Below the pieces are notes generated by a model. That model ran no database searches. It saw only the letters and a program-made list of their open reading frames with translations, and had not been told where the DNA came from. Below are positions 1-64,000 of a stretch of DNA of 64,000 bases, in pieces. The DNA lies in IMG/VR virus record IMGVR_UViG_2974521131_000001, positions 19,725 through 83,724 of that record; one strand, given 5' to 3'. Numbering within the stretch: the stretch's first letter is position 1; each line of letters opens with the position of its first letter. Source of the stretch: a virus (lineage: Duplodnaviria > Caudoviricetes). The position numbers and the translations under genes are program-made.

Positions 1-22
1 CACTGATCAGTGGCTGCCTGCG

Positions 23-2509
23 GTGCCTGGGTACGCCGACGGTGGTCTGGTCCGTGGTCCTGGTGGTCCTCGTGACGACGCCATCTTGGCGAAGGTCTCG
101 AACTACGAGCACATCACGAACGCGGATGCGGTTCGTTACTACGGCACCAAGCTGTTTGACGATCTGAACGCGAAGCGTCTGCCGCGTCTTGCGGGTGGCG
201 GTTGGCCGTTGTCGCCTGCGCCGGTCACTCCGTTTGATCCGGCACCGTTGCCGATCAACCAGGCTGCTACTCCAGCACCGCCTGTAGCGCCTCCTGCGCC
301 TGCTTTGGCACCGCCTGCGGCAACTACCGCCACTGAGCGTTTCAGCACGCCTGTGTCGCGTACAGCGCCTCTTCCGCCTACTCCTGCGCCGACGGACAAC
401 TACATTCCGCCGACCGCGAGCTACATCCCGCCAACTGGGTTGGATCTCAGCGGAAGTGGGGCACTACCGGACACCGAGTCGTCGGCACGCTCGAAGGCTC
501 CTGGCGCGACCATTCCGAACGCCAACATCCTCGGTTACCTCCAGCAGGTAGCGGGATCTCAGGGCCTAGCTATCGGCTCGGGTGCGGACACCAACCACGG
601 TGGAACGCACAACCCTGACGGTGGCCAGCACTCGATGAACCGTGCGCTGGACATCGGTAACTCGGACCAGGCGAAGAGCGGTGCCATCTCGGCGTTCGTT
701 CGCCAGTGGATGTCGGATCCGGCGAAGGTCGCGGCTACGCGCCAGCTGATCTTCAACGGACCTGACGGGCCGTACGGAATCATCAACGGTCGCATCCTGT
801 CGGGTGACGAGCTGCAGGCTGTCTACGGCGGGGATCTACCTGCCCACGGCAACCACGCTCACCTCGCACTCGAGGGTGTGCCTGCCTCGATGCAGAACGG
901 GCTACAGGGCCTCGTCACCGGCAAGAACGGCGAACTGCTCAACGGTGAGCGTCTCTCGCCGATGGAACTGGTGAAGAAGAAGTGGGACAACCTCTTCAGC
1001 CGTGAGCGCTGGGAGGCTCGCTACGCGAAGGCGTACGACCCGGCAAACGTCTTCAAGTTCCTCGGGGGACAGGCCAGTGCAGTCGGTAGCGCACTGCTGG
1101 GTATCGGATCTCAGTTCCTGTCGGGCATCACCGGCATCAACTTCGGATCGGTCCTCGGACCTCTCCAGGAGGTTGGGAACTGGGCGCTCGGCGACGACGA
1201 TGACGACTCCGAGGGTGGAGACGGTTCCGACGTAGCCGGTATGGCGCTGGACCAGTACGCCTCGGGCGCGGGTGGTATCGGCGATCCGCTGAACGCGGCG
1301 CTGGATGCCTTCAACCCAACTGGTGGTGGCGGCTCCTCGGAGACCCGCAAGTCGGTCTACAAGGCCTTCCTCGAGGCGGGGTTCCCGAACTCGGAGTGGA
1401 ACGCGCTGGACAAGCTCCTGGCTGGCGAAAGCAGCTGGGATCCAACGATCTCGAACAAGGACTCGGGTGCGTTCGGCCTGTTCCAGTTCCTCGGTCACGA
1501 GAACGACCAGTACGGCGCTCTGGGTGGCTACAGCCGTGATCCGTACCAGCAGGCCACCGCTGGCATGCGGTACATCAAGGATCGCTACGGCACTCCTTCG
1601 AACGCCTACAACAAGTGGCTGTCGCGTTCGCCGCACTGGTACGCCAAGGGTGGTATCACCGCTGGCGGCAATGCGTGGCTGTCGAACGGCGAGTACCGCA
1701 CTGGAAGTGGTGCGACGAAGTACTACGGCGCTGGACTGTTCAATGCGCTGAACTCCAAGGCGATTCCGCGTGACGCTATCCAGCGTTTCGCTGAGGGCGG
1801 TTGGCCGCTACTGCAGCCGCAGCCAGTTCCTGGCCAGACTCCTGGCCCATTGGATCTTGGGGCACCGGCACCAGCACCTGCTGGACCGGCTCCTGCCCCT
1901 GCAGCTGGAGGCGCACCAGGACCGGGGGCGACTGCTCCCGCTCCCGACCCTGGTGCCCTCCCCGCAGTCCAGGACGCCATGTCCTCCATCGGGGGACTGG
2001 GTGGTTCCATCGGCGGCGCTGGCGGAAGTGTTGGCCAGCCTGGCGCTTCGCCTACTGACGTAGGTGATCCGCGTGCTGTCTTCGGTGCTTCGCCTACGTC
2101 GAACGACCACAACAACCCGGCGTTGAGTGGCGCGATCCAGGGTGCTGCAGGTGCCATCGGTGGCCTGGCTGGAATGGCCGCGTCGATGGGTCTCACCACT
2201 GTTGGTGGGCCTGCAGCTGGCGGTGCTGGTGGAGCTGGCATCCAGGCTGGTGCCCAGATCGCAGGATCGGCCATCACTGGTGGCCTGAACATCCTGTCGT
2301 CGCTCCTGGTGGGAACTGCTACGAGCGGTTCGACCCAGAGTGCTTCTGGCGTACCGCTTCTGCCTGATCGCCAGCAGATGCAGACGGGTGTGCCGCAGAT
2401 CAACGCGGTCGACAACCGCCAGTACCACGTCACCAACCTTGACGAGTTCAAGCGGGTCCAGGCGACCTCGGACGCTCAGGCCGCTATGCCATTCATCGGG
2501 AAGTACTAA
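23..2509 (+). CDS. Tape measure protein, C-terminal part (5' end lies outside the window), with M15-like peptidase and SLT-like domains
   Basis: Long Ala/Gly/Pro-rich ORF directly before distal tail gene; HX6D..H motif (QHSMNRALD..HGNHAH); SLT-like segment (ESSWDP..GAFGLFQF..AGMRYIKDRYG). Confidence 0.88.
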   Translation: MPGYADGGLVRGPGGPRDDAILAKVSNYEHITNADAVRYYGTKLFDDLNAKRLPRLAGGGWPLSPAPVTPFDPAPLPINQAATPAPPVAPPAPALAPPAATTATERFSTPVSRTAPLPPTPAPTDNYIPPTASYIPPTGLDLSGSGALPDTESSARSKAPGATIPNANILGYLQQVAGSQGLAIGSGADTNHGGTHNPDGGQHSMNRALDIGNSDQAKSGAISAFVRQWMSDPAKVAATRQLIFNGPDGPYGIINGRILSGDELQAVYGGDLPAHGNHAHLALEGVPASMQNGLQGLVTGKNGELLNGERLSPMELVKKKWDNLFSRERWEARYAKAYDPANVFKFLGGQASAVGSALLGIGSQFLSGITGINFGSVLGPLQEVGNWALGDDDDDSEGGDGSDVAGMALDQYASGAGGIGDPLNAALDAFNPTGGGGSSETRKSVYKAFLEAGFPNSEWNALDKLLAGESSWDPTISNKDSGAFGLFQFLGHENDQYGALGGYSRDPYQQATAGMRYIKDRYGTPSNAYNKWLSRSPHWYAKGGITAGGNAWLSNGEYRTGSGATKYYGAGLFNALNSKAIPRDAIQRFAEGGWPLLQPQPVPGQTPGPLDLGAPAPAPAGPAPAPAAGGAPGPGATAPAPDPGALPAVQDAMSSIGGLGGSIGGAGGSVGQPGASPTDVGDPRAVFGASPTSNDHNNPALSGAIQGAAGAIGGLAGMAASMGLTTVGGPAAGGAGGAGIQAGAQIAGSAITGGLNILSSLLVGTATSGSTQSASGVPLLPDRQQMQTGVPQINAVDNRQYHVTNLDEFKRVQATSDAQAAMPFIGKY

Positions 2510-3420
2510 TGGACACAATGGATTACACCGCGAAGATTGAGATCTTCGGGGTACACGGTGAGTACTTCTGCGTGTCCGGTCCCGGCAAGGGTGAGCAGGG
2601 CGTCGAGCTGATGCCGAAGCTCAAGGGAATGATCGACGCACCTGTGAAGTCGCTCTGGCTTCCAGGTGCGTACGGTCAGACCTTCGTTGACTTCCGTTGG
2701 GAGCGACGAGATGTGGTCTTCACCGTCAACATCTTCGCCGACGACGGCCACCCTGAGACGTGGCGCACCATCGATTCCCGCTGGCGTTTCGCATTCGATT
2801 ACGTCAAGGAAGCTCGGATCCGCTTCACCACCTCGGACGGCTGGCGTGAGCTGAAGGTCCGTCTCCTGGAGGAGCCGCAGGCCTACGACTCGGGCGACTG
2901 GGAGGGCAAGGATCCCGCCCTGTACGCCTGCAGCACTGTCGTGATGACGCTGGCCGCTGAGCTGCCGTTCTTCGTTGGGCCATCGGACTTCTACGAGTTC
3001 GACGGGTCTACTGCCAGTGCGCGTAAGACCTTCAAGCTCAACGTCGACTGCGACGTGCCGGTGTGGCCGAAGTGGACTCTCACCGACCGGGCGCGGTGGC
3101 GTCTGCCCGACTTCTCCTGGGGCAACCAGGAATACGGGCGCGGCATCGAGGACTCGGGACGCACTGTCGTCCTGCCATACCTGCCGAAGGGCGCTGGCTG
3201 CGTGGCTAATTCGGATCCACGCGTCCAGACCTTGCTGGCCAAGAACAAGATCCACCTTCAGGGCCTATGGAAGGGCCAGGACTTGCTATACCCAATCGCG
3301 GGTGGCACCTACAGCCGGATCCCCGTTGCCGTCAAGGACGCTACGGGTGGTTTCGCTGCACGCCTTGAGGTTCCGAAGTGGTACACGCGTCCGTGGAGCC
3401 GACCAGTGGGGGCGATCTGA
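2509..3420 (+). CDS. Minor tail protein (distal tail, Dit-like)
   Basis: First gene after TMP; stop/start overlap; typical mycobacteriophage Dit size and sequence style. Confidence 0.8.
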   Translation: MDTMDYTAKIEIFGVHGEYFCVSGPGKGEQGVELMPKLKGMIDAPVKSLWLPGAYGQTFVDFRWERRDVVFTVNIFADDGHPETWRTIDSRWRFAFDYVKEARIRFTTSDGWRELKVRLLEEPQAYDSGDWEGKDPALYACSTVVMTLAAELPFFVGPSDFYEFDGSTASARKTFKLNVDCDVPVWPKWTLTDRARWRLPDFSWGNQEYGRGIEDSGRTVVLPYLPKGAGCVANSDPRVQTLLAKNKIHLQGLWKGQDLLYPIAGGTYSRIPVAVKDATGGFAARLEVPKWYTRPWSRPVGAI

Positions 3421-5159
3421 TGACTGCACCTGTACTGGACCGCATCGCGGAGCTGGACCACATCGAGACCGAAGTTGAGTCGTACCGCGACCAGCTGATG
3501 TGGATGCGTATGGCGAAGCCGATGATCACGTTCTACCGCAACCCTGATGACGGGTCGGAAGGGCTTGAGTACTACGGTCGTGTCGCCTACCAGGACACGA
3601 TCAAGGCCTCGTTCCCATTCAAGAAGAACGTCAGCGCTCAGGGTGTGCTTGAGCTGCGCTTCGACCACTACATCTCAGAGTGGTTGCGCGATGTGCCGGA
3701 TGACCCGATGGCGAAGAAGAACATCGTCATCCGCGTCGACTTCTTCGGTGGGAAGCTGCGCTGGACCGGTCTGCTGCATCACCACGCGAAGAAGATGCGT
3801 GACGGCATGGCGTACATGGAGTTCACGTTCAACGATGACCTCCAGTTCCTCCAGTTCCTTTTGGGGCCACCGAATCCCGCGCTTCCGATCCCGGTCTTCC
3901 AGTGGCCTCGAGTGCTGCCAATTCTGGGTCCGGCCAAGTGGGCGTGCTCAATCATGGTGCTACTCAACCTGATTCGCGTTCAGGGGCACTTGTGGACGCT
4001 GCCAGACGATCCATTTGATCTTAGCCAGTGGTTGTCGATCTTGCCAACTGAATGGGAGAACTGGCAGGTACACATCAAGTGCAATCCACTTGCGCTGGAT
4101 GACAGTTCGCTGTGGACGGTGCTCGGCACCCGCATGAACCCCATCGACGCGGTGCTGGCAGATGCGCTCGAGGATGCGCAGCTGACGATCCGCTGGCGTC
4201 GAATCTTCTCCGACGAGGGTGAGTCGGAGACTGGTCTGCTGTTCGTTGAGACTGTCGCGAACGGTGCTCTTGTATTCGAGATCGTTGACGACAGTGGGTA
4301 CTTCAATCCACTGCTGGGCGGCACCTTCCTGGGTGGAACCATCATGGACGGCATGGTCCGCTCGGTGGCCGTGTACGTCGGCGGATTCATCGAGGACACC
4401 GCGTCCGTACTGACTGACGACGAGACCTACCACCCTGACGAGTACTACGGGAGCGGGTGGCTTGCCACCTTGGCGCAAATGCCGTGGTTGGTCATCAGGG
4501 ACAGCAGCTGGTCTCCAGTGGAAACGTCGGAGCTGACGTGGAGCCCAGCCACTGCTGTGAGCGTCATCGTTGGTGGCGACAACCCTGCCGCAGATGCCAT
4601 CGCTCGGCTAATCATCGAGACCACAGGAAATATCCTCGGTTACTTCCTGATGGGGGGCTTCTCCTCGGCGGGAACCATTGCAGCAGACGTGATTATGCCA
4701 TTTTTGCAGGGCACGATTGCGGCGTGGCTGGAGTGGAAGAACACCGGTCGAGCAAAGAACCTGGGTTGGGTTCACCTGTGGGAGCTGTACCAGCAGGGTG
4801 CCGAGAACAACAGCTGGTCGCTGTCGGCTCTCGCTGCGCTGCGTGGCGGCTTCCTGGCGTCGAAGTCGGAGACCAGCCACACCCTGTCGCTTCGCGGCAA
4901 CTCGTGGATCATCCCCGGCGCTCACTTCACCATCGGTTCGCGTATCGGCTCGACCGCTCGCGGCTACAAGAACAAGATCTTCGTCGCGCAGTGCGAGGAG
5001 ATCATCTGCAGCTGGGATCACGGTGGGAACACGCCACTTTCGGTGCAAGTGAAGATCGGCCAGAACAAGGCGGCGATGTCGGTTGGCGAACGTCTTGCAC
5101 GGCTAACCAAGAAGATTAGGGACATCTTGAACAACATCGGTGTTCACCTGGTCAGCTAA
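3420..5159 (+). CDS. Minor tail protein (baseplate hub, L5 gp28-like)
   Basis: Synteny; PPNPALPIPVFQWPR and GGDNP motifs; ATG at 3420 overlaps upstream TGA. Confidence 0.8.
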   Translation: MTAPVLDRIAELDHIETEVESYRDQLMWMRMAKPMITFYRNPDDGSEGLEYYGRVAYQDTIKASFPFKKNVSAQGVLELRFDHYISEWLRDVPDDPMAKKNIVIRVDFFGGKLRWTGLLHHHAKKMRDGMAYMEFTFNDDLQFLQFLLGPPNPALPIPVFQWPRVLPILGPAKWACSIMVLLNLIRVQGHLWTLPDDPFDLSQWLSILPTEWENWQVHIKCNPLALDDSSLWTVLGTRMNPIDAVLADALEDAQLTIRWRRIFSDEGESETGLLFVETVANGALVFEIVDDSGYFNPLLGGTFLGGTIMDGMVRSVAVYVGGFIEDTASVLTDDETYHPDEYYGSGWLATLAQMPWLVIRDSSWSPVETSELTWSPATAVSVIVGGDNPAADAIARLIIETTGNILGYFLMGGFSSAGTIAADVIMPFLQGTIAAWLEWKNTGRAKNLGWVHLWELYQQGAENNSWSLSALAALRGGFLASKSETSHTLSLRGNSWIIPGAHFTIGSRIGSTARGYKNKIFVAQCEEIICSWDHGGNTPLSVQVKIGQNKAAMSVGERLARLTKKIRDILNNIGVHLVS

Positions 5160-5211
5160 CTAGGTGCTCTAACTTCCATGGGATAATGGGAGGTAGTGGA
5201 TAGGAGCAGCT

Positions 5212-5667
5212 ATGCCACCTTTGAATGTCCACGCCCCAGATCCTGACTCCCCGAAGGGGATGGCTTTTGTGCTGGGTGCGGGAATGGTGGATCCCCGACC
5301 GGGAAACAACCCCAACCAGCCGATGGCAATCGTTCAATCATGGGAACCCACAAGCGAATTGTGGTACGCCCTCGGACTGCGGTACCACCCCGAACTGGCC
5401 ACCAAGTGGCTGGTCGGCGGTGGGCAGTTCGAGTGCGCCCAGATCGTTGACGAGAAGCCCGACGAGCCCGAGATGACTCTGGAGCAGGGTGCCGAAGAGG
5501 TGCTCGAGTTCATCGCAGCTGAGCACCCAGAGCATGCCGAGGTTCTTCGGCAGATTCACGCGGCGGGCACCGAGAAGGAGCGCATCAAGTTGGTGCGCCA
5601 GTACGACGCCGAGATCAAACGCATGTTGACGCTGATCAAGTACATCAGCACCAAGCCCCAGGAGTAG
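5212..5667 (+). CDS. Minor tail protein (gp29/DUF2744-like)
   Basis: Synteny; WYALGLRYHPELATKW motif; GGAG RBS. Confidence 0.7.
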   Translation: MPPLNVHAPDPDSPKGMAFVLGAGMVDPRPGNNPNQPMAIVQSWEPTSELWYALGLRYHPELATKWLVGGGQFECAQIVDEKPDEPEMTLEQGAEEVLEFIAAEHPEHAEVLRQIHAAGTEKERIKLVRQYDAEIKRMLTLIKYISTKPQE

Positions 5668-5670
5668 CCG

Positions 5671-8352
5671 GTGACTTACCCAGTCGAAGCTGGCGACGAT
5701 GGCTACAACATCGACGGCTGGGACGGACCTGTTGTCGGAGCGGGACTTTCGAATCTGTCTGCCCGCACCGAGGACGCCATCAAGGCGATGCTTCAGGATC
5801 GGGTCAACAACAACTCGACCCTGAAGGACTTCTCGGACAAGGTGTTCGAGGGTGTCGACGCCACGCTAGGTGTGGTGCTCGGCCCCCTGATGGCGCTGGT
5901 ACACAGGATGTTCCCGCACATCGATCTGTCGGGAATCACCACTACCAGCGGCCTCCTGGCTCTGGTGCAGAAGGTTCCCGGCCTTGGTGACCTCGTTGAG
6001 CTGATCACGGGCATTGAGGACGGTGACGAGAACGATCTCGGCACCTACTTCCTGAACATCCGCCGCTTCTTCGAGGCGGTCGACTTCACTGATCCCGACT
6101 TCGATCCGGCTGCCGCAGCAAAGCAGTTCACCGAGATCGTGGTGAAGCCGTTCATCGACGCGCTCACTGGGCTGATCGGTGGCGAGTGGCTGCCTGAGAT
6201 CCCCGTGGGTCACATCGGCCTGGGTATGCCGAACCTGGTTGTCAACGGCGCGTTCAACGCTGAGGTCTCCATGGCTGAGGTGGACGGCTGGGACTGGGAC
6301 GGCACCGTCGACCACACCGGCACCGAGGGTTCGGGGTCGGCCATGTGTGTTGCTGACGGCACCCTCAAGAAGCTCTACACCGAGAAGATCGGTGTCTCCA
6401 AGGATCAGAAGCTCGACGCGTCCGTGTACGTGATGTACGCCGGGGCGACCTCGGGCGCGATCCAGGTGCAGCTGGCCTACTACAACGGCGATACCCCTGG
6501 CCCTGTTGTGGTGCTGGGATCGATCTCTCCCTCCGGTTCTGCCGGGTGGACGAAGATCGGCGGCACTCACACCGTCCCCGACAACGTCGACAGCGTGGCC
6601 GTGGTGCTCGTTGTGTCTGCTGCTGTTACTGCGGGCGTAATTCATTTCGATGACGCGGACATCCATAAGACCGGCCTATTGCCGCAGATGCTTGTGGATG
6701 GATTGGTCCAGGCCCTCACTGACCTACTGAGCTGGCTCGAGTCGCTAGTCGACAATGTCCTGGCGGCATTGGGAATTGACGTTTCCGGCTCGCTGGTTGA
6801 GCGCATTGGCCATCTCGCTGATGAATTCGGCGATTGGCTTTCTTCGACTGAGAGCACTGCCGCCGATTTGTTGAATCTGGTCGGCAAGCTATTGACCGAT
6901 CCCGGTTCGGTTATCGGCCCATTGGCGCAGTCGATGATCACTGGTCTGGGAACTGCGCTGGGCAATTTGAACACGGCGATCAACCAGATCGGTGACGTGC
7001 TTATTGGCAATGTAGTGACGCCAATCAGCACTGCCATTGGCAATGTCGTGGACTGGTTCAACAGCCTGGTGAATTTCCAGAACACCACTACGTCGAATCA
7101 GGTCAACCAGCAGAACTTCCAGATCGCTGCGCTGACGCAGGGTTACCGCAACCCGACGTGGGTGTGCCGCTACTCGATTGGTGACGTGACCTACCCCGAG
7201 GTCATGAACATGAGCCAGTCGGTGTCGGGTGTTACCGGCGCACAGTCGGCGGGCACTGCTCACACGCACCCCATCGACTCGAATGATGTTGAGGCGTTCG
7301 CCGCGCCATGGCGCATCTCGCAGAACGCTGCACGCCTCGCACGCATCACTGCGTCGAACACCACGGTGTGGGACACCATCGGCGTCACCTTGAACAAGGA
7401 CAACGGTGTTCTGAACAACGTCTACCTCGAGTTGTTCCGTGAAGACGCGGCTGGCGCACTCACGCTGGTGTCTTCGGCGGAAGTATCCGCGCAGATCAAC
7501 GACTATGACGTGGACATTTACGTCGAGGCGACTCTGCCTGGCGTCATCGCCCAGGAGGGCGAGATGTACTGGGTGCGGGTTCGCAACAGTTCAACCACGA
7601 CCACTGGGCTTTGGGTTCGTGCGATGTCGTGGCGCGACGGCTTGGCCAACACGTGCGGCTACGCGGACAGCACTCTGGCGACGAAGACTTCGTACACGGC
7701 AGCAGAGCTTGTGTCGATGACGACGAATGGTTCGTCGTTCCCGATGATGTGGGCGCTCGTTGCGACGAAGAATCAGGCGGGCAACGACCAGACACACACC
7801 GACGACTACAACCGTGGAACGCTCGGCTCGCTGTGGTTCCTGAAGTCGGACACCGCCACCAACCAGATCACGATCTCGGGTAACCGCGCTTCGTTCTCCG
7901 GTCTCACTGACGGCTCACAGAACGCGCTCTACATTCGCCCGACTGGCGGGGACAGGATCCTCGTTGAAGGAACGCTTTACGAGACCACGGTCGCCGTAAC
8001 TGGCCCGCGTTGTGGCCTGCTGCTGAATTGCTCGCGTGACCTGAGCCAGGTTGTTTATCTGGGCGTCAACCTGAATACCGCGAAGATCTACACCGGCCCT
8101 TACAACTCGCTCACTGAGCGGGCCTCGGTTGCTTCTGTGCTGAATGACACGACATGGCAGCTGTATTACGACCCGGCCACCGGCACGTACTACGTACGAA
8201 AGAACGGGCAGGACATCGGCCTGAGTTGGGCTGACACCGGATCGCTTATGAAGCATGGCCCGAACTTCCGATATGGCGGAATTCGGATTAGTCGGTCGAC
8301 CGCATTCAACGCGGGCCGAATCGACAACTGGACTCTGAAGGATTGGTCGTGA
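5671..8352 (+). CDS. Large minor tail protein (CBM-like middle region, probable receptor-binding region)
   Basis: 893 aa in tail module; NLVVNGAFN..W.WDG motif. Confidence 0.8.
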   Translation: MTYPVEAGDDGYNIDGWDGPVVGAGLSNLSARTEDAIKAMLQDRVNNNSTLKDFSDKVFEGVDATLGVVLGPLMALVHRMFPHIDLSGITTTSGLLALVQKVPGLGDLVELITGIEDGDENDLGTYFLNIRRFFEAVDFTDPDFDPAAAAKQFTEIVVKPFIDALTGLIGGEWLPEIPVGHIGLGMPNLVVNGAFNAEVSMAEVDGWDWDGTVDHTGTEGSGSAMCVADGTLKKLYTEKIGVSKDQKLDASVYVMYAGATSGAIQVQLAYYNGDTPGPVVVLGSISPSGSAGWTKIGGTHTVPDNVDSVAVVLVVSAAVTAGVIHFDDADIHKTGLLPQMLVDGLVQALTDLLSWLESLVDNVLAALGIDVSGSLVERIGHLADEFGDWLSSTESTAADLLNLVGKLLTDPGSVIGPLAQSMITGLGTALGNLNTAINQIGDVLIGNVVTPISTAIGNVVDWFNSLVNFQNTTTSNQVNQQNFQIAALTQGYRNPTWVCRYSIGDVTYPEVMNMSQSVSGVTGAQSAGTAHTHPIDSNDVEAFAAPWRISQNAARLARITASNTTVWDTIGVTLNKDNGVLNNVYLELFREDAAGALTLVSSAEVSAQINDYDVDIYVEATLPGVIAQEGEMYWVRVRNSSTTTTGLWVRAMSWRDGLANTCGYADSTLATKTSYTAAELVSMTTNGSSFPMMWALVATKNQAGNDQTHTDDYNRGTLGSLWFLKSDTATNQITISGNRASFSGLTDGSQNALYIRPTGGDRILVEGTLYETTVAVTGPRCGLLLNCSRDLSQVVYLGVNLNTAKIYTGPYNSLTERASVASVLNDTTWQLYYDPATGTYYVRKNGQDIGLSWADTGSLMKHGPNFRYGGIRISRSTAFNAGRIDNWTLKDWS

Positions 8353-9431
8353 GTTGGGGTGCCACGCCTGCCAATCCCGTTAAGCGGAATCTCCCCAGCT
8401 GGTTCGACTCGCCACTGAGCCGGGTGCCGGATCCGGCGCAGAGCTGGTGGGCGCACATCTCCCGCGAGATGAGCCTGTCGGTGACTCCGATCATCGGTAT
8501 GTCGGCCATGTCGCGGCGGGCTGCGGAGCTTGGCCTGGTCATCGTTCCCCAGATCGGGATGGACGCACGCGGTGTGTCGGTTGCCGAGTTCGGCCTGGTG
8601 GTCAACCCGGTTATCGGTATGGAGCCTCCTGCTCCGATCCCTGCGGACCTGCGGATCTCGCTGTCGCCGTCGGTAGCTATGTCGGCCAACGAGCACTACG
8701 CCCGTGCCCTGCAGATCGCCACGACTCCTGGTCTCGGGTTCGCTGCAGCAGAACGCTACGCACGGACGTTCGGCATCACGATCACTCCGCAGATCGGTGC
8801 GACTGCCGGTCAGCATTACCCGGCTTCGTTCACCGCCGAGGCGATCCCGTCTCTGGGATTCGGTGCGAACCTGCGTCACGCTCCAGAGCTGACGACGATG
8901 CCTGGACCGGTCATCCTGGGGACGTACACGATCCCGTGGTGGGCAACGCATGTCGACGTTGTCCTCATCGGCGGTGGCAGTGGTGGATCGGGTGCGACGA
9001 TCCTCGCGAACTCCAAGGGTGGCCTTCCTGGTCAGTGGGCGTGGGCCACGGTTGCCCTGGCCAGCTATCCAGGGCTGACGAGCGTCAGCGTCACCGTTGG
9101 TGGCGGCGGAAACGCAGGTACCACGGTCACGAACGCCGGTCCTGGTGGCATCACTTCCGTCATCTCGGGATCAACCACATTCCTGTCTGCGAATGGCGGG
9201 GCGTCTCCCGGCATCGGTACCGGCGACACCACCGGACAGGCACCCACTACAGGTAACACCAACGGCGGCAAGGACGTAACGCTCAACGGCCAGCTCTATG
9301 TGGGCGGTGCAGCGACCACTACCGGAGTCGGCAATCCACCTGGTGGTGGCGGTCGAGCGGCTTCCGGCTCGTTCTCGAGCGGTTACAAGGGCGGCGACGG
9401 CTGCGCCTTCTTCTACGCGTACAGGGTTTAA
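8349..9431 (+). CDS. Minor tail protein, glycine-rich C-terminus
   Basis: VDVVLIGGGSGG..GNPPGGGG motifs; GTG at 8349 overlaps upstream stop. Confidence 0.75.
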   Translation: MSWGATPANPVKRNLPSWFDSPLSRVPDPAQSWWAHISREMSLSVTPIIGMSAMSRRAAELGLVIVPQIGMDARGVSVAEFGLVVNPVIGMEPPAPIPADLRISLSPSVAMSANEHYARALQIATTPGLGFAAAERYARTFGITITPQIGATAGQHYPASFTAEAIPSLGFGANLRHAPELTTMPGPVILGTYTIPWWATHVDVVLIGGGSGGSGATILANSKGGLPGQWAWATVALASYPGLTSVSVTVGGGGNAGTTVTNAGPGGITSVISGSTTFLSANGGASPGIGTGDTTGQAPTTGNTNGGKDVTLNGQLYVGGAATTTGVGNPPGGGGRAASGSFSSGYKGGDGCAFFYAYRV

Positions 9432-9445
9432 CGAAAGGCTGAAAC

Positions 9446-9790
9446 ATGGGTATTGCCAACCCAACTCACCAGGCGGCATCGAATGCGATTGCTGCGTTGG
9501 GGGCATGGATCTCGGTACACACCGGGGCTGGTGGCGGAACGAACGGTGCGAACGAGGCCACTGGTGGTGGCTATGCACGCAAGCTGACCACCTGGACCCC
9601 AGGCACGACTGGCACGAATGCTGGCGCTGTCGTGAACATCCCGGTCGCGGCTGGCACGTACACCGAGGGTGGCATCTGGTCGGCAGCGACTGGTGGCAAC
9701 TTCGTCGGGTCCGGTGCATTCACTGGCGGCAACGTAATCGTCAGTGGTGCGGGCGCTTCCATCGACATCACTCCGAACATCGCAGCGTGA
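9446..9790 (+). CDS. Minor tail protein
   Basis: ISVHTG..GANEATGGGYARK motif typical of small tail proteins; AAAGG RBS. Confidence 0.7.
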   Translation: MGIANPTHQAASNAIAALGAWISVHTGAGGGTNGANEATGGGYARKLTTWTPGTTGTNAGAVVNIPVAAGTYTEGGIWSAATGGNFVGSGAFTGGNVIVSGAGASIDITPNIAA

Positions 9791-9799
9791 GAGGCGCAC

Positions 9800-10060
9800 A
9801 TGTACCACGTACAAACTGATCACCAGGTCGTCGGCTTCGGTGTTGATCACATGAAGTTGTTCGACGCCCGAACTGGGGAGCCTCTCGTCTCGACCACTCG
9901 CGTCGATGGCGTGTGGACCGTTGAAGCTATTGGCGTTCCGAACGTAACGGCAGAGGATCGCCCCGGCGCATTGACGGCGATGACTGAGCAGGCACTCGCA
10001 TCTCTCGGCGGCACTGGCTACTCGACGCTGATCCCTCACGAGCTGTGGGAGATGGACTGA
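9800..10060 (+). CDS. Hypothetical protein (tail region)
   Basis: GAGG RBS, high GC3, tight packing. Confidence 0.6.
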   Translation: MYHVQTDHQVVGFGVDHMKLFDARTGEPLVSTTRVDGVWTVEAIGVPNVTAEDRPGALTAMTEQALASLGGTGYSTLIPHELWEMD

Positions 10061-10377
10061 TGTGGCCTGAACTGTTCGGAATGTTCGGCGGCATCGCTGG
10101 CACGGGTGGCCTCGCTGTCGTCATGTGGCAGAGCGTATTCCGTCCGAAGGTACCTCAGATCACGGAGACCGAAGCGGTCCAGAAGCTGTCGGCGGCGATC
10201 CGTGAGGAGATCCGCAAGGAGAACGCGGAGCTGAGGAAGCGCATGGAGGTCGTGGTGACGGCGGTCGTCGGCCTGGTGGACCTGCTGGACGACTTGTTCC
10301 CGAAGATCACCGGTTTGACCGACGAAGAGCGAATTGCATTGCGCCACAAGATCAACCTCGCCAAGTTGACGACTTGA
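10060..10377 (+). CDS. Membrane protein with N-terminal TM helix
   Basis: Hydrophobic N-terminus plus helical tail; start overlaps upstream TGA. Confidence 0.6.
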   Translation: MWPELFGMFGGIAGTGGLAVVMWQSVFRPKVPQITETEAVQKLSAAIREEIRKENAELRKRMEVVVTAVVGLVDLLDDLFPKITGLTDEERIALRHKINLAKLTT

Positions 10378-10399
10378 CGTACAATTGAAAGAGGACTAG

Positions 10400-11395
10400 A
10401 TGGGTAGCTTTAAGCCCCTCGTCCCAGTTCGCAGCAACCGACCCCTCGAGCTTCAGCGCGGTAATCCGCTGCGCTACCGCTACACGCTGGCCGGTAATCG
10501 GGAGTTCCCACTCGGGACCACTGCGCTGCTGACTGTGGCTAACACCTACGGCCAGACCGTCGGTGCCTACGTCGGTGTTGTTGACGGCAAGTATATCGAT
10601 TTCGCTGAGGCAGCGGACATCTCGGATACGTTGGCCCGCACTGACTCGTGGCAGCTGTTCGTGACGTACCCCGGCGAGACTATGCCTACCCTACTGGAGC
10701 AGGGCCAGGTCATCCGCATCGAGGCTCCATACCCCGACGCACCGCCGCAGTCGAGCGAGTTCGACGGCGTGGCCTACGAGTACCACTTCGGCACGCCTGG
10801 CCTGCTGACCGATCCCGCATGGCGGATCATGAACGGTCACCCACGCGTGTACGACAACTCGCTGCGTGGCTATCCGAACGCTGTCGCCGCTGGCACTCTG
10901 CTGACCGATCTCACGCCGTGGGCTGACGTGGCGATGTTGTGGTTTGCACCGCTGCAGACTGACGCAGTTCGGTTGACGTACAACACGATTCGTGCCCACG
11001 ACAACAGCAATGGCGAGATGTGGACCGTCATTTGCTCGAACTACGACATGTCGAACTGGGCCGGGTTCCATCACAAGCAGGTGTTCGGCATCGGCGACTG
11101 GGACTCCGACACCATCTCGGTCGTAACCGGCACTGGGCCAACGACGTTCGTTAATCGCGCCAGCGCGTCGAAGGACACGCAGGACAACCAGATCTACACC
11201 GCTGAGTTCAACCCGATCACCAACACATTCACGCTCTACGTGGGCACTGACATGACTCCCGTTGTGTCGTGGACTGATTCGACCAGTGTGGTCGACCACG
11301 GCCCCGGTGAGCGCTATGTCGGGTTCGGCTTCAAGTCGACCATCTTGGATGCCGGTGTGCAGGTGTCGGACTGGATCATCGCTGACACCCCATGA
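10400..11395 (+). CDS. Probable structural/minor tail protein (lectin-like C-terminus)
   Basis: GAGG RBS; beta-rich C-terminus resembling the end of the 5671 protein (DHGPGERYVGFG vs KHGPNFRYGG). Confidence 0.55.
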   Translation: MGSFKPLVPVRSNRPLELQRGNPLRYRYTLAGNREFPLGTTALLTVANTYGQTVGAYVGVVDGKYIDFAEAADISDTLARTDSWQLFVTYPGETMPTLLEQGQVIRIEAPYPDAPPQSSEFDGVAYEYHFGTPGLLTDPAWRIMNGHPRVYDNSLRGYPNAVAAGTLLTDLTPWADVAMLWFAPLQTDAVRLTYNTIRAHDNSNGEMWTVICSNYDMSNWAGFHHKQVFGIGDWDSDTISVVTGTGPTTFVNRASASKDTQDNQIYTAEFNPITNTFTLYVGTDMTPVVSWTDSTSVVDHGPGERYVGFGFKSTILDAGVQVSDWIIADTP

Positions 11396-11448
11396 CAAGT
11401 TTCGGGCATTTTCTTTGCATGTCCCACGGACATTGAAAGTTTCTTACA

Positions 11449-12864
11449 TTGAGCTTCACCAAGTTTCTCTATGACGATCCGCTGATCACTCGCGAGCAGG
11501 CGATGAAGGTGCTGATCCAGGTCGCCGACGAGCTGGACATGCCCGACAAGAAGGGTGCCTGCATCATCGCGGGCATGACGGTCTCCCAGGAGGCCGGTGT
11601 CGAGGACGGCGATGCACCGTTCGAGCGCCGCTTCTGGTGTCCCGCCAACCCCGCTGATCCCGAGTCGTTCAACTACGCGCACGACTCCGAGTCCAACGAT
11701 GGCCGCTCGGTTGGCTACTTCCAGCAGCAGAAGGGTCCGAAGGGCGAGCTGTGGTGGGGGACCACCCAGTCGGAGATGGATCTGCATTCTGCTGCAACGC
11801 AGTTCATGACCCGTCTCAAGAAGGTCGGCTACAACGCATCGAACGCTGACGCGGCGAACAACTCGGCGCAGTCGGTGCAGCAGTCGGGTGTGCCGTGGGC
11901 GTACGCCCAGTGGTGGGGCGACATCAACCAGCTGTACGCCAAGGTGGCCGGTACTGCACCTGTGGCCGTGCCCGAGGGCCGGTTCTTCGAAGAGATCAAC
12001 CTGATCGACGGCAGCGGCTCGCAGTCGCGCAACGGCAAGAAGCCACGCCTGATCGTCCTCCACACCGAGGAGGGCAACATGGCTGGCCAGGCCCTGGACG
12101 AGTGGATGGACCGCAACAACGTGTCCTACCACTACATCATCGGGAACGACAACCGCGCATGGGATCTCGTTGATACCGACCGGGCCTCGTGGTCGGTTCT
12201 AGATGCGAACAACTTCTGCATCAACTACGTGTTCGCGCCGTCGTACGCGGGATGGACCCGCCAGCAGTGGCTGGACAACATGGGCACCGGCATCAAGATC
12301 TGCGCCTACCTGGTTGCTCAGGACTGCCTGAAGTACAACATCGAACCCGTTATCCGCGTGGGCAATTCGGCCACCGGTTACGCGAGCCTGCCGAACAGCA
12401 GCGGCATCACCGATCACTACGGGATCACCAAGGGCCTCGGCATCGGCACTCACACCGATGTCGGCGGCGGATTCCCGTGGGACGTATTCAACACCTACCT
12501 GCAGAAGTACCTCGCAGGCGACACGGAGGACGACATGTTCACTGACACTGACCGCGCCATGGTGCAGCGGATCTTCTTCGAGCTGACCAACAAGTGGGAG
12601 TCCCGCTCGATCTACCGCGAGCCGGGGGAGGGACCGGTCGACACCCTCGTGGGCATGCTGCTCAACGACGACGGCATGGAGCACAGCGAGCTGATCGAAC
12701 GCCTTGCGGTGCTGGGTGATTCGGATGCCATTCGTCGCGTACGCCGGTCGGCTGCGGGCAAGGGTGCGGTGACCGACAAGGCCACTGTCGCTCGGGCGAA
12801 GAAGGTCTTCCAGTCGATCCCCGAGGAGATCATGGCCGCATACAAGGAAGAGGTAGGCGAGTGA
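11449..12864 (+). CDS. lysA: Endolysin (lysin A): lysozyme-like N-domain plus amidase_2 domain
   Basis: SVGYFQQ N-domain; amidase motifs LIVLHTEEG, SYHY, HTDVG; precedes holin and lysB. Confidence 0.88.
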   Translation: MSFTKFLYDDPLITREQAMKVLIQVADELDMPDKKGACIIAGMTVSQEAGVEDGDAPFERRFWCPANPADPESFNYAHDSESNDGRSVGYFQQQKGPKGELWWGTTQSEMDLHSAATQFMTRLKKVGYNASNADAANNSAQSVQQSGVPWAYAQWWGDINQLYAKVAGTAPVAVPEGRFFEEINLIDGSGSQSRNGKKPRLIVLHTEEGNMAGQALDEWMDRNNVSYHYIIGNDNRAWDLVDTDRASWSVLDANNFCINYVFAPSYAGWTRQQWLDNMGTGIKICAYLVAQDCLKYNIEPVIRVGNSATGYASLPNSSGITDHYGITKGLGIGTHTDVGGGFPWDVFNTYLQKYLAGDTEDDMFTDTDRAMVQRIFFELTNKWESRSIYREPGEGPVDTLVGMLLNDDGMEHSELIERLAVLGDSDAIRRVRRSAAGKGAVTDKATVARAKKVFQSIPEEIMAAYKEEVGE

Positions 12865-13052
12865 AGAAGAAGCTGATCGGAATGATCTTCGCGGCAGTGT
12901 GGCCGCACATCGAGCCGCTGGTCGAGGAGAAGCTGATCGAGATGCTCGACGGGATGATCCCCGACGAGGTGAAGGCGATCCTTCCAGACGGTGGCGACTT
13001 GAACGAGTTCATCGGCGACATCGGCAAGTTCATCGGAGGCCTGATGCGATGA
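12861..13052 (+). CDS. Small lysis-cassette protein
   Basis: GTGA overlap with lysA, GAGG RBS. Confidence 0.6.
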   Translation: MKKKLIGMIFAAVWPHIEPLVEEKLIEMLDGMIPDEVKAILPDGGDLNEFIGDIGKFIGGLMR

Positions 13053-13375
13053 AGCTAGCTGAGGTCAAGAAGGCTGCCGCCGCTGGTGCTACCGCGCTGG
13101 CCGGTATGGAGGGTCTGGCAGCGATGCTTGAGGCGTCGACTACCCACCCATGGCTTCACGCTGTGGCCGTAGGGTTTTCGGTTCTCGTGACCGCTGCGAC
13201 GTGGGCGGTTCGCAACAAGGCGACCATCGATCAGATCTTCGATGAGTTCGACACGGACCCCGAGATCGCGAAGGCGGTCATCGAGAAGGCGACGGACGAC
13301 CCGTACGCCGCACAGGCTGCGCTGGAGAAGCATCCGACTCTCGCAGAGCAGCTCATCGCGTCCTACAAGGACTGA
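13049..13375 (+). CDS. Holin
   Basis: Two hydrophobic N-terminal helices, W.V.N motif, lies between lysA and lysB. Confidence 0.7.
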   Translation: MKLAEVKKAAAAGATALAGMEGLAAMLEASTTHPWLHAVAVGFSVLVTAATWAVRNKATIDQIFDEFDTDPEIAKAVIEKATDDPYAAQAALEKHPTLAEQLIASYKD

Positions 13376-13386
13376 CAAGCACGAAA

Positions 13387-13425
13387 CAGGAACGGGCTCA
13401 CCTCGTTTGGTGGGTCCGTTTCTTC
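13387..13425 (+). terminator. Hairpin between holin and lysB (terminator/attenuator-like)
   Basis: GAACGGGCTCACC..GGTGGGTCCGTTTC followed by TTCT. Confidence 0.4.
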
Positions 13426-13443
13426 TGCCTTGAAGGAGGCACT

Positions 13444-14421
13444 ATGGCATGGATCGGTTGGCAGGAAGGCATGGAGGGCCTGCCCGTTCTGGCCGCTATC
13501 GGCGAGCTGCGAGCGAAGTTCTCGTACGGCAAGCAGCTGGGTTTGACCAAGAAGTTCACCCCCGCACTGACGGAGGCCGTGAAGACGTTCCAGCGCAACA
13601 AGGGCGGGCTACGCACCGACGGCGTGCTGGACTACGAGACCCAGAAGGCTCTGGGCGTCCTGGAGGCGCTGAAGCCGTGGCTGTTCACGGTGGCCGGTAC
13701 TGGCGCGTTCTGGGATGCCGGATACCCGGCTGACATCGCCCGTGCGGTAGCGGATCTGTACCGCTGGCAGGGCGTGAACTACCCGGCGACTGCGTTCCCC
13801 ATGGGCGACTCGGTCGATGCGGGTATTGCTGAGCTGGTCAAGCTGATCAAGCAGCGTCTCGACCGCTACCCTGCGGCGAAGTTCGTCATGATCGGCTACT
13901 CACAGGGCGCGATTGTCACGTCGATGGTGTGGAAGCGCTACATCAAGGGCACCTCGCTCGAGGAGCGCATCATCGGCTCGATCACATACGGCAACCCGTG
14001 CCGCGAGCTGGGTGTGGCGAATGGCAATGTGGCAGAGGGTATTCCGGTTCCCGAGGGCCGTGGAATCGCCGACGACCGCCTGCAGTCAACGCCATTGTGG
14101 TGGTACGATTTTGCTCACGGAGCTAACTCTCCGTTTGGCCGTGACATCTACACGGACACCCCCGATGACGACGCTGGCGAGATGATGACCGCCGTGTACC
14201 GGGCGGTGCAGAAGTTGAAGAACCTATGGAGCGGTGTGGACTCCATCCTGGAACAGGTCGGCGAGATCATCAAGCGCCCAATTCCAGAGATCTACGCGGC
14301 GTTCCGCGCAATCGTCTATGGCGGTCAGTTCGTGACCACGCAGCCGTGGGCCACCTATCCGCACACGAATTACACCATCGATCACGCGGTCGCGATTCTT
14401 CGTCGTATCGCTAAGAACTGA
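13444..14421 (+). CDS. lysB: Lysin B (PG-binding domain plus cutinase-like esterase)
   Basis: VKTFQR..L.TDGVLD PG-binding motif; GYSQG nucleophile elbow; YGNP. Confidence 0.92.
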   Translation: MAWIGWQEGMEGLPVLAAIGELRAKFSYGKQLGLTKKFTPALTEAVKTFQRNKGGLRTDGVLDYETQKALGVLEALKPWLFTVAGTGAFWDAGYPADIARAVADLYRWQGVNYPATAFPMGDSVDAGIAELVKLIKQRLDRYPAAKFVMIGYSQGAIVTSMVWKRYIKGTSLEERIIGSITYGNPCRELGVANGNVAEGIPVPEGRGIADDRLQSTPLWWYDFAHGANSPFGRDIYTDTPDDDAGEMMTAVYRAVQKLKNLWSGVDSILEQVGEIIKRPIPEIYAAFRAIVYGGQFVTTQPWATYPHTNYTIDHAVAILRRIAKN

Positions 14422-14430
14422 ACGGATTAC

Positions 14431-14682
14431 ATGAGCGTCACTGTCTATACAACCGGCCCCGATTGCCACAAGTGCAACCTGACGAAGCGGGCGCTAGCGA
14501 AGGGAGGGATTCCCTTCACTGAGGTGCTGCTGGCAGATGAACCTGAGACTGCGCAGCGGTTCCGAGATAGCGGGATGATGATCGCCCCGGTGGTCGTCAC
14601 GGACACGGAGACATGGTTCGACTTCCGCATCGACAAGATCCGCGAACTGGTCAAGGCTCACGGCAGTCGCGCTGCCGCCTGA
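14431..14682 (+). CDS. nrdH: NrdH-like glutaredoxin
   Basis: VTVYT..CHKC (CxxC) and APVV cis-Pro motif; 83 aa. Confidence 0.85.
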   Translation: MSVTVYTTGPDCHKCNLTKRALAKGGIPFTEVLLADEPETAQRFRDSGMMIAPVVVTDTETWFDFRIDKIRELVKAHGSRAAA

Positions 14683-14696
14683 TTTGCCCCAGGAAC

Positions 14697-14740
14697 GACG
14701 AAACCCCCACACCCGGTATGGATGTGGGGGTTTTTCGTTA
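14697..14740. terminator. Bidirectional intrinsic terminator between convergent operons
   Basis: ACGAAACCCCCACA..TGTGGGGGTTTTTCGT. Confidence 0.8.
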
Positions 14741-14896
14741 GAAGGGATCTGAGGCCCAGTCGCGCATGAAGTCCGAGAGATCGCTCCACGTACGACGGCG
14801 ATCCTTTGTCCACGCGACGAACTCGAGATCGTCACTGAGCTTGACCCTGGCCGACCAGAATCCGCGTGCGAACTCCTCGGAGACGACCGGCGTCAC
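14738..14896 (-). CDS. Hypothetical protein
   Basis: GTG overlapping upstream TGA; 52 aa. Confidence 0.5.
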   Translation of the reverse strand: MTPVVSEEFARGFWSARVKLSDDLEFVAWTKDRRRTWSDLSDFMRDWASDPF

Positions 14897-15072
14897 AGCA
14901 AGTCGCTCTCCAGTTGACGGCAGGACGCTTCGACCCGCGCCTCCATGCACTTCGGGCACAGCCACGCCTTCCAGAACTCGTACCACTTCAGTGGCCGCTT
15001 CTTCGTCGGACAGCCGTAGCAGTGAACCGTCTCGCGAGTCTCGCCGCCCGCGTACTGGATGGTTCCGCTCAT
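14893..15072 (-). CDS. Small Cys-rich protein (CxxC..CPKC)
   Basis: Read manually (MSGTIQYAGG..CYGCP..LCPKC); GGAG RBS; absent from ORF track. Confidence 0.55.
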   Translation of the reverse strand: MSGTIQYAGGETRETVHCYGCPTKKRPLKWYEFWKAWLCPKCMEARVEASCRQLESDLL

Positions 15073-15087
15073 TGCAATCTCCCTATG

Positions 15088-15312
15088 TCAGTAGGCCCCA
15101 GGCAGGGGCTCAACCTTGCTGACCGCCTTCTCCTTGCCCTCATGGGCGAGAGCGCGGTTGAAGTACATGCACATGTTCTGGGCGATCTTGAGACTCACCG
15201 CGTGGGCGACGACGACGATCTTCTCGTCTGGCCGCCCCTCGCGGTTGTACTCACAGACCTCCACACCCTTGACCGTTGTCCGGCCAGGGTGGTAGCGGTA
15301 CCAGTCGGCCAA
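15088..15312 (-). CDS. Hypothetical protein
   Basis: High GC3; in leftward operon. Confidence 0.55.
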   Translation of the reverse strand: MADWYRYHPGRTTVKGVEVCEYNREGRPDEKIVVVAHAVSLKIAQNMCMYFNRALAHEGKEKAVSKVEPLPGAY

Positions 15313-15314
15313 CG

Positions 15315-15710
15315 TCAGCGGATTTCGATGTCGGGGAGGATGGTCGTCGGCTTGAACGTGACGTGGTAGTAGTCCGTCGACACATTCGCGGCGTCGACCT
15401 GCTCCACGAAGTAGGAGACGTTGTCACTCAGGCCGAGGAAGTGCTTCTTGTAGCCGTCGCCTACCTTGCAGGTGACATCGAGCTTCTTCGACATGGTGTC
15501 AGGGGTGATCGAGCACCGACCCTCGATGGTCAGCAGGTACTTGTCGGTGATGCCGTTGAAGAACGTGATGCGGCGGGCGATCTTGAAGTTGTCGGCATCC
15601 TGGGACAGGTTCTGCGAGGCCAGGTTGGCATCGGTGTCCTGACACGCCGACAGGGTGGTGATGGCTGCGGCGGCGACGAGGGTGGCGGCGGCGATCTTCT
15701 TGAGGCTCAT
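15315..15710 (-). CDS. Lipoprotein, conserved phage family
   Basis: Signal peptide with lipobox LSAC; HFLGLSDNV.YFVEQ motif. Confidence 0.75.
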   Translation of the reverse strand: MSLKKIAAATLVAAAAITTLSACQDTDANLASQNLSQDADNFKIARRITFFNGITDKYLLTIEGRCSITPDTMSKKLDVTCKVGDGYKKHFLGLSDNVSYFVEQVDAANVSTDYYHVTFKPTTILPDIEIR

Positions 15711-16336
15711 AGGTTCTCTTCCATTTGGCGAAGCAGGTTGATGCGGGCGACGAGTTCGTCAGGCTTGAACTCCGTGTACAGGCCCTTCAGTGACGGTGGC
15801 TCGTCGGCCTGAGTGAATGTGTGCGTCGGATAGTCCAGTGGGACAACGTCCTCGTACTGCGCCAGGACGATGCAGGTCTCCCGCGCCCCGACCGAGATCG
15901 TGTGCAGCTCGGGTGCTGACATGTAGTACTGGCTACCCGGCCAGTTGAGCGTCAGGTTCCGCGTGTTCACCAGCAGTGCAGAGTCGCCGTCGGCGGTGAA
16001 TCCGTTCCCGCCATTGAGCGGGGTCATCCACTCGAAGATGTTGAACCACTCGGCGGCAAGCATGGTGCCGGGGCTGGCCTGCGCGTACCACTTGTTCGTG
16101 ATCCGGCCAGACATCAGCTGCGTGGTGAAGTGGTAGCGGTGATCGTGGGGGTTGATCACCTCGCCCAGCTTCTGCGACTCCATGCCGTCAGCGAAGAAGT
16201 ACGCCTTCAGTGTCAGTCCTGAATCACGGTGCAGGCACAGGTAGTCCAGGCCCTTGGCGTGGAAGTCCTTGAACGAGTGCTCCAGCAGCTCGTCCACGTC
16301 CAGGTCATCCCAGACGATGTCGGCGAGAAGGCTCAA
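15707..16336 (-). CDS. Cupin-fold protein
   Basis: PHDHRYHF..L.G and LHTI motifs; probable TTG start at 16336. Confidence 0.6.
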   Translation of the reverse strand: MSLLADIVWDDLDVDELLEHSFKDFHAKGLDYLCLHRDSGLTLKAYFFADGMESQKLGEVINPHDHRYHFTTQLMSGRITNKWYAQASPGTMLAAEWFNIFEWMTPLNGGNGFTADGDSALLVNTRNLTLNWPGSQYYMSAPELHTISVGARETCIVLAQYEDVVPLDYPTHTFTQADEPPSLKGLYTEFKPDELVARINLLRQMEENL

Positions 16337-16527
16337 CGTGGCCTCGCAGTGATCGTGACGGCATCCGGCCACGACTCACGGAAGTCGCTGTAACCCTTCG
16401 TGATCTGCAGGTCGAGCGTGGCAGTGGTGCGGACGCCGATCTCCTTGGCCTGCGCGACGAACTGCTCCATGTCGGCCAGAGTCAGTGGGCTGGACAGCCG
16501 GATCTCGTGGGTGATGTTGACGGTCAT
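16333..16527 (-). CDS. Hypothetical protein
   Basis: ATGA overlaps, high GC3. Confidence 0.6.
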   Translation of the reverse strand: MTVNITHEIRLSSPLTLADMEQFVAQAKEIGVRTTATLDLQITKGYSDFRESWPDAVTITARPR

Positions 16528-16742
16528 CCGAGGGGGATCCCGAATCCGACGCCACCGGTCGCGGGGTCGATGTACATCCCGCCACCCATGTCGATGCCGA
16601 TGCCACCCTTCGGGGTGAGCACGATGCCACCACCGCCCGTTGCCGGGGATGGATCCATACCGCCGTCGGTCGACGGGTCACACGCAGTCGCCCCGAGGAT
16701 CACGCCCACGGCGGCGAGGCCGAGAAGAATCTTCTTGGTCAT
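16524..16742 (-). CDS. Small Gly-rich lipoprotein
   Basis: MTKKILLGLAAVGVILGATAC lipobox. Confidence 0.65.
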   Translation of the reverse strand: MTKKILLGLAAVGVILGATACDPSTDGGMDPSPATGGGGIVLTPKGGIGIDMGGGMYIDPATGGVGFGIPLG

Positions 16743-17053
16743 TCCGGCACCTTCGTCAGTCGGATGAAGCTGTTGATGTTGTTGAACCTGTTGAGACACA
16801 GCGCACAGGCGATGGTTCCGGTGCTCTCAACCCGCGAACGCCACGACGGGTACAGCTTCATGGCGTTCTCCCAGTGGTTCTTGCACAACCACCCCTGGTT
16901 GCACGTGTGGAACTCCTGGTACCCGGCGATGGGGCCACCGCACGGCACCTTGTCCTTGTGCCGACTGCAGCAGTCCAGCTCCTCGAACGTCCCGTTGATC
17001 ATCGACTCGATGTCGACATCGATCTCAACGTCAGGCAGTGTCGCTGTCGGCAT
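16739..17053 (-). CDS. Cys/His-rich hypothetical protein
   Basis: Several Cys/His pairs; GGAG RBS. Confidence 0.6.
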   Translation of the reverse strand: MPTATLPDVEIDVDIESMINGTFEELDCCSRHKDKVPCGGPIAGYQEFHTCNQGWLCKNHWENAMKLYPSWRSRVESTGTIACALCLNRFNNINSFIRLTKVPE

Positions 17054-17321
17054 CGTCTTCCTTGATCGAGTAGTTCTGTTGGAACACTTCGTCGGTCATG
17101 ACGACCCAGCCGTTGGACTCCTGGACCAGCCAGTCGCCTTCGTAGGCCTTCCTGCCCTGCAGGTCACCCGGTGGGGTGAGTGCGATGTGCAGGAACTTGC
17201 GCGTGTGCGGGTGCTGGATCGAGCGGGCGAACGGGACCGCGTCAGCTACCCGCTTGAAGGGGCGGGCCACCTGAATGGCCCGCACCTCCGTCGGGTTGTG
17301 AACGTAGGTCTCGAGGCTCAC
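17031..17321 (-). CDS. PGD(Y/W)-motif phage protein
   Basis: EGDWLV..F..NY motif; GTG start at 17321. Confidence 0.55.
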   Translation of the reverse strand: MSLETYVHNPTEVRAIQVARPFKRVADAVPFARSIQHPHTRKFLHIALTPPGDLQGRKAYEGDWLVQESNGWVVMTDEVFQQNYSIKEDDADSDTA

Positions 17322-17647
17322 GGGATCGCGACGAGCCCATCTGCGATGAACTGCTCGGCGGGCAGCGCCCACACGTTCTTGTCGCGGTCACGGATGACGT
17401 AGTCGCCGGGGAACATCCCCGCCACCCTGCCGTTCTGATGCACGGACACAGCGACCAGGTGGCCGTCGTCGGCGAACTCGACAACCATCGCGGTGTGCAG
17501 CTTCTCGCGCTCCGCGTCCAGCGACAGCAGGTGGGTGATGGTGCCCAGGTTGGCACCGGTCACCTTGACGCCCTCGCCGAATGGCATCAGCTGGCCGATG
17601 CGCTTGAGTCCGGTCGGTTCGTTCAGCTTGCTCTTCTTCTTGCTCAT
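17318..17647 (-). CDS. PGDY-motif phage protein
   Basis: FPGDYVIRD..W....F motif. Confidence 0.6.
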   Translation of the reverse strand: MSKKKSKLNEPTGLKRIGQLMPFGEGVKVTGANLGTITHLLSLDAEREKLHTAMVVEFADDGHLVAVSVHQNGRVAGMFPGDYVIRDRDKNVWALPAEQFIADGLVAIP

Positions 17648-18444
17648 AGCAATCCCTTCGTTTTCCAGTGTTGGTAGTGCATGCCGATCAACCAGTTGTC
17701 GATCGCTTCGTAGTCGGGGTGGTCGGGGAGTTCGCTGACCTCCACTGCCTTCCGCAGCAGCTCGGTACGCAGCTCCAGCGACTTCAGTGCGACATCGAGC
17801 GGGAACTCGCCGTTGCGCATCCGCAGCAGGAAGTCGCGGTGAACGTCTTCCATCGGGAGCGTGATGTCGCCTTCCAGCAGCAGCTCCGTGCCCTGGATGG
17901 CCAGCCGGTGGGCGTGGTACATCATCTTGGTGTCGTAGCCGAACTTCGCGACCAGCTCAGGCCGGTTGGTGTGCTTCTTCCCGCGCTTGCCCTGTGCCCG
18001 TTCACGCTGGGCGACAAGGTAACCGAGGAACCGGTCGCCCACCTGCTTGGACAGGAACAGGTCTCGGTTCCACCGCAGCTCCCGTCCCTCCTCCGTGCAG
18101 TCGTACACGTAGTTCTCGGGCGCGAACAGCGGCATCAGCACCGTCGGGTTGCCCTTCGCGGCCAACCGTGCGTACTTCTGCAGGCTGTAGATCGTCTGGT
18201 CCGTGTCGCCGGGACCGGAGCGCTGCCCCTCGGGGATGCGGGTGCCGTCAGCGTGCCAGCGGTCCTGGTACTGCTCGAACTGCTGTGTGCCGATGACACA
18301 TTCGGGAGGGGCGATGCAGATGCCCATCTCGTCGTTGTCGTCCTGGCCACCGAGGGTGACGCCGTGCAGGACGGAGCCGACCTCGGTCTTGTAGATCAGG
18401 TTGTCGTGCGCGATCTGGGCATGCCAGATGCTGTTGTGGCTCAC
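17644..18444 (-). CDS. Pol-beta superfamily nucleotidyltransferase (RlaP/PF10127-like)
   Basis: GSVLHG..DxD(DND)..G motif, YSL.KY..LA.KGNP, YD.K..YHA.RL. Confidence 0.8.
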   Translation of the reverse strand: MSHNSIWHAQIAHDNLIYKTEVGSVLHGVTLGGQDDNDEMGICIAPPECVIGTQQFEQYQDRWHADGTRIPEGQRSGPGDTDQTIYSLQKYARLAAKGNPTVLMPLFAPENYVYDCTEEGRELRWNRDLFLSKQVGDRFLGYLVAQRERAQGKRGKKHTNRPELVAKFGYDTKMMYHAHRLAIQGTELLLEGDITLPMEDVHRDFLLRMRNGEFPLDVALKSLELRTELLRKAVEVSELPDHPDYEAIDNWLIGMHYQHWKTKGLL

Positions 18445-19163
18445 ACGATCTCCATCAGGAAGCCGATGCCCTCCAGCTGCGGGCCATCTTCGCCGACCGA
18501 CGTGAACTCGTCGCCGTCGAGGGAGCAGACCCACGTGCCGTTCTGCCAGCGGTAGACGAAGTGCTCACCAGCGTCGTTGACGAACTCCCAGTCGGCGTCA
18601 CGCTCAGTCTCAGTGAGCTGCTTGACAGCTCGACGTGGCTGCGACACAACGGTGTACGGCCCGTAGTTGGTCAGCACACTGGCGTAGCGGCTGAGGATGG
18701 GACGCCAGGAGCTGCCATCCTCACTGATCATCCACTCGCCGTGGTCGAACCGGTACTGGTCGCCCTGATTGTCCTCCCAGACCTCATCGATCTCGTCTTC
18801 ACCGAGAGCGTCGACCTGGTACGGGCTGTTCTGAAGGAGCGCCGGGACGGTGTAGTGGTCGGGGCACTCCGCGATCTCATCGAGACCGGCCTGGAAGTCG
18901 TCCCACGCCTTCGCCTTCTCATACAGCTCAGTGAGCACGTTGACCCACCGGACGATCTGCGCACGGTTCAGTCCGTCAGCCTCGGCTGCGGTGATGAACT
19001 CGTCGGGGAGGGTCGGCTGAAGGGTCGCCGCGAGGTACTTGTCACCACCGAGATTCACGGAGATGCAGTACGGCTGATCCGGCTCGGCGAACGCCTTGTA
19101 GGCGAAGACGACTTCCGCACCATCTACTAGACCTTGGTAGGTCTCTTTGATGTCTGTGCTCAT
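18441..19163 (-). CDS. Hypothetical protein with repeated W..GD.Y..W modules
   Basis: First gene of leftward operon; high GC3. Confidence 0.65.
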   Translation of the reverse strand: MSTDIKETYQGLVDGAEVVFAYKAFAEPDQPYCISVNLGGDKYLAATLQPTLPDEFITAAEADGLNRAQIVRWVNVLTELYEKAKAWDDFQAGLDEIAECPDHYTVPALLQNSPYQVDALGEDEIDEVWEDNQGDQYRFDHGEWMISEDGSSWRPILSRYASVLTNYGPYTVVSQPRRAVKQLTETERDADWEFVNDAGEHFVYRWQNGTWVCSLDGDEFTSVGEDGPQLEGIGFLMEIV

Positions 19164-19190
19164 GGCGTTCAGCTTGTCAGTCGCTGAAAG

Positions 19191-19202
19191 GTGATTACAG
19201 GA
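19191..19202 (+). repeat. GTGATTACAGGA motif copy 1
   Basis: Exact match. Confidence 0.8.
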
Positions 19203-19431
19203 AGCGGTTTTCGCGCGCAGTACCTCGTAATTGGTACCAATATCCTTATGTAGTACCTAATTTCAGAATGGGTACTACTCACGAGAAGGGAGTATCAAAT
19301 AAAAACAACGTCCCCCTGTGGGGGACGCTGCTCTCGTACCGTAGGTGGAACATCGCGCCACATCCGTGTCGCTCCGTGGGCGCTCACTGGCGTTCGCACT
19401 GTCCTTTATGGACACTAGGCAGTGGCGCGGA

Positions 19432-19443
19432 GTGATTACAGGA
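19432..19443 (+). repeat. GTGATTACAGGA motif copy 2
   Basis: Exact match, followed by CTGACCTGC. Confidence 0.8.
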
Positions 19444-19687
19444 GGATCGCCCTGACCTGCGGTTTTGTGGGAGACCCTGAGGGCCGGCTGAGGGATCTCT
19501 TATGAACATCTCAGGCTTCCGCCATCTAGGTGCAATGAGTACAGGAACCTGTTAAGGTTCCGTCGGGCTCGCACCGAGGTTGGTATTTCCCTTCCCCCTC
19601 AACAGTGAGCGCGGCACCGGAAGCTCACGACTGGTGAAGGTGCCCCTCCCTCGGGGGTCGTGTCCCGAGGGAGCCCCACAGTCGTTC

Positions 19688-19699
19688 TCCTGTAATCAC
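19688..19699 (-). repeat. GTGATTACAGGA motif copy 3
   Basis: TCCTGTAATCAC on + strand. Confidence 0.8.
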
Positions 19700-19725
19700 T
19701 CCGAATTGACTGCCACGCTGAATGC

Positions 19726-20103
19726 GTGAAAAACATGTTCGGACAAGAGATCACTATCGGATCCGTCGTCGCAGTCGGCTTTCGACGCTCGAATTCGTCG
19801 TCTCACGCCCTCGGCGTCGTGCTGGACATGGTCCCCATTCCCTACACCCACTACAGCTGGGTGCCGTCGGTCAATGGCGGTCGGCCATGGACCCGCGTTA
19901 GCGAGCAACGCGAGTGGATGAAGGTGAAGGTCCGCTGGATCCCCGCGACCAGTGAGTACACCTTCATCAGCCACTGGGACGTGAACGACCTCGTCCTCGT
20001 TGACGACTCGACGCTGGACGCGGAGTACCGAGGTCGCCTGGACACCGCGTACGAGGCGTACATGCTCGATGAGAAGAAGCCCAGTGAATTCGTCGCGGAG
20101 TGA
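19726..20103 (+). CDS. Hypothetical protein (SH3-like N-terminus)
   Basis: First gene of rightward operon; DMFG.EI..G.VV-type start. Confidence 0.6.
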   Translation: MKNMFGQEITIGSVVAVGFRRSNSSSHALGVVLDMVPIPYTHYSWVPSVNGGRPWTRVSEQREWMKVKVRWIPATSEYTFISHWDVNDLVLVDDSTLDAEYRGRLDTAYEAYMLDEKKPSEFVAE

Positions 20104-20347
20104 GTTCCTCGCCGACCGTAACCGCATGCTCGAACTGCTCTGGGAGCTGGATCGCGAGCTGCGGGAATGGCATGCGAGCGGTGCATGGCGATTCGATGAC
20201 GCCCAGGAGGCGGTCGTCGCCCACCAGAAGAAGATGACCGAGCGGCATGTTCTACATGACCAGCTACTCGGTATGAACTGCCGACCCTGGCATTTCAGTC
20301 CCGAACGGGACAACTCATGGCTTGCTCGTAACCAAAAAGCTGCCTGA
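20084..20347 (+). CDS. Hypothetical protein
   Basis: Fills gap; start uncertain. Confidence 0.4.
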   Translation: MNSSRSEFLADRNRMLELLWELDRELREWHASGAWRFDDAQEAVVAHQKKMTERHVLHDQLLGMNCRPWHFSPERDNSWLARNQKAA

Positions 20348-20365
20348 CCTGCGAATACAGGATCG
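20344..20365 (+). repeat. Extended motif CTGACCTGCGAATACAGGATCG (copy 4)
   Basis: Near-identical to copies at 42585 and 45613. Confidence 0.75.
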
Positions 20366-20383
20366 GGTGACAATGGTACAACG

Positions 20384-20710
20384 ATGGGTACAAACAAGCT
20401 CAAGCGTTACGCACGCAAGCAGAACGGCGTCCTGACCGACGATCCCGATGCTCTGCTGTCTGCGCTGCAGATCACGAAGCGCCTTGTCTCCGAAGCGAAT
20501 GCGCAGGGAGCGCCGCTATCTGTCGCGGCTGCCCTCGACACTGCACTGGGTATGGCTGCCCCGAAGGATCCCGCACGGACCTGGTGGTCCGCGATCCGAC
20601 TCATCGTGCGACACAACGAAACTGGCAAGTCCAACCTCGCTGTGCTCGCCGACGCCATCCAGGCGCAGGGCAAGGTCAACACCAAGATCAAGCAGAGGAT
20701 CGCAGCATGA
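20384..20710 (+). CDS. Hypothetical protein
   Basis: High GC3. Confidence 0.6.
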   Translation: MGTNKLKRYARKQNGVLTDDPDALLSALQITKRLVSEANAQGAPLSVAAALDTALGMAAPKDPARTWWSAIRLIVRHNETGKSNLAVLADAIQAQGKVNTKIKQRIAA

Positions 20711-20979
20711 GCGACGAAATCTCCACTCCCGGCCTGATTGCCACTGGCGGTGCAGTAGTCACCGCAGGCGTGGTCGGCGCAGTCACTGAGGCGGTCGGTA
20801 TCCCGGCGTCTCTCATCCTCCTGGCGATGAAGCTGGGCGCTGGTGACACTGCCGTCGAGCAGTGGTCCTGGTGGTCGGTGTTCGCACCGGTCTGGGGTGG
20901 CGCACTGGCGACCATCTTCTTCCTGTTCCTGGCCTTCGTTCTCGGCCTGTGGAACGTCATTCGCGCAGCGGCACGCTGA
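20707..20979 (+). CDS. Membrane protein
   Basis: LILLAMKLG..WSWWSVFAPVW conserved membrane motif. Confidence 0.7.
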   Translation: MSDEISTPGLIATGGAVVTAGVVGAVTEAVGIPASLILLAMKLGAGDTAVEQWSWWSVFAPVWGGALATIFFLFLAFVLGLWNVIRAAAR

Positions 20980-21053
20980 CGTACCCGATTTCCCTTGGCT
21001 GGACGGTCGTGTTGATCGTCGCGGCTTACTTCTACATGCGATTGGTTGATTAG

Positions 21054-21776
21054 TTGAGCGACACCACCATCACGCCCGCGAACCCCTGGCTGGCCCCAGT
21101 GATCGGCAGTGACGACATCGGCGCAGAGCTGGCCGCAGCACTCGTCGCTGCCCAGGGCGAGTTCGGTGCCGTCGCCAAGGACACCGCGAACCCGTTCTTC
21201 AAGTCGAAGTACGCCGACCTCCCTGCCGTCAAGGCAGAGGCGCAGCCGGTGCTCGCGAAGCACGGTCTGGCTGTGATCCAGGAGCCTGGCTTCCAGGTCA
21301 TTGACGGCAAGATCAACGACACGCTGACCACCATCGTGGTCCACTCCAGCGGGCAGGCGAAGGCCTCCACCATGGTGCTGCGTCCCGTCAAGAACGATCC
21401 ACAGGCACAGGGTTCGGCGATCACCTACGCGAAGCGCTACGCCTTCATGGCAGTGCTGGGTCTGGTGGCCGACGAGGATGACGACGGCAACGCCGCGTCG
21501 GGTCGCGGCAAGCCCGCTGCCCGCCAGTCGCGTCCGAAGCAGAACGCCACCAACGACGGTCTGGCCGATCCGGCTGTGAGCGCAGCTGTCGCCCGCGTCA
21601 AGGCTGCCATCAAGTCGGCGAAGAAGACTCCGAAGGATGCCCAGGCGTTCTTCGCGGAGAACTACCCCGACGGCGGCGCTGTGATCGCGTCGACTGATGT
21701 GGCGGCGCTGACTGCAGTGGCCGAGCACTTCGAGGGTCTGGCCAATGCCCAGGCCATCGGCAGCGAGGTCGAGTGA
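21054..21776 (+). CDS. erf: ERF-family ssDNA annealing protein
   Basis: NPFFKSKYADL, QAQGSAITYAKRY..LGLVADEDDDGN signature. Confidence 0.92.
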   Translation: MSDTTITPANPWLAPVIGSDDIGAELAAALVAAQGEFGAVAKDTANPFFKSKYADLPAVKAEAQPVLAKHGLAVIQEPGFQVIDGKINDTLTTIVVHSSGQAKASTMVLRPVKNDPQAQGSAITYAKRYAFMAVLGLVADEDDDGNAASGRGKPAARQSRPKQNATNDGLADPAVSAAVARVKAAIKSAKKTPKDAQAFFAENYPDGGAVIASTDVAALTAVAEHFEGLANAQAIGSEVE

Positions 21777-21985
21777 GCCCGAACGCCCAGGCGGTGACCG
21801 AGGAGATCAAGTCGGCTCGCTGCTCCATGGGCCGCTCGATTGATCAGCGCGACGAGGGTCTGCGTCTGGAGGTTCTGCGCCAGACCACGCGACTCCTGGA
21901 CTGGTTCAACGACACCGACGATTTCATCGAGTTCATGGACGACACGTACACGTGGGTGAAGACGGGAAAGCTACCGAGTGACTGA
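21773..21985 (+). CDS. Hypothetical protein
   Basis: GTGA overlap. Confidence 0.6.
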   Translation: MSPNAQAVTEEIKSARCSMGRSIDQRDEGLRLEVLRQTTRLLDWFNDTDDFIEFMDDTYTWVKTGKLPSD

Positions 21986-22880
21986 CTGGAACATCCCGCG
22001 AGACAAGTATCAGAGGCCGATGCTGTTCCCGCCCGAGGGTGGAAACCGCGTGGCCTACTCGCGCTGTTCCACACTCGCCAAGGACATCGACAAGGCCAGT
22101 GACGGCCTGTTCAAGTACTACCAGACCAACGCCATGGTCGGTATGGCCGTCAACCCTGCACTCCTGAACCGCGTCAAGGCCATCGTCGCCAAGGGCGGCA
22201 ACTGGGATGGCAACAAGGGTGAGTTCAAGGAGATCGCCGAGAAGGCTGAGATCATCGGCGGCTCAACGAACAAGGCCGACCGGGGTACGTCGATCCACGA
22301 CTTCGCCGAGGCCATCGAGACCGACACCCTCGACTGGAACCTGGTTCCCGAGGAGCTGAAGGGTCCACTCGACGGCTACCACCGCGACATCGCATCGAGC
22401 CCGCACATCAAGTTCCTTGCGCGAGAGGTGTTCCTGTCGGTCAACGTGCCGATGAAGACACCAACCGGCAACGCGTTCGTCCTCCGTGCCGCTGGGTCTG
22501 CCGACCGCATCATCGAACTCGATGGTGTGCGCAAGATGGCCGACATCAAGACCGGCAAGGACGACGAGTACCGGATGGGTGTATCCGGCCAGCTCGCCCT
22601 CTACGAGGAGGGTCAGCTGTACCAGGACGCCCAGGTACGCCAGGACATCGACTGGGCCGAGTGGTATCCGAACGCCGACGGTCGGGCTGAATTCGCTTCG
22701 CATGACTGCGATTACGAAGAGGCCATCATGCTGCACTGCCCGCAGTTCCCCGACGACTGGGGTAACTGGAACTGGAAGGTGTTCCGCGTTCCGCTGGAGC
22801 GTGGTCGCCAGATCATCCGATGTGGCCAGTGGGCACGAAAGCTGCGTTACGTGAAGGCATTTCAGGAGGTAGAGGTATGA
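21978..22880 (+). CDS. PD-(D/E)XK exonuclease (RecE/Cas4-like)
   Basis: DRGTSIH, E..L, AGSAD, ADIKTG, QLALY motifs; next to ERF. Confidence 0.85.
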   Translation: MTDWNIPRDKYQRPMLFPPEGGNRVAYSRCSTLAKDIDKASDGLFKYYQTNAMVGMAVNPALLNRVKAIVAKGGNWDGNKGEFKEIAEKAEIIGGSTNKADRGTSIHDFAEAIETDTLDWNLVPEELKGPLDGYHRDIASSPHIKFLAREVFLSVNVPMKTPTGNAFVLRAAGSADRIIELDGVRKMADIKTGKDDEYRMGVSGQLALYEEGQLYQDAQVRQDIDWAEWYPNADGRAEFASHDCDYEEAIMLHCPQFPDDWGNWNWKVFRVPLERGRQIIRCGQWARKLRYVKAFQEVEV

Positions 22881-23203
22881 GCGAGAAGACGATTGAGCAG
22901 CAGCTCACCGACATCCTGAAGGCCGACGAGTACGGGCGAGACGAGGTGTACTGCCTCCGCGCCGAGCCTGACGAGGAGATCGACGGCTTCAAGCATGTCG
23001 CCGTTGAGGAGGGTGAGAACCGCCGCTGGGCGCGTGGGGACACGATCATCGTTCAGCACGTCGACACGGGTCGCTACTTCGCCTTCGACTTCGACCAGGG
23101 GCTGACCGAGTACCAGGAGAACGAGGTCTACACCGACTCCGTGCGTGAGGTCCAGCGTGTAGTGAAGACCGTCGAGATCGTCACCTGGCCGAAGATCAAG
23201 TGA
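22877..23203 (+). CDS. Hypothetical protein
   Basis: GGAGG RBS; GLTEYQENE motif. Confidence 0.65.
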   Translation: MSEKTIEQQLTDILKADEYGRDEVYCLRAEPDEEIDGFKHVAVEEGENRRWARGDTIIVQHVDTGRYFAFDFDQGLTEYQENEVYTDSVREVQRVVKTVEIVTWPKIK

Positions 23204-23796
23204 GCGACGAGTGCCTGAGTCACACCTCGTCCATGGACTCCACATACGTGGTGTCGGAGGACGAGGATGGCCGTGATGTCATCCGCTACTTCTTCCGTGG
23301 CTACATCAACGATGAGGCTGTCTCCCCGCTGATCGAGCAGATCTATTACTGGGACGGGCATTACCCCGATTCCCGGTGGGAGATCGACATCAACTCGCCC
23401 GGTGGAGAGATCTTCCCCTCCATCGCCCTGTTCGGCGCTGTGCGCCGTCACAGCCAGCGTATGGGCGGCAACCACCACATCACCACCCGCGTGTCCGGTA
23501 TGGCCGCGTCTGGGGGAGAGCTGCTGCTGCAGGCCGGTGATCACCGCGTCGGTGGGCTGATGGACATGATCATGATCCACGAGCCGCTGCACTCGTACGA
23601 GGACTCCTCGACCAGCAAGGTCTACGAGGATCTGCGCCGCGCCGACGAGTGGATCCATCGACTGGCCGTTGTCCACTGCGAGCGGGCCACGACGATGTCC
23701 CCGGCCAACTTCCGCGACAAGCTGAAGAACGGCGACTGGTGGATGTACACCGACGAGGCCCTGGATCTCGGGTTCCTAGACGAGGTTGAGCAGTGA
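23200..23796 (+). CDS. ClpP-like serine protease
   Basis: INSPGG, GMAASGG (catalytic Ser), MIHEP (His), EALDLGFLDEV. Confidence 0.88.
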   Translation: MSDECLSHTSSMDSTYVVSEDEDGRDVIRYFFRGYINDEAVSPLIEQIYYWDGHYPDSRWEIDINSPGGEIFPSIALFGAVRRHSQRMGGNHHITTRVSGMAASGGELLLQAGDHRVGGLMDMIMIHEPLHSYEDSSTSKVYEDLRRADEWIHRLAVVHCERATTMSPANFRDKLKNGDWWMYTDEALDLGFLDEVEQ

Positions 23797-24179
23797 CTTG
23801 GGACGACTCCGAGGACTACGTCTACACGGAGCTGAGCCCGCAGCTGCTCGACCAGCTGCTGGACAAGAACTCGTTCCTGATGAACAAGTGGGACAAGCTA
23901 CTTGCCTGGCACCGAGCCCAGTTCCGTTGGTATGAAACACGGTTCAACACCGCGCAGAAGGTCGCTGAGTTCAAGGACAAGGGGCCTGCCACCAAGGCGA
24001 AGGCCGCGTCCATGGCCGACCCCGACGTGCAGCAGTGCCAGCTCGACATGGACATCGCGTACATGCAGCTGGGTACGTGCGAGCGCCGCGTCCACGCCCT
24101 CGACAAGGAAGCGATGAACCTCGGCATGCGCAACAAGCTGCTGGGCACGCTCTACAACAACGGAGGCGGGAACTACTGA
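23793..24179 (+). CDS. Coiled-coil hypothetical protein
   Basis: High GC3, GTGA overlap. Confidence 0.65.
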   Translation: MTWDDSEDYVYTELSPQLLDQLLDKNSFLMNKWDKLLAWHRAQFRWYETRFNTAQKVAEFKDKGPATKAKAASMADPDVQQCQLDMDIAYMQLGTCERRVHALDKEAMNLGMRNKLLGTLYNNGGGNY

Positions 24180-24322
24180 TGGCCGACTATCCGAAGGATG
24201 TCCGCGTCAACACCGCCGACCCCCGCCTATGGGTGAACGGTCTGGCTGAGATCAACATCTCGGCCATCGTGCCCGAGGCCGAACTGCAGACCTTCTTGAA
24301 CCGAATTGGAGAGATCCTGTGA
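24179..24322 (+). CDS. Hypothetical protein
   Basis: TGATG overlap, GGAGG RBS. Confidence 0.55.
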   Translation: MADYPKDVRVNTADPRLWVNGLAEINISAIVPEAELQTFLNRIGEIL

Positions 24323-24642
24323 GCAACCTGGACGAGCTGTACCCGATCCCGTTCGTGTTGGCCGAGCAGCCCCGCATGTTCCTGAACTTCCTTGCGCTGC
24401 ACAGCAACATCCCCGAGGCGTACCGCGACATGATCGCCGCCTGGCTGCTGGAGTACAACACCGCGCTGGGCTACTTCATCGGGACGAACTACGGCATGGA
24501 CGCCCTGCAGGAAGCTGACCTGATCGCGGGTGCGCTGGCGCAGCAGTTCCTGGAGGTCGTGGCAGAGGAGCGTGAGGCTGCCGACGGCCAGATGTTCGAC
24601 AGCCTCGAGAAGGAGATCTTCGGCGATGGCCTACCCCAGTAG
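24319..24642 (+). CDS. Hypothetical protein
   Basis: GGAG RBS, high GC3. Confidence 0.65.
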   Translation: MSNLDELYPIPFVLAEQPRMFLNFLALHSNIPEAYRDMIAAWLLEYNTALGYFIGTNYGMDALQEADLIAGALAQQFLEVVAEEREAADGQMFDSLEKEIFGDGLPQ

Positions 24643-24958
24643 CGCACCGTCGCTGCCGGTCAACCTCGCCGAGTTGGTCTACGTGGCGCTGAGCCACACC
24701 CTGGACTACCTGGACCGCCACGGCACCTTTCCGCCTGAGATGCAGCACAACATGCGCAAGGTGGCGAAGTCGTACGACCGCGACCGCACGGCAGCGCTGA
24801 ACCACCGTGGCGTGCCGACGGCAGTGGTGCAGAAGTACACCGAGGCTGCGGCGAACCGGCTGGCCGAGTGGATCGATGAGCAGGCCGAGAAGAACGAGAC
24901 GAGCGAACTCGATTTCGAGCAGTGGGCGAAGGAGATGACCAGTGACGACCATTCTTAG
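24626..24958 (+). CDS. Hypothetical protein
   Basis: AGGAG RBS, high GC3. Confidence 0.6.
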   Translation: MAYPSSAPSLPVNLAELVYVALSHTLDYLDRHGTFPPEMQHNMRKVAKSYDRDRTAALNHRGVPTAVVQKYTEAAANRLAEWIDEQAEKNETSELDFEQWAKEMTSDDHS

Positions 24959-25412
24959 GATCGCAGGTCCGCACGGCCCCAACGGGTTTCAGGGAGAAGA
25001 CGGTGTCGAGCACTACAATTCCGACGTGGAGACGCCGCATGGCAACCTGGGCCAGCTCCACATCCATCGCGAGGACGGCAAGGTCTACATCACACGCGCT
25101 GACCCGGTGGTACTGGTGCGACGTGGTTACCCTGATGCGTGGAATCCTGATGCGCTGACCGGTGCGTCGATGCACCAAAGCCCGTTCGGCTGGACCACTT
25201 TCAGCTTGACCGCTGAGAACGGGTTCGTTCACTACCGGCTGGTCGAGGATGATCTCCGCTGGGAGGACGACTTCGACGGCGTCGAGAGCTTCCTGGCGAA
25301 GTACTACCTAGGGATCCTGGTGGATTCGAAGTGGACGTTCGCCTACGCACCGCCCGAGGTGTTCAAGCACGAGACGATCACCCGCCAGATGCAGATGGGA
25401 TTGCCGCAGTGA
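24942..25412 (+). CDS. Hypothetical protein
   Basis: AGGAG RBS. Confidence 0.6.
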   Translation: MTTILRIAGPHGPNGFQGEDGVEHYNSDVETPHGNLGQLHIHREDGKVYITRADPVVLVRRGYPDAWNPDALTGASMHQSPFGWTTFSLTAENGFVHYRLVEDDLRWEDDFDGVESFLAKYYLGILVDSKWTFAYAPPEVFKHETITRQMQMGLPQ

Positions 25413-25837
25413 AGGTTTGGGCAGCAGCTGTCGTGAACAACGGCGGCGATCACTATGTCTTCGTCTCGTTGACCGAAGAGGGTATCCAGGAGCAGATCCT
25501 GGAGATGGCCCGCTTCGAGTATGGCGATGAGCCTGACGACTTCGAGCCTGACGTACGACGATTGGCTCCTGGAGCAGTACCTGATCCAGGTGGAGAAGGA
25601 GATCGATCTGTGAGCAACTACGAGATCATCGGCCCTCCGGTCAAGTACACGGACACCAACATCCTGTCGGCGTGGATTGTCGACAAGCTCCCCGCGTTGC
25701 GCCGACTTCCCAACGGGGACAACATGGCTGACGCCGTCTCGTCCATCCTGGCCCTTCATGACGTGTTCGCCCTGGAGGCCATTGCCAAGATCTGGCAGGA
25801 CCACCTCGACTACGGCTGCTGGCTACAGGACGCGTGA
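25409..25837 (+). CDS. Probable frameshift fusion of two small genes (A: 25409-25613; B: 25610-25837)
   Basis: GC3 collapses after ~25543; +1 frame gives high-GC3 tail ending in TGA overlapping a GTG with its own GGAG RBS. Confidence 0.55.
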   Translation: MKVWAAAVVNNGGDHYVFVSLTEEGIQEQILEMARFEYGDEPDDFEPDVRRLAPGAVPDPGGEGDRSVSNYEIIGPPVKYTDTNILSAWIVDKLPALRRLPNGDNMADAVSSILALHDVFALEAIAKIWQDHLDYGCWLQDA

Positions 25838-26232
25838 ATGAAAAGCAGTGCCGCAAGGAAGTTCTCGAGCGCTGCCAAGGGTTCTGCGAGCGATGTGGCC
25901 GGGGTGGACAGGTCACCATGCACCACCGCAAGAAACGCGGCCAAGGTGGACCTTGGGAGCCCTGGAATATCGTCGGACTATGTGGCCACGGCACTACAGG
26001 CTGCCATGGTTGGGTGGAATCTAACCCCCTGGCAGCTGCAGCTACTGGCTGGCATGTTCGGCCATGGGAAGACCCCCGAACCATCGTCCCGATTCCTCTG
26101 TGGAAGTCGGGGGTACACGGCGGATCAGATTCTGCTGGACGAGGCTCTGACCAGCTAGAACGCTTCCTGTATTCACCTCCTGAGCCCCCTTATTCTGATT
26201 ACATCGACACCAGCGACGACTGGTTTCCCTGA
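25834..26232 (+). CDS. HNH endonuclease
   Basis: CERC..HHRK..GG..NIVGLCG.GTTGCH motif; C-terminus may be frameshifted. Confidence 0.8.
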   Translation: MNEKQCRKEVLERCQGFCERCGRGGQVTMHHRKKRGQGGPWEPWNIVGLCGHGTTGCHGWVESNPLAAAATGWHVRPWEDPRTIVPIPLWKSGVHGGSDSAGRGSDQLERFLYSPPEPPYSDYIDTSDDWFP

Positions 26233-26252
26233 CCCCAAGCGAAGCGAGAGAC

Positions 26253-26693
26253 ATGGCCCTGACACTGCCGGAAGTCACCATCGAAGGAACCCTGACCGCC
26301 GATCCCGATCTGCGATTCACTCAGTCGAGCACTGCCGTCGCGAACATCAACATCGCGTGCAACACCCGGCGCAAGAACCCGCAGACCGATCAGTGGGAGG
26401 ACGGCGACACCACGTTCGTGCGTGGCACCGTCTGGAAGAAGCTGGCTGAGAACCTCGCCGACTCGCTGAAGAAGGGCGACCGCGTGCTGGCGCGAGGCAC
26501 CCTGAAGCAGAACAACTTCGAGGACAAGCAGGGCAACAAGCGCTCCACCCTGGAGATGGAGATCACCGACATCGGTGCATCGCTGCGCTTCGCCACTGCG
26601 ACCACCGAGCGTTCCTCGGGTGGCAACGGCGGCGGTGGTCGTCAGCAGGCCAACAATGGCTGGGGCGACGACGACGCTGGAGACTGGGGCTGA
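26253..26693 (+). CDS. ssb: Single-stranded DNA-binding protein
   Basis: G.LTADP.LRFT, GDRV...G.LKQ, acidic/Gly tail. Confidence 0.93.
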   Translation: MALTLPEVTIEGTLTADPDLRFTQSSTAVANINIACNTRRKNPQTDQWEDGDTTFVRGTVWKKLAENLADSLKKGDRVLARGTLKQNNFEDKQGNKRSTLEMEITDIGASLRFATATTERSSGGNGGGGRQQANNGWGDDDAGDWG

Positions 26694-26725
26694 GCCCCTT
26701 CTGAGCTTGTGAACTGAACCGGTGA

Positions 26726-26764
26726 AAGGCCGGTGCCAAACATTTGAATGGCACCGGCCTTTCG
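26726..26764 (+). terminator. Strong hairpin after ssb
   Basis: GAAAGGCCGGTGCCA..TGGCACCGGCCTTTC perfect stem. Confidence 0.6.
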
Positions 26765-26783
26765 TGTCTCACAAGGAGATTCG

Positions 26784-27335
26784 ATGGCCCGTCTAACCCC
26801 CGCCCAGGCCCGCAAGAAGCACCAGTCCACGTTTGACGAGTTCTGGACCTGCTACCCGCGCCACACTCACATCAACGAAGCGTCCAGCGAGTGGGCGAAG
26901 CTGATGGAGGCCGGTCGCGATCCCGTCCAGATCATCGGAGCCGCACGGCGCTACGCGGCCAGTGTCGCCGGAACCGACATGAAATACGTTCCAGGCCCGC
27001 ATAACTGGCTCAAGGCAGGCCAGTACGACGACGCGGACCTGTTCCAGGATGAGCGCCAGGCGCAGGTCACCTGGCTGAAGCAGATGTGGAAGACGGGAAA
27101 CGTCAAGGCGGTCGAGAACCGCTTCCACATCAGCATGCCGAAGCAGTACCCACCAGACGACATGTCTGACCCGCAGGCCATTGAGTTCTGGTACCGCGAG
27201 CAAGCCCGCGCATGGATTTTCGAGATGTACAAGGAGAAGTACGAGAAGTGCCAGCCGAGCCAGCCTACGACGAGCGAGCTGAGCAATCCGTCCTCGGAGC
27301 AATCCTCCACAACCCAAATGTCTTTGGCGATCTGA
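26784..27335 (+). CDS. Replication initiator/replisome-organiser-like protein
   Basis: FDEFW..YPR..A...W..L and P.P.NWL.AG.YDD motif; directly before DnaB. Confidence 0.65.
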   Translation: MARLTPAQARKKHQSTFDEFWTCYPRHTHINEASSEWAKLMEAGRDPVQIIGAARRYAASVAGTDMKYVPGPHNWLKAGQYDDADLFQDERQAQVTWLKQMWKTGNVKAVENRFHISMPKQYPPDDMSDPQAIEFWYREQARAWIFEMYKEKYEKCQPSQPTTSELSNPSSEQSSTTQMSLAI

Positions 27336-28528
27336 AGAAGCTGAAGGCCGAGCACTTCTACCTCCCGGCGCACGAGGTCATCTTCGCGACCCTGTACCAG
27401 ATGTACACCGACGATCAGAAGATCGATTCGATCACGGTGTTCGCGAAGCTGGCCGAGAACCAGGATCTCCGTCGAGTCGGCGGCGCACCGTACCTCGCGG
27501 ATCTGTTGCAGGCCTTCAAGTCTGCCCAGAACGTGGCTGCGTACGCGGAGATCGTCATCGACAAGTGGCGGATCCGGCAGATCAACTCGCTGGGTCAGCG
27601 GTTCCAGGGCATCGCCGCCAACACTGACGAGGTGACGGTGGCATTGGACGCCGCTCGCCGATTCCTGGACGAGGTCGATGACCAGCAGGACATGGACGCG
27701 GTCAATTTCCGCGACCTGTACACCATGTGGACTGAGGCCCAGGAGGACGACCGGCCAGCCATCGAGTCGCCGTTCGTCGGGATGAATGACCGTCTCGCGG
27801 GTGGATTCCAGCGTCAGCGCCTCTATGTCATCGGTGCGCGTCCTGGCTGCGGTAAGACCATCATGGGTGCCCAGCTGGCCCTGTACGCAGCACAGCTGCA
27901 CTACAAGAGCCTCATCTTCAGCCTGGAGCTGTCGAAGGAGGATCTGATGGGCCGGATCCTGGCGTGTGGTGCCCGTGCGGACTACGGCCAGATCACAGCC
28001 AAGCGTATGTCGGCTGAGACCCTGGCGAAGGTCAGCCGGTGGGCTGGTGCCGCAGCGGAGCTGACGCTCGAGGTGGACGACCGACCGGACCACACCATCG
28101 AGTCCATCGCGCAGGCGTGCCGGATCAAGAAGCAGCGTGAGGGCCTGGACTTCGTGTTCATCGACTACCTGCAGCTGATCGAATCGTCCAAGGGGCAGAA
28201 CCGTGTTGAGGCCGTGGACCACATGGCCACTCGCGCACGGCATATCGCACGAAAGTTGGATTGCGTGGTGGTCGTGGCCGCGCAGCTCAACCGCAAGATC
28301 GAGGACAACGGCGGCAAGCCCCGGCTGCCCGTGAAGTCCGACTTTCGCGAATCGGGTGGCATCGAGCAGACCGCTGATGCCGCAATCGTCCTCTCGCGAC
28401 CGGTGGACGAGAACGGAGAAGAGGCCGACAAGATGCCCATGATGAACGTGACGTTCGTGAAGAACCGAACCGGGGTCGAGGGAACCATGCAGCTCCGCGA
28501 GCGGTTCGACCTGGCGATGTTCCAGTGA
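27248..28528 (+). CDS. dnaB: DnaB-like replicative helicase
   Basis: AEQSVLGAIL N-domain, Walker A GARPGCGKT, FIDYLQL, AAQLNR, SDFRESGGIEQ.AD, KNR.G. Confidence 0.95.
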   Translation: MPAEPAYDERAEQSVLGAILHNPNVFGDLKKLKAEHFYLPAHEVIFATLYQMYTDDQKIDSITVFAKLAENQDLRRVGGAPYLADLLQAFKSAQNVAAYAEIVIDKWRIRQINSLGQRFQGIAANTDEVTVALDAARRFLDEVDDQQDMDAVNFRDLYTMWTEAQEDDRPAIESPFVGMNDRLAGGFQRQRLYVIGARPGCGKTIMGAQLALYAAQLHYKSLIFSLELSKEDLMGRILACGARADYGQITAKRMSAETLAKVSRWAGAAAELTLEVDDRPDHTIESIAQACRIKKQREGLDFVFIDYLQLIESSKGQNRVEAVDHMATRARHIARKLDCVVVVAAQLNRKIEDNGGKPRLPVKSDFRESGGIEQTADAAIVLSRPVDENGEEADKMPMMNVTFVKNRTGVEGTMQLRERFDLAMFQ

Positions 28529-28680
28529 GCGACGAATCGATGATGGTGCTGCTGGGCATCCCCGCCGCCCGGCAGACCGAGTTCCTCGCGGTCCTCAACT
28601 CCCAGACGGACAAGGGCTCCGACATCAGGCCGGTCGCCGCCCGCATCATCTGGGACATCATGAAGGGCCAGGGCCGGTGA
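28525..28680 (+). CDS. Hypothetical protein
   Basis: Read manually; GTGA overlaps at both ends. Confidence 0.5.
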   Translation: MSDESMMVLLGIPAARQTEFLAVLNSQTDKGSDIRPVAARIIWDIMKGQGR

Positions 28681-29024
28681 GCAAGCTGTGGCAGAAGGCT
28701 GACGAGTGGACCGAGCACGCCCCGTGTGCGGAGCGGATCGAGTTCATCATCAGCCCCGATGAACTGGGGCCGGATCGGACGGCGGCGGTGAAGGCCACGT
28801 GTGCCGCCTGCCCGGTGCGCCCCGAGTGCATCAAGCTGAACGTGCAGCCGCTCCCCGTGTTCGACAAGCCGAGGATCAAGCTGGCGTCTCACGCAATGTG
28901 GGTGGCCGGTGAGTGGTTACCGGACTTGACGAAGCAAACCTCTGAGGAGCTGGAGGCAAAGCGTCAGCAGCTGATCGATAGCTTGCCAATGGAAGAAGCT
29001 CGACGCCCTTATAGCATGCGGTAG
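28677..29024 (+). CDS. Divergent WhiB-like protein
   Basis: W...A.C..K.TC..CPVR.EC; lacks GxWGG turn. Confidence 0.6.
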   Translation: MSKLWQKADEWTEHAPCAERIEFIISPDELGPDRTAAVKATCAACPVRPECIKLNVQPLPVFDKPRIKLASHAMWVAGEWLPDLTKQTSEELEAKRQQLIDSLPMEEARRPYSMR

Positions 29025-29218
29025 CCGTGATACGTGTCCCAGGTCTGGGACACCTGTCAAGTAGCTATATTCCGTATTTTGGATGCGGAATTTCCGACCC
29101 CGACATGTCAGACCTCGCCCGTACTGTGACGGACGCGCCGCAACGAGATGGTTGACCTTGCAAGAAGCTCAGGTTAACCGTCCACCGATACGGAGCAGAC
29201 CTAGAAAGTAGCTGGAAG

Positions 29219-29620
29219 TTGAGCCGTACCCGTAAGTCAGCAAAGGCAGCTGGATCGACGTTCGAGCGTCAGATCGCCGATTGCCTGCGAGATGCACTGG
29301 GCGACCCCAACATTCAACGGGCACCACTGTGGGGAGCAGTCGACAAGGGCGATATAGTTAACGTGCGGATCGACGGCCACGATTTAGTTATACAGACTAA
29401 GAACGTAACCAAGTTAGATCTTCCCAAAGGCGTCGGAGACGCTAAAGTTCAAGCGGTGAATGCAGACGCGCTCGCGGGCCTGTTCATCCACAAACGACAC
29501 GGCAAGGCCAACCCGATGGATCAGTGGGTTAGCTGCACGGTCGCAGAGTTAGTTGCACTAATCACCAAGGTGCCGGTACACGCCGGTGCTGCGGAAGGGA
29601 TAGAGGGGAGGCGGGATTGA
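29219..29620 (+). CDS. Holliday junction resolvase (PD-(D/E)XK)
   Basis: AG..FER..AD.L, DKGDI, IQTKN motif. Confidence 0.8.
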   Translation: MSRTRKSAKAAGSTFERQIADCLRDALGDPNIQRAPLWGAVDKGDIVNVRIDGHDLVIQTKNVTKLDLPKGVGDAKVQAVNADALAGLFIHKRHGKANPMDQWVSCTVAELVALITKVPVHAGAAEGIEGRRD

Positions 29621-30246
29621 CCGCCACACTGGAAAGCAGCAGCAACGATTTCGACTGGCGTACCCGGTCGGTCTGCACTGCGGAGGACTTCGACATGTCG
29701 TTCGACAGCGTCGAGGATCTGGTCGAGAACGGCATGGAGCACAACGAAGCGTTCATCTTCTGTGCGACCACCGTGGAGCAGGCGAAGGCCGTATGTGCCC
29801 GCTGCCCCGTGATCAGCGAGTGCCGCGACGACGCGTTCTCCCGTGACGAGGAGTACGGCGTCTGGGGCGGCATGGCCCCCGAGGAGCGCAAGCGGGACCG
29901 CAAGGTCTGGCTGCAGATCAAGAACGGCCCGTCCGTTCCGGCCACCATGGGGGAGATCGCAGACCCCGATGCGCTGAGCGCGAATCCGGCTGCGAACGCG
30001 AAGCTGACCCGCCGTAATGAGCGTGCCCGCATCGCCCGCGACCTGATCCTCATGCAGCCGCATGACTGGAAGACGGTCACGAAGAACAACGGGACTCGTA
30101 CCCGTGATCAGCACCTGCAGGTCATGGACATGATCCTGGCCAACCCGAGTTCACCGGCTGAGCAGATCGCCAACCGTATCGGGAAGCGCGGGGAGTACGT
30201 GAACTCCATGCTCCGCGAAGCTTGTGCGGCGCTGGACATTTCGTAG
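29617..30246 (+). CDS. whiB: WhiB-family transcription factor with C-terminal extension
   Basis: W...VC, AKAVCARCPV..EC, YGVWGG...EER. Confidence 0.88.
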   Translation: MTATLESSSNDFDWRTRSVCTAEDFDMSFDSVEDLVENGMEHNEAFIFCATTVEQAKAVCARCPVISECRDDAFSRDEEYGVWGGMAPEERKRDRKVWLQIKNGPSVPATMGEIADPDALSANPAANAKLTRRNERARIARDLILMQPHDWKTVTKNNGTRTRDQHLQVMDMILANPSSPAEQIANRIGKRGEYVNSMLREACAALDIS

Positions 30247-30502
30247 ATAGAGCCCAATTCGAGCGGGGAGTGGGTCTTCGGATCCGCTTCCCGCTCTTTT
30301 GGTTCGAAAGAGGTAGTACAATGCTTGGTACAATGGAAGTGACCGAAGTTGAGCCGCGCTCCTTCGGTACCCCCGTAGATGAATCTGTGACGCCGTCCGA
30401 AGCGCCTGCCTACGGGGGTTCTTCTTATTCGGAGACTCCCATCCTGTTCTGCCGCCGCCGTCGGCTGTGGCGTTCCGCCTGGCTCTGACCAGGCAATTCC
30501 TG

Positions 30503-30514
30503 TCCTGTAATCAC
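30503..30514 (-). repeat. GTGATTACAGGA motif copy 5
   Basis: TCCTGTAATCAC; CTGACCAGG 18 bp upstream. Confidence 0.8.
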
Positions 30515-30542
30515 CTCTTACGGCCCCGTACCGTAATTGGTG

Positions 30543-30767
30543 ATGAGCGACATTCACTGGGGCGGAAGCGTTTCCGAGTCTGGACAGATCCAGGTTCTTC
30601 AGGAGCAGCTGACCGCTGAGCGTGCCAAGGTGCAGGCTGTCCGAGACCTCGTAGATGGCTGGATGCTACGCGCCGGTCCAGGTAGCCCAGCTGAGCGTGC
30701 CTATGGCCAGCAGAGAATCTCAGTCACCTTCGCGCACCGCGAGATTCGGAGCCGAATCGATGCGTGA
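30543..30767 (+). CDS. Hypothetical protein
   Basis: ORF after intergenic motif. Confidence 0.55.
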   Translation: MSDIHWGGSVSESGQIQVLQEQLTAERAKVQAVRDLVDGWMLRAGPGSPAERAYGQQRISVTFAHREIRSRIDA

Positions 30768-31191
30768 GCCTGATCTGGTACTGACCCGCGACGACGGCCA
30801 GGTGTACCTCAACCGCTGGCATGTGATCCCGCGCAACCGGTTCCTCAACGTCTACCTGCATCAGTTCCTGGGCAGCGATGACGACCGGGCGCTTCACGAT
30901 CATCCATGGTGGTTCGCGAGCCTAATCCTGAAGGGTGGCTACTGGGAGCACCGCAAGACCGGCTGGGCAACATGGCGTGCCCCTGGATCTTTCGCCATCC
31001 GCAGGCCGAAGACCGCGCACCGCGTCGAGCTGGACGTGGACACCGTCTACAGCTTCGAGCACGATACGTGGCTCGAAAAGCCCGCCTGGACCCTGATTTT
31101 CACCGGACCCAAGATCCGCTCATGGGGATTCCACTGCCCGCAGGGCTGGACCCACTGGCGGGTATTCGACAAGCAGAACGGATGCGAATGA
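30760..31191 (+). CDS. Cupin-fold protein
   Basis: YL.RW, H.F..SDDDRALHDHPW.F.S.ILKGGY.E, H.VEL. Confidence 0.75.
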   Translation: MREPDLVLTRDDGQVYLNRWHVIPRNRFLNVYLHQFLGSDDDRALHDHPWWFASLILKGGYWEHRKTGWATWRAPGSFAIRRPKTAHRVELDVDTVYSFEHDTWLEKPAWTLIFTGPKIRSWGFHCPQGWTHWRVFDKQNGCE

Positions 31192-31460
31192 CCGAGGACG
31201 ACGCCCTGGCCGAGATCGAGACCGCGCAGCGTGAGGCGGGTGTCGAGGCCGACGAGGTCAAGGCCAAGATCAACGCGAACCTCGCCGCCGATCCCGATGA
31301 GGAGACGGCGGAAGAGGCTGCCCGTAAGGACAAGTTCCACCGGATCCTGAATCGCCGGATGCGCCGCGACATGTCCCGGCTGCGTGGGGAGATCAAGACC
31401 AATCGGTCCCGAATCCGCCGCCGCGTCTACCGCGTCCGTGCCTACTACGAGGGGAAGTAA
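31188..31460 (+). CDS. Hypothetical protein (acidic N-, basic C-terminus)
   Basis: ATGA overlap. Confidence 0.6.
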   Translation: MTEDDALAEIETAQREAGVEADEVKAKINANLAADPDEETAEEAARKDKFHRILNRRMRRDMSRLRGEIKTNRSRIRRRVYRVRAYYEGK

Positions 31461-32054
31461 GTGAGCGCAGGCGAAGTCATCACCACCAGCAGTACTGGTG
31501 CGCAGAAGGCCGGAAACCTCGAACGCTTCGACCTGATCCCTGTCGAGGCTCTCCGCGAGCTGGCCGAACACTTTGGTCGTGGTGCCCTCAAGTACGCCGA
31601 CCGCAACTGGGAGAAGGGCTACGAGTGGGGCAAGTCCTACGCAGCCCTGTGCCGTCACCTGACGCAGTTCTGGGCCGGTGAGGACATCGACCCAGAGACC
31701 GGGTCGAAGCACATCATCGCGGTCGCCTGGCACGCATTCGTGTTGGCCACCTTCATGGATCGGTACCCCGAGTTCGATGACCGTGCGGTGGTCGGAGCGA
31801 AGATCGCCGTCGCCATGGACGCGATGGCCGGTGGGGATCCCCGCGAAACGACCACCCTCGAGCCCGAGTGGACCCGCAAGTACGAGTGGTGCGTCAACAA
31901 TGACCGCCAGTACCCGTACGTGTGGCGCGATGGTGACAGCGGTGAAGGCTGGTACTACGAGTGGCCCGCCAAGAGCGGCGAGTGGACCTGGTCCACCGAG
32001 AACGTCACTCCCGGCAACAACCTCGGGCAGTACGACCGGTTCACCCGAGTGTGA
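31461..32054 (+). CDS. dATP/dGTP diphosphohydrolase domain protein (DUF5664)
   Basis: RFDLIP..L...A..FG.GA.KY..RNW.KG..ALCRH..GEDIDPETG..H..AVAW. Confidence 0.85.
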   Translation: MSAGEVITTSSTGAQKAGNLERFDLIPVEALRELAEHFGRGALKYADRNWEKGYEWGKSYAALCRHLTQFWAGEDIDPETGSKHIIAVAWHAFVLATFMDRYPEFDDRAVVGAKIAVAMDAMAGGDPRETTTLEPEWTRKYEWCVNNDRQYPYVWRDGDSGEGWYYEWPAKSGEWTWSTENVTPGNNLGQYDRFTRV

Positions 32055-32206
32055 TCACCGCCGCTGTCGCGCTGCTGTCACTCATCCTCGGAGTGGCAGT
32101 GGCCGACCTGGTCGCCCAAGCCGTAATCATTTGGAAGATCAACGATCTCGCGTCCTGTAATCACTCTGGAACGCGAGATACGTTGTCGGATATGGAGAAT
32201 CAATGA
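32051..32206 (+). CDS. Small membrane protein
   Basis: Hydrophobic N-terminus, GTGA overlap. Confidence 0.45.
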   Translation: MITAAVALLSLILGVAVADLVAQAVIIWKINDLASCNHSGTRDTLSDMENQ

Positions 32207-33003
32207 GCGCCAAGATCCTGGTACTCGACATCGAGCGTCAGTCTGCACTCGTTGACGGCGTGTGGGAGGGCAAGCAGTTCTCGACGTGGGTCGACCCGTC
32301 CCGCGTGATCGAGCCTGCCCGCACCATCTGCTTCGCCTACCGGTGGATGCACGAGGACAAGACGAAGTTCGTCGCTGAGTGGGAGGGTGGCCTTCCGCAG
32401 GACAACCAAGCTCACACCCCTGGCGGTGGTCATCTCAAGATGATCGAGAAGGCCCGCGACCTGTTCGATGAGGCCGACTACATCGTGGGCTTCAACTCGA
32501 AGAACTTCGACGTGAAGTACCTCCGCGCCGACATGTGGCTGTACAACCTGCTGCAGCCTGCACCGCACACCGACATCGACCTGATGCAGCAGGCCACCAA
32601 GAACTTCAAGCTGTACGCCAAGTCGATGAAGTACATCGCCAAGGTGAAGGCGATGGAGGGCAAGGAGCAGACCGAGAAGGGGCTGTGGCGCAAGCTGCGG
32701 TTCGCCGACGGTGACGTGCTGCGCCGCGCTCAGCGGTCCATGAAGAAGTACAACATGCGCGACGTGGACCAGACCATCGAGATCTTCGAGGACATGCGTG
32801 GCTGGCTGTCGGGCATGAATCTGGGCCTCTATGAGGACGGCCTAGGTCCGTTCTGCTCGAACTGCGCCTCCGACGACATCCAGTACCGAGGGTGGGCGGG
32901 CAACCGCACCTACAAGTACAAGCGCTTCCAGTGTAACAAGTGCGGCAAGTGGGGCAGGGACTCCAAGTCGTTCACGTCCATCTCATCCATCGGCATCGCG
33001 TAG
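32203..33003 (+). CDS. DnaQ/RNase H-like 3'-5' exonuclease with C-terminal Zn ribbon
   Basis: LDIE, GFN.KNFD, YN.RDV (ExoI-III); CxxC..C..C. Confidence 0.85.
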   Translation: MSAKILVLDIERQSALVDGVWEGKQFSTWVDPSRVIEPARTICFAYRWMHEDKTKFVAEWEGGLPQDNQAHTPGGGHLKMIEKARDLFDEADYIVGFNSKNFDVKYLRADMWLYNLLQPAPHTDIDLMQQATKNFKLYAKSMKYIAKVKAMEGKEQTEKGLWRKLRFADGDVLRRAQRSMKKYNMRDVDQTIEIFEDMRGWLSGMNLGLYEDGLGPFCSNCASDDIQYRGWAGNRTYKYKRFQCNKCGKWGRDSKSFTSISSIGIA

Positions 33004-33011
33004 GAGACACC

Positions 33012-33251
33012 ATGACCGCACAGATCGCCGCATTCGGCAACGCCACCATCGACTTCCTCCCGCACGAGCCGGTCGGTTCCGACTGGGTCATCCGCAACGT
33101 GCCCATGGACCAGCTCGATGAGTTCTTCGACTACATGGCCACCGAAGACGGCAAGCAGATCCGCAAGAACGTGATCGCCCAGTGGCTGCTGGCTACGGGT
33201 GGTTGCACTGTGGCCGAGTACAACTCGGTTGTTCGTGAGGTGACCGCATGA
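33012..33251 (+). CDS. Hypothetical protein
   Basis: AGGAG RBS. Confidence 0.6.
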   Translation: MTAQIAAFGNATIDFLPHEPVGSDWVIRNVPMDQLDEFFDYMATEDGKQIRKNVIAQWLLATGGCTVAEYNSVVREVTA

Positions 33252-33463
33252 GCATCCGCACCGAGGACATCCCGCTGATCAAGCAGCTCGAGGACGTGCT
33301 GGTGGCCGAATTGGACCGCCAGTACCTCGACGGCGAGATCGAGTCGGACTCCACGGGATCGGCTCACTTCGACGCTGTCGACGGGGAGATCACCGGCAAG
33401 CCTGACTGGTTCAAGGCTGTTCGAGCGGTCGTGGAAGCGCTCTGGGAGGAAGAGGGCCGGTGA
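33248..33463 (+). CDS. Hypothetical protein
   Basis: ATGA overlap. Confidence 0.6.
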   Translation: MSIRTEDIPLIKQLEDVLVAELDRQYLDGEIESDSTGSAHFDAVDGEITGKPDWFKAVRAVVEALWEEEGR

Positions 33464-33903
33464 GCGGAATCTTCGCGACCCTGCTGCTGATCCTGTTACT
33501 GGTCCTCGGATGGGCCGTGATTGGGGTTGGCATCGCCAGCCTGGTCCTGGGATTGGAGCGCCGCTGATGGGTTACATGCTCCCCGTGATCGCCCTCGCCT
33601 TCGGCTCTGTCGTCCTCCTTGCCGCCCTGGCCGAGTTCATCTTTCAGATGTACGACCGATGACCGGCCTGTTCATGCTCCTGGGCTGCGCCCTCACCTTC
33701 ACCGGTATGGGCATCTTCATCTACGACGCGGCCACGATGACGGTCGCACCGCCGTCCATCGAGATCATCGTCATCCTCGTACTCATCTTCGGTGGCCTGC
33801 TCACCATGGTCGGCGCGATGGTCAGCGAGGCCTACCGCTGATGGCCATCGTCGCGACCTACATCCTCATCATCTTCATCCTCTACCGCGTCTTCAGTCAC
33901 TAG
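33460..33903 (+). other. Four tandem membrane microproteins (33460-33567, 33567-33662, 33659-33841, 33841-33903)
   Basis: Read manually; each hydrophobic and coupled by stop/start overlaps. Confidence 0.55.
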
Positions 33904-33910
33904 GAGCCTC

Positions 33911-34429
33911 ATGACCACCTGGAAACCGGTCCCGCACATGGCTTTCGCCGAGTACGAAGCGTCCACCGACGGCGAGATCTTCATCAAGGAATACCAGCGG
34001 GAGCACCGCTCGAAGAACAAGGTGTGGACCAAGACCTATGGCGGCAAGGTGCTGCAGCAGCGCATCCGCCCCACGGGACTATCCGCTGGCAAGCATCCCG
34101 TCGTCGGCGTCCGCACCTCCACCGGAGGTAGCAAGGAGAAGCGAGTCGCCCTGCTGGTGGCCTCCGCGTTCCATGGGCTGCCATACGACCCCGAGGACGC
34201 GTCGGACCTGCAGCAGTGGCGTCTGGTCTTCATCGACGGAGACACCCGTAACTGCCGCCCCGAGAACCTCGAATGGGCTCGCGCCATCACTGGCGACACC
34301 GCCGACTTCTACGACCGCAACCGTCGGGCGTGGGAGGAGAGCAAGAAGGAACCCATCAAGTCCTTCATGCGCCGGATGTATGGCGACGACTTCGATGAGG
34401 AGGAGTGGGATGCGCTGGAAGCGGCGTAA
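33911..34429 (+). CDS. NUMOD4 plus degenerate HNH protein
   Basis: WKPVP..YEAS..G NUMOD4; V..LVASAF; IDGD..N...NLEW lacking the first His. Confidence 0.7.
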   Translation: MTTWKPVPHMAFAEYEASTDGEIFIKEYQREHRSKNKVWTKTYGGKVLQQRIRPTGLSAGKHPVVGVRTSTGGSKEKRVALLVASAFHGLPYDPEDASDLQQWRLVFIDGDTRNCRPENLEWARAITGDTADFYDRNRRAWEESKKEPIKSFMRRMYGDDFDEEEWDALEAA

Positions 34430-34529
34430 GCCCCGTCGTCGGATCGACTGGCCCGAGTTCTGGGAAGACCTGATCGAGATCTTCACCTTCGCATGGGTGT
34501 TCACGCTTCTCGATGACCTAATCGACTAG
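34410..34529 (+). CDS. Small hypothetical protein
   Basis: GGAG RBS. Confidence 0.4.
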   Translation: MRWKRRKPRRRIDWPEFWEDLIEIFTFAWVFTLLDDLID

Positions 34530-34536
34530 GAGAGAC

Positions 34537-34704
34537 ATGAGCTACCTACTCTTCACGAAGTACGGGATCCGGCACACCGTGTTCACCCACCTGCCCGCCG
34601 CGAGGGGTGTTCGCACCCGCGACTACAAGGGCAAGGGTTCGATCTACGAGGTTGTGGATGAGCCTGGCCTGGGTCCGCACCTGGAGCTGGTGGACAGCCA
34701 GTGA
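34537..34704 (+). CDS. Hypothetical protein
   Basis: AGGAG RBS; read manually. Confidence 0.55.
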   Translation: MSYLLFTKYGIRHTVFTHLPAARGVRTRDYKGKGSIYEVVDEPGLGPHLELVDSQ

Positions 34705-34934
34705 GCGACATCGACGTGATGGCCGCGATCATCGAGCAGAAGGCCTACGGCAAGGACATCATGGATCGCACCTGGCGAGCCACGACTAAGTCCTCGGTTG
34801 CCACCGCACAGGCCCTCCACGCCGCTGGATTCCGCATGTCGGCAGGAACGGTCGACCAGGCCCAGAACGACGCTCTGGCGGCGCTACAGGCCCGTGTTTC
34901 ACGCCTTGAGGGATGGGCAGGTCTGCCGCAGTGA
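34701..34934 (+). CDS. Hypothetical protein
   Basis: GTGA overlap. Confidence 0.55.
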   Translation: MSDIDVMAAIIEQKAYGKDIMDRTWRATTKSSVATAQALHAAGFRMSAGTVDQAQNDALAALQARVSRLEGWAGLPQ

Positions 34935-35170
34935 GCCTCATCATGCCGATCATGATCAACGACACCACCATTGGGTCGCTGGTCGTTGGCCGCACCGAGC
35001 GTCTCGGGAAGAAGAACGCCACCCACCACTACGAGTGGGAGCTGTTCATGAAGGAAGGCCGCACCCTGCGCGGCACACGCCCATCAGAGCAGTACGCAGG
35101 AACTGTCGAGCACGTCTACGAGGACGGCGCTGTGCAGCTCCTCAAGAAGATCATGGAGCAGATCCCGTGA
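34931..35170 (+). CDS. Hypothetical protein
   Basis: V.H.Y.DGA..L motif. Confidence 0.6.
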   Translation: MSLIMPIMINDTTIGSLVVGRTERLGKKNATHHYEWELFMKEGRTLRGTRPSEQYAGTVEHVYEDGAVQLLKKIMEQIP

Positions 35171-35352
35171 GCGATGCCCGCATTGTCTTGACCATCGACT
35201 ACGAGCCCAACCTGGACCACTACCCCGAGCACATCACCACGAAGCGTGAGGCGATGGAGTTCGACGTGGCGCAGATGCGGGCTGGCGAAGTCGGCGACCT
35301 CGAGCTGGTCGACTACGCCGAGAGTGTCGACTGGCGGGTGGAAGACCACTGA
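35167..35352 (+). CDS. Hypothetical protein
   Basis: GTGA overlap, high GC3. Confidence 0.55.
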   Translation: MSDARIVLTIDYEPNLDHYPEHITTKREAMEFDVAQMRAGEVGDLELVDYAESVDWRVEDH

Positions 35353-35509
35353 GCCTGGCATCGACGCCCGCCCAGCGAGCCGCCTACCTGGCCGGAATGT
35401 GCAAGTGGTGCTTCGTGAATCGGCACCGAGCTGGCAGTCCCGAATGTGACGACTGCTGGAAGTTGAGAGGAACCGGCGCAACCATGCGCCCCGCACGAGA
35501 GGTATTCCC

Positions 35510-35731
35510 ATGACCACCAAGCGCGAGAAGGCCCGTCAGAAGTACAAGGCCCGCTACGGCTATGCCCCGTCGACCGATTCGGCACTGACCTCGTTCATGG
35601 CCACCATGTCGGCGTCCGACTTCTCGGGCTGTTCGGACTACGGTTCGTCGTACTCGTCCAGCTACGACTCGGGCAGCTGTTACAGCGACTCGGGTAGCTC
35701 GTTCTCCGACGGCGGAAGCTGCAGCTTCTGA
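35510..35731 (+). CDS. Small protein with basic N-terminus and Ser/Gly/Asp-rich tail
   Basis: GAGG RBS; low-complexity C-terminus. Confidence 0.6.
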   Translation: MTTKREKARQKYKARYGYAPSTDSALTSFMATMSASDFSGCSDYGSSYSSSYDSGSCYSDSGSSFSDGGSCSF

Positions 35732-35766
35732 GCCGCGTACTGATCCTCACGAATGACGACCGCCAG

Positions 35767-36192
35767 GTGCCCGAAACGGCATGCTGGTGGCGTCTTCGTT
35801 TGCAGCCCAATGAAGATGGCTACGCATGCGTTCACCAGTGGCATGTCGGTGAGGACTGGACACCCGAGAAGTACATCCCGTGGTCGGGGCACATCGACTA
35901 CTTCGATGGTCGCAACGACTGGTCCTGGCCGTACAAGGTCGAGACTCACGTGGTCTACCCGCATCTCAAGGAGAGCTACTACCAGGAGATCGACTGGCAC
36001 TCGGTGCGTCCTGGCAGGCCGGTCTACTACCTCGACGTGCTCGACCTCGTTCCTCCGAGCCTCCCGAGCATTCTTGATCCAAACCCGGTGGGGTTCTTCA
36101 AGTTTTCGAACAGCAAGTGGCATCCACGGGAAACCTGCAGCGAGGCCTGCAGCGAGATGCACACCTACGATTTCGGGTGTTGCATGAGATAA
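35767..36192 (+). CDS. Trp-rich hypothetical protein
   Basis: High GC3. Confidence 0.5.
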   Translation: MPETACWWRLRLQPNEDGYACVHQWHVGEDWTPEKYIPWSGHIDYFDGRNDWSWPYKVETHVVYPHLKESYYQEIDWHSVRPGRPVYYLDVLDLVPPSLPSILDPNPVGFFKFSNSKWHPRETCSEACSEMHTYDFGCCMR

Positions 36193-36208
36193 TGGGTAGA
36201 GGAACCCA

Positions 36209-36535
36209 TTGCCAACCAGTAGCAAAAATGGCCCACGTTCACGAGGCCGAACTGGTGGGAAGTATGAACGGGCGAAGTGGCGCGTACTGAAGGCAAATCA
36301 GATCTGCGCCCACCCCGACTGTCGCAAGCTCATCGACCTGGACCTGAAGTGGCCGGATCCCATGAGCCCCACCGTAAACCACATCATCCCCGTCAAGGAA
36401 CTGGCCTGGGATGATCCACTCACGTACGACGTGGCCAATCTCGAGCCGATGCACCTGGTGTGCAACCAGCGACTCGGTGCTGGGCCGCGTAAGAAGAAGC
36501 CGAAGCACATGAAGTCCCGCAACTGGCGGGAGTAG
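36209..36535 (+). CDS. HNH endonuclease
   Basis: C..P.C..SPTVNHIIP..NL.P.H..CN. Confidence 0.85.
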   Translation: MPTSSKNGPRSRGRTGGKYERAKWRVLKANQICAHPDCRKLIDLDLKWPDPMSPTVNHIIPVKELAWDDPLTYDVANLEPMHLVCNQRLGAGPRKKKPKHMKSRNWRE

Positions 36536-36542
36536 GAGCAGC

Positions 36543-36788
36543 ATGAACCCGAGCATCGGACGCATCGTCCACTACCACTCGTACGGCACACCAGGGGGCG
36601 AGTACCTATCGGAGGCCCGCGCCGCGATCATCACGGCGGTCTACGAGGATGGTCACGAGCTGGCCGACCCGTCGAAAGTCCATGTGGGACTGGCGGTTCT
36701 GAATCCGACGGGCATGTTCTTCAACCAGCTGGTCCCGTTCGCCGAGGAGCCGACGCCGGGGCACTGGAGCTGGCCACCACGGGTCTGA
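36543..36788 (+). CDS. Conserved phage hypothetical protein
   Basis: PSIGRIVHY..RAAIIT..V.NPTG.FF..W.WPPRV; AGGAG RBS. Confidence 0.75.
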   Translation: MNPSIGRIVHYHSYGTPGGEYLSEARAAIITAVYEDGHELADPSKVHVGLAVLNPTGMFFNQLVPFAEEPTPGHWSWPPRV

Positions 36789-36870
36789 GCAAACCCGTGT
36801 TACACTAGAAGTAGGCGTAAGCGCACACGAATGGTGTTGCGCAGCAAACATCATTCAGGTTAGGAATCAC

Positions 36871-37080
36871 ATGGCATCCCCCGAGAATCCATTCGTGCCA
36901 CTCGACCCATCGGACTACAACCTGTCGGGGTCGGCGGCTGCTGAGGCTGCCCTGGCTGGCATTTACAAGCCGCTCGTCGGCGCTGGCCCGCATCCCGACC
37001 TGACCCTGGCCGAGTTGAATCAGCGATTCGACGGCACCGGCACTGCACCTGCACACACGTTCCCGACGCCACAGAACTGA
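36871..37080 (+). CDS. Hypothetical protein
   Basis: AGGA RBS. Confidence 0.5.
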   Translation: MASPENPFVPLDPSDYNLSGSAAAEAALAGIYKPLVGAGPHPDLTLAELNQRFDGTGTAPAHTFPTPQN

Positions 37081-37105
37081 TGTTCTGAGGTCATAGGCCC
37101 TCGAA

Positions 37106-37150
37106 GAGGCCCTCGGTCAGCGAATGTGCTGGTCGGGGGCCTCTTTGGTT
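37106..37150 (+). terminator. Probable intrinsic terminator before RNA island
   Basis: GAGGCCC..GGGCCTC followed by TTTGGTT. Confidence 0.55.
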
Positions 37151-37151
37151 C

Positions 37152-37163
37152 TCCTGTAATCAC
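37152..37163 (-). repeat. GTGATTACAGGA motif copy 6
   Basis: TCCTGTAATCAC at start of RNA island. Confidence 0.8.
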
Positions 37164-37363
37164 CTTGGATCCCCGTCTAATCTTGTTCTTGTCCGGTTCA
37201 AGAGGGACCGGAACGAAGCGGTACAGAACGGGGATCCCTTCCCAAATCCCATGTCTTTCAGGGGATTCCCACTGACTTCAGGGCATGAAGCACCCAGTTG
37301 TCAACCCGACTACCGGGCGCGGTAGTCAACCGACCATCGGGAGATGTCACCCGGTGGTCACCT

Positions 37364-37435
37364 ATGGGCGTGGCTTGATAGGAAAGCAGCGGTCTCCAAA
37401 GCCGCCACACGCAGGTTCGAATCCTGCCGCCCGTG
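37364..37435 (+). tRNA. tRNA-Trp(CCA)
   Basis: Cloverleaf; GCGGT-CTCCAAA-GCCGC; GTTCGAATC. Confidence 0.85.
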
Positions 37436-37515
37436 CGTTCGTTCGGTCACGACCGAACACCGAACACCTGAATCTTGATAACTACATAGCGATTATGTTT
37501 CAAATGTTTTTCAAT

Positions 37516-37891
37516 GGGGCTGTACTGGTTTCGATTGCGAACCGAGTCCATGGAAGCGTGCCGGGAAGATACGCCCGTAACAGTTCAACCTTATAAGCGC
37601 TGCTTTTGTCGCTGCTGATTACGCCGTAGGTGCGTGATCCGGTGGGGTTCAGAGTTTTACCCGTTTTCTGAACTATCCCACCGTCATTCAAACGGGGAAC
37701 CCTCGCAGGAATTGAGCTGATACGTCGCAAGAGGCTAAATAGCGGAAGTCACCAGCAGAGTCGGAATGGAGACCGGCAACTGAGCGTGTCGGGCGTCCCA
37801 CCCCGATGCGACGGAGCGAGTGGGACTACGCACGTAGAAGAATGAGTACAGAGAACGTAAGACGCGGGTTCGATTCCCGCCAGCTCCACCA
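37516..37891 (+). ncRNA. ssrA: tmRNA; tag (A)AAFVAADYAVGA
   Basis: 5' GGGGCTG..TTTCGA, 3' GGTTCGATTCCC.CCAGCTCCACCA with G3:U; resume context ATAAGC|GCT; tag ORF 37599-37637. Confidence 0.93.
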
Positions 37892-38012
37892 GGCCTGGTC
37901 GCAGGTTCGAATCCTGCTGCGAGAGTGACGAATACATGGTCTGCAGCCATGTACGAGTTCCCGACGGTTCGCTACCGACGTGTTCGTATAGCTCAGTGGT
38001 TAGAGCAGGGCC
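37892..38012 (+). ncRNA. Circularly permuted tRNA-like RNA 1 (YrlA-like, ~60-nt insert in acceptor loop)
   Basis: Order AC3' strand, V loop, T arm, acceptor, insert, acceptor, D arm, AC5' strand; GGCCT/GGGCC pair. Confidence 0.6.
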
Positions 38013-38188
38013 GATAGACCGGTTTCCTACCTCCGTTCAAAGGGTAGGTGGTGGGATCTGGACCCTAGGCAGTCCCGATCAGTCCCCGCGAGGACAATGC
38101 GTTATAACCCCGTAGCGGTCGACGGTGAGCCGCTGGAGTGGCGACCGATTTGCCTGGCGTTCCCGACCGCCGTCATCCGTCGGGATAT

Positions 38189-38261
38189 TGGCCTGTAGCT
38201 TAATTGGTAGAGCAGCGAGCTGTTAACTCGCCAGGTGAAGGTTCGAATCCTTCCTAGCCAG
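38189..38261 (+). tRNA. tRNA-Asn(GTT)
   Basis: GCGAG-CTGTTAA-CTCGC; two acceptor mismatches. Confidence 0.8.
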
Positions 38262-38265
38262 CATT

Positions 38266-38339
38266 GCGGGAGGTCGCCGGTTCGAATCCGGCCACGGGTC
38301 AGATAGCACCCGTGTAGCTCAGTCTGGTAGAGCGCCCGC
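38266..38339 (+). ncRNA. Circularly permuted tRNA-like RNA 2 (minimal YrlA-like)
   Basis: GCGGG AGGTC GCCGG TTCGAAT CCGGC CACGGGT cagatagc ACCCGTG TA GCTC AGTCTGGTA GAGC G CCCGC. Confidence 0.78.
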
Positions 38340-38345
38340 GCCAAC

Positions 38346-39112
38346 TTTGGGGCATGGCCCATAAGTCGGGGAGACCCGGCGAAGGGGGAGAGTGACATCT
38401 CCTCGCCCGCAAGGGTTCCCCATGCAATGTCGCTGCAGTGAAGATCGTTTACGGCGGTCTTCGAGATGCGAGCTACACCTAGGTGTCCAGGGCCGTGAAC
38501 CGGTGGGACGCACCATGCCGTACGTGCGGCTGAAAGGGTTATCGAGCGAGTGTGGGTATGCAGGACAAGGTGGAAGAACAGTCTGAGGCTTGGCAGCCAA
38601 GGGCGGTCACCATGATCGTTTGTGAACTGGTCGACGGGTCAGGGAATACGGGAGAATGCGATGTACCTCGCCAGGGTGAAGCATCTGAGGTGTGAAGCAT
38701 TCTGTGCCCCAAAAGGGTTCGGAACTTCATGGGGAAGCACATCTCACGTCAAACATTTAGCTCAGCAGTAGAGCATCTCTTTGGAATAGAGACGGCGGCG
38801 GTGCGATTCCGCCAATGTAACCAAGCAAAAGTTCTTCCCCTGCCGAGAAGCAAAAGCGCCTTAATCCCCGACTGTGGAGCAGAATCGGGGCCGTCACGAG
38901 CCCGCAAGGCGACGGCGGTTTGTAGGCAAGTAGTGCAGCCATGGGACGGCCATCCTAACGGCGAAGCGAAAGTCGCAGAGTAGCTTTCGGTATGACGAGT
39001 GGTTCACGTACGAACCAGGCGTTGCACGTACTCGGGGGACCGAGTGGACAAGTCGGGAATCCATAATCCGACGAAAGCGTGTGGTCGTGGCGGTTTAGTC
39101 TCTAGCCCGCCC
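38346..39112 (+). ncRNA. Large structured ncRNA, GOLLD-like
   Basis: ~770 nt without credible ORF; 9-bp TTTGGGGCA/TGCCCCAAA stem; many GNRA hairpins; inside a tRNA array. Confidence 0.55.
38751..38823 (+). tRNA. Degenerate tRNA (anticodon GGA, short variable loop) embedded in the large ncRNA
   Basis: D arm GCTC/GAGC, TCTCT-TTGGAAT-AGAGA, T loop TGCGATT, 5-bp acceptor, CCA. Confidence 0.5.
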
Positions 39113-39118
39113 AACAAA

Positions 39119-39190
39119 CGGAATGTGCAGCCTAATGGTAAGGCGGGGAGTTCGCGACTCCCGATCCAGGTTCGAGTCCTGGCGCTCCGG
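39119..39190 (+). tRNA. tRNA with anticodon CGC (Ala), atypical
   Basis: GGGAG-TTCGCGA-CTCCC; T arm intact; lacks G3:U70. Confidence 0.55.
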
Positions 39191-39280
39191 CGCTACCCTG
39201 TGTGTGCCAGATGCACCCCCGCTGAAAACACAACTATTTCAGGTTGTTTGTTTGCCGGAAACAGCGGGCAGGGTTTCAAT

Positions 39281-39357
39281 CTCGTCGCGAATTGGCGATC
39301 ACAGCTGGCTGTAAACTAGCTCCTTCGGGTGTGCAGGTTCGACTCCTGACGGCGAGA
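39281..39357 (+). tRNA. tRNA-Tyr(GTA)
   Basis: GCTGG-CTGTAAA-CTAGC; long variable arm. Confidence 0.8.
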
Positions 39358-39472
39358 CGTAGCGGTGGTGCAACACCGCAGGGCGAGGCTGGACGGACCC
39401 GCGCACGACACAAGGGCCAGCAGACCCTCGGCTAGTGGAGAGGTGAGCCGACCGAATTGCCTTTCCAGCTAA

Positions 39473-39543
39473 TCCAGGTTGGTGTAATGGCAGCATGGCA
39501 GAATCTGACTCTGCCGATTGAGGTTCGATTCCTTGCCCTGGAT
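39473..39543 (+). tRNA. tRNA-Gln(CTG)
   Basis: GCAGA-ATCTGAC-TCTGC. Confidence 0.8.
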
Positions 39544-39634
39544 CGAGCAGGTAGATGATAATGGCGTAACCGGTGCTAATGCTGCACTCGCTGAGGATCC
39601 TCGGCGCTACCGATCAAAGGTTATACGTCCCAAT

Positions 39635-39710
39635 CAGTCTGAGGTGTAAGTGGTTGCATGAGGCGTTTGGATCGCCGGGGTTGGGAGTTCGAGTCTCTCC
39701 AGACTGACCA
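39635..39710 (+). tRNA. tRNA-Pro(TGG)
   Basis: CAGTCTG/CAGACTG acceptor, TTTGGAT loop, CCA. Confidence 0.85.
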
Positions 39711-39747
39711 TCGGGTTGTCGGTAAACACGGGTGTGGAACCGTCATT

Positions 39748-39830
39748 GGAAGGATCCGCTGAATGGTCGGCAACCGGCGTCGAATACCGGGGCTGGTGCA
39801 AGCCAGGGGGTTCGATTCCTCATCCTTCCG
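39748..39830 (+). tRNA. tRNA-Ser(CGA)
   Basis: GGAAGGA/TCCTTCC acceptor, long variable arm, G73. Confidence 0.75.
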
Positions 39831-39834
39831 CAAT

Positions 39835-39918
39835 GGAGAATGGAGCCCACCAGGTGGTGGGGACCGATTGCTAATCGGCTCGCAGCCCCGCTGTGTGGAT
39901 CGTGCCCACTCTTCTCCG
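39835..39918 (+). tRNA. tRNA-Ser(GCT), atypical T loop
   Basis: CCGA-TTGCTAA-TCGG, long variable arm, T loop ATCGTGC. Confidence 0.6.
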
Positions 39919-39919
39919 C

Positions 39920-40039
39920 GTGAACGCATACAAGTGCAGTGCATGTAAGCGCCCTGTCGGTCTGATGGTCGACGCGAAGGGCGAGCCCGAGATCTTCAAG
40001 TGCCCGAATACCGGGCGTGTGGCCACGGCCACGAAGTAG
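39920..40039 (+). CDS. Possible 39-aa Zn-ribbon microprotein
   Basis: MNAYKCSACKRPVG..FKCPNTG; high GC3 but no RBS. Confidence 0.35.
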   Translation: MNAYKCSACKRPVGLMVDAKGEPEIFKCPNTGRVATATK

Positions 40040-40108
40040 TTCCTAGGATGCGCCGTCGAGCTTCAAAATGCTCGTATAGCCGAGGCGCAGAAGAGTATCG
40101 GCTCCAAT

Positions 40109-40183
40109 CGGTTCGTAGCTCAGTTTGGCAAGAGCGCTGGCTTGAAACCCCAGAGGCCCCAGGTTCGACTCCTGGCGTTCCGG
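40109..40183 (+). tRNA. tRNA-Phe(GAA)
   Basis: TTGAAAC loop; D and T arms canonical. Confidence 0.75.
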
Positions 40184-40323
40184 CGTAAAAGGGAAACCAG
40201 ATCCGTCCGCTACTGGTGAAAAGCGGCGCAGGCCACGGAGATACATAGGCAGCCTGGGAAAATTGCCCCCGTGTAACAACTCGAAGCCGATGACCCAGTG
40301 AGGCGATAAACAACCTGGGCTAT

Positions 40324-40395
40324 TGCGCGGTAGTGAAATCGGGATCACAGGAGTTTCATACGCTTCCATTATGGGTTCGAGTCCCATCTGCGCAA
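40324..40395 (+). tRNA. tRNA-Met/Ile2(CAT)
   Basis: TGCGCGG/CTGCGCA acceptor; TTCATAC loop. Confidence 0.75.
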
Positions 40396-40475
40396 CGACG
40401 TATCAGGTTCTGCAAGGGGTAGGTAAAAGGGTCCACGCCCCAGTGGTCCGTCCTGGTACACAACGAAAGGCAAGT

Positions 40476-40676
40476 ATGACCGCGAAGCTTCGCACTGGTA
40501 TCGCCCACATCGACATCGTCCGCACGGTGAACGATCTGATCGACCAGGTCGAGGAACTGAAGGAGTTCTGTTACGCGGTGGCTGACGAGCCCGCTGAGGC
40601 CCCGAAGAAGGCCACGGCACGCAAGGCCCCGGCCAAGAAGGCTGAGGACGCCAGCGAGGCTGACAAGGGGGAGTAA
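40476..40676 (+). CDS. Small protein with Lys/Ala-rich tail inside tRNA array
   Basis: GAAAGG RBS; PKKATARKAPAKKA. Confidence 0.6.
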   Translation: MTAKLRTGIAHIDIVRTVNDLIDQVEELKEFCYAVADEPAEAPKKATARKAPAKKAEDASEADKGE

Positions 40677-40684
40677 TCCCCATT

Positions 40685-40763
40685 CCCGATGTTGAGCAGT
40701 GGAGCGCTCAATGGGCTACGAACCCATATTCGCATGCAGGTTCGAATCCTGTCATCGGGTCCA
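40685..40763 (+). tRNA. tRNA-Arg(ACG)
   Basis: ATGGG-CTACGAA-CCCAT; CCA. Confidence 0.85.
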
Positions 40764-40765
40764 TA

Positions 40766-40840
40766 CCTCTTGTAGCTCAATCGGTTAGAGCAGCGGTTTG
40801 TGAAGCCGCAGACCACGGATCGTAACCGTGCAGGGGGACC
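40766..40840 (+). tRNA. tRNA-His(GTG)
   Basis: GCGGT-TTGTGAA-GCCGC; T loop ATCGTAA; no G-1:C73. Confidence 0.75.
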
Positions 40841-40842
40841 GT

Positions 40843-40943
40843 GTTGGTGTGCCCATATCGCCCCGCGCCATGGCTAGCGGGATCATCGACGTACTTGGAA
40901 GGCAGGGGTGGCCACCCTTCGGGTTCGAATCCCGGCACCAGCC
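40843..40943 (+). ncRNA. tRNA-like RNA with expanded D loop and no anticodon loop
   Basis: GTTGGTG/CACCAGC acceptor and canonical T arm; ~40-nt insert between TGCC and GGCA; anticodon arm reduced to GGGGTGGCCACCCT. Confidence 0.55.
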
Positions 40944-40947
40944 CTAT

Positions 40948-41019
40948 GTCGAGATGACAGAGTGGCGATGTGACGGTCTGCAAAGCCGATCTACGCCGGT
41001 TCGAATCCGGCTCTCGATT
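40948..41019 (+). tRNA. tRNA-Cys(GCA)
   Basis: CTGCAAA loop, U73. Confidence 0.85.
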
Positions 41020-41031
41020 CTAGGAGAGACT

Positions 41032-41283
41032 GTGGGAGCACAACTCTCAGCAGCCGAAGCCGCGAGGATGCGAGCTGCACTCGACTGGGTGGAGAACCAC
41101 CCGGTCAGCAAGGACCGCCACGTGCAGCTGGTGGCGGCACTCGTTGACGAGATGCGTCTAGCTGAAGACACTTCGGACCTGCGTCCGTGGTTCAACCGGC
41201 TGATTCAGATCAACGACGAACTTGATAGAACTCACGGTCGGATTCCCACGGTGGATGACTGGCCGGGAGATATGGATCTGTAG
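41032..41283 (+). CDS. Hypothetical protein inside tRNA array
   Basis: AGGAG RBS; stop codon lies inside tRNA-Leu(TAG). Confidence 0.55.
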   Translation: MGAQLSAAEAARMRAALDWVENHPVSKDRHVQLVAALVDEMRLAEDTSDLRPWFNRLIQINDELDRTHGRIPTVDDWPGDMDL

Positions 41284-41347
41284 CCCAAATGGAAGAGGCA
41301 ACAGGCTTAGACCCTGTTCAGTGTGGGTTCGACTCCCTCCAGATTCA
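41274..41347 (+). tRNA. tRNA-Leu(TAG), short variable loop
   Basis: ACAGG-CTTAGAC-CCTGT. Confidence 0.8.
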
Positions 41348-41351
41348 CTCT

Positions 41352-41426
41352 GCTCGACTAGGCAAACTAGGCAAAGCCGCAGGCCTCAAAAGCCAGTGTT
41401 TGCGAGTTCGAATCTCGCGTCGAGTA
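41352..41426 (+). tRNA. tRNA-Leu(CAA), short variable loop
   Basis: CTCAAAA loop; GCTCGAC/GTCGAGT acceptor. Confidence 0.8.
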
Positions 41427-41464
41427 CAACGCTGTATTCCCGAGGCGCTATATCGGGAAGCCAT

Positions 41465-41535
41465 GGGCTCGTAGCTGAGTGGTTTAGCTCCGTCCTCTTA
41501 AGTCGGAGACGTAGGTTCGATTCCTACCGGGCTCA
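41465..41535 (+). tRNA. tRNA-Lys(CTT)
   Basis: CTCTTAA loop. Confidence 0.82.
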
Positions 41536-41536
41536 C

Positions 41537-41612
41537 TGTGATGTCGTCCAACGGTTTAGGGCACCGATCTGATACATCGGAAACCAGGGTTCAACTCCCT
41601 GCTTCACTACCA
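41537..41612 (+). tRNA. tRNA-Ile(GAT)
   Basis: CCGAT-CTGATAC-ATCGG; CCA. Confidence 0.8.
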
Positions 41613-41616
41613 CTTC

Positions 41617-41683
41617 GCGGCAGTTCCGGAAAGTGCTGGGCGTCCTAAGCCCGAGCAAGGGTGTTCGAGTCACCTCTGTCGCA
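41617..41683 (+). tRNA. tRNA-Arg(CCT), reduced D arm
   Basis: TGGGC-GTCCTAA-GCCCG. Confidence 0.6.
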
Positions 41684-41700
41684 CAACACAATTCAACATC

Positions 41701-41775
41701 GGGGTATTCATCTAGTCTGGCTCAGGATGCGACACTTCCACTGTCGTCACGAGGGTTCGAATCCTTCATACCTCA
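41701..41775 (+). tRNA. tRNA-Gly(TCC)
   Basis: CGACA-CTTCCAC-TGTCG. Confidence 0.82.
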
Positions 41776-41838
41776 CGAGGCGTCTCGCCCTCTAACGCAA
41801 AGCGGCCTAAGTCGCGATAGCCGTTGCGAGACAACTAA

Positions 41839-41910
41839 TCGGGATTAGCTCAGTGGAAGAGCGGCTGGTTTACACCCAGCGCGTGGGGAGTTCGATTCTC
41901 TCATTCCGAA
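41839..41910 (+). tRNA. tRNA-Val(TAC)
   Basis: GCTGG-TTTACAC-CCAGC. Confidence 0.85.
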
Positions 41911-41971
41911 CGTCGACCTGACGAGGTCACCGGGGACCGGGTACCCGGCTTAGCGGCAAACACCCGTCCAG

Positions 41972-42049
41972 GCTGGATTTGCTCATGTTGGCTTGAGCAC
42001 CTACCTAGTAAGTAGGAGTACGTCGGTTCGATTCCGACATCCAGCCCCA
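41972..42049 (+). tRNA. tRNA-Thr(AGT)
   Basis: CCTAC-CTAGTAA-GTAGG; CCA. Confidence 0.8.
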
Positions 42050-42050
42050 T

Positions 42051-42124
42051 GCCCTGTTCGTCTAACGGCAGGATTCCTGGGAGTTGGTCCCAGGGGATGG
42101 AGGTATCGAATCCTCCACGGGGCA
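42051..42124 (+). tRNA. tRNA-Gln(TTG)-like with extended anticodon stem
   Basis: CCTGGG-AGTTGGT-CCCAGG; 8-nt T loop; Gln-type D arm. Confidence 0.5.
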
Positions 42125-42130
42125 TCCAAT

Positions 42131-42203
42131 GGGGGTGCATGTTCCTTGGGGGCGACGGATCCTTGCAAGATCTGTGTGGTGGGTTCAATTCCCATCATCT
42201 CCA
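42131..42203 (+). tRNA. tRNA-Ala(TGC)
   Basis: CTTGCAA loop; G3:U70. Confidence 0.8.
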
Positions 42204-42326
42204 CGGCGGGTGCGGGCTGTCAGATAACCAATGCTGGCCCGCACCCGACCCAGTATGCAGATCGTAGTCTGTAAGGGTACGAAATGCATACTCACACATA
42301 ATAGGTCGCGTAGGCGACCATTTAAT

Positions 42327-42399
42327 CCCGATGTCATCTAGTGGCCTAGGATGCCGCCCTGTCGAGGCGGTCACGCGAGTTCAAATCTCGTCGTCGGGA
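42327..42399 (+). tRNA. tRNA-Asp(GTC)
   Basis: CCGCC-CTGTCGA-GGCGG. Confidence 0.85.
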
Positions 42400-42459
42400 C
42401 GGTAGTTTGCGGTGATCTAGATGGCGATGAGCGTTAGCCTCGCCATCGAAAACCGCTCT

Positions 42460-42530
42460 GGTTCATTGGTGTAATGGCAGCATCCCAGGTTCTCAACCTG
42501 TAGGCAGGGGATCGTAACCCCTATGAACTA
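42460..42530 (+). tRNA. tRNA-Glu(CTC)
   Basis: TTCTCAA loop; T loop ATCGTAA. Confidence 0.78.
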
Positions 42531-42533
42531 CGC

Positions 42534-42580
42534 AAGGCCCTCCCTCCGTCCAAGCAGTGGCGGTTGGGGGGCCTTTTTTG
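42534..42580 (+). terminator. Intrinsic terminator ending the tRNA operon
   Basis: AAGGCCCTCC..GGGGGGCCTT followed by TTTT. Confidence 0.75.
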
Positions 42581-42584
42581 TGCC

Positions 42585-42606
42585 CTGACCAGCGATTACA
42601 GGATCG
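42585..42606 (+). repeat. Extended motif CTGACCAGCGATTACAGGATCG (copy 7)
   Basis: Directly after terminator, before RtcB operon. Confidence 0.8.
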
Positions 42607-42628
42607 TGGGATTCTACTCGTTGTGAGC

Positions 42629-43057
42629 ATGAAGAAAGCATTGATCGCGATTCCCGTTGCGGCACTGGCCAGTTCGGTGCTGCTGGTGGGATGTGGTGAC
42701 ACCACCATCTCCTGCGAGTCGATGAGCAGCGTTGCGCTGCAGTCGATTGAATACCCGCTGCCCCTCAAGCCTGGTGGCGGCGGTGGTACCGGTGGCCGTG
42801 GAGGCTCGAGCGGTGGCAGCCGCAGTGGCGGTTCCTATGGTGGGAGCAAGCCGAAGCCTGCCGCACCGCGTCCTCAGCCGAAGCCTGCGAAGCCCCCGCA
42901 GTCGGGCAACACCACGATCATCAACCATCCTCCCGGTTATCGGGACCGTGGCGGATCCGATCCCATGATGCCGTTCATTGGTGGCCTGCTGGTTGGTGAC
43001 GCACTGTCCGACGGCGGCGGTGGCAACCATGGCGGCGGCAACGGCGGTCACTGCTGA
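42629..43057 (+). CDS. Gly/Pro-rich lipoprotein
   Basis: MKKALIAIP..LLVGC lipobox. Confidence 0.65.
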   Translation: MKKALIAIPVAALASSVLLVGCGDTTISCESMSSVALQSIEYPLPLKPGGGGGTGGRGGSSGGSRSGGSYGGSKPKPAAPRPQPKPAKPPQSGNTTIINHPPGYRDRGGSDPMMPFIGGLLVGDALSDGGGGNHGGGNGGHC

Positions 43058-43251
43058 TGCCCGCTCTCGGAGCCCTGGTCGTCAAGCCGTATCCCGGCCA
43101 GGAGATGTGGGTGCAGGCCCTCGCTGACGGCGACTACGAGGTCGGTGTGCAGTTCAACAAGAACCAGTACACGATGATCGAAGTCAGCCGCGAGCAGTTG
43201 GAGCAGTTCTCCACGAACATCATTGCGGTTCTGCTCGATACGGGCCTGTGA
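43057..43251 (+). CDS. Hypothetical protein
   Basis: TGATG overlap. Confidence 0.55.
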   Translation: MPALGALVVKPYPGQEMWVQALADGDYEVGVQFNKNQYTMIEVSREQLEQFSTNIIAVLLDTGL

Positions 43252-43321
43252 ACCCGCTCGTCTTCATCATCGTCCTCTTCCTGATGGCCCTCGCACTGGC
43301 CATCCTCGTGAACGGAACTAC

Positions 43322-44536
43322 ATGAGCACAACCCTTGCCCCGAAGGTCATCTCGTTCGCCAGCGAGATCGACCAGGCAACGATCGATCAGGCGAAGCAGA
43401 TCGCGTCGATGCCGTTCGTCCACCCTCACTTGGCGCTGATGCCGGATGCCCACTCGGGCAAGGGGTCTGCTGTGGGGACGGTGATCCCGACGCTGGGTGC
43501 CGTGATCCCTGCTGCGGTGGGTGTGGACATCGGCTGCGGCATGATCGCGGTGAAGACCCGCTTCACGCTGCTGGACATCGATGAGCGCCGCCTACGCCTG
43601 GACGTTCTGCGTCGTCAGATCGAGGAAGCGATCCCGCTTTCACCCGGCAACTACAACTCGACGCTGTCGCGGTTCTCGTTCACCCGCAAGAAGCACGAGG
43701 AGCTGATCCAGCTCCAGCAGACGAACGACGTGGACCTGTCTCATTCACCGAAGTGGATGGAGCAGCTGGGCTCACTCGGCGGTGGTAACCACTTCATCGA
43801 GCTGTGCCTGGATGACGAAGACAACGTGTGGCTGTTCCTGCACAGCGGTTCTCGCGGTGTGGGTAACAAGATCGCCCAGGTCCACATCAAGGCTGCGCAG
43901 GCGTACTGCGAGGAGAAGCGTCAGACGGTTCCGCAGTCACGGTTCCACCTGCCCCACAAGGATCTGGCATTCCTTGAAGAGGGCACCATCCAGTTCGACT
44001 CGTACATCAAGGAACTCGAGTGGGCGCAGCGCTTCGCGATGCTGAACCGCGCCGAGATGATGGACCGCTACGTCGAGGTGTTCGCGTGGTGGATGGGCGT
44101 GCAGGCTCAGCGAGTCGAGCTGCAGCGCGTGAACACCCACCACAACTACACCGTGCCGACCGAGATCGACGGCGAGCGTGTGTGGTTGACGCGTAAGGGC
44201 GCTGTGGACGCCACTGAGGGCAAGCTGGGCATCATCCCCGGCTCCATGGGCACCCGGTCCTACATCGTGCGCGGTAAGGGCTGCAAGGAGGGCCTGTGGT
44301 CCGCACCGCATGGTGCTGGCCGCAAGTTCTCCCGCACGAAGGCCAAGGAGCACTTCACGGTCGATGACCTGAAGGCTCAGATGCAGGGCATCGAGTGGCG
44401 CGAGGACATCGCCGAGAAGCTCGTTGACGAGATCCCCGCCTGCTACAAGGACATCGACCAGGTCATGGCCGATGCGGAACCACTGGTGGAGGTCGTGACC
44501 GGCCTGCGCCAGATCTTGAACGTGAAGGGCACGTAA
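43322..44536 (+). CDS. rtcB: RtcB RNA 3'-phosphate/5'-OH ligase
   Basis: MPDAH.G.G, GVDIGCG, GGGNHFIE, LHSGSRG, HHNY, IIPGSMG, SAPHGAGR, DE.P.CYKDI, NVKG. Confidence 0.97.
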   Translation: MSTTLAPKVISFASEIDQATIDQAKQIASMPFVHPHLALMPDAHSGKGSAVGTVIPTLGAVIPAAVGVDIGCGMIAVKTRFTLLDIDERRLRLDVLRRQIEEAIPLSPGNYNSTLSRFSFTRKKHEELIQLQQTNDVDLSHSPKWMEQLGSLGGGNHFIELCLDDEDNVWLFLHSGSRGVGNKIAQVHIKAAQAYCEEKRQTVPQSRFHLPHKDLAFLEEGTIQFDSYIKELEWAQRFAMLNRAEMMDRYVEVFAWWMGVQAQRVELQRVNTHHNYTVPTEIDGERVWLTRKGAVDATEGKLGIIPGSMGTRSYIVRGKGCKEGLWSAPHGAGRKFSRTKAKEHFTVDDLKAQMQGIEWREDIAEKLVDEIPACYKDIDQVMADAEPLVEVVTGLRQILNVKGT

Positions 44537-45043
44537 TTGACCGACCACACAGCTATCGACATCGACTTCGATCCGACCGTGCAGCGCATGACTGGTGTTG
44601 CACGACACGGCAATACGTACTTCGACGTGCCGTATGTGTCGCAGATCGAGGGCGACCTGTGGCAGGGCGGCTGCCGCGACGACCTGATCCTGCCGCGCAA
44701 CATCATGAACGTGGTGTCGCTGTACCCGTGGGAGCGGTACGAGATCCAGCATGAGGTCGACACCGAGCTGTACGTCCGCATGTACGACTCGGAGGACCAG
44801 GGCTTCGACCAGATCGAGTCGCTGGCCGAGTACGTGAACGAGCGTCTGGACTTCGGGCCGGTGCTGATCCACTGCCAGGCTGGCCTGAACCGTTCGTCTC
44901 TGCTCGCGGCGAAGGTGCTGCATCAGCGGTACGGCTGGTCGGGTGACCGGATCCTCACCCACCTGAGGATGAAGCGGTCTCCAGCAGTGTTATGCAACCG
45001 TGCATTCCAGCGTGAGGTCCAGTCATGGCCGGGGATGGACTGA
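44537..45043 (+). CDS. PTP/dual-specificity phosphatase family protein
   Basis: HCQAGLNRS (HCX5R) P-loop. Confidence 0.88.
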   Translation: MTDHTAIDIDFDPTVQRMTGVARHGNTYFDVPYVSQIEGDLWQGGCRDDLILPRNIMNVVSLYPWERYEIQHEVDTELYVRMYDSEDQGFDQIESLAEYVNERLDFGPVLIHCQAGLNRSSLLAAKVLHQRYGWSGDRILTHLRMKRSPAVLCNRAFQREVQSWPGMD

Positions 45044-45246
45044 AGCACGGGCCGTCCCGCTACAACAAGGGTTGCCGCTGCGCGGTCTGCACCGAGGGTA
45101 AGACCGCCTCACAGCGCCGCTGGCGGCAGAAGAAGGGGTTGGGTACCGGCAAGGTCGGTACCCCCCGTAAATACGCGGGCGACGGCTCTCTGAAGAAGTA
45201 CGCGATGCCAGTCAGAAAAGGCCTGCCGAGTGATTGGACGTATTAG
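45025..45246 (+). CDS. Small basic Zn-binding protein
   Basis: HG..RY..GCRC..C motif. Confidence 0.6.
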   Translation: MAGDGLKHGPSRYNKGCRCAVCTEGKTASQRRWRQKKGLGTGKVGTPRKYAGDGSLKKYAMPVRKGLPSDWTY

Positions 45247-45453
45247 GTGACCCCACAAGAGTTCTACAGCGCTGTCGAGTGGGAGGGCGGTCTGTGTGAG
45301 GCGGTCTTCAGCTATGGCCTCGGGCCTGACGACTTGGACGACTCGGATCCCGAGCTGAAGGAAGCCATTCGAGCGATGAAGGGCGTCGAGCCGGTGATCG
45401 ACCGGGCCAGGGAGCTGCTCAACAAGCACGATCCCTTCCTGGAGGACGAATGA
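45247..45453 (+). CDS. Hypothetical protein
   Basis: EWEGG..G motif; high GC3. Confidence 0.6.
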   Translation: MTPQEFYSAVEWEGGLCEAVFSYGLGPDDLDDSDPELKEAIRAMKGVEPVIDRARELLNKHDPFLEDE

Positions 45454-45608
45454 CCCTGCGCATCAACGTGTTCGGTGTCGAGATCGTCACTGTGGTCCTG
45501 GACCTCGAGGATCTCGTCGCCACCACGGGGGAGGCCCCGCGTCTGACAGTGGTGGACAAGGGCGTCAAGAAGATGTCCAACCTCTGGGTCTCGAGGATGA
45601 ACAAATAG
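45450..45608 (+). CDS. Hypothetical protein
   Basis: GGAGG RBS; read manually. Confidence 0.55.
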   Translation: MTLRINVFGVEIVTVVLDLEDLVATTGEAPRLTVVDKGVKKMSNLWVSRMNK

Positions 45609-45612
45609 CCCT

Positions 45613-45634
45613 CTGACCTGCGATTACAGGATCG
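45613..45634 (+). repeat. Extended motif CTGACCTGCGATTACAGGATCG (copy 8)
   Basis: Intergenic, before 2OG-like gene. Confidence 0.8.
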
Positions 45635-45649
45635 TGTGAGGGTACTGCC

Positions 45650-46336
45650 ATGAGCTACTACTGGTTCAACAGCAATCCGGTCGAGATGGGTCCGCGCCAG
45701 CCCGTCGTGGACTATCTCGGCCAGATCGAGGCGACCCCGAACTTGCGCCGCGCAAGCCTGTCGAACGCGGTCCTGTTCGGTGGCCCTCTGCTGCGAAAGA
45801 TCTTGGCGTGCGCCCCGATTGTCGGCGACCATGAGCACATCTTCGTGGACACCAAGGTCTCCATGCTGATGCCTGGCTGGTGGCCCGCGATCCCCGGCTG
45901 GCACACCGACGGCGTACCGCGTGTCGATGAGGACGGGGTCAACCCACTGGGTATCGGGAAGCCATCGCTCCCCGAGCAGGTCGACCAGCACCAGGACGGC
46001 TACCGACCCCGGTACCACACCATCCACGTCGGCAACGACTGCCCGACCGAGTTCATCGACGGTCTTCTGCGTCTGCCTATCGATCACGATACGGACGAAG
46101 AGATGTACTCGGAGATGACCCGCAAGATCGACGGCTGCTCGACGCTGCGGAAGCTGAAAGCCCCCGAGGGTCAGTGGATGTCATGGGACTGGTGGAACAT
46201 CCACCAAGCCACCCAGGCCACTCAGCGCGGGTGGCGTCTACTGGTGCGGATCACGGAATCCAACCAGCCCCCAGTGGATTCGGAGTTCATCCGGCCACAG
46301 AACCAGGTCTACGTACCGAAGGAGTTTGGCTGGTGA
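45650..46336 (+). CDS. Putative 2OG-Fe(II) dioxygenase-fold protein
   Basis: HxD (GWHTDG), distal His (NIHQA), R..R (GWRLLVR). Confidence 0.6.
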   Translation: MSYYWFNSNPVEMGPRQPVVDYLGQIEATPNLRRASLSNAVLFGGPLLRKILACAPIVGDHEHIFVDTKVSMLMPGWWPAIPGWHTDGVPRVDEDGVNPLGIGKPSLPEQVDQHQDGYRPRYHTIHVGNDCPTEFIDGLLRLPIDHDTDEEMYSEMTRKIDGCSTLRKLKAPEGQWMSWDWWNIHQATQATQRGWRLLVRITESNQPPVDSEFIRPQNQVYVPKEFGW

Positions 46337-46566
46337 GCAGAGGATCCTACTTGCCGCGTGATGGAGCTGGCTTCGAGCAGAGGCTCAGCGAGGAGTCGGC
46401 CAGCGCGATGGTGATCGACTCCGACGACCTGTATGGACGCCACAGTCTGCAGGTGATCCACGAGGCAGCTGCGGGGGAGCGGGAGATGGCCGTGTACATG
46501 CGGCCCAAGCGGTCCTACTTCATCCGCGTGAGTGCCGCTGGCATTGAAGGGATTTGGCCGCGATGA
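46333..46566 (+). CDS. Hypothetical protein
   Basis: GTGA overlap. Confidence 0.5.
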   Translation: MSRGSYLPRDGAGFEQRLSEESASAMVIDSDDLYGRHSLQVIHEAAAGEREMAVYMRPKRSYFIRVSAAGIEGIWPR

Positions 46567-46850
46567 GCGCCGACACACTGACCATCACATACAAGCTGCC
46601 GCGCCAGATGTCGGCGAACGACTGGCTGTTCAGCTGCCTGCGCGAGGGTGATCACAACGGTGTCCTCGAGTGGGTGATGAACCACAACCTGTCCATCGAG
46701 ACGGTGAAGCTGGGGTACGCCGACAAGGCCCTGAACCACATGTGCCCCACGTGCGAAGCGGATCCCGGCGAACCGTGTTGGTTCCGTCCGGGTTCCGGCA
46801 TCGAGAACGGCAAGGGTTACAAGCATATGACGCGAGGGGCGATGCGATGA
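46563..46850 (+). CDS. Zn-finger hypothetical protein
   Basis: CPTC.A.PGEPC..H..R. Confidence 0.6.
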   Translation: MSADTLTITYKLPRQMSANDWLFSCLREGDHNGVLEWVMNHNLSIETVKLGYADKALNHMCPTCEADPGEPCWFRPGSGIENGKGYKHMTRGAMR

Positions 46851-47332
46851 CCCATCGAGTACTGATCACCGGCAGCCGCGACTGGACCGACCGTCACGCT
46901 GTCGGCCTGGCGCTACAGAGTGAGCTGGAGAAGCACGGCGAGATCCTCATCCTGAACGGGATGTGTGAGCGCGGCGCTGACCTGCATGCCCACGAGTACT
47001 ACCTGATGCATGGCTCGAAGTGGGTGCGGGAGAAGGAATTCCCCGCTGACTGGTCTCGGGATTGCACGAGCAGCTGCTACCACAAGCCGCGCTACAGGAA
47101 CGGTGAGCGCTACTGCCCGCTGGCTGGCCACCTGCGCAATCAGGCGATGGTCGACTTCGGTGCCGACGTGTGTCTGGCGTTCCCGCTGGAGGATTCGCGG
47201 GGCACGTACGACTGCATGAAGCGGGCGAAGAAGGCGAAGATCCCGGTGCGCAACCTCGGGTTCGGCGGTGAGCGCTGTCAGCCCCGCCTCAACTACCACT
47301 CCATGCCGCACAGGGGGTGCATTCTCCGGTGA
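46847..47332 (+). CDS. SLOG-family (YspA/DUF2493-like) protein
   Basis: RVLITGSRDW, GAD..A, FPADW, G.LRNQ.MVD.GAD..LAF, SRGT. Confidence 0.85.
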   Translation: MTHRVLITGSRDWTDRHAVGLALQSELEKHGEILILNGMCERGADLHAHEYYLMHGSKWVREKEFPADWSRDCTSSCYHKPRYRNGERYCPLAGHLRNQAMVDFGADVCLAFPLEDSRGTYDCMKRAKKAKIPVRNLGFGGERCQPRLNYHSMPHRGCILR

Positions 47333-47511
47333 GAGTCCGTTTGGAAGTCGAGACCCACTCGGGTCGCAGGATCGGGGCCTCGGTCCCCATCGCTAACGCT
47401 CTACCCAACTGGCGGATGCCCAAGCAGGACGAGTTCAACGAAGAGCGTGACCGACTGCGCCGCGCCGTCGAGCAGATCTACACCGACATTGAAAGGGAGC
47501 TGTACGGATGA
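47329..47511 (+). CDS. Hypothetical protein
   Basis: GTGA overlap. Confidence 0.5.
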   Translation: MRVRLEVETHSGRRIGASVPIANALPNWRMPKQDEFNEERDRLRRAVEQIYTDIERELYG

Positions 47512-48149
47512 GCAACGTCTGGTTTACGTCCGACTTGCATATCGGCCACAGCAAGATCGCTGGGCTACGGGCCGGTGACCGCGTGTTCCCTGCTGTCGTC
47601 GGAGCTGTCGAGGACTGGCACGACCGCATGCTCGCGAAGGGCTGGGACGAGGTCGTCGGCAAGGACGACGTGGTGTGGGTGCTGGGCGACATCTCATCCG
47701 GCACCAACGACGGCCAACGGAAGGCTCTTGCGTGGCTGAAGGAGCGCCCCGGTCGTAAGCGCCTGGTCCCCGGCAACCATGACGGCGTGCATGGACTCCA
47801 GCGCGACGGCCACAAGTGGGAGCCCGAGTACCGCGAGGTGTTCGAGCGGATCGTGATGGCTGCGAAGCTCCGCATTCCGCTGCCGGAAGGGCACCTGAGC
47901 GCCACGCTGAGCCACTTTCCGTACGACGGTGACCACACGGACCCCGACCGTCACACGACGTGGCGTCTACGGGACGAGGGACTGCCAGCCATCCATGGGC
48001 ACACGCACTCCACTGAGCGGGTGTCTCACTCGCAGCGGGGTTCCCTGCAGGTGCATGTGGGGGTGGATGCGAACTGGTTTGCGCCAGTGCCGATGTCTTA
48101 CGTGACCAACCTGATCGCGACCGTTCACGAGTGGGAGGGCAAGCTGTGA
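47508..48149 (+). CDS. Calcineurin-like metallophosphoesterase
   Basis: FTSDLHIGH, LGD, GNHD, SHFP, HGHTH, HVGVD. Confidence 0.92.
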   Translation: MSNVWFTSDLHIGHSKIAGLRAGDRVFPAVVGAVEDWHDRMLAKGWDEVVGKDDVVWVLGDISSGTNDGQRKALAWLKERPGRKRLVPGNHDGVHGLQRDGHKWEPEYREVFERIVMAAKLRIPLPEGHLSATLSHFPYDGDHTDPDRHTTWRLRDEGLPAIHGHTHSTERVSHSQRGSLQVHVGVDANWFAPVPMSYVTNLIATVHEWEGKL

Positions 48150-48376
48150 CCGAGTTCTACACCGTGATCGGATTCGTCGGCGAGAAGCCAAGTTCCGACA
48201 CCGACGTGAGCACCAACTCGCACCGCAGTGTTCGTTCGTACAAGACTGCTGCAGTTGCCCGTAGAGCTGTTCAGACGGGGGTTAAGGAGCCGGGTGTGGA
48301 CTACTGGATCCTGCGAACGACCATCGATGCGGATCTGAACATCCGGTCGGAGTGGGTCGAAGAAGTGGACTGGTGA
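48146..48376 (+). CDS. Hypothetical protein
   Basis: GGAGG RBS. Confidence 0.55.
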   Translation: MTEFYTVIGFVGEKPSSDTDVSTNSHRSVRSYKTAAVARRAVQTGVKEPGVDYWILRTTIDADLNIRSEWVEEVDW

Positions 48377-48627
48377 GCCGTGAACGGCTGGAGCGCCGTG
48401 TGGGGTGGGCTCTACACGGCATCCGGCAGTCATGGGGCTGGGAGGACAGCGCCCGCCAGGTGATGGAAGCCCTGGACGACCTGTTCCCCGGCGAGATGGA
48501 AGCAGCGGCCAAGATTGCCGACCTGCAAGCGGAGCTGAATTCCATGCAGCACCAATACGAATCGATGAAGCTGCAACTACTGAACCACATAGCGCGGGAT
48601 GAGCGGAGACGAAATGCCGGTAACTGA
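48373..48627 (+). CDS. Coiled-coil hypothetical protein
   Basis: GTGA overlap. Confidence 0.55.
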   Translation: MSRERLERRVGWALHGIRQSWGWEDSARQVMEALDDLFPGEMEAAAKIADLQAELNSMQHQYESMKLQLLNHIARDERRRNAGN

Positions 48628-49159
48628 AGCGCCGTTCGATCACGACGGCAACATGGTGAGCTACCCACTGCAGGACTGGAAGGTGAACGAGTTCGGTCGC
48701 CACGAGCGCTTCACCAAGCCGCTGGTGCATGTCGACCCGTTCTACGCTGAGATGCGGATCGTGGACATCGAGCGCGGTCAGTCGGCGGCACGAATGGTGT
48801 TGCAGGACACCTTCACCGGCAAGAAGTACCCGCTGTTCCTGTCTGACCTCCTGCTGATGCTGCAGGAACCTCAGGACGGGCTCACTGAGTTCCGAGTACG
48901 GGGGACGTGGGCGGTGTCGAAGCGCGGCCAGAACTACGGCATCAAGCGGATCGAGCCGAGCCCCGCGACCGAGTGGAGCACCCACATGCGGTCACTGCTA
49001 GGCAAGCAGGTAAGAGTGGTGTTGGCCGTCGAGGATCCAGTGGCCATCGCGGTGGGCAAGCTGCTCAGCTTCACCGTTGACGGTGAGGTCGTGGTGCAGG
49101 ACGACAGCGGGATCCCGCACTACTGCTGGCCGAACCTCGAAACGGTGGAGATCCAGTGA
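48614..49159 (+). CDS. Two-domain hypothetical protein; C-terminus Sm/LSm-like
   Basis: KRGQNYG N-domain; LLGKQVRVVL..GKLLSF..GEVVVQD C-domain. Confidence 0.55.
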   Translation: MPVTEAPFDHDGNMVSYPLQDWKVNEFGRHERFTKPLVHVDPFYAEMRIVDIERGQSAARMVLQDTFTGKKYPLFLSDLLLMLQEPQDGLTEFRVRGTWAVSKRGQNYGIKRIEPSPATEWSTHMRSLLGKQVRVVLAVEDPVAIAVGKLLSFTVDGEVVVQDDSGIPHYCWPNLETVEIQ

Positions 49160-49359
49160 GCCTCGGTGGGACGGAAGAGGAGTGGGCGGCAGTACGACGC
49201 GAAGTCGCCGCCAGCCCACCCCTCAGTGACCGTCAGGTGAACCGGATCTCAGTCGTTGCTGGGATCATGCCAGTGGATCTTGATGGCGTGACCGAGGGGC
49301 AGTTTGGCCGCAGAGCGACCCGTCTGCCCGACATGCTGGATCACGATCTTGTCGCATAG
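49156..49359 (+). CDS. Candidate recombination directionality factor (phiRv1 Rv1584c-like)
   Basis: VAASPPLSDRQVNRI resembles AAAPPLTDEQRTRL as recalled for Rv1584c; convergent with and overlapping int. Confidence 0.55.
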   Translation: MSLGGTEEEWAAVRREVAASPPLSDRQVNRISVVAGIMPVDLDGVTEGQFGRRATRLPDMLDHDLVA

Positions 49360-50703
49360 CGACTCGATGATCGCACGCTTACGCTCGAGATCCAGTCCCA
49401 GCCAAACCTTTTCAAGATCGTCATGACCGAGCAGCCCGTCGAACACGCGAGATCGTGTAAGGCGGGCTAGCTTGGCATCGATCTCTTCCAGCTTGGCGTT
49501 CACCCGGTCGGTGGCGTCCTTCACCTGAGCCGGTGTGAGGGTGCCGTCGGCCAGGGCCTCACCGAACGATGCCTTGCGAGCGCGTAGAGCTTCAGCCTCA
49601 GCGTGAAGACCCTTGGCCTGCTCCGCGTCGACCTGGGTGCCGACAATCCACTTGCGCTGCTCCAGCTTCGCCACCATGGACATCTCGACATACTTGTCGA
49701 CCTTCTTACGCACACGGGTAACACCGTGCTTGCAGACCTCGTAGCGCTTGCACTTGTAGATGGGCTCACCGTTGGAGTTCTTCCCGGCAGCCATCTTGTT
49801 GCCGCAGGCACCGCAGCGCACGATCCCCGACAGGAGGGTCGACCGTACACGTGGACCCTTCTTGCCGGTGTTCTTCTGGTCGAGCACCGCACAGGCTGCC
49901 TCCCAGGTTTCCCGATCAACGATGGGCTCCCAGGTGCCTTCGCCCACGATCTCGTCCCTGAAGGTCAGCAGGCCCGCATTGCGGGGGCTTCGCAGGATCT
50001 TCCCGACGACCGACCCGACGAACTGGTTGCCACGCGTGGTGCGCAGACCGTCCTCGTTCCACTTCTTCGCGATGGAGTAGAGGGTGCAGCCAGCGAGCAC
50101 GTCGGCGTACGCCTGCCGGATCGCAGCGGCCTCCTCGGGCACGATCTGCGGGTCTCTGGGGTCATGGGTCCAGCCGAACGCGGGAGCGCCCAGGCGACGG
50201 CCACTGTCGGCGATCTGCTCGTAGGCTCGCATCTGTCGCGCCGTCCTTACCTCGCCCTCGTTCTCCGAGACAGCGGCAAGGATCTTCGCTGTCATCCGAC
50301 CGGCGTCGGTGGTGAGATCGATCAGGCCAGTCTGGCAGGTCTCGATGGGGATCCGCTTGCCTGTCTTATTAACACCCTGGATCAGATCGATCAGGGGGAG
50401 TAGATCCTTCATCTTTCGGTACAGCCGGTCGCTGCGCCACGTGATGATGCTGTCGATCCGGCCATCGCGGATGTCCTCGCTCAGCGCATCGAAGCCTTCG
50501 CGCTTGACGTTCTCCTTGGTGGCGCTGCGGTCGTTGTCGATGTACTCGACGGGAACCCAGCCCAGACGCTCAGCCAGCGCCAGGCAGTCTTCGCGCTGGC
50601 GATCGATGCCCAGCTCCTTGTCGGTGGACATGCGCAGGTAGACACCCACCCGCAGGGCCTCCTGCTGCGGGGTGTCGAGGTGTCGCTCGAGGGTCGCTGT
50701 CAT
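49249..50703 (-). CDS. int: Large serine integrase (phiRv1 Rv1586c-like)
   Basis: VYLRMS catalytic Ser, RQREDC, DRL.R, recombinase domain, CGACG..C Zn ribbon, coiled coil. Confidence 0.95.
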   Translation of the reverse strand: MTATLERHLDTPQQEALRVGVYLRMSTDKELGIDRQREDCLALAERLGWVPVEYIDNDRSATKENVKREGFDALSEDIRDGRIDSIITWRSDRLYRKMKDLLPLIDLIQGVNKTGKRIPIETCQTGLIDLTTDAGRMTAKILAAVSENEGEVRTARQMRAYEQIADSGRRLGAPAFGWTHDPRDPQIVPEEAAAIRQAYADVLAGCTLYSIAKKWNEDGLRTTRGNQFVGSVVGKILRSPRNAGLLTFRDEIVGEGTWEPIVDRETWEAACAVLDQKNTGKKGPRVRSTLLSGIVRCGACGNKMAAGKNSNGEPIYKCKRYEVCKHGVTRVRKKVDKYVEMSMVAKLEQRKWIVGTQVDAEQAKGLHAEAEALRARKASFGEALADGTLTPAQVKDATDRVNAKLEEIDAKLARLTRSRVFDGLLGHDDLEKVWLGLDLERKRAIIESLCDKIVIQHVGQTGRSAAKLPLGHAIKIHWHDPSND

Positions 50704-50784
50704 AGGTGCCATCTTACCAGGTTGAACGGTGTTTTTGAAGGGCACCGAAACAACATAGATAGACAAACTAAGTAATTTGAGACA

Positions 50785-50833
50785 AATAAAAAAGGGAGGT
50801 CGAGCGCAGCCCCCTCGACTGCACTCGACCTCC
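50785..50833. terminator. Terminator between early array and int
   Basis: A-run (T-run on - strand) next to GGGAGGTCGAG..CTCGACCTCCC stem. Confidence 0.7.
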
Positions 50834-50841
50834 CGGTCTGG

Positions 50842-51096
50842 TTAGCTCACTTTCCCTAGAACGCGGACCCGGCGAGCATCAGACACGTGCCACACCCCGC
50901 ACCGGCAGCGGTAGGGGGCGATGTTCGTGGACGTGGCTGACTGTGGCCGACGGGCATTGATCCGAGCCGTCGCATAGTTCGCGTCACCCTCGGTCTGGTA
51001 GGGCACCTTGTACGGATCGGGGCAGTTGTCTCGGAAGTGCGCGTAGATCCCGGCAGGCATGTCCACCTTCGGGCACTTCAGCAGTGCGAGCGCCAT
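50842..51096 (-). CDS. Small Cys-containing protein
   Basis: Y.C.CG.WHV motif. Confidence 0.6.
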   Translation of the reverse strand: MALALLKCPKVDMPAGIYAHFRDNCPDPYKVPYQTEGDANYATARINARRPQSATSTNIAPYRCRCGVWHVSDARRVRVLGKVS

Positions 51097-51293
51097 CAGA
51101 TGCCCGACCGTTCCCGAACGCAGACACCGAGAGCTGCGCGCAGCCCACGCATCTGGTCGATGTCGAGGGCAATCGCCTGGTCGTCCTCGTCGTCGTTCTT
51201 CGGCTTGATCCCGAGAACGATGTGAGCACCGGCCTCGTAGATCTCGAGGGTGTCGCCGAATGTGTCGGTCCACGTCCACGCGGGGGCGGTCAT
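51096..51293 (-). CDS. Hypothetical protein
   Basis: GGAGG RBS. Confidence 0.6.
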   Translation of the reverse strand: MTAPAWTWTDTFGDTLEIYEAGAHIVLGIKPKNDDEDDQAIALDIDQMRGLRAALGVCVRERSGI

Positions 51294-51811
51294 GCGCCGA
51301 CCTCCATCGGAACCAGCTTCGGCTTCGTGGCCTTCTTCGGGGCACGCTTCTTCGCCGTGGTGCGGGTAGCCGTCGACCGGCGAGCCCGCGTCCCCATGGT
51401 GAGCGCCAGCAGCGCAACGGTGGAGAACGTCACCGCCAGGTCCACCACGAGCGGCCAGAGCCACGCCACCCACATGCTCATACCTCCCTGAGTGGAGGCG
51501 AGCTGGATGAGCGAGAAGAAGGAAAGCACCAGAGAGGCGAGCGTCAGCACGCCCATGACGGCCAGCGTCACCGTGAAGTACCAGCCGACAATCTGGGTCC
51601 GCACCATCAACGTCATGCCATGCATGGCCAGGCCCGCGAACACGGGCGGCACGATGGCCATCGACGCGGCGATCCAGGGAATCGCGGTGGGGTTGTCGCT
51701 GAACAGAGCGTGAGCCATGTTGCCCACGATGGACACGATGCTGGCCCCGATCAGCCACTTCCAGTAGAAGTCGACTGCTTCCTGCTTGTACTGCGCGAGT
51801 GTTGTTGCCAC
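51290..51811 (-). CDS. DUF2637-like multi-pass membrane protein
   Basis: S..GN..HA; LSF..L..LA..GG..AWLWPLVVD. Confidence 0.7.
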   Translation of the reverse strand: MATTLAQYKQEAVDFYWKWLIGASIVSIVGNMAHALFSDNPTAIPWIAASMAIVPPVFAGLAMHGMTLMVRTQIVGWYFTVTLAVMGVLTLASLVLSFFSLIQLASTQGGMSMWVAWLWPLVVDLAVTFSTVALLALTMGTRARRSTATRTTAKKRAPKKATKPKLVPMEVGA

Positions 51812-51844
51812 TCTGGTGCTTCCCTTCTGTTAGTCGACCTGCCG

Positions 51845-52783
51845 TTACAGGTCGAGCGTCTTGGTGGAGATGCGCGGCAGCTCATCGAGCCAGCGCGGCG
51901 GGGTCTTGGCCCCCTTGGCAATCCGCATGGGTTCGTTGTTGCAGAACTTGTTGAATGCCGTTGTGTAGACGTAGAACTCGCCCATCAGAGCGATGGAAGG
52001 ACCACCGCCAGCGGGACGACTCAGCGGCTGGCCGTTCAGCATCCGCTTGTGCAGTGCCTGCAGAACCGAGATCCGTTCCGGCGACAGCTGAGCCAGCTTC
52101 TCGGGATCCATCAGTGAGCCCTGCGCTGCGCCCATGAAGAACTCGCGCACCGCGTGCGGATCGGCACCGCTGCGAACCATGTGGACAGCCAGCGCCGTGA
52201 CGGGGGAGGGGGAGATACCCCGCAGCCGAGTGCGGTACTGCGCCGGGATGAGCGGGGACTCCGTGGAGACGCGGTGCCCCCAGGTGGCCCACTCGTTCAG
52301 CTCGTCCACGTGGCGCTCGACGTAGTCGGCGATGGTCTCGCGGCCACCACGTGCGACGTGATCGAGGGCGACCGTGTAGACGGCCAGGATGGTTGCCGCA
52401 CCGATGGCGACGTTGTGCTGGGTCATGTGGACGCCACGCATGCGCAGGATGTCGACCACCGAGCGGGGGCGACCCTGATCGATGGTGGAGACCACGTCCT
52501 CATCGAGACCGAACACGACGAGCATCGGCACCGTGGCGTCCGACTCGATGATGGCGTTGAGCCGGTGCTGTCCGTCGAGCAGCGTGCCGTCCTTCGAGAT
52601 GCGGATGGTGTCGCCGTTGAACTGGAACCGGCCCGACTGGATGGCGCTGGCCAGCATCTGCACGTGCTTGGTGTTCAGCGGTCGGTTGTTCCGGTTGCCC
52701 TCCAGCCACGACTGCGCGAGTGCCGGTGACACATCGATGCGGCTGGCGTTCGGCACGGTGGGTGCGTCGAGGATTGCGGTCAT
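51845..52783 (-). CDS. ParB-like (DGQHR) domain protein
   Basis: NNRPL, G.F..NGD.I..LLDGQHRL.AI, TIDQGRPRS. Confidence 0.8.
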   Translation of the reverse strand: MTAILDAPTVPNASRIDVSPALAQSWLEGNRNNRPLNTKHVQMLASAIQSGRFQFNGDTIRISKDGTLLDGQHRLNAIIESDATVPMLVVFGLDEDVVSTIDQGRPRSVVDILRMRGVHMTQHNVAIGAATILAVYTVALDHVARGGRETIADYVERHVDELNEWATWGHRVSTESPLIPAQYRTRLRGISPSPVTALAVHMVRSGADPHAVREFFMGAAQGSLMDPEKLAQLSPERISVLQALHKRMLNGQPLSRPAGGGPSIALMGEFYVYTTAFNKFCNNEPMRIAKGAKTPPRWLDELPRISTKTLDL

Positions 52784-53085
52784 TTGGATCCCTTTTCTTT
52801 CGTGATGTTGACCAGCGTCTTGCTGGTCCGATGAACCGTCTTGACCCGCCACGGGTAGACGGCTACGAACTTCTCGCCCTGGCCATCGAGACGGCCACCG
52901 ACGAAGGTGAGGACAGTCGGCCTGCCCTCATGGAGAGGCTTCTGGGCGTACTGGAACCGGTAGCGGCCCCGCTTACCCTCGAGGCTCACCTCAGTGCCAG
53001 GCACCAGGTGCGAGCGACCGGGAATGTGGAACTCGTAGACCCGGCGCTCGTCCTGCTTGGGCTTGACCCGGCGCTTGGTGTTCAC
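52780..53085 (-). CDS. Hypothetical protein
   Basis: L.PGTEV...G.RGRYRF motif. Confidence 0.65.
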   Translation of the reverse strand: MNTKRRVKPKQDERRVYEFHIPGRSHLVPGTEVSLEGKRGRYRFQYAQKPLHEGRPTVLTFVGGRLDGQGEKFVAVYPWRVKTVHRTSKTLVNITKEKGSK

Positions 53086-53294
53086 GGCTTGATGGTGAGA
53101 GCCGCTGCGAGGGCCTCGGCGAGGTCGCCCCGGTTGATGGCGTCGAGTACCCGCTGGATCGCCTTGAAGTTGTGCAGCAACACCGAGATCTGGTTGTTGG
53201 CTGCAATGTGTGAGTCGAGCAACTGGCTCTCGAACTCGCTCAGCTGGTGTCCGTGCTGCTCCTTGATGTGCTGCAGCTGGGGGGTGCTGATCAC
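53082..53294 (-). CDS. Hypothetical protein
   Basis: Extended RBS variant upstream. Confidence 0.55.
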   Translation of the reverse strand: MISTPQLQHIKEQHGHQLSEFESQLLDSHIAANNQISVLLHNFKAIQRVLDAINRGDLAEALAAALTIKP

Positions 53295-53341
53295 TCTGTC
53301 TGTTTCCCTTCCGTGTCGGTGGTAAAGAAATACTTGCGCCT

Positions 53342-53362
53342 TCCTGTAATCACAGGTCAGAG
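53342..53362 (-). repeat. Extended motif CTGACCTGTGATTACAGGA (copy 9)
   Basis: Reverse complement match. Confidence 0.8.
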
Positions 53363-53365
53363 CAC

Positions 53366-53401
53366 AAAAAAGAGCCCCCCGACCGAAGTCGAGGGGCTCT
53401 C
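53366..53401. terminator. Hairpin with A-run (terminator on - strand)
   Basis: AAAAAAGAGCCCC.CGAC cgaa GTCG.GGGGCTCT. Confidence 0.6.
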
Positions 53402-53412
53402 CCGTGTTGTAT

Positions 53413-53961
53413 TCAGATGTTGGGCGGCGTGAACGGTGGTGCCATTGCCGTCTCCAGGTAACTGATCCAGGCCTCACAGAAGCGAATGACCTTCTGACGC
53501 TTCTGCTCTGGGGTCCGCTTCATGCAGTGGCTGCACATCCGGTACCCGCTTGCCTTGACATCTTCCCGGTCCACACCGGCCAGCTCAGGGCGAGCTGACA
53601 CCAGCGTGTGCAGGCCGATGGTTCGACAGAAGATGGTGGTGTGTACCGAACCACTGGCCACCTGGAAGTAGCAGTCGAACAGACCGTCGTTGAGGTAGCT
53701 ACGCATGGCGTACCTCACCTGGGAGGCTAACCCCTTGCCCTCCAGATCCATCAGGTGGACCTGGTCCCACATCTCATAGGATGCAATGCGATCCCGTCGC
53801 CTGCGGAATGCTCGAATCTCGTTAAAGAGGTTCGCGTATTCCAGTGTCGCCTCGGCCATGTACTCTTTGCTGAGAGTACGGTTCCAGCCAGGCACTGCTT
53901 TCAACCAACCTTCCATCATGGTGCTGCGCGTAAGTGGTGCGCGGGTTGATTTTACTTGCAT
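53413..53961 (-). CDS. Hypothetical protein
   Basis: GAAGGGA RBS; VH....C..CSHC. Confidence 0.6.
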   Translation of the reverse strand: MQVKSTRAPLTRSTMMEGWLKAVPGWNRTLSKEYMAEATLEYANLFNEIRAFRRRRDRIASYEMWDQVHLMDLEGKGLASQVRYAMRSYLNDGLFDCYFQVASGSVHTTIFCRTIGLHTLVSARPELAGVDREDVKASGYRMCSHCMKRTPEQKRQKVIRFCEAWISYLETAMAPPFTPPNI

Positions 53962-54023
53962 TTGCTATCTATTCCCTTCGACAGGTTCGTGAGGCCTGCC
54001 CTTGCGTGAGGCAAGTGGATTTG

Positions 54024-54084
54024 CTGAACACAGCAGAAAGCTGCCGGATCGAATATGGACCCGGCAGCTTTCCTCCCTGCTCAG
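54024..54084 (-). repeat. Intergenic hairpin element E1
   Basis: CTGAAC ACAGCA [stem] CTCC CT GCTCAG (+ strand). Confidence 0.85.
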
Positions 54085-54432
54085 TTACTCGACGGTGACT
54101 TCTTGCCCGTTGTAACCCATGTGGTGCAGCTGGATGTCGAAGCTGCCCTGAAGGTTGCTGCGAGCGAACTCCTCGAAGTCCTCCCTGATCTTCGCCTGAT
54201 CATCAGGGTCGATCCCGAAGTCACGCGCCCAGGCATCCAAGTCAAGGCCGGTCACCTTGACTGTGAACGCGAAATCATCCTGGCCCACCAGCTTGAGCCT
54301 CGGATCATTCTCGCGGTCGAAGACCCCGACCCGGCCATGGTCGAACTGCACCCTGACAGAGTCGTCAACCACGAGGTCGACGTAGCCCTGGTTTCCGTCA
54401 TGTGACACACGGTCACCCCTGTTGAGCTTCAT
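54085..54432 (-). CDS. Hypothetical protein
   Basis: ATGA overlap; stop abuts E1. Confidence 0.65.
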   Translation of the reverse strand: MKLNRGDRVSHDGNQGYVDLVVDDSVRVQFDHGRVGVFDRENDPRLKLVGQDDFAFTVKVTGLDLDAWARDFGIDPDDQAKIREDFEEFARSNLQGSFDIQLHHMGYNGQEVTVE

Positions 54433-54704
54433 TCCCCGACCACCTCGTTGATGTTGACGAACCCCACAATGCCCCCACCAGGGACCACGTAGGCAGCCGA
54501 CAGTGTGTCGGGTGAGCCATGGCCGTAGCTCTGGACCACGTTGGCCATGTTGAGGATCTTCTCGCCGGTCATCTTGCGCGAGAGAGCGTCCAGCGTGGTG
54601 CGGGCGATCTCCATATCGGCTACGCGCTCCGTGTACCGGTAGGTGCCCTCGTTGGTCTTGGTGGCCTCAGAATCAGTGACCACTACCAGCTCGATGTCGT
54701 ACAT
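54429..54704 (-). CDS. Hypothetical protein
   Basis: Extended RBS variant. Confidence 0.65.
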   Translation of the reverse strand: MYDIELVVVTDSEATKTNEGTYRYTERVADMEIARTTLDALSRKMTGEKILNMANVVQSYGHGSPDTLSAAYVVPGGGIVGFVNINEVVGE

Positions 54705-54788
54705 AATTTCCCTTCTGCCGTGTGTGTGTGATACTGGGAAAGGAGACCGATCCTAGATGCGAGTACACCTAGGATCGGCCCCTCGGGA

Positions 54789-54878
54789 CTACCTACGGTA
54801 GTGGTTGACCAACTGAACGGTCGCCCACATTGAAGGTGGAACCGCGAGGAGCAGGGCGATGGCTTGCCAAACTGACAT
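54789..54878 (-). CDS. 29-aa membrane peptide
   Basis: Read manually; AGGAG RBS; MSVWQAIALLLAVPPSMW. Confidence 0.5.
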   Translation of the reverse strand: MSVWQAIALLLAVPPSMWATVQLVNHYRR

Positions 54879-54932
54879 CGTCCTGTCTCCTTTCCTCCTC
54901 GCCCCACGGACCTTCCGTGGTGGCATCTCTGC

Positions 54933-54989
54933 GTGAACAGAGCAGAAGCCCACCAGCGCCTATGTCTGGTGGGCTTCCTCCCGGCTCAG
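54933..54989 (-). repeat. Intergenic hairpin element E2
   Basis: GTGAAC AGAGCA [GAAGCCCACCAG/CTGGTGGGCTTC] CTCC CG GCTCAG; contains upstream TGA. Confidence 0.85.
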
Positions 54990-55174
54990 CTTTCTAGCCG
55001 ATCAACCTTGTCGTCGCAGCGCTTGCAGATCGGCACCTTCCCGAGTATCGGGTGGTCACGTAGCCCGTTGGCATGGTTCCCGCATCTGGCGAACCACTGG
55101 CACAGCGCCTCATAGTCGGGGTCATCCTCGTGACCGACGGGGTAGACCCGTGCAGCCGTGTCTAATCCGGCCAT
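54986..55174 (-). CDS. Small Cys/His-rich protein
   Basis: CQWFARC..HP..ICKRC. Confidence 0.6.
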   Translation of the reverse strand: MAGLDTAARVYPVGHEDDPDYEALCQWFARCGNHANGLRDHPILGKVPICKRCDDKVDRLES

Positions 55175-55371
55175 TCCGTATTCCCTTCTCGGGTGTCCTC
55201 CGAATCGTCCAGGATCTCAGCGCCACCCATGGAGTCGATGTCCCTGATGCGCGCCTCTACATCCCGTAGATCCAGCATGTATAGCCCAGGAAACCCCACC
55301 CGCGTGATCATGCCCCGCAGAGTGTCGGCGTACTTCTGTGCCTCGTCGCGGGTCAGGTCATCGACATACAC
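55162..55371 (-). CDS. Hypothetical protein
   Basis: GTG next to upstream stop. Confidence 0.5.
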   Translation of the reverse strand: MYVDDLTRDEAQKYADTLRGMITRVGFPGLYMLDLRDVEARIRDIDSMGGAEILDDSEDTREGNTEWPD

Positions 55372-55372
55372 G

Positions 55373-55654
55373 TCACAGCTCCCTGTTGGCGTTCCACACG
55401 TCGCACACAGCCTGGGCATAGCTCGCCCCAGCTTCCGTGCGGTCGCTCAGCTCGTCCTTCTGCTCTTCGGTCAGCTGACCGTTGATCACGTTCCGCAGCG
55501 CCTCGTTTTCACGCTCCAGCTGCTGGATCTTGTCGTACTTCTCCCGCTCGAAGACGAGGCTCATCACCTCCATCTCTTCGGGATCGTGGGGATCGAAGTC
55601 GATTCCGGCCACCCAGCCGTCCCCCTGGACGTATCCGTCCTCGGTATATGGCAT
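55373..55654 (-). CDS. Hypothetical protein
   Basis: Extended RBS variant. Confidence 0.65.
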   Translation of the reverse strand: MPYTEDGYVQGDGWVAGIDFDPHDPEEMEVMSLVFEREKYDKIQQLERENEALRNVINGQLTEEQKDELSDRTEAGASYAQAVCDVWNANREL

Positions 55655-55684
55655 AGCTCTACTTCCCTTCTTCGTGTTGTGCTG

Positions 55685-55738
55685 CTGAGTACAGCAGAGC
55701 GTCAACAGCTCTCGCTGCTGGCGCTCCTCCTTACTCAG
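55685..55738 (-). repeat. Intergenic hairpin element E3
   Basis: CTGAGT ACAGCA [stem] CTCC TT ACTCAG. Confidence 0.85.
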
Positions 55739-55949
55739 TCGCCTTCTTGTATTGCCGCAGCGATACTGTCGCATCGATCCCCGACAATTTCAGCTGATGC
55801 TGGACCATCTCGAGGATGGTTTGCCGGATGTCGGATCGAGCACCACGCCTACCGACTGTTCCATAGTCGGCTGCGTAAGAGTCCAGATCAATCCGAACAA
55901 CCAGCGGCACCGGCACCTCATCTAGCGGTTTGGCTGGCTTACCTCTCAC
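55731..55949 (-). CDS. Hypothetical protein
   Basis: GTG start at 55949; stop inside E3. Confidence 0.55.
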   Translation of the reverse strand: MRGKPAKPLDEVPVPLVVRIDLDSYAADYGTVGRRGARSDIRQTILEMVQHQLKLSGIDATVSLRQYKKATE

Positions 55950-56196
55950 TCGCAGCCCGCCCGGTCGCGAAGTACAGCGGCCAGTCGACCAGCTCGCGGA
56001 CCAGATCGGCCACCTTGGACGCGGGGATCTCGAGCGGGTCTCCCACGTCCACAGTGTGGCCGTAGTCGAGCGTGCGCCCGTTGTCTGACTCCCTGGTGAT
56101 GCGTTCGGTCTTCTGGATACTGAGACCCTCGAGGGTGCCGTCAGCGTTCTCCAGTGGCCGCACATCGTATTTGGTGATCTTGCGATCCTGTGCCAT
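55939..56196 (-). CDS. Hypothetical protein
   Basis: Extended RBS variant. Confidence 0.65.
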   Translation of the reverse strand: MAQDRKITKYDVRPLENADGTLEGLSIQKTERITRESDNGRTLDYGHTVDVGDPLEIPASKVADLVRELVDWPLYFATGRAASER

Positions 56197-56219
56197 CTCA
56201 TTCCCTTCTGTGTGTGCTC

Positions 56220-56275
56220 CTGAATAGAGCAGAGCGCCAACAGGATTGCTCCTGCTGACGCTCCTCCATATTCAG
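56220..56275 (-). repeat. Intergenic hairpin element E4
   Basis: CTGAAT AGAGCA [stem] CTCC AT ATTCAG. Confidence 0.85.
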
Positions 56276-56279
56276 ACGC

Positions 56280-56360
56280 TCAGCCCCGTTTCAACAGGGC
56301 CTGTATGCCAGCGCAGAACAGCGCCAGCAACGCGGCCAAGACCCACATGGCACCGCTCAC
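56280..56360 (-). CDS. 26-aa membrane peptide
   Basis: Read manually; GGAGG RBS; GTGA overlap. Confidence 0.45.
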   Translation of the reverse strand: MSGAMWVLAALLALFCAGIQALLKRG

Positions 56361-56854
56361 GCGTAGACCTCCTCAGGCCTACTGGCGATGGTGTGGGCCA
56401 GCCCAGCGAGCATGCACGGGTTCATGTAGGCACGGTGAGCCAGCACAGCTGCCTCGCGCCCGGTCTCGTACCCGCGATTGCACGCGGCCACCTCGAACCC
56501 GTCGGCCTGGTCGGTGTGGACGGATCCCAGCCAGCTCTCAGGCCACAGGATTGCCGTCTCCCAGTAGTCCATGTGTCCACCGAAGTACTTGGTGGACACC
56601 ACGACATCGCCGACACCCTCGAGTGTCACTGTGTCCTTGAACCACACAGGCATCACGATGACGGTCACGGGGACCACGACACCGCCGATTCTGGACGCGG
56701 CCCACAGTCGCTGCGTGAGCTTGTGGATCGTGTCCACGATGCCGGGAATCAGCCGGTCATCATCGATGGCATCGCCGAGCATGCCTGGCACATCAGCCAA
56801 TTCGTCTGCGATGTCGTAGACATCCCAGCGCTGCACATTCTTGGTGTTCTCCAT
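56357..56854 (-). CDS. Hypothetical protein
   Basis: Exact extended RBS. Confidence 0.65.
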   Translation of the reverse strand: MENTKNVQRWDVYDIADELADVPGMLGDAIDDDRLIPGIVDTIHKLTQRLWAASRIGGVVVPVTVIVMPVWFKDTVTLEGVGDVVVSTKYFGGHMDYWETAILWPESWLGSVHTDQADGFEVAACNRGYETGREAAVLAHRAYMNPCMLAGLAHTIASRPEEVYA

Positions 56855-56949
56855 GTTTCTTCCCTTCTCCGTGTAGGTGTCCGTTCGGCCACCAAGAAAG
56901 GGCACCACAGTTGCCTGTGATGCCCTCCCCAAGCTGCCGACCAGCTTTG

Positions 56950-58023
56950 TTACGCGCCAACCAATTCCGGCATCTCCAGCACCTGCGACAGAGCCGACAG
57001 GGTCGCCCCGTCAGATGCCGCGAAGTCGCCACGGATGGCACGGTCGTACACACGCTCCAGACGAGACGTGCCACGCACAGCCTTGCCGTGGTGCTCGTAG
57101 GTGCTCACCGCCTGCAGGACACCAAACGCGGTGCCGTCGAACGGTGCGCTCATCGGATCCGTGGTGAAGTAGTGGTCCAGCTGTTCCCGACGGTTCTCGG
57201 TCTTGGTGACCTTCGCCTTCGAGCTGTCAGCCGGTGCAGGCGGCTCGATGATGTCCATCACCTTCAGCTGCTGCTTACGACTCACCGGGATCGAGGCCAG
57301 CATCCGCGTGAAGTCCTGCATCTCATGCGCAGACTTGTCCAGGATGGACAGAGCCTCACGCACGCCAGCCAAATGCACGCTGTTCATGCTGTTCACGGTG
57401 TGCTTGACCTTGTACTGACGACCGGACGCCTTCGCCTCAGCCTGAATACCCTGAAACATGTTGTCGCAGATCAGCAGTCGGTTGAATGCCGAGTACGTCG
57501 TTGCGATGGACCCATCCAGGGAGGTCTGAGCCAACAGGAAGGGCCAGAACTCCAGCCCCGTCTTGTCGTCGTGCATGGTCTCATCCAGGCCGATCTCGAC
57601 AGCCGCCTGTGCGCCGTTCTTGAGCGTCAGTGCGGAGAGAATCGAGAGTCGATCCTGAAGGATGTTGCTCACGTTGCGGATCAGCCACGTCTTGTAGTCG
57701 TGGATCTGGTATCCCTTGCCGTGACGACCGAGTTCGGAGTAGTCATCAGACCGGACGATGCCCTGAGCACCTTCCGTGATGGTGTACCGGGCCGGTCGCC
57801 CGTCGGGCAGGATGATCACGCCGGGGTCGCCGATCTCATCGACGCCTACCGGGATGAAGTTGCCCGTGGGGACACTCATGGCGTGCCAGTCGAACAGCTG
57901 CCGTTCCACCTCAGCGACCGGGATCGGTCCCTCGTAGGTGGGCAGGGTGCCGTCCGTCTTGCCGATCCAGGTTCCACGCTTGGACGTGTTGCCGATCAGT
58001 GCGTGAGCGGTACGAGTTCCCAT
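56950..58023 (-). CDS. DUF932/TIGR03299 phage-plasmid protein
   Basis: LFDW, G.GYQIH.Y, L.NGA, PFLLA.TS.DGS.AT, ICDN, KHT. Confidence 0.82.
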   Translation of the reverse strand: MGTRTAHALIGNTSKRGTWIGKTDGTLPTYEGPIPVAEVERQLFDWHAMSVPTGNFIPVGVDEIGDPGVIILPDGRPARYTITEGAQGIVRSDDYSELGRHGKGYQIHDYKTWLIRNVSNILQDRLSILSALTLKNGAQAAVEIGLDETMHDDKTGLEFWPFLLAQTSLDGSIATTYSAFNRLLICDNMFQGIQAEAKASGRQYKVKHTVNSMNSVHLAGVREALSILDKSAHEMQDFTRMLASIPVSRKQQLKVMDIIEPPAPADSSKAKVTKTENRREQLDHYFTTDPMSAPFDGTAFGVLQAVSTYEHHGKAVRGTSRLERVYDRAIRGDFAASDGATLSALSQVLEMPELVGA

Positions 58024-58073
58024 GTTCTTATTCCCTTCTCCAGTGTTACCCGTTCGTGTAACGGGCATCTGTA

Positions 58074-58136
58074 CTGAGTACAGCAGGGACCACACAGTGA
58101 TTACAGGAAACACTGTGTGACCCCCTCCCTACTCAG
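58074..58136 (-). repeat. Intergenic hairpin element E5 (loop carries GTGATTACAGGA copy 10 at 58097-58108)
   Basis: CTGAGT ACAGCA [stem] CTCC CT ACTCAG; contains upstream TGA. Confidence 0.88.
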
Positions 58137-58540
58137 ATGTAGGCCTTACCGTCGGGAGCGAGGTCGACCAGATCAGCCGATTCCACGGGCGCACCCGTGT
58201 AACCCAGCGTGAAAGTGCCTGCCTCGTAAGGGTTATAGCGGGCCTGAGTGCCCGGTAGAACGTCCTTGATACGCGGGTCATCGATATGCACCATGGTGCC
58301 GATCACGCCCGCGTGAACATTCTTACGGCGCTCACGGATAACCCGCTGACGCCCACCTTCCCGAACGGTGAACTTGGCATCGATCAACACCACGCCGTCA
58401 GCGTGGCCGATAACCTTGCCCTTGTTCTCACCCTCCCGTGCCACGAGAGACCACTGGTCACGGTGCAGGTTGCGGTATGCGAACACCTGCTGACCGGGGT
58501 CAATGTTGCGGCCCTGGTAAGAGTGAATTTCATAAGCCAT
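58133..58540 (-). CDS. Conserved phage hypothetical protein
   Basis: AYRNLH..WS, VIGH, R.RV.RE..KNVHA.V.G, YNPY. Confidence 0.75.
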   Translation of the reverse strand: MAYEIHSYQGRNIDPGQQVFAYRNLHRDQWSLVAREGENKGKVIGHADGVVLIDAKFTVREGGRQRVIRERRKNVHAGVIGTMVHIDDPRIKDVLPGTQARYNPYEAGTFTLGYTGAPVESADLVDLAPDGKAYI

Positions 58541-58570
58541 CGTTCTAATCCCTTCTCCGTGTGAGCGGTG

Positions 58571-58627
58571 CTGAGAACACCAGCAGGACAACAGGTCTCG
58601 CGAACTGTTGCCCTGAGTCACTCTCAG
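58571..58627 (-). repeat. Intergenic hairpin element E6 (variant)
   Basis: CTGAGA..CAGCA [stem]..TCTCAG; contains upstream TGA. Confidence 0.65.
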
Positions 58628-58896
58628 CGTGCGTAGTTGTCGATCAATCCCCGTTCGACTTCAGCGGGAGCGAGGCATTCCCCAGCCTCACTGAACAGCC
58701 GGAAGATGACAGCCGGATCCGACATTGGGTAGACCACCCGAATGAGTGCCGTCACGAGATTGGCGGCGTGATCGTAGGGTGTGATCGGATAATCCGCGTA
58801 GTCGATGGACTGGCCTGCCACGCGGGCATCATCTGCAGATGCCATGGCCCAGTAGGTAGTCCACGCCTGCTCCAGAAGGTCAGCGTTCTGCGACAT
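58624..58896 (-). CDS. Hypothetical protein
   Basis: TAATG overlap. Confidence 0.6.
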   Translation of the reverse strand: MSQNADLLEQAWTTYWAMASADDARVAGQSIDYADYPITPYDHAANLVTALIRVVYPMSDPAVIFRLFSEAGECLAPAEVERGLIDNYAR

Positions 58897-59024
58897 TAGA
58901 GCTCACCGCCCCGGCGCAGCTGCTGACGTACGGCACGACGGTCGGCACGCTTGAGTTGACGACGACCACCGAGACGGCGCTCACCATGTACCCCCAGCAT
59001 TGGACCGTGATTCGAAACGACCAT
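58896..59024 (-). CDS. 42-aa Arg-rich peptide
   Basis: Read manually; exact extended RBS. Confidence 0.55.
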   Translation of the reverse strand: MVVSNHGPMLGVHGERRLGGRRQLKRADRRAVRQQLRRGGEL

Positions 59025-59059
59025 TTGAATTCCCTTCTCCGTGTGTATTTTTCAGCTGC

Positions 59060-59117
59060 CTACAGACAGCAGAGAGCCCCCAGACCCGTAGACCTGGGGG
59101 CTCTCCTCCGTGTGTAG
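59060..59117 (-). repeat. Intergenic hairpin element E7
   Basis: CTACAG ACAGCA [GAGAGCCCCCAG/CTGGGGGCTCTC] CTCC GT GTGTAG. Confidence 0.85.
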
Positions 59118-59123
59118 TTCTGG

Positions 59124-59354
59124 CTACTCAGCCCGTAGCTGGCTGATCTCGTAACCCTCCATATCGCCGATCTCGTCGTCATAGTTCGACGGATTCGACC
59201 GCCAATCGCTGCGCAGACGTTGACCAAACGCGTTGTAGCACGCGCCACACTCGCAGTCCACGTCACCTTGCCCACGGAATCGCTGAACAGTTGCGCCGCA
59301 CTGACCACAGGGCCAGCTCGAGCTACCGTCGTCGTGCCGTGTTACCTCAGCCAT
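59124..59354 (-). CDS. Small Zn-ribbon protein
   Basis: CGQCG..CECGACYN; exact extended RBS. Confidence 0.65.
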   Translation of the reverse strand: MAEVTRHDDGSSSWPCGQCGATVQRFRGQGDVDCECGACYNAFGQRLRSDWRSNPSNYDDEIGDMEGYEISQLRAE

Positions 59355-59383
59355 GGTTAGGTATCCCTTCTCCGTGTGCTGGT

Positions 59384-59439
59384 CTGAATTGACCAGGGCA
59401 GACACTGACCATAGCCAGCGCATGCCCCTACCGATTCAG
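59384..59439 (-). repeat. Intergenic hairpin element E8 (GTAG subtype)
   Basis: CTGAAT TGACCA [stem] CTAC CG ATTCAG. Confidence 0.8.
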
Positions 59440-59660
59440 GTATGAGCAACAATCCTGTACTCCGTCGAGATGGTCTCACCGGGGCGTGACAACACCGCGA
59501 ACAACACGGTGCCATCCTCGCTGAGACTGGTCGACCAGCCGCCGTCGCCATACGTCCATGCGATATGACGCAGCTGCCTACCGGCATCATCGCGGGTCAG
59601 TAGCGGGTACGGCGTAACAGTCTCACCGGTAGCCCGCTTATGCGTGATGTCATAGAGCAT
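59436..59660 (-). CDS. Hypothetical protein
   Basis: Exact extended RBS; stop inside E8. Confidence 0.6.
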   Translation of the reverse strand: MLYDITHKRATGETVTPYPLLTRDDAGRQLRHIAWTYGDGGWSTSLSEDGTVLFAVLSRPGETISTEYRIVAHT

Positions 59661-59685
59661 TGTGTTTCCCTTCTCCGTGTGAGGT

Positions 59686-59739
59686 CTGAATTGACCAGAA
59701 GGCACACCTATTGCTAGATGTGCCCCCCTACCGATTCAG
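59686..59739 (-). repeat. Intergenic hairpin element E9 (GTAG subtype)
   Basis: Outer parts identical to E8. Confidence 0.8.
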
Positions 59740-60443
59740 GCCACCGGCTGGAATTTCCGCGCCGATACTCCGTGAACTTCAATGCTGATAGACGCGCTGC
59801 GCCCATTGCCATTACCGCCGCACTGCATGCAGGTGATGCACTGCACCGTTTCGCGAACAGTGGCAGGGCATTCCACCAGGCCTACAGGTTTTGGTGCGCC
59901 CAGTGGACGGGGGACAAATCCACGCCACCCTGCTTTGCGTGCATCACGGTAATCCTGGACGGAATCACAGGACGCCATGCACAGCTGAGAGAAACGCGGG
60001 TCAGCCTTACGCCACTGGTGTGTGTATCCCGTGACCCCGTCGGACGCGTCAGCAATTGCTTGCCACACATCGAACGGTGCCGCTACCGGGTCACCATAGG
60101 CACCGATTCGCAGCTTGCGACCGGCGAAAGCAGACAGATCCAGCGGGAGGACGTTGCCACGTTCCCATGCACGCCACACAGCGGTAGGCGTACGGGGGTT
60201 GACGTAGCAGACGCCATTACCGCCAGACGCCACGCTACGAAAAGGGCAATCGCCGCACACGGCGGTGTCCTGCCCTTCATAGATTGCGACATTCGGCGGC
60301 ATATCTGCCCGCAGAATCCACGTCTGAACCATGTTGCCCGTTTTGCGGTTCTTCGACTTGACAGACGCCAACACCACAATGGGAGTGACGCCGTCAACCA
60401 TCGAGATACCTTGCCAAACAAGCATGGTTTGGTACTGAGACAT
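59736..60443 (-). CDS. Cys-rich conserved phage protein (GP88/radical-SAM-like suggested)
   Basis: N.KTG.MVQT.I, CGDCP..CYV, R.G.YGDP, GYTHQW, CPA..C..C..C. Confidence 0.65.
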   Translation of the reverse strand: MSQYQTMLVWQGISMVDGVTPIVVLASVKSKNRKTGNMVQTWILRADMPPNVAIYEGQDTAVCGDCPFRSVASGGNGVCYVNPRTPTAVWRAWERGNVLPLDLSAFAGRKLRIGAYGDPVAAPFDVWQAIADASDGVTGYTHQWRKADPRFSQLCMASCDSVQDYRDARKAGWRGFVPRPLGAPKPVGLVECPATVRETVQCITCMQCGGNGNGRSASISIEVHGVSARKFQPVA

Positions 60444-60472
60444 TGGTTGTTCCCTTCTCCGTGTGTGTTGTG

Positions 60473-60530
60473 CTGAAGACAGCAAAAACCCCCTAGATCG
60501 AGTGACCTAGGGGGTTTTCTCCGTGTTCAG
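60473..60530 (-). repeat. Intergenic hairpin element E10
   Basis: CTGAAG ACAGCA [AAAACCCCCTAG/CTAGGGGGTTTT] CTCC GT GTTCAG. Confidence 0.85.
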
Positions 60531-60535
60531 AACCG

Positions 60536-60997
60536 CTACAAATTCCAGGGCTCAGTGGTGAATTCCGACAGTCTCGGATTCTTGCCCCGACGGGCGTAGT
60601 CAGCCTGATTCACCAGTAGTTGCACCTGTTCAGTGCGACCGGCGAACAACACGCCCACCTTGCCCTCAGGGACATCCTGTTGCCCGGCACCCCATGCCGC
60701 GATAACGAACATCTCACCGGCATCGAGAGCCGACTCGATAGCGTCAGCCTCAGCTTGAGCAGCCTTAGCAGGTGCCTCGCACTTGTCATGCATGTGCTTA
60801 CCCCCGCGTGACGCATAGCAGCTGGCACACAGTGCCGGGGCGATGCAGTACGGGAGACGTTGCCGCACATTGCAACGGAGAGTGTCATCCAACACTGTGT
60901 GTGGACACTTACGCCGTGCAACACGGACGCCGTCAGCCGACGTTTTGCCGCACTTATCGCAGCAGAGACGACCGGCGTAATCGTAGCTATATCCCAT
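60536..60997 (-). CDS. Cys-rich hypothetical protein
   Basis: Exact extended RBS. Confidence 0.65.
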   Translation of the reverse strand: MGYSYDYAGRLCCDKCGKTSADGVRVARRKCPHTVLDDTLRCNVRQRLPYCIAPALCASCYASRGGKHMHDKCEAPAKAAQAEADAIESALDAGEMFVIAAWGAGQQDVPEGKVGVLFAGRTEQVQLLVNQADYARRGKNPRLSEFTTEPWNL

Positions 60998-61027
60998 GAT
61001 TCCGTTCCCTTCTCCGTGTGTACTGCC

Positions 61028-61085
61028 GTGACGACAGCAAAGGGCACCTAGACCATGTGACCTAGGTGCCCTTCTCCGTATTCAC
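61028..61085 (-). repeat. Intergenic hairpin element E11
   Basis: GTGACG ACAGCA [AAGGGCACCTAG/CTAGGTGCCCTT] CTCC GT ATTCAC. Confidence 0.85.
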
Positions 61086-61094
61086 GTGTTGCTG

Positions 61095-61148
61095 CTAGAT
61101 ACAGCAGGGACCACACTGGCAAGCCAGCGTGACCCCCTCCCTATCTAG
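61095..61148 (-). repeat. Intergenic hairpin element E12
   Basis: CTAGAT ACAGCA [stem] CTCC CT ATCTAG; contains upstream TAG. Confidence 0.85.
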
Positions 61149-61480
61149 TCAAGTTCTGCAGGATCGATCGACAGGATCGACAGTTCATCACTGTTTTCCT
61201 CAGCCCATTCCCCGACGTGTTCGGGGAAGAGGTCGGAGTTCTCACCGCCCCCGTAGCTGCGAGACTCAGCGCATGCACTGAGAAACGAGAACAGGGAACG
61301 TGATGCATCTGCCACGTCTGCCTCAGCACTGCAGCCCGACCGAATGTCGTTACCGACGTACTGCCAGTCTGGCGTGGTGATGATGTACGTGTACCGCTGC
61401 CGGTAGGCACGAAAATCGGGGTCAAAATCCTGCCCGTCGTGCTCCACCTTGACAGTTGCGTCACCAATGGTGAATTCCAT
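61145..61480 (-). CDS. Hypothetical protein
   Basis: Exact extended RBS; stop inside E12. Confidence 0.65.
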   Translation of the reverse strand: MEFTIGDATVKVEHDGQDFDPDFRAYRQRYTYIITTPDWQYVGNDIRSGCSAEADVADASRSLFSFLSACAESRSYGGGENSDLFPEHVGEWAEENSDELSILSIDPAELD

Positions 61481-61508
61481 GTTTCTGCCCTTCTCCGTGT
61501 GTTGTGTT

Positions 61509-61562
61509 CTAGGTACAGCAGAGACAGCACTAGTTGCCCAGTGCAATCTCCTCCCCACCTAG
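61509..61562 (-). repeat. Intergenic hairpin element E13
   Basis: CTAGGT ACAGCA [stem] CTCC CC ACCTAG. Confidence 0.85.
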
Positions 61563-61723
61563 CCACGTTTTGCCGCGTGGTAAGCCATGAGAGCGGCATC
61601 GATGTCCCGATAGCTGGCCATCTCAGCCAGCTCACGAATCGGATCAGTCGCGATACCACCACCTAGCTCACACGTCGCAGCGTGCGGCAATGTGCTGTCA
61701 TATGCAGTCAAGCAATCGCACAT
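61559..61723 (-). CDS. Hypothetical protein
   Basis: Exact extended RBS; stop inside E13. Confidence 0.6.
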   Translation of the reverse strand: MCDCLTAYDSTLPHAATCELGGGIATDPIRELAEMASYRDIDAALMAYHAAKRG

Positions 61724-61757
61724 GGTTGTGTCCCTTCTCCGTGTGATGTGTGTGCAT

Positions 61758-61810
61758 CTAGGCACAGCAGGGAATGCATAGACGCGCTATGTATCCCCCT
61801 CCCTGTCTAG
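61758..61810 (-). repeat. Intergenic hairpin element E14
   Basis: CTAGGC ACAGCA [stem] CTCC CT GTCTAG. Confidence 0.85.
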
Positions 61811-61968
61811 TTGCCCCGTACTACCGGGAACATGTACACCGCGCCAATGGTGCCAGCCGCTACGACCAGCACCGCCAACCACGGCGATACCACAGCTGCA
61901 TATGCCCCGATATTCATCGCGACGATGAACAGGGCAACGGTGACGATGAGAGCCAGCAACTTACGCAT
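61807..61968 (-). CDS. Two-TM membrane protein
   Basis: MRKLLALIVTVALF..; stop inside E14. Confidence 0.6.
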   Translation of the reverse strand: MRKLLALIVTVALFIVAMNIGAYAAVVSPWLAVLVVAAGTIGAVYMFPVVRGN

Positions 61969-61979
61969 TGCCAAACCCC

Positions 61980-62258
61980 CTACACCGCTACCCGACGCAA
62001 ACCACCACGACGACCGACGCCGTAGCGCACCATTGGGTAGTCGTGGAAGTTCATCCCGTCGGAGCAATCGCAACCATCGTGCGGATACAGATCCATGACG
62101 CCGTAATCGGAGTACTCAGAATCTTCTGAGAACTCAGTGGTCAGATACGGGTTATCCACCACCTCGCGACGGAAAAAATCTACCGCCGCACCCATGGTGG
62201 GGAACGTCTCGTGACCATTGGTGAACGGGCCATAGTTGATATGCGCGCAAACCTGCAT
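61980..62258 (-). CDS. Hypothetical protein (first recognisable gene of the leftward array)
   Basis: ACACATAGGAGA RBS variant. Confidence 0.6.
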   Translation of the reverse strand: MQVCAHINYGPFTNGHETFPTMGAAVDFFRREVVDNPYLTTEFSEDSEYSDYGVMDLYPHDGCDCSDGMNFHDYPMVRYGVGRRGGLRRVAV

Positions 62259-62259
62259 T

Positions 62260-64000
62260 GTTCCATCTCCTATGTGTGAGATATGTGCAGGTCAGACGAC
62301 CAGCACCCTTCAGAACACATAGACTCGCTATGTACTCTGAAGGGTGCCCTTAGGGAGAGAAGATTGACATCTAGTCTCTCTAAGGACACCCCCACACTTG
62401 GAATAGGAGAAAAGAGAGTGATCCTCAGTACGCCACGAATTAATCGGCTCACCTGCACCGTGTGAGGTATGCAGGGCTAGCGAAACGTGACCCTATGCCT
62501 TACGCCCCCGTATTCCACCTAGGTGCCTACCGCCTGTAGGTCTACCCGTGTTAGTTCCGTCTGTTGAATGTCACGCGGTTCAAGTCACGCGCGAGTGATA
62601 CCAGCCCAATCGGGGGAGGATCGATGGCCATCTAGATAGGCGATTGCAGGTGCCGAAAAACATGCACCACGCCCATTACCGCGACCATCACACTATGGAG
62701 TTCTCAAGCAACATTTAAGGACACCGACGCAGCCGTCAGCAGTCCCGCACGCCCTCGCGGGCCATGCGATTAACGGGTAAAACTCCTTTCAGAAGACAGT
62801 GTTATGTAGGACCGGTGAGGCCCTCTTTCGAGGAACTCGCTGGCCGAACAAGAACGAAGTTACGCCCTGGTGCCCAGCAACGCAATAGACCCCCCTAGAT
62901 GTGGGGTACTTAAACGGGTCTGGCGGGTAGGCTGACCTGCATAGATACCCGTATATGTGACGTGCATCACATAGGTGATTTGAGGGTCTACAGCAAACGT
63001 ACGCTGACCTGGTCAAATACAGGTTGACCAGCTCAGCATGGGTACTTAGCAGGGTCTAACAAATATCGGGGTCAGCAAACGGTAATTCGTCTGAATATCG
63101 CTCTGACCTGCATAAAAAATAGTTTCAGCTACCTATCTAACTATGTGGTTTGGACGCAATCCGCGGGAGCGACCCAGCAAACGCCGGCTGAGGCACGAAA
63201 ACCTAGGTTGACCTGGTGTTATGGGAATTTTCAGCTAAGTTTTCGGCCTGAACTCGGATTTTTGATATGCGTACCCGTGCATAAGTGCAGGTCAGCGCGG
63301 TATCGGTCGCATAAGTGCAGGTAGATTGATTTTCCTAGGTGACGTACTACGCACGGTAGTAGGGAATTCTGTTTGCTGGCAAACCCGTGTTGGTCTAGAC
63401 CAGAAAACAGAATCTGCTGGTCAGACGGATATGGCCCGTGCCAGCTGTACCTAGATGGGGTCGAATCGTCCCGATATGGCAAGGGTCAGCTACTGCATAA
63501 CGTGCTGGTCAGAGCGCTAGCAAACACGTGATTCTGCAGGTGATTGCGTGGGATATGGGGATATGCGTAGGTAAGGCTTACCTAAGGGATAAGTGCCCTT
63601 AGTCCTCCCAGTGCATGCGTATGTGGGGACACTCGACAGGATGGGCCATTGCTACCCCCTGAGAGCCACGTGTAGGCACGCGCTAGGTGGGTCTGGATAG
63701 ATCGGATAGGTAGCGCTATCCCGATCGCTCACAGGGCCACACAGACCCGATACATACCGATATATCGGTAGTGCATGCACGTGATACACCATGCTCACGG
63801 GTCTAGTCAAGGCCTACTGACCAGTAACATATGAGGTTACTCACCAGTAACGTAAGCCATACTGTTGCCCTATCAGTACCGCATAAGTTACCCACGAGTA
63901 ACCAAACATGTGTTCCGCACAGCTGACCTGGGGAAACCATATCCCATGGGACGGGTGGGGGGTATCCCGACCAGCCACGATGGCCGGACACCCCATGCAA
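62260..64000. promoter_or_regulatory. Non-coding, palindrome- and repeat-rich region
   Basis: No ORF with phage-like GC3; lower GC; multiple (C/T)TGACC(T/A)G copies. Confidence 0.55.

Follow-up and report, generated by a model that had tools for sequence, protein, structure and literature searches.

The region at positions 37364–44536 is the known ~5-kb tRNA array of Cluster M mycobacteriophages, followed by a gene for an RtcB RNA ligase; only its three conserved, anticodon-less tRNA look-alikes, carried by a genome without Ro, appear not to have been described before. The window (64,000 nucleotides) comprises bases 19725–83724 of the 83,724-bp genome of a subcluster M2 (Reyvirus) mycobacteriophage, which shares gene order and 89–91% nucleotide identity with the Reyvirus phages Estes, Aziz and MrMagoo. 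The array itself (37364–42531, plus strand) spans ~5.2 kb; its RNA genes all point the same way, and no long ORF within it is convincing. It contains 21 canonical and five non-canonical tRNAs, a tmRNA, a GOLLD RNA and the three look-alikes, here termed mimics A, B and C; three small ORFs also lie within it (39920–40039, 40476–40676 and 41032–41283). An array of 5 kb with 21 tRNAs and a tmRNA is described as a hallmark of Cluster M (PMC7953290; PMC5966550), and the tRNA arrays of this cluster are credited to Pope et al. 2014 (PMC5966550, PMC7953290).

ARAGORN identified 21 tRNAs on the plus strand of the array, which together cover all 20 amino acids (Leu twice), and 20 of them exceed the Rfam gathering score. 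The first gene is tRNA-Trp(cca) (37364–37436; Rfam tRNA, 54.9 bits), tRNA-Asn(gtt) is found at 38189–38262 (ARAGORN and Rfam), and the remaining array after GOLLD (39119–42531; ARAGORN, Rfam and annotation in relatives) holds canonical tRNAs for Ala, Tyr, Gln, Pro, Phe, Met, Arg, His, Cys, Leu (two), Lys, Ile, Gly, Val, Thr, Asp and Glu. Relaxed thresholds yielded five further, non-canonical genes on the same strand: Ser(cga) (39748–39831) and Ser(gct) (39835–39919), both with a long variable arm, a 68-nt Arg(cct)-like gene (41617–41684), Gln(ttg) (42050–42128) and Ala(tgc) (42131–42204). Several of these carry a tRNA annotation in relatives. The total of 26 agrees with an earlier note on this DNA, which had counted about 25 tRNAs for all 20 amino acids. 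The sole canonical Ser call (gga, 38751–38822) is a 72-nt tRNA-like insert within GOLLD that has no long variable arm, so Ser coverage rests on the two non-canonical Ser genes. Most of the phage tRNAs have no encoded CCA.

Codon coverage was assessed over 102 phage ORFs chosen by a GC3 rule, without a gene finder. Under strict wobble the canonical genes read 68% of phage codons, rising to 75% when the non-canonical tRNAs are added and to ~97% if a U34 tRNA is allowed to decode a whole four-codon box; GAA, CGG, TCA, AAA, AGA, ATA and TTA remain unread. Four-codon boxes are mostly served by one U34 (or A34) tRNA each, and two-codon boxes by G34 or C34 tRNAs that match the GC-rich codons used by the phage. 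Phage-preferred codons are matched by the anticodons (CAG 92%, AAG 97%, GAG 80%, TTC 94%). Coverage hardly changes along the genome (95–98% in its left, middle and right parts), and thus nothing singles out late genes. These counts show the phage tRNAs to be a minimal, nearly self-sufficient decoding set.

The fit of the anticodons to preferred GC-rich codons is also what would be expected if the array merely supplemented supply, giving faster translation or a match to hosts with other tRNA pools without any role in defence, with RtcB as a general RNA-maintenance enzyme acquired from mycobacteria. Consistent with this, the phage RtcB is 69–76% identical to array-independent RtcB genes in several slow-growing mycobacteria, and the phage is temperate, as indicated by a serine integrase gene at 49249–50766. 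Those mycobacterial RtcB genes have one nearby tRNA, on the opposite strand, and otherwise lie outside tRNA arrays. However, a tRNA for each amino acid, even for Trp, Met and Cys, exceeds the needs of codon-bias correction, and a tmRNA together with an RNA ligase specific for nuclease-type ends suggests translation that is damaged rather than slow. We therefore consider a supplement of supply unlikely, and favour an array that sustains phage translation.

Both large RNAs that had been proposed from the sequence, the tmRNA and a GOLLD-like RNA, score above their Rfam gathering thresholds. The tmRNA (37516–37891, plus strand; ARAGORN) encodes the tag AAFVAADYAVGA and its own CCA end, scores 100.8 bits against RF00023 (gathering 47), and occupies an identical position in all six relatives scanned. 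The GOLLD RNA spans ~762 nt (38347–39108, plus strand; Rfam RF02032 and alignment). Its conserved 3' domain (38685–39108) matches RF02032 at model positions 1–416 with 182.5 bits (gathering 150), and its variable 5' domain (38347–38684) forms 83 pairs, 26 of them with compensatory changes among six phages. GOLLD is found at the matching position in the six Rfam-scanned relatives; Estes was aligned over the first 167 bases only. Upstream, a conserved structured spacer (38018–38188, plus strand; alignment) gives a weak wcaG-like Rfam match (28.4 bits) and contains a covarying hairpin, GGUUUCC...GUGGUGG, at 38018–38062. GOLLD RNAs form a known family, and cryo-EM of one member reveals an RNA cage. 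Morgado et al. reportedly described GOLLD in Mycobacterium tRNA arrays (2020, RNA Biol 17:1001). The phage RNA differs in nothing essential from known GOLLD: it exceeds the gathering threshold over the entire model and lies inside a tRNA array with a tRNA-like insert, as it does in mycobacteria (Behra et al. 2019, PMC6582537). That insert, a pseudo-tRNA (38751–38822), takes two forms among relatives, a full cloverleaf and one without an acceptor stem, and is largely deleted in Nanosmite.

All three of the anticodon-less mimics that the earlier note had described are present. Mimic A (37890–38017, plus strand; model R1, 41.9 bits, E 1.6e-10) is a circularly permuted tRNA-like module that begins at the CCA of the tmRNA and runs through a closing stem, a T arm, a long branched acceptor-like arm and a D arm; 13 of its 38 pairs show compensatory changes (RNAalifold, four phages). 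It was found in Nanosmite, Reindeer and PegLeg, and alignment did not find it in Aziz or MrMagoo. A model scan, made without alignment, gave a partial R1 match in Bongo as in PegLeg, and none in Estes. Mimic B (38264–38342, plus strand; fold, YrlA alignment and covariation) is a tRNA body that is circularly permuted and lacks an anticodon loop, in the order closing stem (5–6 bp), AGGUC variable loop, T arm, 7-bp acceptor hairpin, UA and D arm, and its minimum-free-energy fold is a four-way junction. Compensatory changes affect 8 of its 22 pairs among four distinct sequences, a value reached in none of 500 shuffles. It is present in Estes, Aziz, MrMagoo and Reindeer, and was not found in PegLeg or Bongo, where GOLLD lies directly 3' of tRNA-Asn, nor in M-like prophage arrays that bear RtcB.

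Mimic C (40841–40947, plus strand), by comparison, has tRNA-like elements in normal order: a 7-bp acceptor stem and a T arm, the latter located by motif scan, enclose a strongly conserved, non-tRNA core with the invariant CAUAUCGCCCCGCGCCAUGG and the palindrome GUGGCCAC. No anticodon arm is recognisable in it, and ARAGORN makes no tRNA call there even at relaxed thresholds. The acceptor and T stems covary in an alignment with Aziz, Nanosmite, Estes and MrMagoo; the mimic was not found in Reindeer or Bongo, in which the His and Cys genes adjoin. The compensatory changes in these sequence alignments argue that the three look-alikes are real, selected RNAs. Their patchy occurrence among close relatives shows that the array can do without any one of them. 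Permuted modules of a similar kind occur in other phage tRNA arrays, on contigs where RtcB was not detected.

Mimics A and B share with YrlA (RF02553) the succession of T arm, acceptor-like hairpin and D arm, with a closing stem where the anticodon stem would lie, and could be Y-RNA relatives that act on host Ro60 (Rsr)/PNPase, or on a binder of the tRNA-like domain of host YrlA, and shield structured phage RNAs from degradation instead of absorbing anticodon nucleases. Mimic B indeed matches the tRNA-like part of the Rfam YrlA model (43.6 bits, E 1.8e-8), although only at positions 23–85 and under the gathering score of 69. A YrlA-like RNA has been shown in M. smegmatis, such RNAs adjoin Ro60 genes (Chen et al. 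2014, PMC4201824), and some mycobacteriophages, such as ET08, encode a Ro60 orthologue, in some cases with YrlA (PMC4201824). The Ro-binding helix (model positions 1–22 and 86–114), however, is missing, and the 5' side of mimic B starts 1–3 nt past tRNA-Asn and leaves no room for it. Moreover, the absence of Ro/Rsr that had been reported for the window extends to the whole 83.7-kb genome, in which no TROVE/Ro gene was found. Action through Ro60 or a YrlA binder therefore seems to us distinctly unlikely.

The positions of the mimics also bear on whether they are landmarks of precursor processing or architecture (for RNase P, RNase Z or modification enzymes) that fix the ends of tmRNA and GOLLD, or leftovers of HNH-driven tRNA gene shuffling without function in trans. 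Mimic A begins exactly at the tmRNA CCA, mimic B occupies the stretch between tRNA-Asn and the start of the GOLLD 5' domain, PegLeg and Bongo join GOLLD straight to tRNA-Asn where B is lacking, and HNH endonuclease genes lie within or beside these arrays (PMC5966550). Yet compensatory changes preserve all four helices in A and B, unlike in decay products; the RNase P site of a permuted module would lie inside the acceptor loop and not at a boundary; and relatives without A or B still make tmRNA and GOLLD. We hold such an origin or role to be doubtful. Most likely, the look-alikes would offer some tRNA-binding factor of the host the elbow and body of a tRNA while being neither decodable nor cleavable at an anticodon. 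A decoy role for them is purely inferred.

The RNA array is closed by an intrinsic-terminator-like, GC-rich hairpin followed by UUUUUU (42535–42579, plus strand; fold energy −29.9 kcal/mol, z-score −2.35), which lies between the RNA genes and the protein genes. RtcB therefore need not be co-expressed with the array. The ligase (43322–44536, plus strand; 404 aa; Pfam PF01139, E 1.7e-107; phrog_1075), aligned to P. horikoshii RtcB, keeps the catalytic D and C of GxDIxCG, the H of GNHF, and the H residues of HxGSRG, HN and HGAGR. Four more plus-strand genes follow within 4 kb: a dual-specificity (cysteine) phosphatase with the HCX5R motif HCQAGLNRS (44537–45043; Pfam DSPc, E 2.7e-10; phrog_10650), a 228-aa 2OG/Fe(II)-oxygenase-like protein (45650–46336), a SLOG-family protein (YAcAr; 46670–47332; Pfam PF10686, E 3.2e-11), annotated as 'DprA-like' in Estes, and a calcineurin-like metallophosphoesterase (47508–48149; Pfam PF00149, E 4e-10; phrog_547). 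The 2OG-like protein has no Pfam match; 40 homologues all share its H85, D87, H185 and R196, its AlphaFold2 model reaches a pLDDT of 93.9, and its top Foldseek PDB matches are nearly all 2OG oxygenases (E from 2e-4), with TM-scores of only 0.3–0.43. All the protein genes listed in the earlier note are thus present, although their order differs slightly from the one listed there.

Their proximity and shared strand could suggest an RNA end-healing and repair module with RtcB. Cysteine phosphatases and metallophosphoesterases do include RNA end-processing enzymes. RtcB, however, joins 3'-phosphate or 2',3'-cyclic-phosphate ends directly, so it needs no phosphatase. The phosphatase lies 3' of RtcB in subcluster M2 only, with one extra gene between the two in Estes, Aziz and MrMagoo, and other genes take its place in Bongo, PegLeg, Reindeer and Nanosmite. 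Structurally, the 2OG-like protein comes closest to hydroxylases of small molecules and amino acids, with low TM-scores. Phage phosphoesterases that partner RNA ligases have been discussed, but YAcAr SLOG proteins are predicted to make signalling nucleotides from NAD+ and not to repair RNA (Iyer et al. 2021, PMC7824862). We consider such a module, which the earlier note implied, very unlikely; nothing observed here links the four neighbouring genes to RNA repair.

The six Rfam-scanned relatives and an M-like M. palauense prophage keep the order Trp, tmRNA, Asn, GOLLD, further tRNAs and RtcB. The array of an M-like prophage in Mycobacterium sp. AZCC_0083 has tRNAs, tmRNA and RtcB, with no GOLLD above the gathering score. 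Because the phosphatase stands beside RtcB only in M2 and the look-alikes vary between relatives, the region is a mosaic and not the one integrated system that had been proposed. The case for integration is further weakened in that RtcB-bearing M-like prophage arrays lack mimic B and permuted modules occur on contigs without detectable RtcB. What survives of the proposed layering is replacement and repair, which the decoding set and the intact RtcB fit, with integration weakened by the hairpin between array and proteins.

Gene order matches the Cluster M array of Bongo, PegLeg and Rey (Pope et al. 2014, J Virol 88:2461), the 'G1' array type (Morgado & Vicente 2018, PMC5966550). At the array level there is no difference: both span 5 kb and have at least 21 tRNAs, a tmRNA and a ~430-nt structured RNA (GOLLD), with an RtcB-like ligase further downstream, and Rey is the Cluster M founder and namesake of Reyvirus, the genus of the closest relatives. 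The abstract of the Pope study is said to name the tmRNA, the RtcB-like ligase, and host tRNA degradation or inadequacy. The Salmonella RNA repair operon pairs RtcB with RtcA, whereas RtcA, like SmpB and a CCA-adding enzyme, was not found in the phage genome. The logic of own tRNAs plus a ligase for cleaved ones is shared with phage counter-measures to tRNA-targeting defences, such as T4 Pnkp/Rnl1 against PrrC and the tRNAs that jumbo phages combine with an RtcB or Rnl ligase (Iyer et al. 2021, PMC7824862), although this phage is an 84-kb temperate siphovirus with RtcB instead of Pnkp with Rnl1. The array and the ideas of replacement and repair are thus already published for Cluster M and large phages. 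The three mimics and the covarying GOLLD 5' domain are absent from the relatives' annotations and from the literature searched, which lay outside Pope et al. 2014, and permuted tRNA modules without Ro may be new.

Taken together, we think it probable that this is the array of an M2 (Rey-type) Cluster M phage plus a separate protein block starting near RtcB, and that the array sustains phage translation. To our knowledge, no cognate host nuclease has been described for the RtcB and tRNA set of Cluster M phages, and we know of no anticodon nuclease that the isolation host, M. smegmatis mc2155, uses against them. It counts against this reading that host tRNAs are still needed for a quarter to a third of codons when strict wobble applies. 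Transcription of the array would yield one or a few long precursors, which the host's RNase P and RNase Z would process and its CCA-adding enzyme would provide with CCA ends. In lytic growth the array would sustain phage translation when host tRNAs are limiting, depleted or cleaved; tmRNA with host SmpB would release ribosomes stalled on broken or tRNA-starved messages, and RtcB would rejoin tRNAs cut to 2',3'-cyclic-phosphate and 5'-OH ends. Since all components are present and RtcB keeps its catalytic residues, a role in maintaining translation under tRNA depletion or cleavage is reasonable.

The sequence surrounding the RNA array (37364-42531, + strand) identifies the phage group to which it belongs. 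Over an 8-kb query, nucleotide identity is 89-91% across 77-82% of the query for Estes, Aziz, MrMagoo and GenevaB15, which are subcluster M2 mycobacteriophages of the genus Reyvirus, and ~82% across 28-39% of the query for other Cluster M phages, including Bongo, PegLeg and Reindeer. Gene order in the window is the same as in the Cluster M relatives, and the defining layout of a Cluster M array is present, with 20 or more tRNA genes in one orientation within ~5 kb, a tmRNA, and RtcB downstream. This array is the G1-type array already recognised in Cluster M; taken as a whole, the island is not new and is a modest finding.

The 21 tRNAs and the tmRNA identified by ARAGORN all occupy the + strand of 37364-42531, and 20 of these tRNAs were confirmed by Rfam. 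A T-arm motif scan revealed six extra T arms outside the called genes, and relaxed ARAGORN settings returned five non-canonical tRNAs: Ser(cga), Ser(gct), a 68-nt Arg(cct)-like gene, Gln(ttg) and Ala(tgc). All of these except Ser(gct) carry one of the six extra T arms, and several non-canonical genes are annotated in relatives. The resulting total of 26 tRNA genes (21 canonical and five non-canonical) agrees with the roughly 25 counted in an earlier note made from the sequence alone. That note also held that all 20 amino acids are represented; the set is indeed complete, but its sole canonical "Ser" call is a 72-nt insert within the GOLLD RNA and has no long variable arm. Bacterial seryl-tRNA synthetase needs a long variable arm, which leaves genuine Ser decoding to the long-armed Ser(cga) and Ser(gct). 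The tmRNA was found by both ARAGORN and Rfam (RF00023; 100.8 bits versus a gathering score of 47), as expected from the same note, and includes a tRNA-like domain and a 12-residue tag frame. Most of the phage tRNAs lack an encoded CCA, and neither SmpB nor a CCA-adding enzyme was found in the phage genome, suggesting that the system depends on host processing and host SmpB.

The decoding capacity of the set was assessed using 102 phage ORFs, chosen by a GC3 rule, whose codons were checked against the phage tRNA anticodons. With strict wobble, the canonical genes can read 68% of codons, a value that increases to 75% when the non-canonical genes are included and to 97% if U34 tRNAs decode entire four-codon boxes. 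Four-codon boxes are mainly served by a single U34 or A34 tRNA each, and two-codon boxes by G34 or C34 tRNAs matching the GC-ending codons. This layout is a minimal decoding set, and as such it fits a stand-alone translation supply better than plain codon-bias correction. Together with the tmRNA and an intact RtcB, a stand-alone tRNA set would prepare the phage for failure of the host tRNA pool. Such arrays have reportedly been proposed, in an abstract by Pope and colleagues, to compensate for the degradation or inadequacy of host tRNAs. Other papers credit the Cluster M arrays to Pope et al. 2014 (PMC5966550, PMC7953290), and an account of RNA repair by Iyer et al. 2021 (PMC7824862) covers phage tRNAs that accompany an RtcB or Rnl ligase, as well as phosphoesterases and the pairing of TROVE with a tRNA-like partner. 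Published work already contains the "replace and repair" reading.

RtcB is encoded at 43322-44536 on the + strand and, in line with the earlier note, contains a full-length Pfam domain (PF01139, E 1.7e-107, profile positions 1-426). In an alignment to P. horikoshii RtcB, the Asp, Cys and His metal ligands are kept, as is the His that accepts GMP, and the active site is predicted to be intact. The phage protein is 69-76% identical to RtcB from slow-growing mycobacteria (M. asiaticum, M. persicum, M. gastri, M. intermedium and M. innocens; loci L127-L133), in which the gene lies outside any tRNA array, save for one nearby tRNA on the opposite strand. This ~70% identity to array-free mycobacterial RtcB suggests that RtcB has been exchanged between phage and host. 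RtcB is also shared with the RtcR-regulated repair operon of Salmonella, where it is combined with RtcA, Rsr and Y RNAs, whereas a search of the phage genome returned no RtcA, and Rsr is likewise absent from it.

The additional proteins listed in the earlier note (an HCX5R phosphatase, a metallophosphoesterase, a SLOG protein and a 2OG-like protein) were all recovered downstream of RtcB. The cysteine phosphatase, with the motif HCQAGLNRS, directly follows RtcB. The 2OG-like gene (45650-46336) encodes 228 residues with invariant H85, D87, H185 and R196, candidates for the HxD...H metal triad and the 2-oxoglutarate Arg of these enzymes, and it is followed by a YAcAr SLOG protein and then the metallophosphoesterase, both assigned using Pfam. 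An AlphaFold model of the 2OG-like protein built with 40 homologues has a pLDDT of 94, versus 36 for a single-sequence model. 2OG oxygenases make up nearly all of its best PDB matches, although with TM-scores of just 0.3-0.43, and no Pfam match was obtained; "2OG-like" is a fair, if unproven, label for the protein. The family comprises 235 matches at E ≤0.001 and has no Pfam model of its own. Named matches come from mycobacteriophages, Gordonia phages, Mycobacteroides, Mycolicibacterium and Mycobacterium, including at least one named prophage, and the remaining matches are mostly unnamed metagenome sequences.

The GOLLD-like RNA proposed in the earlier note matches the Rfam model RF02032 over its full length (38685-39108, model positions 1-416) at 182.5 bits, above the gathering score of 150. 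Matches of 182 to 216 bits were obtained in six relatives. Of two M-like prophage arrays, that of M. palauense has GOLLD, and that of Mycobacterium sp. AZCC_0083 gave no match above the gathering score. The 340 nt located 5' of the Rfam match (38347-38684) form a closed, conserved multi-helix domain in which 26 of 83 predicted pairs are compensatory across six phages. This covarying 5' domain indicates that GOLLD is ~762 nt long, an extent that agrees with published descriptions in which the 5' region varies and the 3' region is conserved. Small "hypothetical protein" CDSs are annotated within the 5' domain in relatives (Estes gp105, Aziz gp105, Reindeer gp95 and PegLeg gp94), and these are probably not genes. 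The tRNA-like insert of GOLLD occurs in two forms across Cluster M and is mostly deleted in Nanosmite. The equivalent insert in a mycobacterial GOLLD has been termed a pseudo-tRNA, and its expression was undetected (Behra et al., PMC6582537). The GOLLD env-38 RNA has been observed by cryo-EM to form a homo-oligomeric RNA cage.

Folding revealed a GC-rich hairpin followed by six U residues at 42535-42579, which was overlooked, owing to its long loop, by a consensus promoter and terminator scan that otherwise yielded nothing useful. This hairpin closes the array, suggesting that the RNA genes form one unit and that RtcB belongs to the next. Between the hairpin and RtcB lie a gene for a lipobox protein and two small ORFs. 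The lipobox gene (42632-43057) is the first one past the array; its product (phrog_5101, function unknown) has a signal peptide with the lipobox LLVGC as well as a Gly-rich stretch. At the other end, tRNA-Trp is separated from the last upstream ORF, which ends at 37080, by a stretch containing an 18-nt inverted repeat (37104-37145) that is 83% complementary and has a 6-nt loop. Thus, hairpins flank the RNA array at both ends. A GTCAACC direct repeat upstream of tRNA-Trp was also considered, and it is no more frequent elsewhere in the window than expected by chance.

Several smaller elements were seen inside the array. A 39-residue ORF at 39920-40039 contains a zinc-ribbon-like CxxC...CP motif, and Estes gp111 is likewise located within the array. 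A hairpin at 38018-38062 (flanks GGUUUCC / GUGGUGG), within the spacer 38018-38188, is conserved with compensatory changes in all aligned Cluster M phages, even those without the adjacent tRNA look-alike designated mimic A, and it weakly matches the wcaG RNA motif (28.4 bits versus a gathering score of 42). In Aziz (L002:5363-5399) and MrMagoo (L003:5234-5269), the tRNA-Gly/tRNA-Val spacer contains the abiF RNA motif (RF03085; 42.9 and 38.4 bits, respectively, versus a gathering score of 37). The motif is missing from the window, where the corresponding spacer (41777-41838) is unrelated sequence. Carried by a phage, a motif that takes its name from the abiF gene could serve in counter-defence.

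All three anticodon-less tRNA mimics reported in the earlier note are present, and each has compensatory changes. Mimic B (38264-38342, + strand) begins 1-3 nt after tRNA-Asn and has a predicted four-way-junction fold with its parts in permuted order: a closing stem of 5-6 bp at the anticodon-stem position, an AGGUC variable loop, the T arm, an acceptor stem of 7 bp with an 8-nt closing loop, UA, and the D arm. It is present at the same site in Estes, Aziz, MrMagoo and Reindeer. Even with only four distinct sequences, 8 of its 22 pairs are changed on both sides, which no shuffle attains, and the pairing is lost when partner columns are slid. Mimic A (37890-38017, + strand) starts at the tmRNA CCA and is matched at 41.9 bits by R1, a permuted-module model built from mimic B. 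It has the part order of mimic B, but its acceptor-like arm is long and branched, and 13 of its 38 predicted pairs are compensatory across four phages. R1 also matched elsewhere in the window at 14-24 bits (40730-40799, 42010-42085, 41390-41499 and others), and these matches span the boundary of two adjacent tRNAs rather than marking modules.

Mimic C (40841-40947, + strand) has its parts in the normal tRNA order; its acceptor stem and T arm covary, and it has no recognisable anticodon arm. Its core is strongly conserved and unlike that of a tRNA, and it contains the invariant palindrome GUGGCCAC, which could fold into a short hairpin or mediate dimer contact of one RNA with another. The flanks of this palindrome covary (G...C or C...G). 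The covariation observed in A, B and C indicates that all three are real RNAs under selection. None of them is universal in Cluster M; mimic A, for example, is lost in Aziz and MrMagoo, and no R1 match was obtained in Estes.

The permuted T arm, acceptor-like hairpin and D arm of mimic B resemble the tRNA-like module of the YrlA RNAs. A YrlA RNA is expected to exceed the Rfam gathering score, to have a Ro-binding helix, and to be accompanied by a Ro gene. However, mimic B scores 43.6 bits against the YrlA model (RF02553), versus a gathering score of 69, and mimic A is not reported by this model. The match of mimic B covers only the tRNA-like module (model positions 23-85), and positions 1-22 and 86-114, whose 5' and 3' ends would form the Ro-binding helix, are unmatched; the short gap of 1-3 nt to tRNA-Asn likewise speaks against such a helix. 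Finally, no Ro60/TROVE gene is located near the mimics or elsewhere in the phage genome: PF05731 had no match across the complete 83.7 kb, although control genomes were matched, and neither TROVE nor vWA was detected in the 10 large ORFs (at least 330 aa) of the window that were scanned, three of which match no family. The absence of Ro/Rsr noted earlier for the window thus extends to the whole genome. The mimics resemble the YrlA tRNA-like domain but fail three of the four defining features, so YrlA membership was rejected.

Similar modules were sought by a pattern scan of viral contigs, which gave 113 matches, Cluster M loci included; most of these are tandem tRNAs. Seven matches outside Cluster M passed a complementarity filter, one of which (L062) is a tandem Thr-Thr tRNA pair. 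The others are permuted, anticodon-less modules of the same design on the unrelated uncultured phage contigs L045 (2864-2941), L086 (994-1075), L106, L114, L017 and L089, where a hand calculation from the scan counts gives a chance expectation of ~0.1 such matches among the 113. On contigs scanned with ARAGORN or Rfam, the modules lie in or beside tRNA genes, except that no tRNAs were found next to those of L017 and L089; the Rfam YrlA scores of the modules (36-48 bits) are under the gathering score. On the five contigs tested, including L062, RtcB was not found, and TROVE gave marginal matches in two and was otherwise absent, most contigs being incomplete. Together with the Ro-less Cluster M phage, these modules suggest that the mimic is tied neither to RtcB nor, at least in Cluster M, to Ro.

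The earlier note had interpreted the region as a layered, integrated replace/decoy/repair counter-defence. The tRNA set, tmRNA and intact RtcB are consistent with replacement and repair, and tRNAs, tmRNA and RtcB form a core in all relatives examined. However, the parts are mosaic: the phosphatase follows RtcB only in subcluster M2, and mimic B is missing from the RtcB-bearing arrays of the M-like prophages in M. palauense and Mycobacterium sp. AZCC_0083. Thus, the observation is confirmed and its interpretation is partly supported, with the region less integrated than claimed.

The conserved, Ro-less tRNA look-alikes are the one part that could be new, and no description of mimics A-C was found in the papers examined. 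It is conceivable, although we consider it rather unlikely, that they represent an undescribed class of Ro-independent, anticodon-less mimics in phage tRNA arrays that act in trans as decoys or competitive ligands of host factors. Candidate factors that would recognise the tRNA body include tRNA-targeting toxins, RNase P or Z, modification enzymes, and a host YrlA partner. If this is true, the Cluster M array would be a "replace plus decoy" counter-defence, testable in a culturable phage and host, and if the mimics prove to be decoys or regulators, the Y-RNA idea would extend beyond Ro60. The region is a textbook case of a phage with its own translation kit. As the phage is grown on M. smegmatis and can be engineered, it offers a good test bed for complete tRNA sets, the role of GOLLD, and tRNA repair by RtcB during infection, and the Ro-less tRNA mimics are the part that deserves experiment.

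Follow-up and report, generated by a model that had tools for sequence, protein, structure and literature searches.

Sixteen RNA hairpins (E1–E16) lie between the small early genes of the mycobacteriophage Rey, on the mRNA corresponding to the minus strand, where each forms part of a repeated module consisting of a hairpin, a CA-rich linker and an extended ribosome-binding site (RBS). An RNA-level function on this strand is well supported by G·U pairs, strand asymmetry, GNRA/UNCG loops and compensatory changes. By analogy with the early region of T7, the hairpins may serve as processing or stabilizing signals of the early message, the favored reading, to which we assign a probability of about 45%. 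The array was found in a window of 64,000 nucleotides (positions 19,725 to 83,724 of IMG/VR record IMGVR_UViG_2974521131_000001) from the genome of a Cluster M mycobacteriophage, taken as Rey, whose relatives are the Reyvirus and Bongovirus phages. The original prediction of a repeated hairpin array with at least 14 copies proved real, with all described features present, while its interpretation is partly supported, the RNA-level function being the part that stands.

The array occupies a leftward operon near the right genome end (Table 1). A covariance model built from 15 of the 16 Rey elements returned 15 matches in the 83.7-kb genome, all on the sense strand (29.9–66.4 bits), and no further element elsewhere in that genome; only generic partial matches were retrieved (18.6 bits in the genome search; 15.8 bits, E 0.04, in a looser search of the window). 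E15, which is without the outer stem, was detected by folding only and missed by the model. Copies in Rey are confined to 73.7–81.5 kb of the genome on the minus strand, and those of Bongo, Nanosmite and Reindeer are distributed likewise, with 11–16 copies in each of these four genomes, exclusively intercistronic, within one operon and on the sense strand. Every intergenic gap longer than ~20 nt in the Rey early block contains one hairpin. A search of Rfam gave no match to the Rey hairpins.

Table 1. Elements of the Rey array (window coordinates).
Feature	Position	Strand	Description	Evidence
Whole array	54024..61810	-	16 intercistronic modules, hairpin + CA-rich linker + extended RBS	leftward small-gene operon, right genome end
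E1	61758..61810	-	hairpin, CUAG outer stem, stop TAG at +1	model 52.3 bits
E2	61509..61562	-	hairpin, CUAG outer stem, GCAA loop, stop TAG at +1	model 54.1 bits
E3	61095..61148	-	hairpin, CUUG loop, stop TAG at +5	model 60.8 bits
E4	61027..61086	-	hairpin, directly after E3, no gene between	model 62.5 bits
E5	60473..60530	-	hairpin, 5′ arm ACGGAGAA, stop TAG 5 nt before	model 66.3 bits
E6	59686..59739	-	hairpin, GGUAG/CUGGUC subtype, GCAA loop, stop TGA at +1	model 51.9 bits
E7	59384..59439	-	hairpin, GGUAG/CUGGUC subtype, stop TGA at +1	model 56.7 bits
E8	59060..59117	-	hairpin, CUAC/GUAG outer stem, UACG loop, stop TAG 6 nt before	model 66.4 bits
E9	58571..58627	-	variant hairpin, stop TGA at +1	model 29.9 bits
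E10	58074..58136	-	hairpin, 11-nt loop with separate repeat CCTGTAATCA, stop TGA at +1	model 60.8 bits
E11	56886..56940	-	variant hairpin, UUCUUGG 3′ motif, GCAA loop, stop TAA 13 nt before	model 37.9 bits
E12	56220..56275	-	hairpin, GCAA loop, CUGCUC 3′ motif, stop TGA 4 nt before	model 58.6 bits
E13	55685..55738	-	hairpin, GAGA loop, stop TAA at +5	model 58.4 bits
E14	54933..54989	-	hairpin, stop TGA at +1, extra small hairpin between E14 and RBS	model 47.6 bits
E15	54740..54784	-	degenerate, 20-bp hairpin, no outer stem, stop TAG 4 nt before	folding only
E16	54024..54084	-	hairpin, last of array, stop TAA abuts its 5′ side	model 66.1 bits
Extended RBS repeat, example	59667..59678	-	ACGGAGAAGGGA	match scan
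Further start-linked RBS repeats	begin 61731, 61487, 61006, 60451, 59364, 59031, 58549, 58032, 56861, 56202, 55664, 55182	-	ACGGAGAAGGGA	

From 5′ to 3′, each module comprises a 7-bp outer stem (6 bp in the original prediction), a conserved core, a variable inner stem, a loop, the CA-rich linker, ACGGAGAAGGGA and the next start. The outer stem in Rey is usually CUGA/UCAG or CUAG/CUAG, and the core is GGAG/UGCU, with two invariant G·U pairs and an A·G mismatch. Above the outer stem, the helix runs through a 1×1 mismatch, two base pairs (G·U and G–C) and the 1×1 A·G mismatch, which becomes 2×2 in the GUAG subtype. The inner stem of 13–16 bp is variable and usually closed by a 4-nt loop, giving a helix of 19–27 bp in total that, with its two internal mismatches, fits a two-turn dsRNA substrate. 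Minimum free energies of the Rey hairpins range from -27 to -46 kcal/mol. The 3′ strand following the inner stem is enriched in pyrimidines and U (UCUGCUGU), with UUUUU in E5. E4 contains a full copy of the RBS repeat in its 5′ arm; its ortholog in Aziz is the hairpin that follows gene 169.

Stop codons and start signals are placed with similar regularity. In Rey, the stop of the upstream gene lies inside the 5′ outer arm in 9 of 16 elements and 0–6 nt before it in another 5, matching the predicted position within or up to ~6 nt before nearly all elements; the exceptions are E11, whose stop ends 13 nt before the hairpin, and E4, which follows no gene. Across 89 copies, the first base of the stop is at +1 in 54, at +5 in 6 and between -3 and -29 in the rest; the outer arm thus contains the stop in 60 of the 89, and the remaining stops lie at most 16 nt upstream with one exception. 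CUGA is retained even in copies in which it is not the stop. The expected extended RBS and start were likewise recovered: ACGGAGAAGGGA follows 10–25 nt 3′ of the hairpin, with the start-linked copies each 5–9 nt 5′ of a start codon, and pairing at the hairpin base leaves stop and next RBS 21–37 nt apart in most copies. At ≤2 mismatches, 14 copies occur on the minus strand of the array stretch (one in the 5′ arm of E4 and one in E16), and the whole window contains 24 matches compared with 6.0 ± 2.2 in shuffles.

Selection on the RNA structure was assessed with 66 distinct copies from 8 phages. Pairing holds in 93.8% of cells and two-sided, compensatory changes occur at 19 of 22 pairs, counts that are inflated by shared descent because the copies are related and were fitted to the model. 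The covariation is strong: its score of 0.62 compares with ≤0.18 for slid registers and 0.205 for shuffles, and 0 of 500 shuffles reached it. These values bear out the claim of a covarying hairpin in which pairing is kept while stem sequences differ. The two core G·U pairs are present in 66/66 and 62/66 copies, and the A·G mismatch is kept in all subtypes. The mean fold energy is -35.3 kcal/mol for the sense strand and -25.1 kcal/mol for the antisense, with the sense fold more stable in 65 of 66 copies, in agreement with the earlier observation that plus-strand A·C mismatches become G·U on the mRNA. Among 44 tetraloops, GNRA is enriched (21, with 3 UNCG and 1 CUUG). The G·U pairs never appear as G–C and the UGA/UAG is built in, which is stricter than a plain protective hairpin requires.

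A second, weaker fold pairs the 3′ motif with its flank and covaries with the 3′ motif subtype: own flanks give -7.0 kcal/mol and swapped flanks -4.8 ± 0.2 kcal/mol, a difference reached in 0 of 300 permutations. This second hairpin does not contact the Shine–Dalgarno (SD) sequence, and the 3′ arm with the 5′ arm removed pairs with the downstream SD no more than shuffled arms do.

In the processing reading, each element would act as an RNA module of the polycistronic early transcript, in which a long, near-perfect hairpin closes over the end of one cistron while the unstructured CA-rich linker and the strong, fixed SD repeat serve the next. We infer that host RNase III, or a different nuclease, cleaves at or next to the conserved weak core (G·U, G–C, A·G, G·U), that the residual helix shields the 3′ end of the upstream message from exonucleases and that the small hairpin formed by the 3′ motif and its flank may cap the downstream message at its 5′ end. 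The RNA structure and its strand, conservation, position and use as an exchange junction are shown by the data; the cleavage, the enzyme and the stability effect belong to the inferred part. In sites of E. coli RNase III, the two positions between the staggered cuts are paired, with G–C preferred (PMC6212723), which resembles the 2-bp island between the mismatches of the Rey core. This island swaps G–C for C–G in the M. abscessus prophage relatives while the flanking G·U and A·G are unchanged. The phage genome carries no RNase III gene, and the sharing of this element by different phage lineages speaks for a factor provided by the host. RNase III-type sites, one of the options originally proposed, are the best fit by anatomy, that of a two-tier intercistronic hairpin, with the elements standing as candidate sites.

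The strict conservation of G·U pairs and stop codons could reflect recognition by a particular protein or by the ribosome. A ribosome-actuated device, akin to the termination–reinitiation or stalling option originally proposed, in which the terminating ribosome would melt the lower helix so that the 3′ motif refolds with its flank, coupling termination to initiation or to stalling and rescue, draws on the stop placement, the retained CUGA, the short stop-to-RBS distance across the hairpin base, the covarying alternative fold and a phage-encoded tmRNA. It is nevertheless rather unlikely: the freed 3′ arm favors the SD no more than shuffled arms, the second hairpin leaves the SD untouched, overlapping stop/start junctions elsewhere in the same operon do without such a device, and stop placement is not diagnostic, given that the lower stem of T7 R0.5 also holds a stop. 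Quite unlikely, too, is a two-state, ribosome-driven switch, opened through the built-in stop, that would decide for each cistron whether its junction is to be cut, protected or reinitiated, within a cassette grammar that Cluster M would have in common with the MabI prophages of M. abscessus and with one or more uncultivated phages of high GC content. The invariance of both G·U partners, together with an A·G mismatch kept while the intervening pair swaps G–C for C–G, suggests a recognized shape and not stability alone, as would be expected if the G·U/G–C/A·G/G·U core were bound by a dedicated protein of phage or host origin, for instance a translational repressor, a chaperone or an antiterminator. 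Such a binding site is improbable, however, as no RNA-binding domain was found in the ten largest genes of the array and its surroundings, the occurrence of the element in unrelated-looking contigs favors a host factor and RNase III would itself be such a reader. Strong GC-rich hairpins with a U-enriched 3′ strand, including the U run of E5, might also be weak U-poor terminators, pause sites or Rho-loading barriers that grade expression along the operon. This seems very unlikely: 0 of 16 hairpins pass a terminator scan, the 8 nt 3′ of the hairpin hold a mean of 0.58 T (maximum 3) and expression of the distal genes would not survive 15 efficient terminators in a row. Because the outer stem lies downstream of any U stretch and covaries, the read-through RNA is the selected form.

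A role at the DNA level, as attC-like or REP-like sites whose primary function is to move single-gene cassettes, has to be weighed against the gene exchange that the modules do mark. As anticipated, gene swaps among relatives break at the modules: homology blocks start and stop there, hairpins that share an inner stem have different genes upstream of them in at least 4 events and downstream in at least 7, E3 and E4 form tandem hairpins, and the Aziz and Estes insertions bring their own copy of the repeat CR3 (PMC7953290). Phage mosaics generally break at gene boundaries, however, and the GNRA/UNCG loops and invariant G·U pairs suit RNA. The tyrosine recombinase family PF00589 is absent from the complete genome (14/14 control genomes give matches), and no Y1/RAYT transposase was found, PF01797 being absent from the Rey genome. 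In the sole exactly resolved event, a 3.3-kb deletion in GenevaB15 relative to Aziz, the junction falls outside the hairpin, in a stretch of the RBS repeat that is identical over 19 nt, which makes the modules homology hubs instead of attC sites; the remaining breaks are scattered to either side of the hairpin, with no fixed crossover point in it. A primary role in cassette movement is thus extremely unlikely. Of the cassette-shuffling option in the original prediction, single-gene swapping at the modules stands and the attC-like mechanism falls; because they are repeated about 15 times, the modules act as short homologies for the gain, loss and swap of single genes.

The existence of such elements is not new. 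Cluster M repeats CR3 and CR4 with upstream stem-loops were described in 2014 (Pope et al. 2014, J Virol 88:2461, as cited in PMC7953290), and the Rey hairpins match that description. Both occur between many genes of the rightmost leftward region in Cluster M, both place a stem-loop immediately 5′ of a short conserved repeat before the start, and in both gene insertions bring their own repeat copy. With the elements reported in 2014, it is their function and not their existence that there is to learn. As far as can be told, the covariation figures, the invariant G·U/A·G core, stop codons held in the stem, the second fold and the occurrence in MabI-type prophages of M. abscessus go beyond the account of Pope given in PMC7953290.

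The array represents a clean, natural grammar for a modular operon (stop in hairpin, linker, fixed RBS) and documents selection on RNA shape in mycobacteriophages, a field with few known mRNA processing signals. Its repeats explain the shuffling of single early genes among these phages. Should the hairpins be RNase III sites, the G·U/G–C/A·G/G·U core would provide a first sequence-and-shape rule for the mycobacterial enzyme, and the modules would offer ready insulator parts for synthetic mycobacterial operons.

Several known systems share features with the array. REP/BIME elements of enterobacteria are repeated extragenic palindromes just after stops that stabilize the upstream mRNA; REPs are spread over the whole chromosome, measure about 35 nt, carry GTAG at the foot but not within the palindrome and depend on RAYT for their movement. 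Those less than ~15 nt from a stop can reportedly stall terminating ribosomes, a result attributed to Liang, Rudd and Deutscher (2015). Rey likewise has repeated palindromes by stop codons, but its G(G/U)AG is inside the helix; membership was rejected, with PF01797 absent and the copies in one operon within a phage genome. The attC sites of integrons are imperfect inverted repeats with a variable center, located between promoterless single-gene cassettes, of which one strand folds better. The Rey elements share the imperfect repeats, variable center and strand bias but differ in having no integron integrase, no R/L core sites, a junction in the RBS repeat and RNA-type tetraloops; this class was rejected for want of PF00589 and of a fixed junction point in the hairpin. 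Intrinsic (Rho-independent) terminators were also discarded, no U tract following immediately and none of the 16 being flagged.

Closer in host are the SAS/ESAS of Cluster K mycobacteriophages, in which an RBS-linked repeat precedes many starts and about half of the SAS are preceded by an inverted repeat with a variable spacer (PMC3203893), features shared with Rey. The ESAS arms are conserved 17-bp sequences for which mRNA hairpins found little support with their authors, departures being uncompensated (PMC3203893), whereas the Rey inner arms vary freely with compensation and the 13-bp SAS consensus differs. Membership was rejected on the different RBS repeat and the compensated arms.

The comparison set from T7 comprised R0.3, R0.5, R1, R1.1 and R1.3, which were folded alongside. 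Run over the early region of T7, the Rey covariance model scored at noise level (≤6.9 bits) and had no hit at any R site; because it fails to match these sites the likeness is one of analogy only. The Rey helices are longer and near-perfect with 1×1 mismatches, while T7 has an open asymmetric loop; they are also GC-rich and more stable (-35 kcal/mol, compared with about -22 kcal/mol for T7), their host, unlike that of T7, is an actinobacterium and their cleavage is putative. In both phages, the sites lie between cistrons of an early polycistronic transcript and form a two-tier hairpin with a conserved internal motif and a variable tip, often with a GCAA loop, followed 20–35 nt 3′ by an SD and start; in T7 R0.5, as in Rey, the upstream stop is within the lower stem.

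The hairpin array sits in the rightmost block of small, leftward-transcribed genes in the genome of a phage that, judged by size and genus, is probably Rey itself. The window covers bases 19,725–83,724 of this complete 83,724-bp genome and is ~90% identical to Mycobacterium phages Aziz, MrMagoo, and Estes (genus Reyvirus), with more distant matches in Bongo, PegLeg, Reindeer, and Nanosmite; these relatives are Cluster M mycobacteriophages. Ten genes of the array block were scanned with Pfam and PHROGs, and all ten fall into families of unknown function, among them DUF932 and L5 gp82-like proteins. The window also encodes 21 tRNA genes and a tmRNA; in Cluster M relatives, a small release-factor-like protein with an RF-1 domain is annotated beside the integrase region and counts as another gene for translation rescue alongside the tmRNA and tRNAs. 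Just upstream of the leftward operon's first gene lie two strong hairpins, a possible leader or attenuator structure.

In the common plan of the 16 hairpins (E1–E16), an outer stem of 7 bp, in most of them CUGAnnn/nnnUCAG or CUAGnnn/nnnCUAG, is followed inward by a 1×1 mismatch, two pairs (G·U and G-C), an A·G mismatch, and a variable inner stem of 13–16 bp that opens with a G·U pair and ends in a loop of mostly four bases. The core reads GGAG on the 5′ strand and UGCUG on the 3′ strand; E6 and E7 form a GGUAG/CUGGUC subtype with one extra base per side, E9 and E11 are variants, and E15 lacks the outer stem. On the 3′ side follow 10–25 nt of C/A-rich linker, the extended RBS repeat ACGGAGAAGGGA, and, after 5–9 nt, the start codon. 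All intergenic gaps longer than ~20 nt in the block contain a hairpin, the remaining junctions being overlaps or an 11-nt spacer. Since GGAG is common to core and RBS repeat, there are hints of an origin of the hairpins from RBS copies, or of recombination with them. Extra small hairpins stretch the linkers after E10 and E14 to 50–56 nt. The 10-mer CCTGTAATCA occurs 12 times in all at ≤1 mismatch against 2.25 expected, and orthologous E10 loops in relatives retain CCTGTAAT; the 10-mer may be a CR1/CR2-type Cluster M repeat or a promoter-like box set within a hairpin that precedes the largest gene (DUF932).

Coordinates of the hairpin array and associated features (window positions unless a compared sequence is named)
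Feature	Position	Strand	Details
Hairpins E1–E16	61,810–54,024	−	
E4	61027–61086	−	5′ arm: ACGGAGAA/ACGGAGGA, start of RBS repeat; tip: mini-ORF ATG GTC TAG
E5	60473–60530	−	5′ arm as E4
E8	59060–59117	−	5′ arm as E4
Extra small hairpins between E10 or E14 and next RBS	58040–58062, 54890–54925	−	e.g., GCCCGTTACACGAACGGGT
CCTGTAATCA in enlarged E10 loop	58098–58107	−	
CCTGTAATCA, 11 other sites	e.g., 19192, 19433, 19689, 30504, 32154, 37153, 53343		
First gene of leftward operon, start	62258		
Two strong hairpins	62303–62391	−	arms 23 nt and 20 nt, 83% and 90% complementary; 6-nt overlap, hence partly exclusive
Right genome end	62260–64000		~1.7 kb without convincing ORF; short repeats, including ATGCAGGTCAG
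CTGACCTGCACTTATGC, twice	near 63,270–63,300		
Inverted repeat	63,827–63,911		38-nt arms
High-GC elements, 58-kb IMG/VR metagenome contig	L010:916–4166		
High-GC elements, 56-kb IMG/VR metagenome contig	L030:2290–3504		
RF-1-domain protein, Reindeer gp131	L007:13205–13357		

Compensatory change was found by RNAalifold in 15 of 18 pairs across 15 copies. A covariance model retrieved 89 sense-strand copies from Rey and seven relatives at 37.9–67.9 bits, with antisense scores of ≤31 bits. In the set of 66 distinct copies, pairing is kept in 93.8% of cells, two-sided changes occur in 19 of 22 pairs, and the covariation score is 0.62 versus ≤0.18 in slid registers and 0.205 in shuffles; because related copies were aligned by fitting to the model, these figures are upper bounds, with a gap to the controls that is still large. 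Two G·U pairs are invariant or almost so (66/66 and 62/66), and the mean fold energy is −35.3 kcal/mol in sense versus −25.1 in antisense, the sense fold being stabler in 65/66. Tetraloops are of the GNRA (21/44), UNCG (3/44), and CUUG (1/44) types. Rey holds 15 copies plus E15, Bongo 12, Nanosmite 11, and Reindeer 13, and in these whole genomes they lie in this operon only and on the sense strand only. Taken together, G·U invariance, covariation, strand asymmetry, and tetraloops point, beyond chance, to a structure formed by the coding-strand RNA, which bears out the original prediction of covarying hairpins with an RNA-level function. An Rfam search at E up to 1 returned chance hits only, far below family thresholds; the hairpins belong to no Rfam family.

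Stem-loops upstream of the conserved repeats CR3 and CR4 in Cluster M were reportedly described by Pope in 2014. As recounted in PMC7953290, the elements were described that year in the same phage cluster and are therefore already known; what is added here is quantified RNA-level support, the invariant core, a second fold, a base-resolved recombination junction, and the spread to MabI prophages. A pattern scan of viral contigs, informative only after filtering with the covariance model, retrieved hairpin arrays in ~80-kb IMG/VR contigs, one of them 81–86% identical to the M. abscessus prophages prophiT49-2, prophiGD54-2, and prophi86-1; PMC9934374 assigns prophiT49-2 to Cluster MabI. The core of the MabI-type contig is GGCA/UGGUG, with a C-G middle pair instead of G-C and with the G·U and A·G retained. 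Three copies displaying a UUCG loop and the GGAG/UGCUG core were found in a 58-kb metagenome contig of ~70% G+C, an uncultivated phage without a close known relative, so the element family reaches beyond mycobacteriophages. Scanning bacterial genomes with the pattern gave at least 120 single matches in unrelated phyla, about the chance expectation.

In Rey, nine elements have the stop codon of the preceding gene inside the 5′ outer arm and five have it 0–6 nt ahead of that arm; the stop before E11 ends 13 nt ahead, and E4 has no preceding gene. Counted over 89 copies, the stop begins at +1 in 54 and at +5 in 6. CUGA is retained even with the real stop upstream, which, with the stop positions, makes the stop a built-in part of the element. 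The outer arm does covary with the upstream stop, as had been proposed, and the change from CUGA/UCAG to CUAG/CUAG is ordinary stem covariation taking in the stop. A selenocysteine or readthrough signal was dropped, the stops being UGA, UAG, and UAA and a conserved in-frame extension not being seen on reading the sequence.

A second fold is available to the 3′ motif, which pairs with the first bases past the outer stem (CUGCUG-CAGCAG, UGGUC-GACCA, UGCUC-GAGCA) in a small hairpin of approximately −7 kcal/mol, in which the outer 3′ arm forms the loop. ACC follows CUGGUC in 8/8 distinct copies and AGC follows CUGCUC in 5/8; when flanks are exchanged between copies, the fold becomes weaker (−4.8 ± 0.2 kcal/mol), and 0/300 permutations match the real value. 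As modeled, the second fold can only form with the lower main helix open, and either a terminating ribosome or a cut might open it.

Gene exchange among relatives breaks at the modules of hairpin, linker, and RBS repeat. Blocks of homology between Rey and its relatives begin at hairpin starts and end 20–37 nt past the hairpins, likewise in closer pairs, and GenevaB15 lacks 3.3 kb (eight genes) relative to Aziz, with the junction falling within a 19-base identical stretch of the RBS repeat. The same inner stem accompanies a changed upstream gene in at least four events and a changed downstream gene in at least seven, so exchange occurs on either side of the hairpin; one such event left the hairpins E3 and E4 in tandem. 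Genes inserted in Aziz and Estes carry their own CR3 copy, according to PMC7953290. These block borders, the RBS-repeat junction, and the CR3 copies identify the modules as homology hubs, most simply as a side effect of repetition, aided by selection that generally favors breaks between genes. Of the suggested cassette role, breakage at the modules is thus retained; the attC-like part is not, given the junction in the RBS repeat and the missing recombinase. An attC-like or REP-like mechanism was rejected on domain searches of the complete genome, which found neither a tyrosine recombinase nor a Y1 transposase/RAYT.

Several functions could be assigned to such a structure. A primary DNA role would put the exchange at the modules first, and is very improbable beside the coding-strand RNA signal. 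Transcription signals, which would use the hairpins to end or pause transcription, are improbable. No element (0/16) passes a terminator scan, and a U tract is lacking, with a mean of 0.58 T in the 8 nt that follow the hairpin, which removes the ordinary-terminator alternative. A sigma-70-type promoter scan of window 53000–64000 gave 0 matches in 11 kb versus 4.9 ± 3.1 in shuffles, as would fit either a single long early transcript or promoters of a non-canonical kind. A protein-binding site on the RNA could also employ the invariant core, and seems rather unlikely. A ribosome-coupled device, of the termination-reinitiation kind, would draw on the built-in stop and on a second fold that a terminating ribosome may release; we regard it as possible, if doubtful. 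An SD-sequestration switch was rejected, as the segment from 3′ arm through start codon, without the 5′ arm, has the same energies and SD pairing as shuffled arms.

We tentatively favor processing and stabilizing signals of the T7 early-region type, at a probability of roughly 0.45. The hairpin would be cut at its weak core, the remaining helix would serve as a 3′ cap, and the small second hairpin would perhaps serve as a 5′ cap. The complete genome encodes no phage RNase III. No homology of the Rey hairpins to T7 sites was found; the likeness to RNase III-type sites is one of anatomy and not of descent. T7 signals were folded from the T7 record at positions that we take to be those of Dunn and Studier. 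Like the Rey hairpins, the T7 early RNase III signals combine an internal motif that is conserved with a tip that varies and carries GCAA loops; their lower stem can include the stop of the upstream gene, as in R0.5, and the next SD comes 20–35 nt later. According to PMC6212723, the cuts of E. coli RNase III are staggered, and both positions between them are paired, with G-C preferred. The 2-bp island of the Rey core resembles these paired positions, and it is this resemblance, along with the anatomical match to the T7 signals, that leads us to read the elements as putative processing and stabilizing hairpins.
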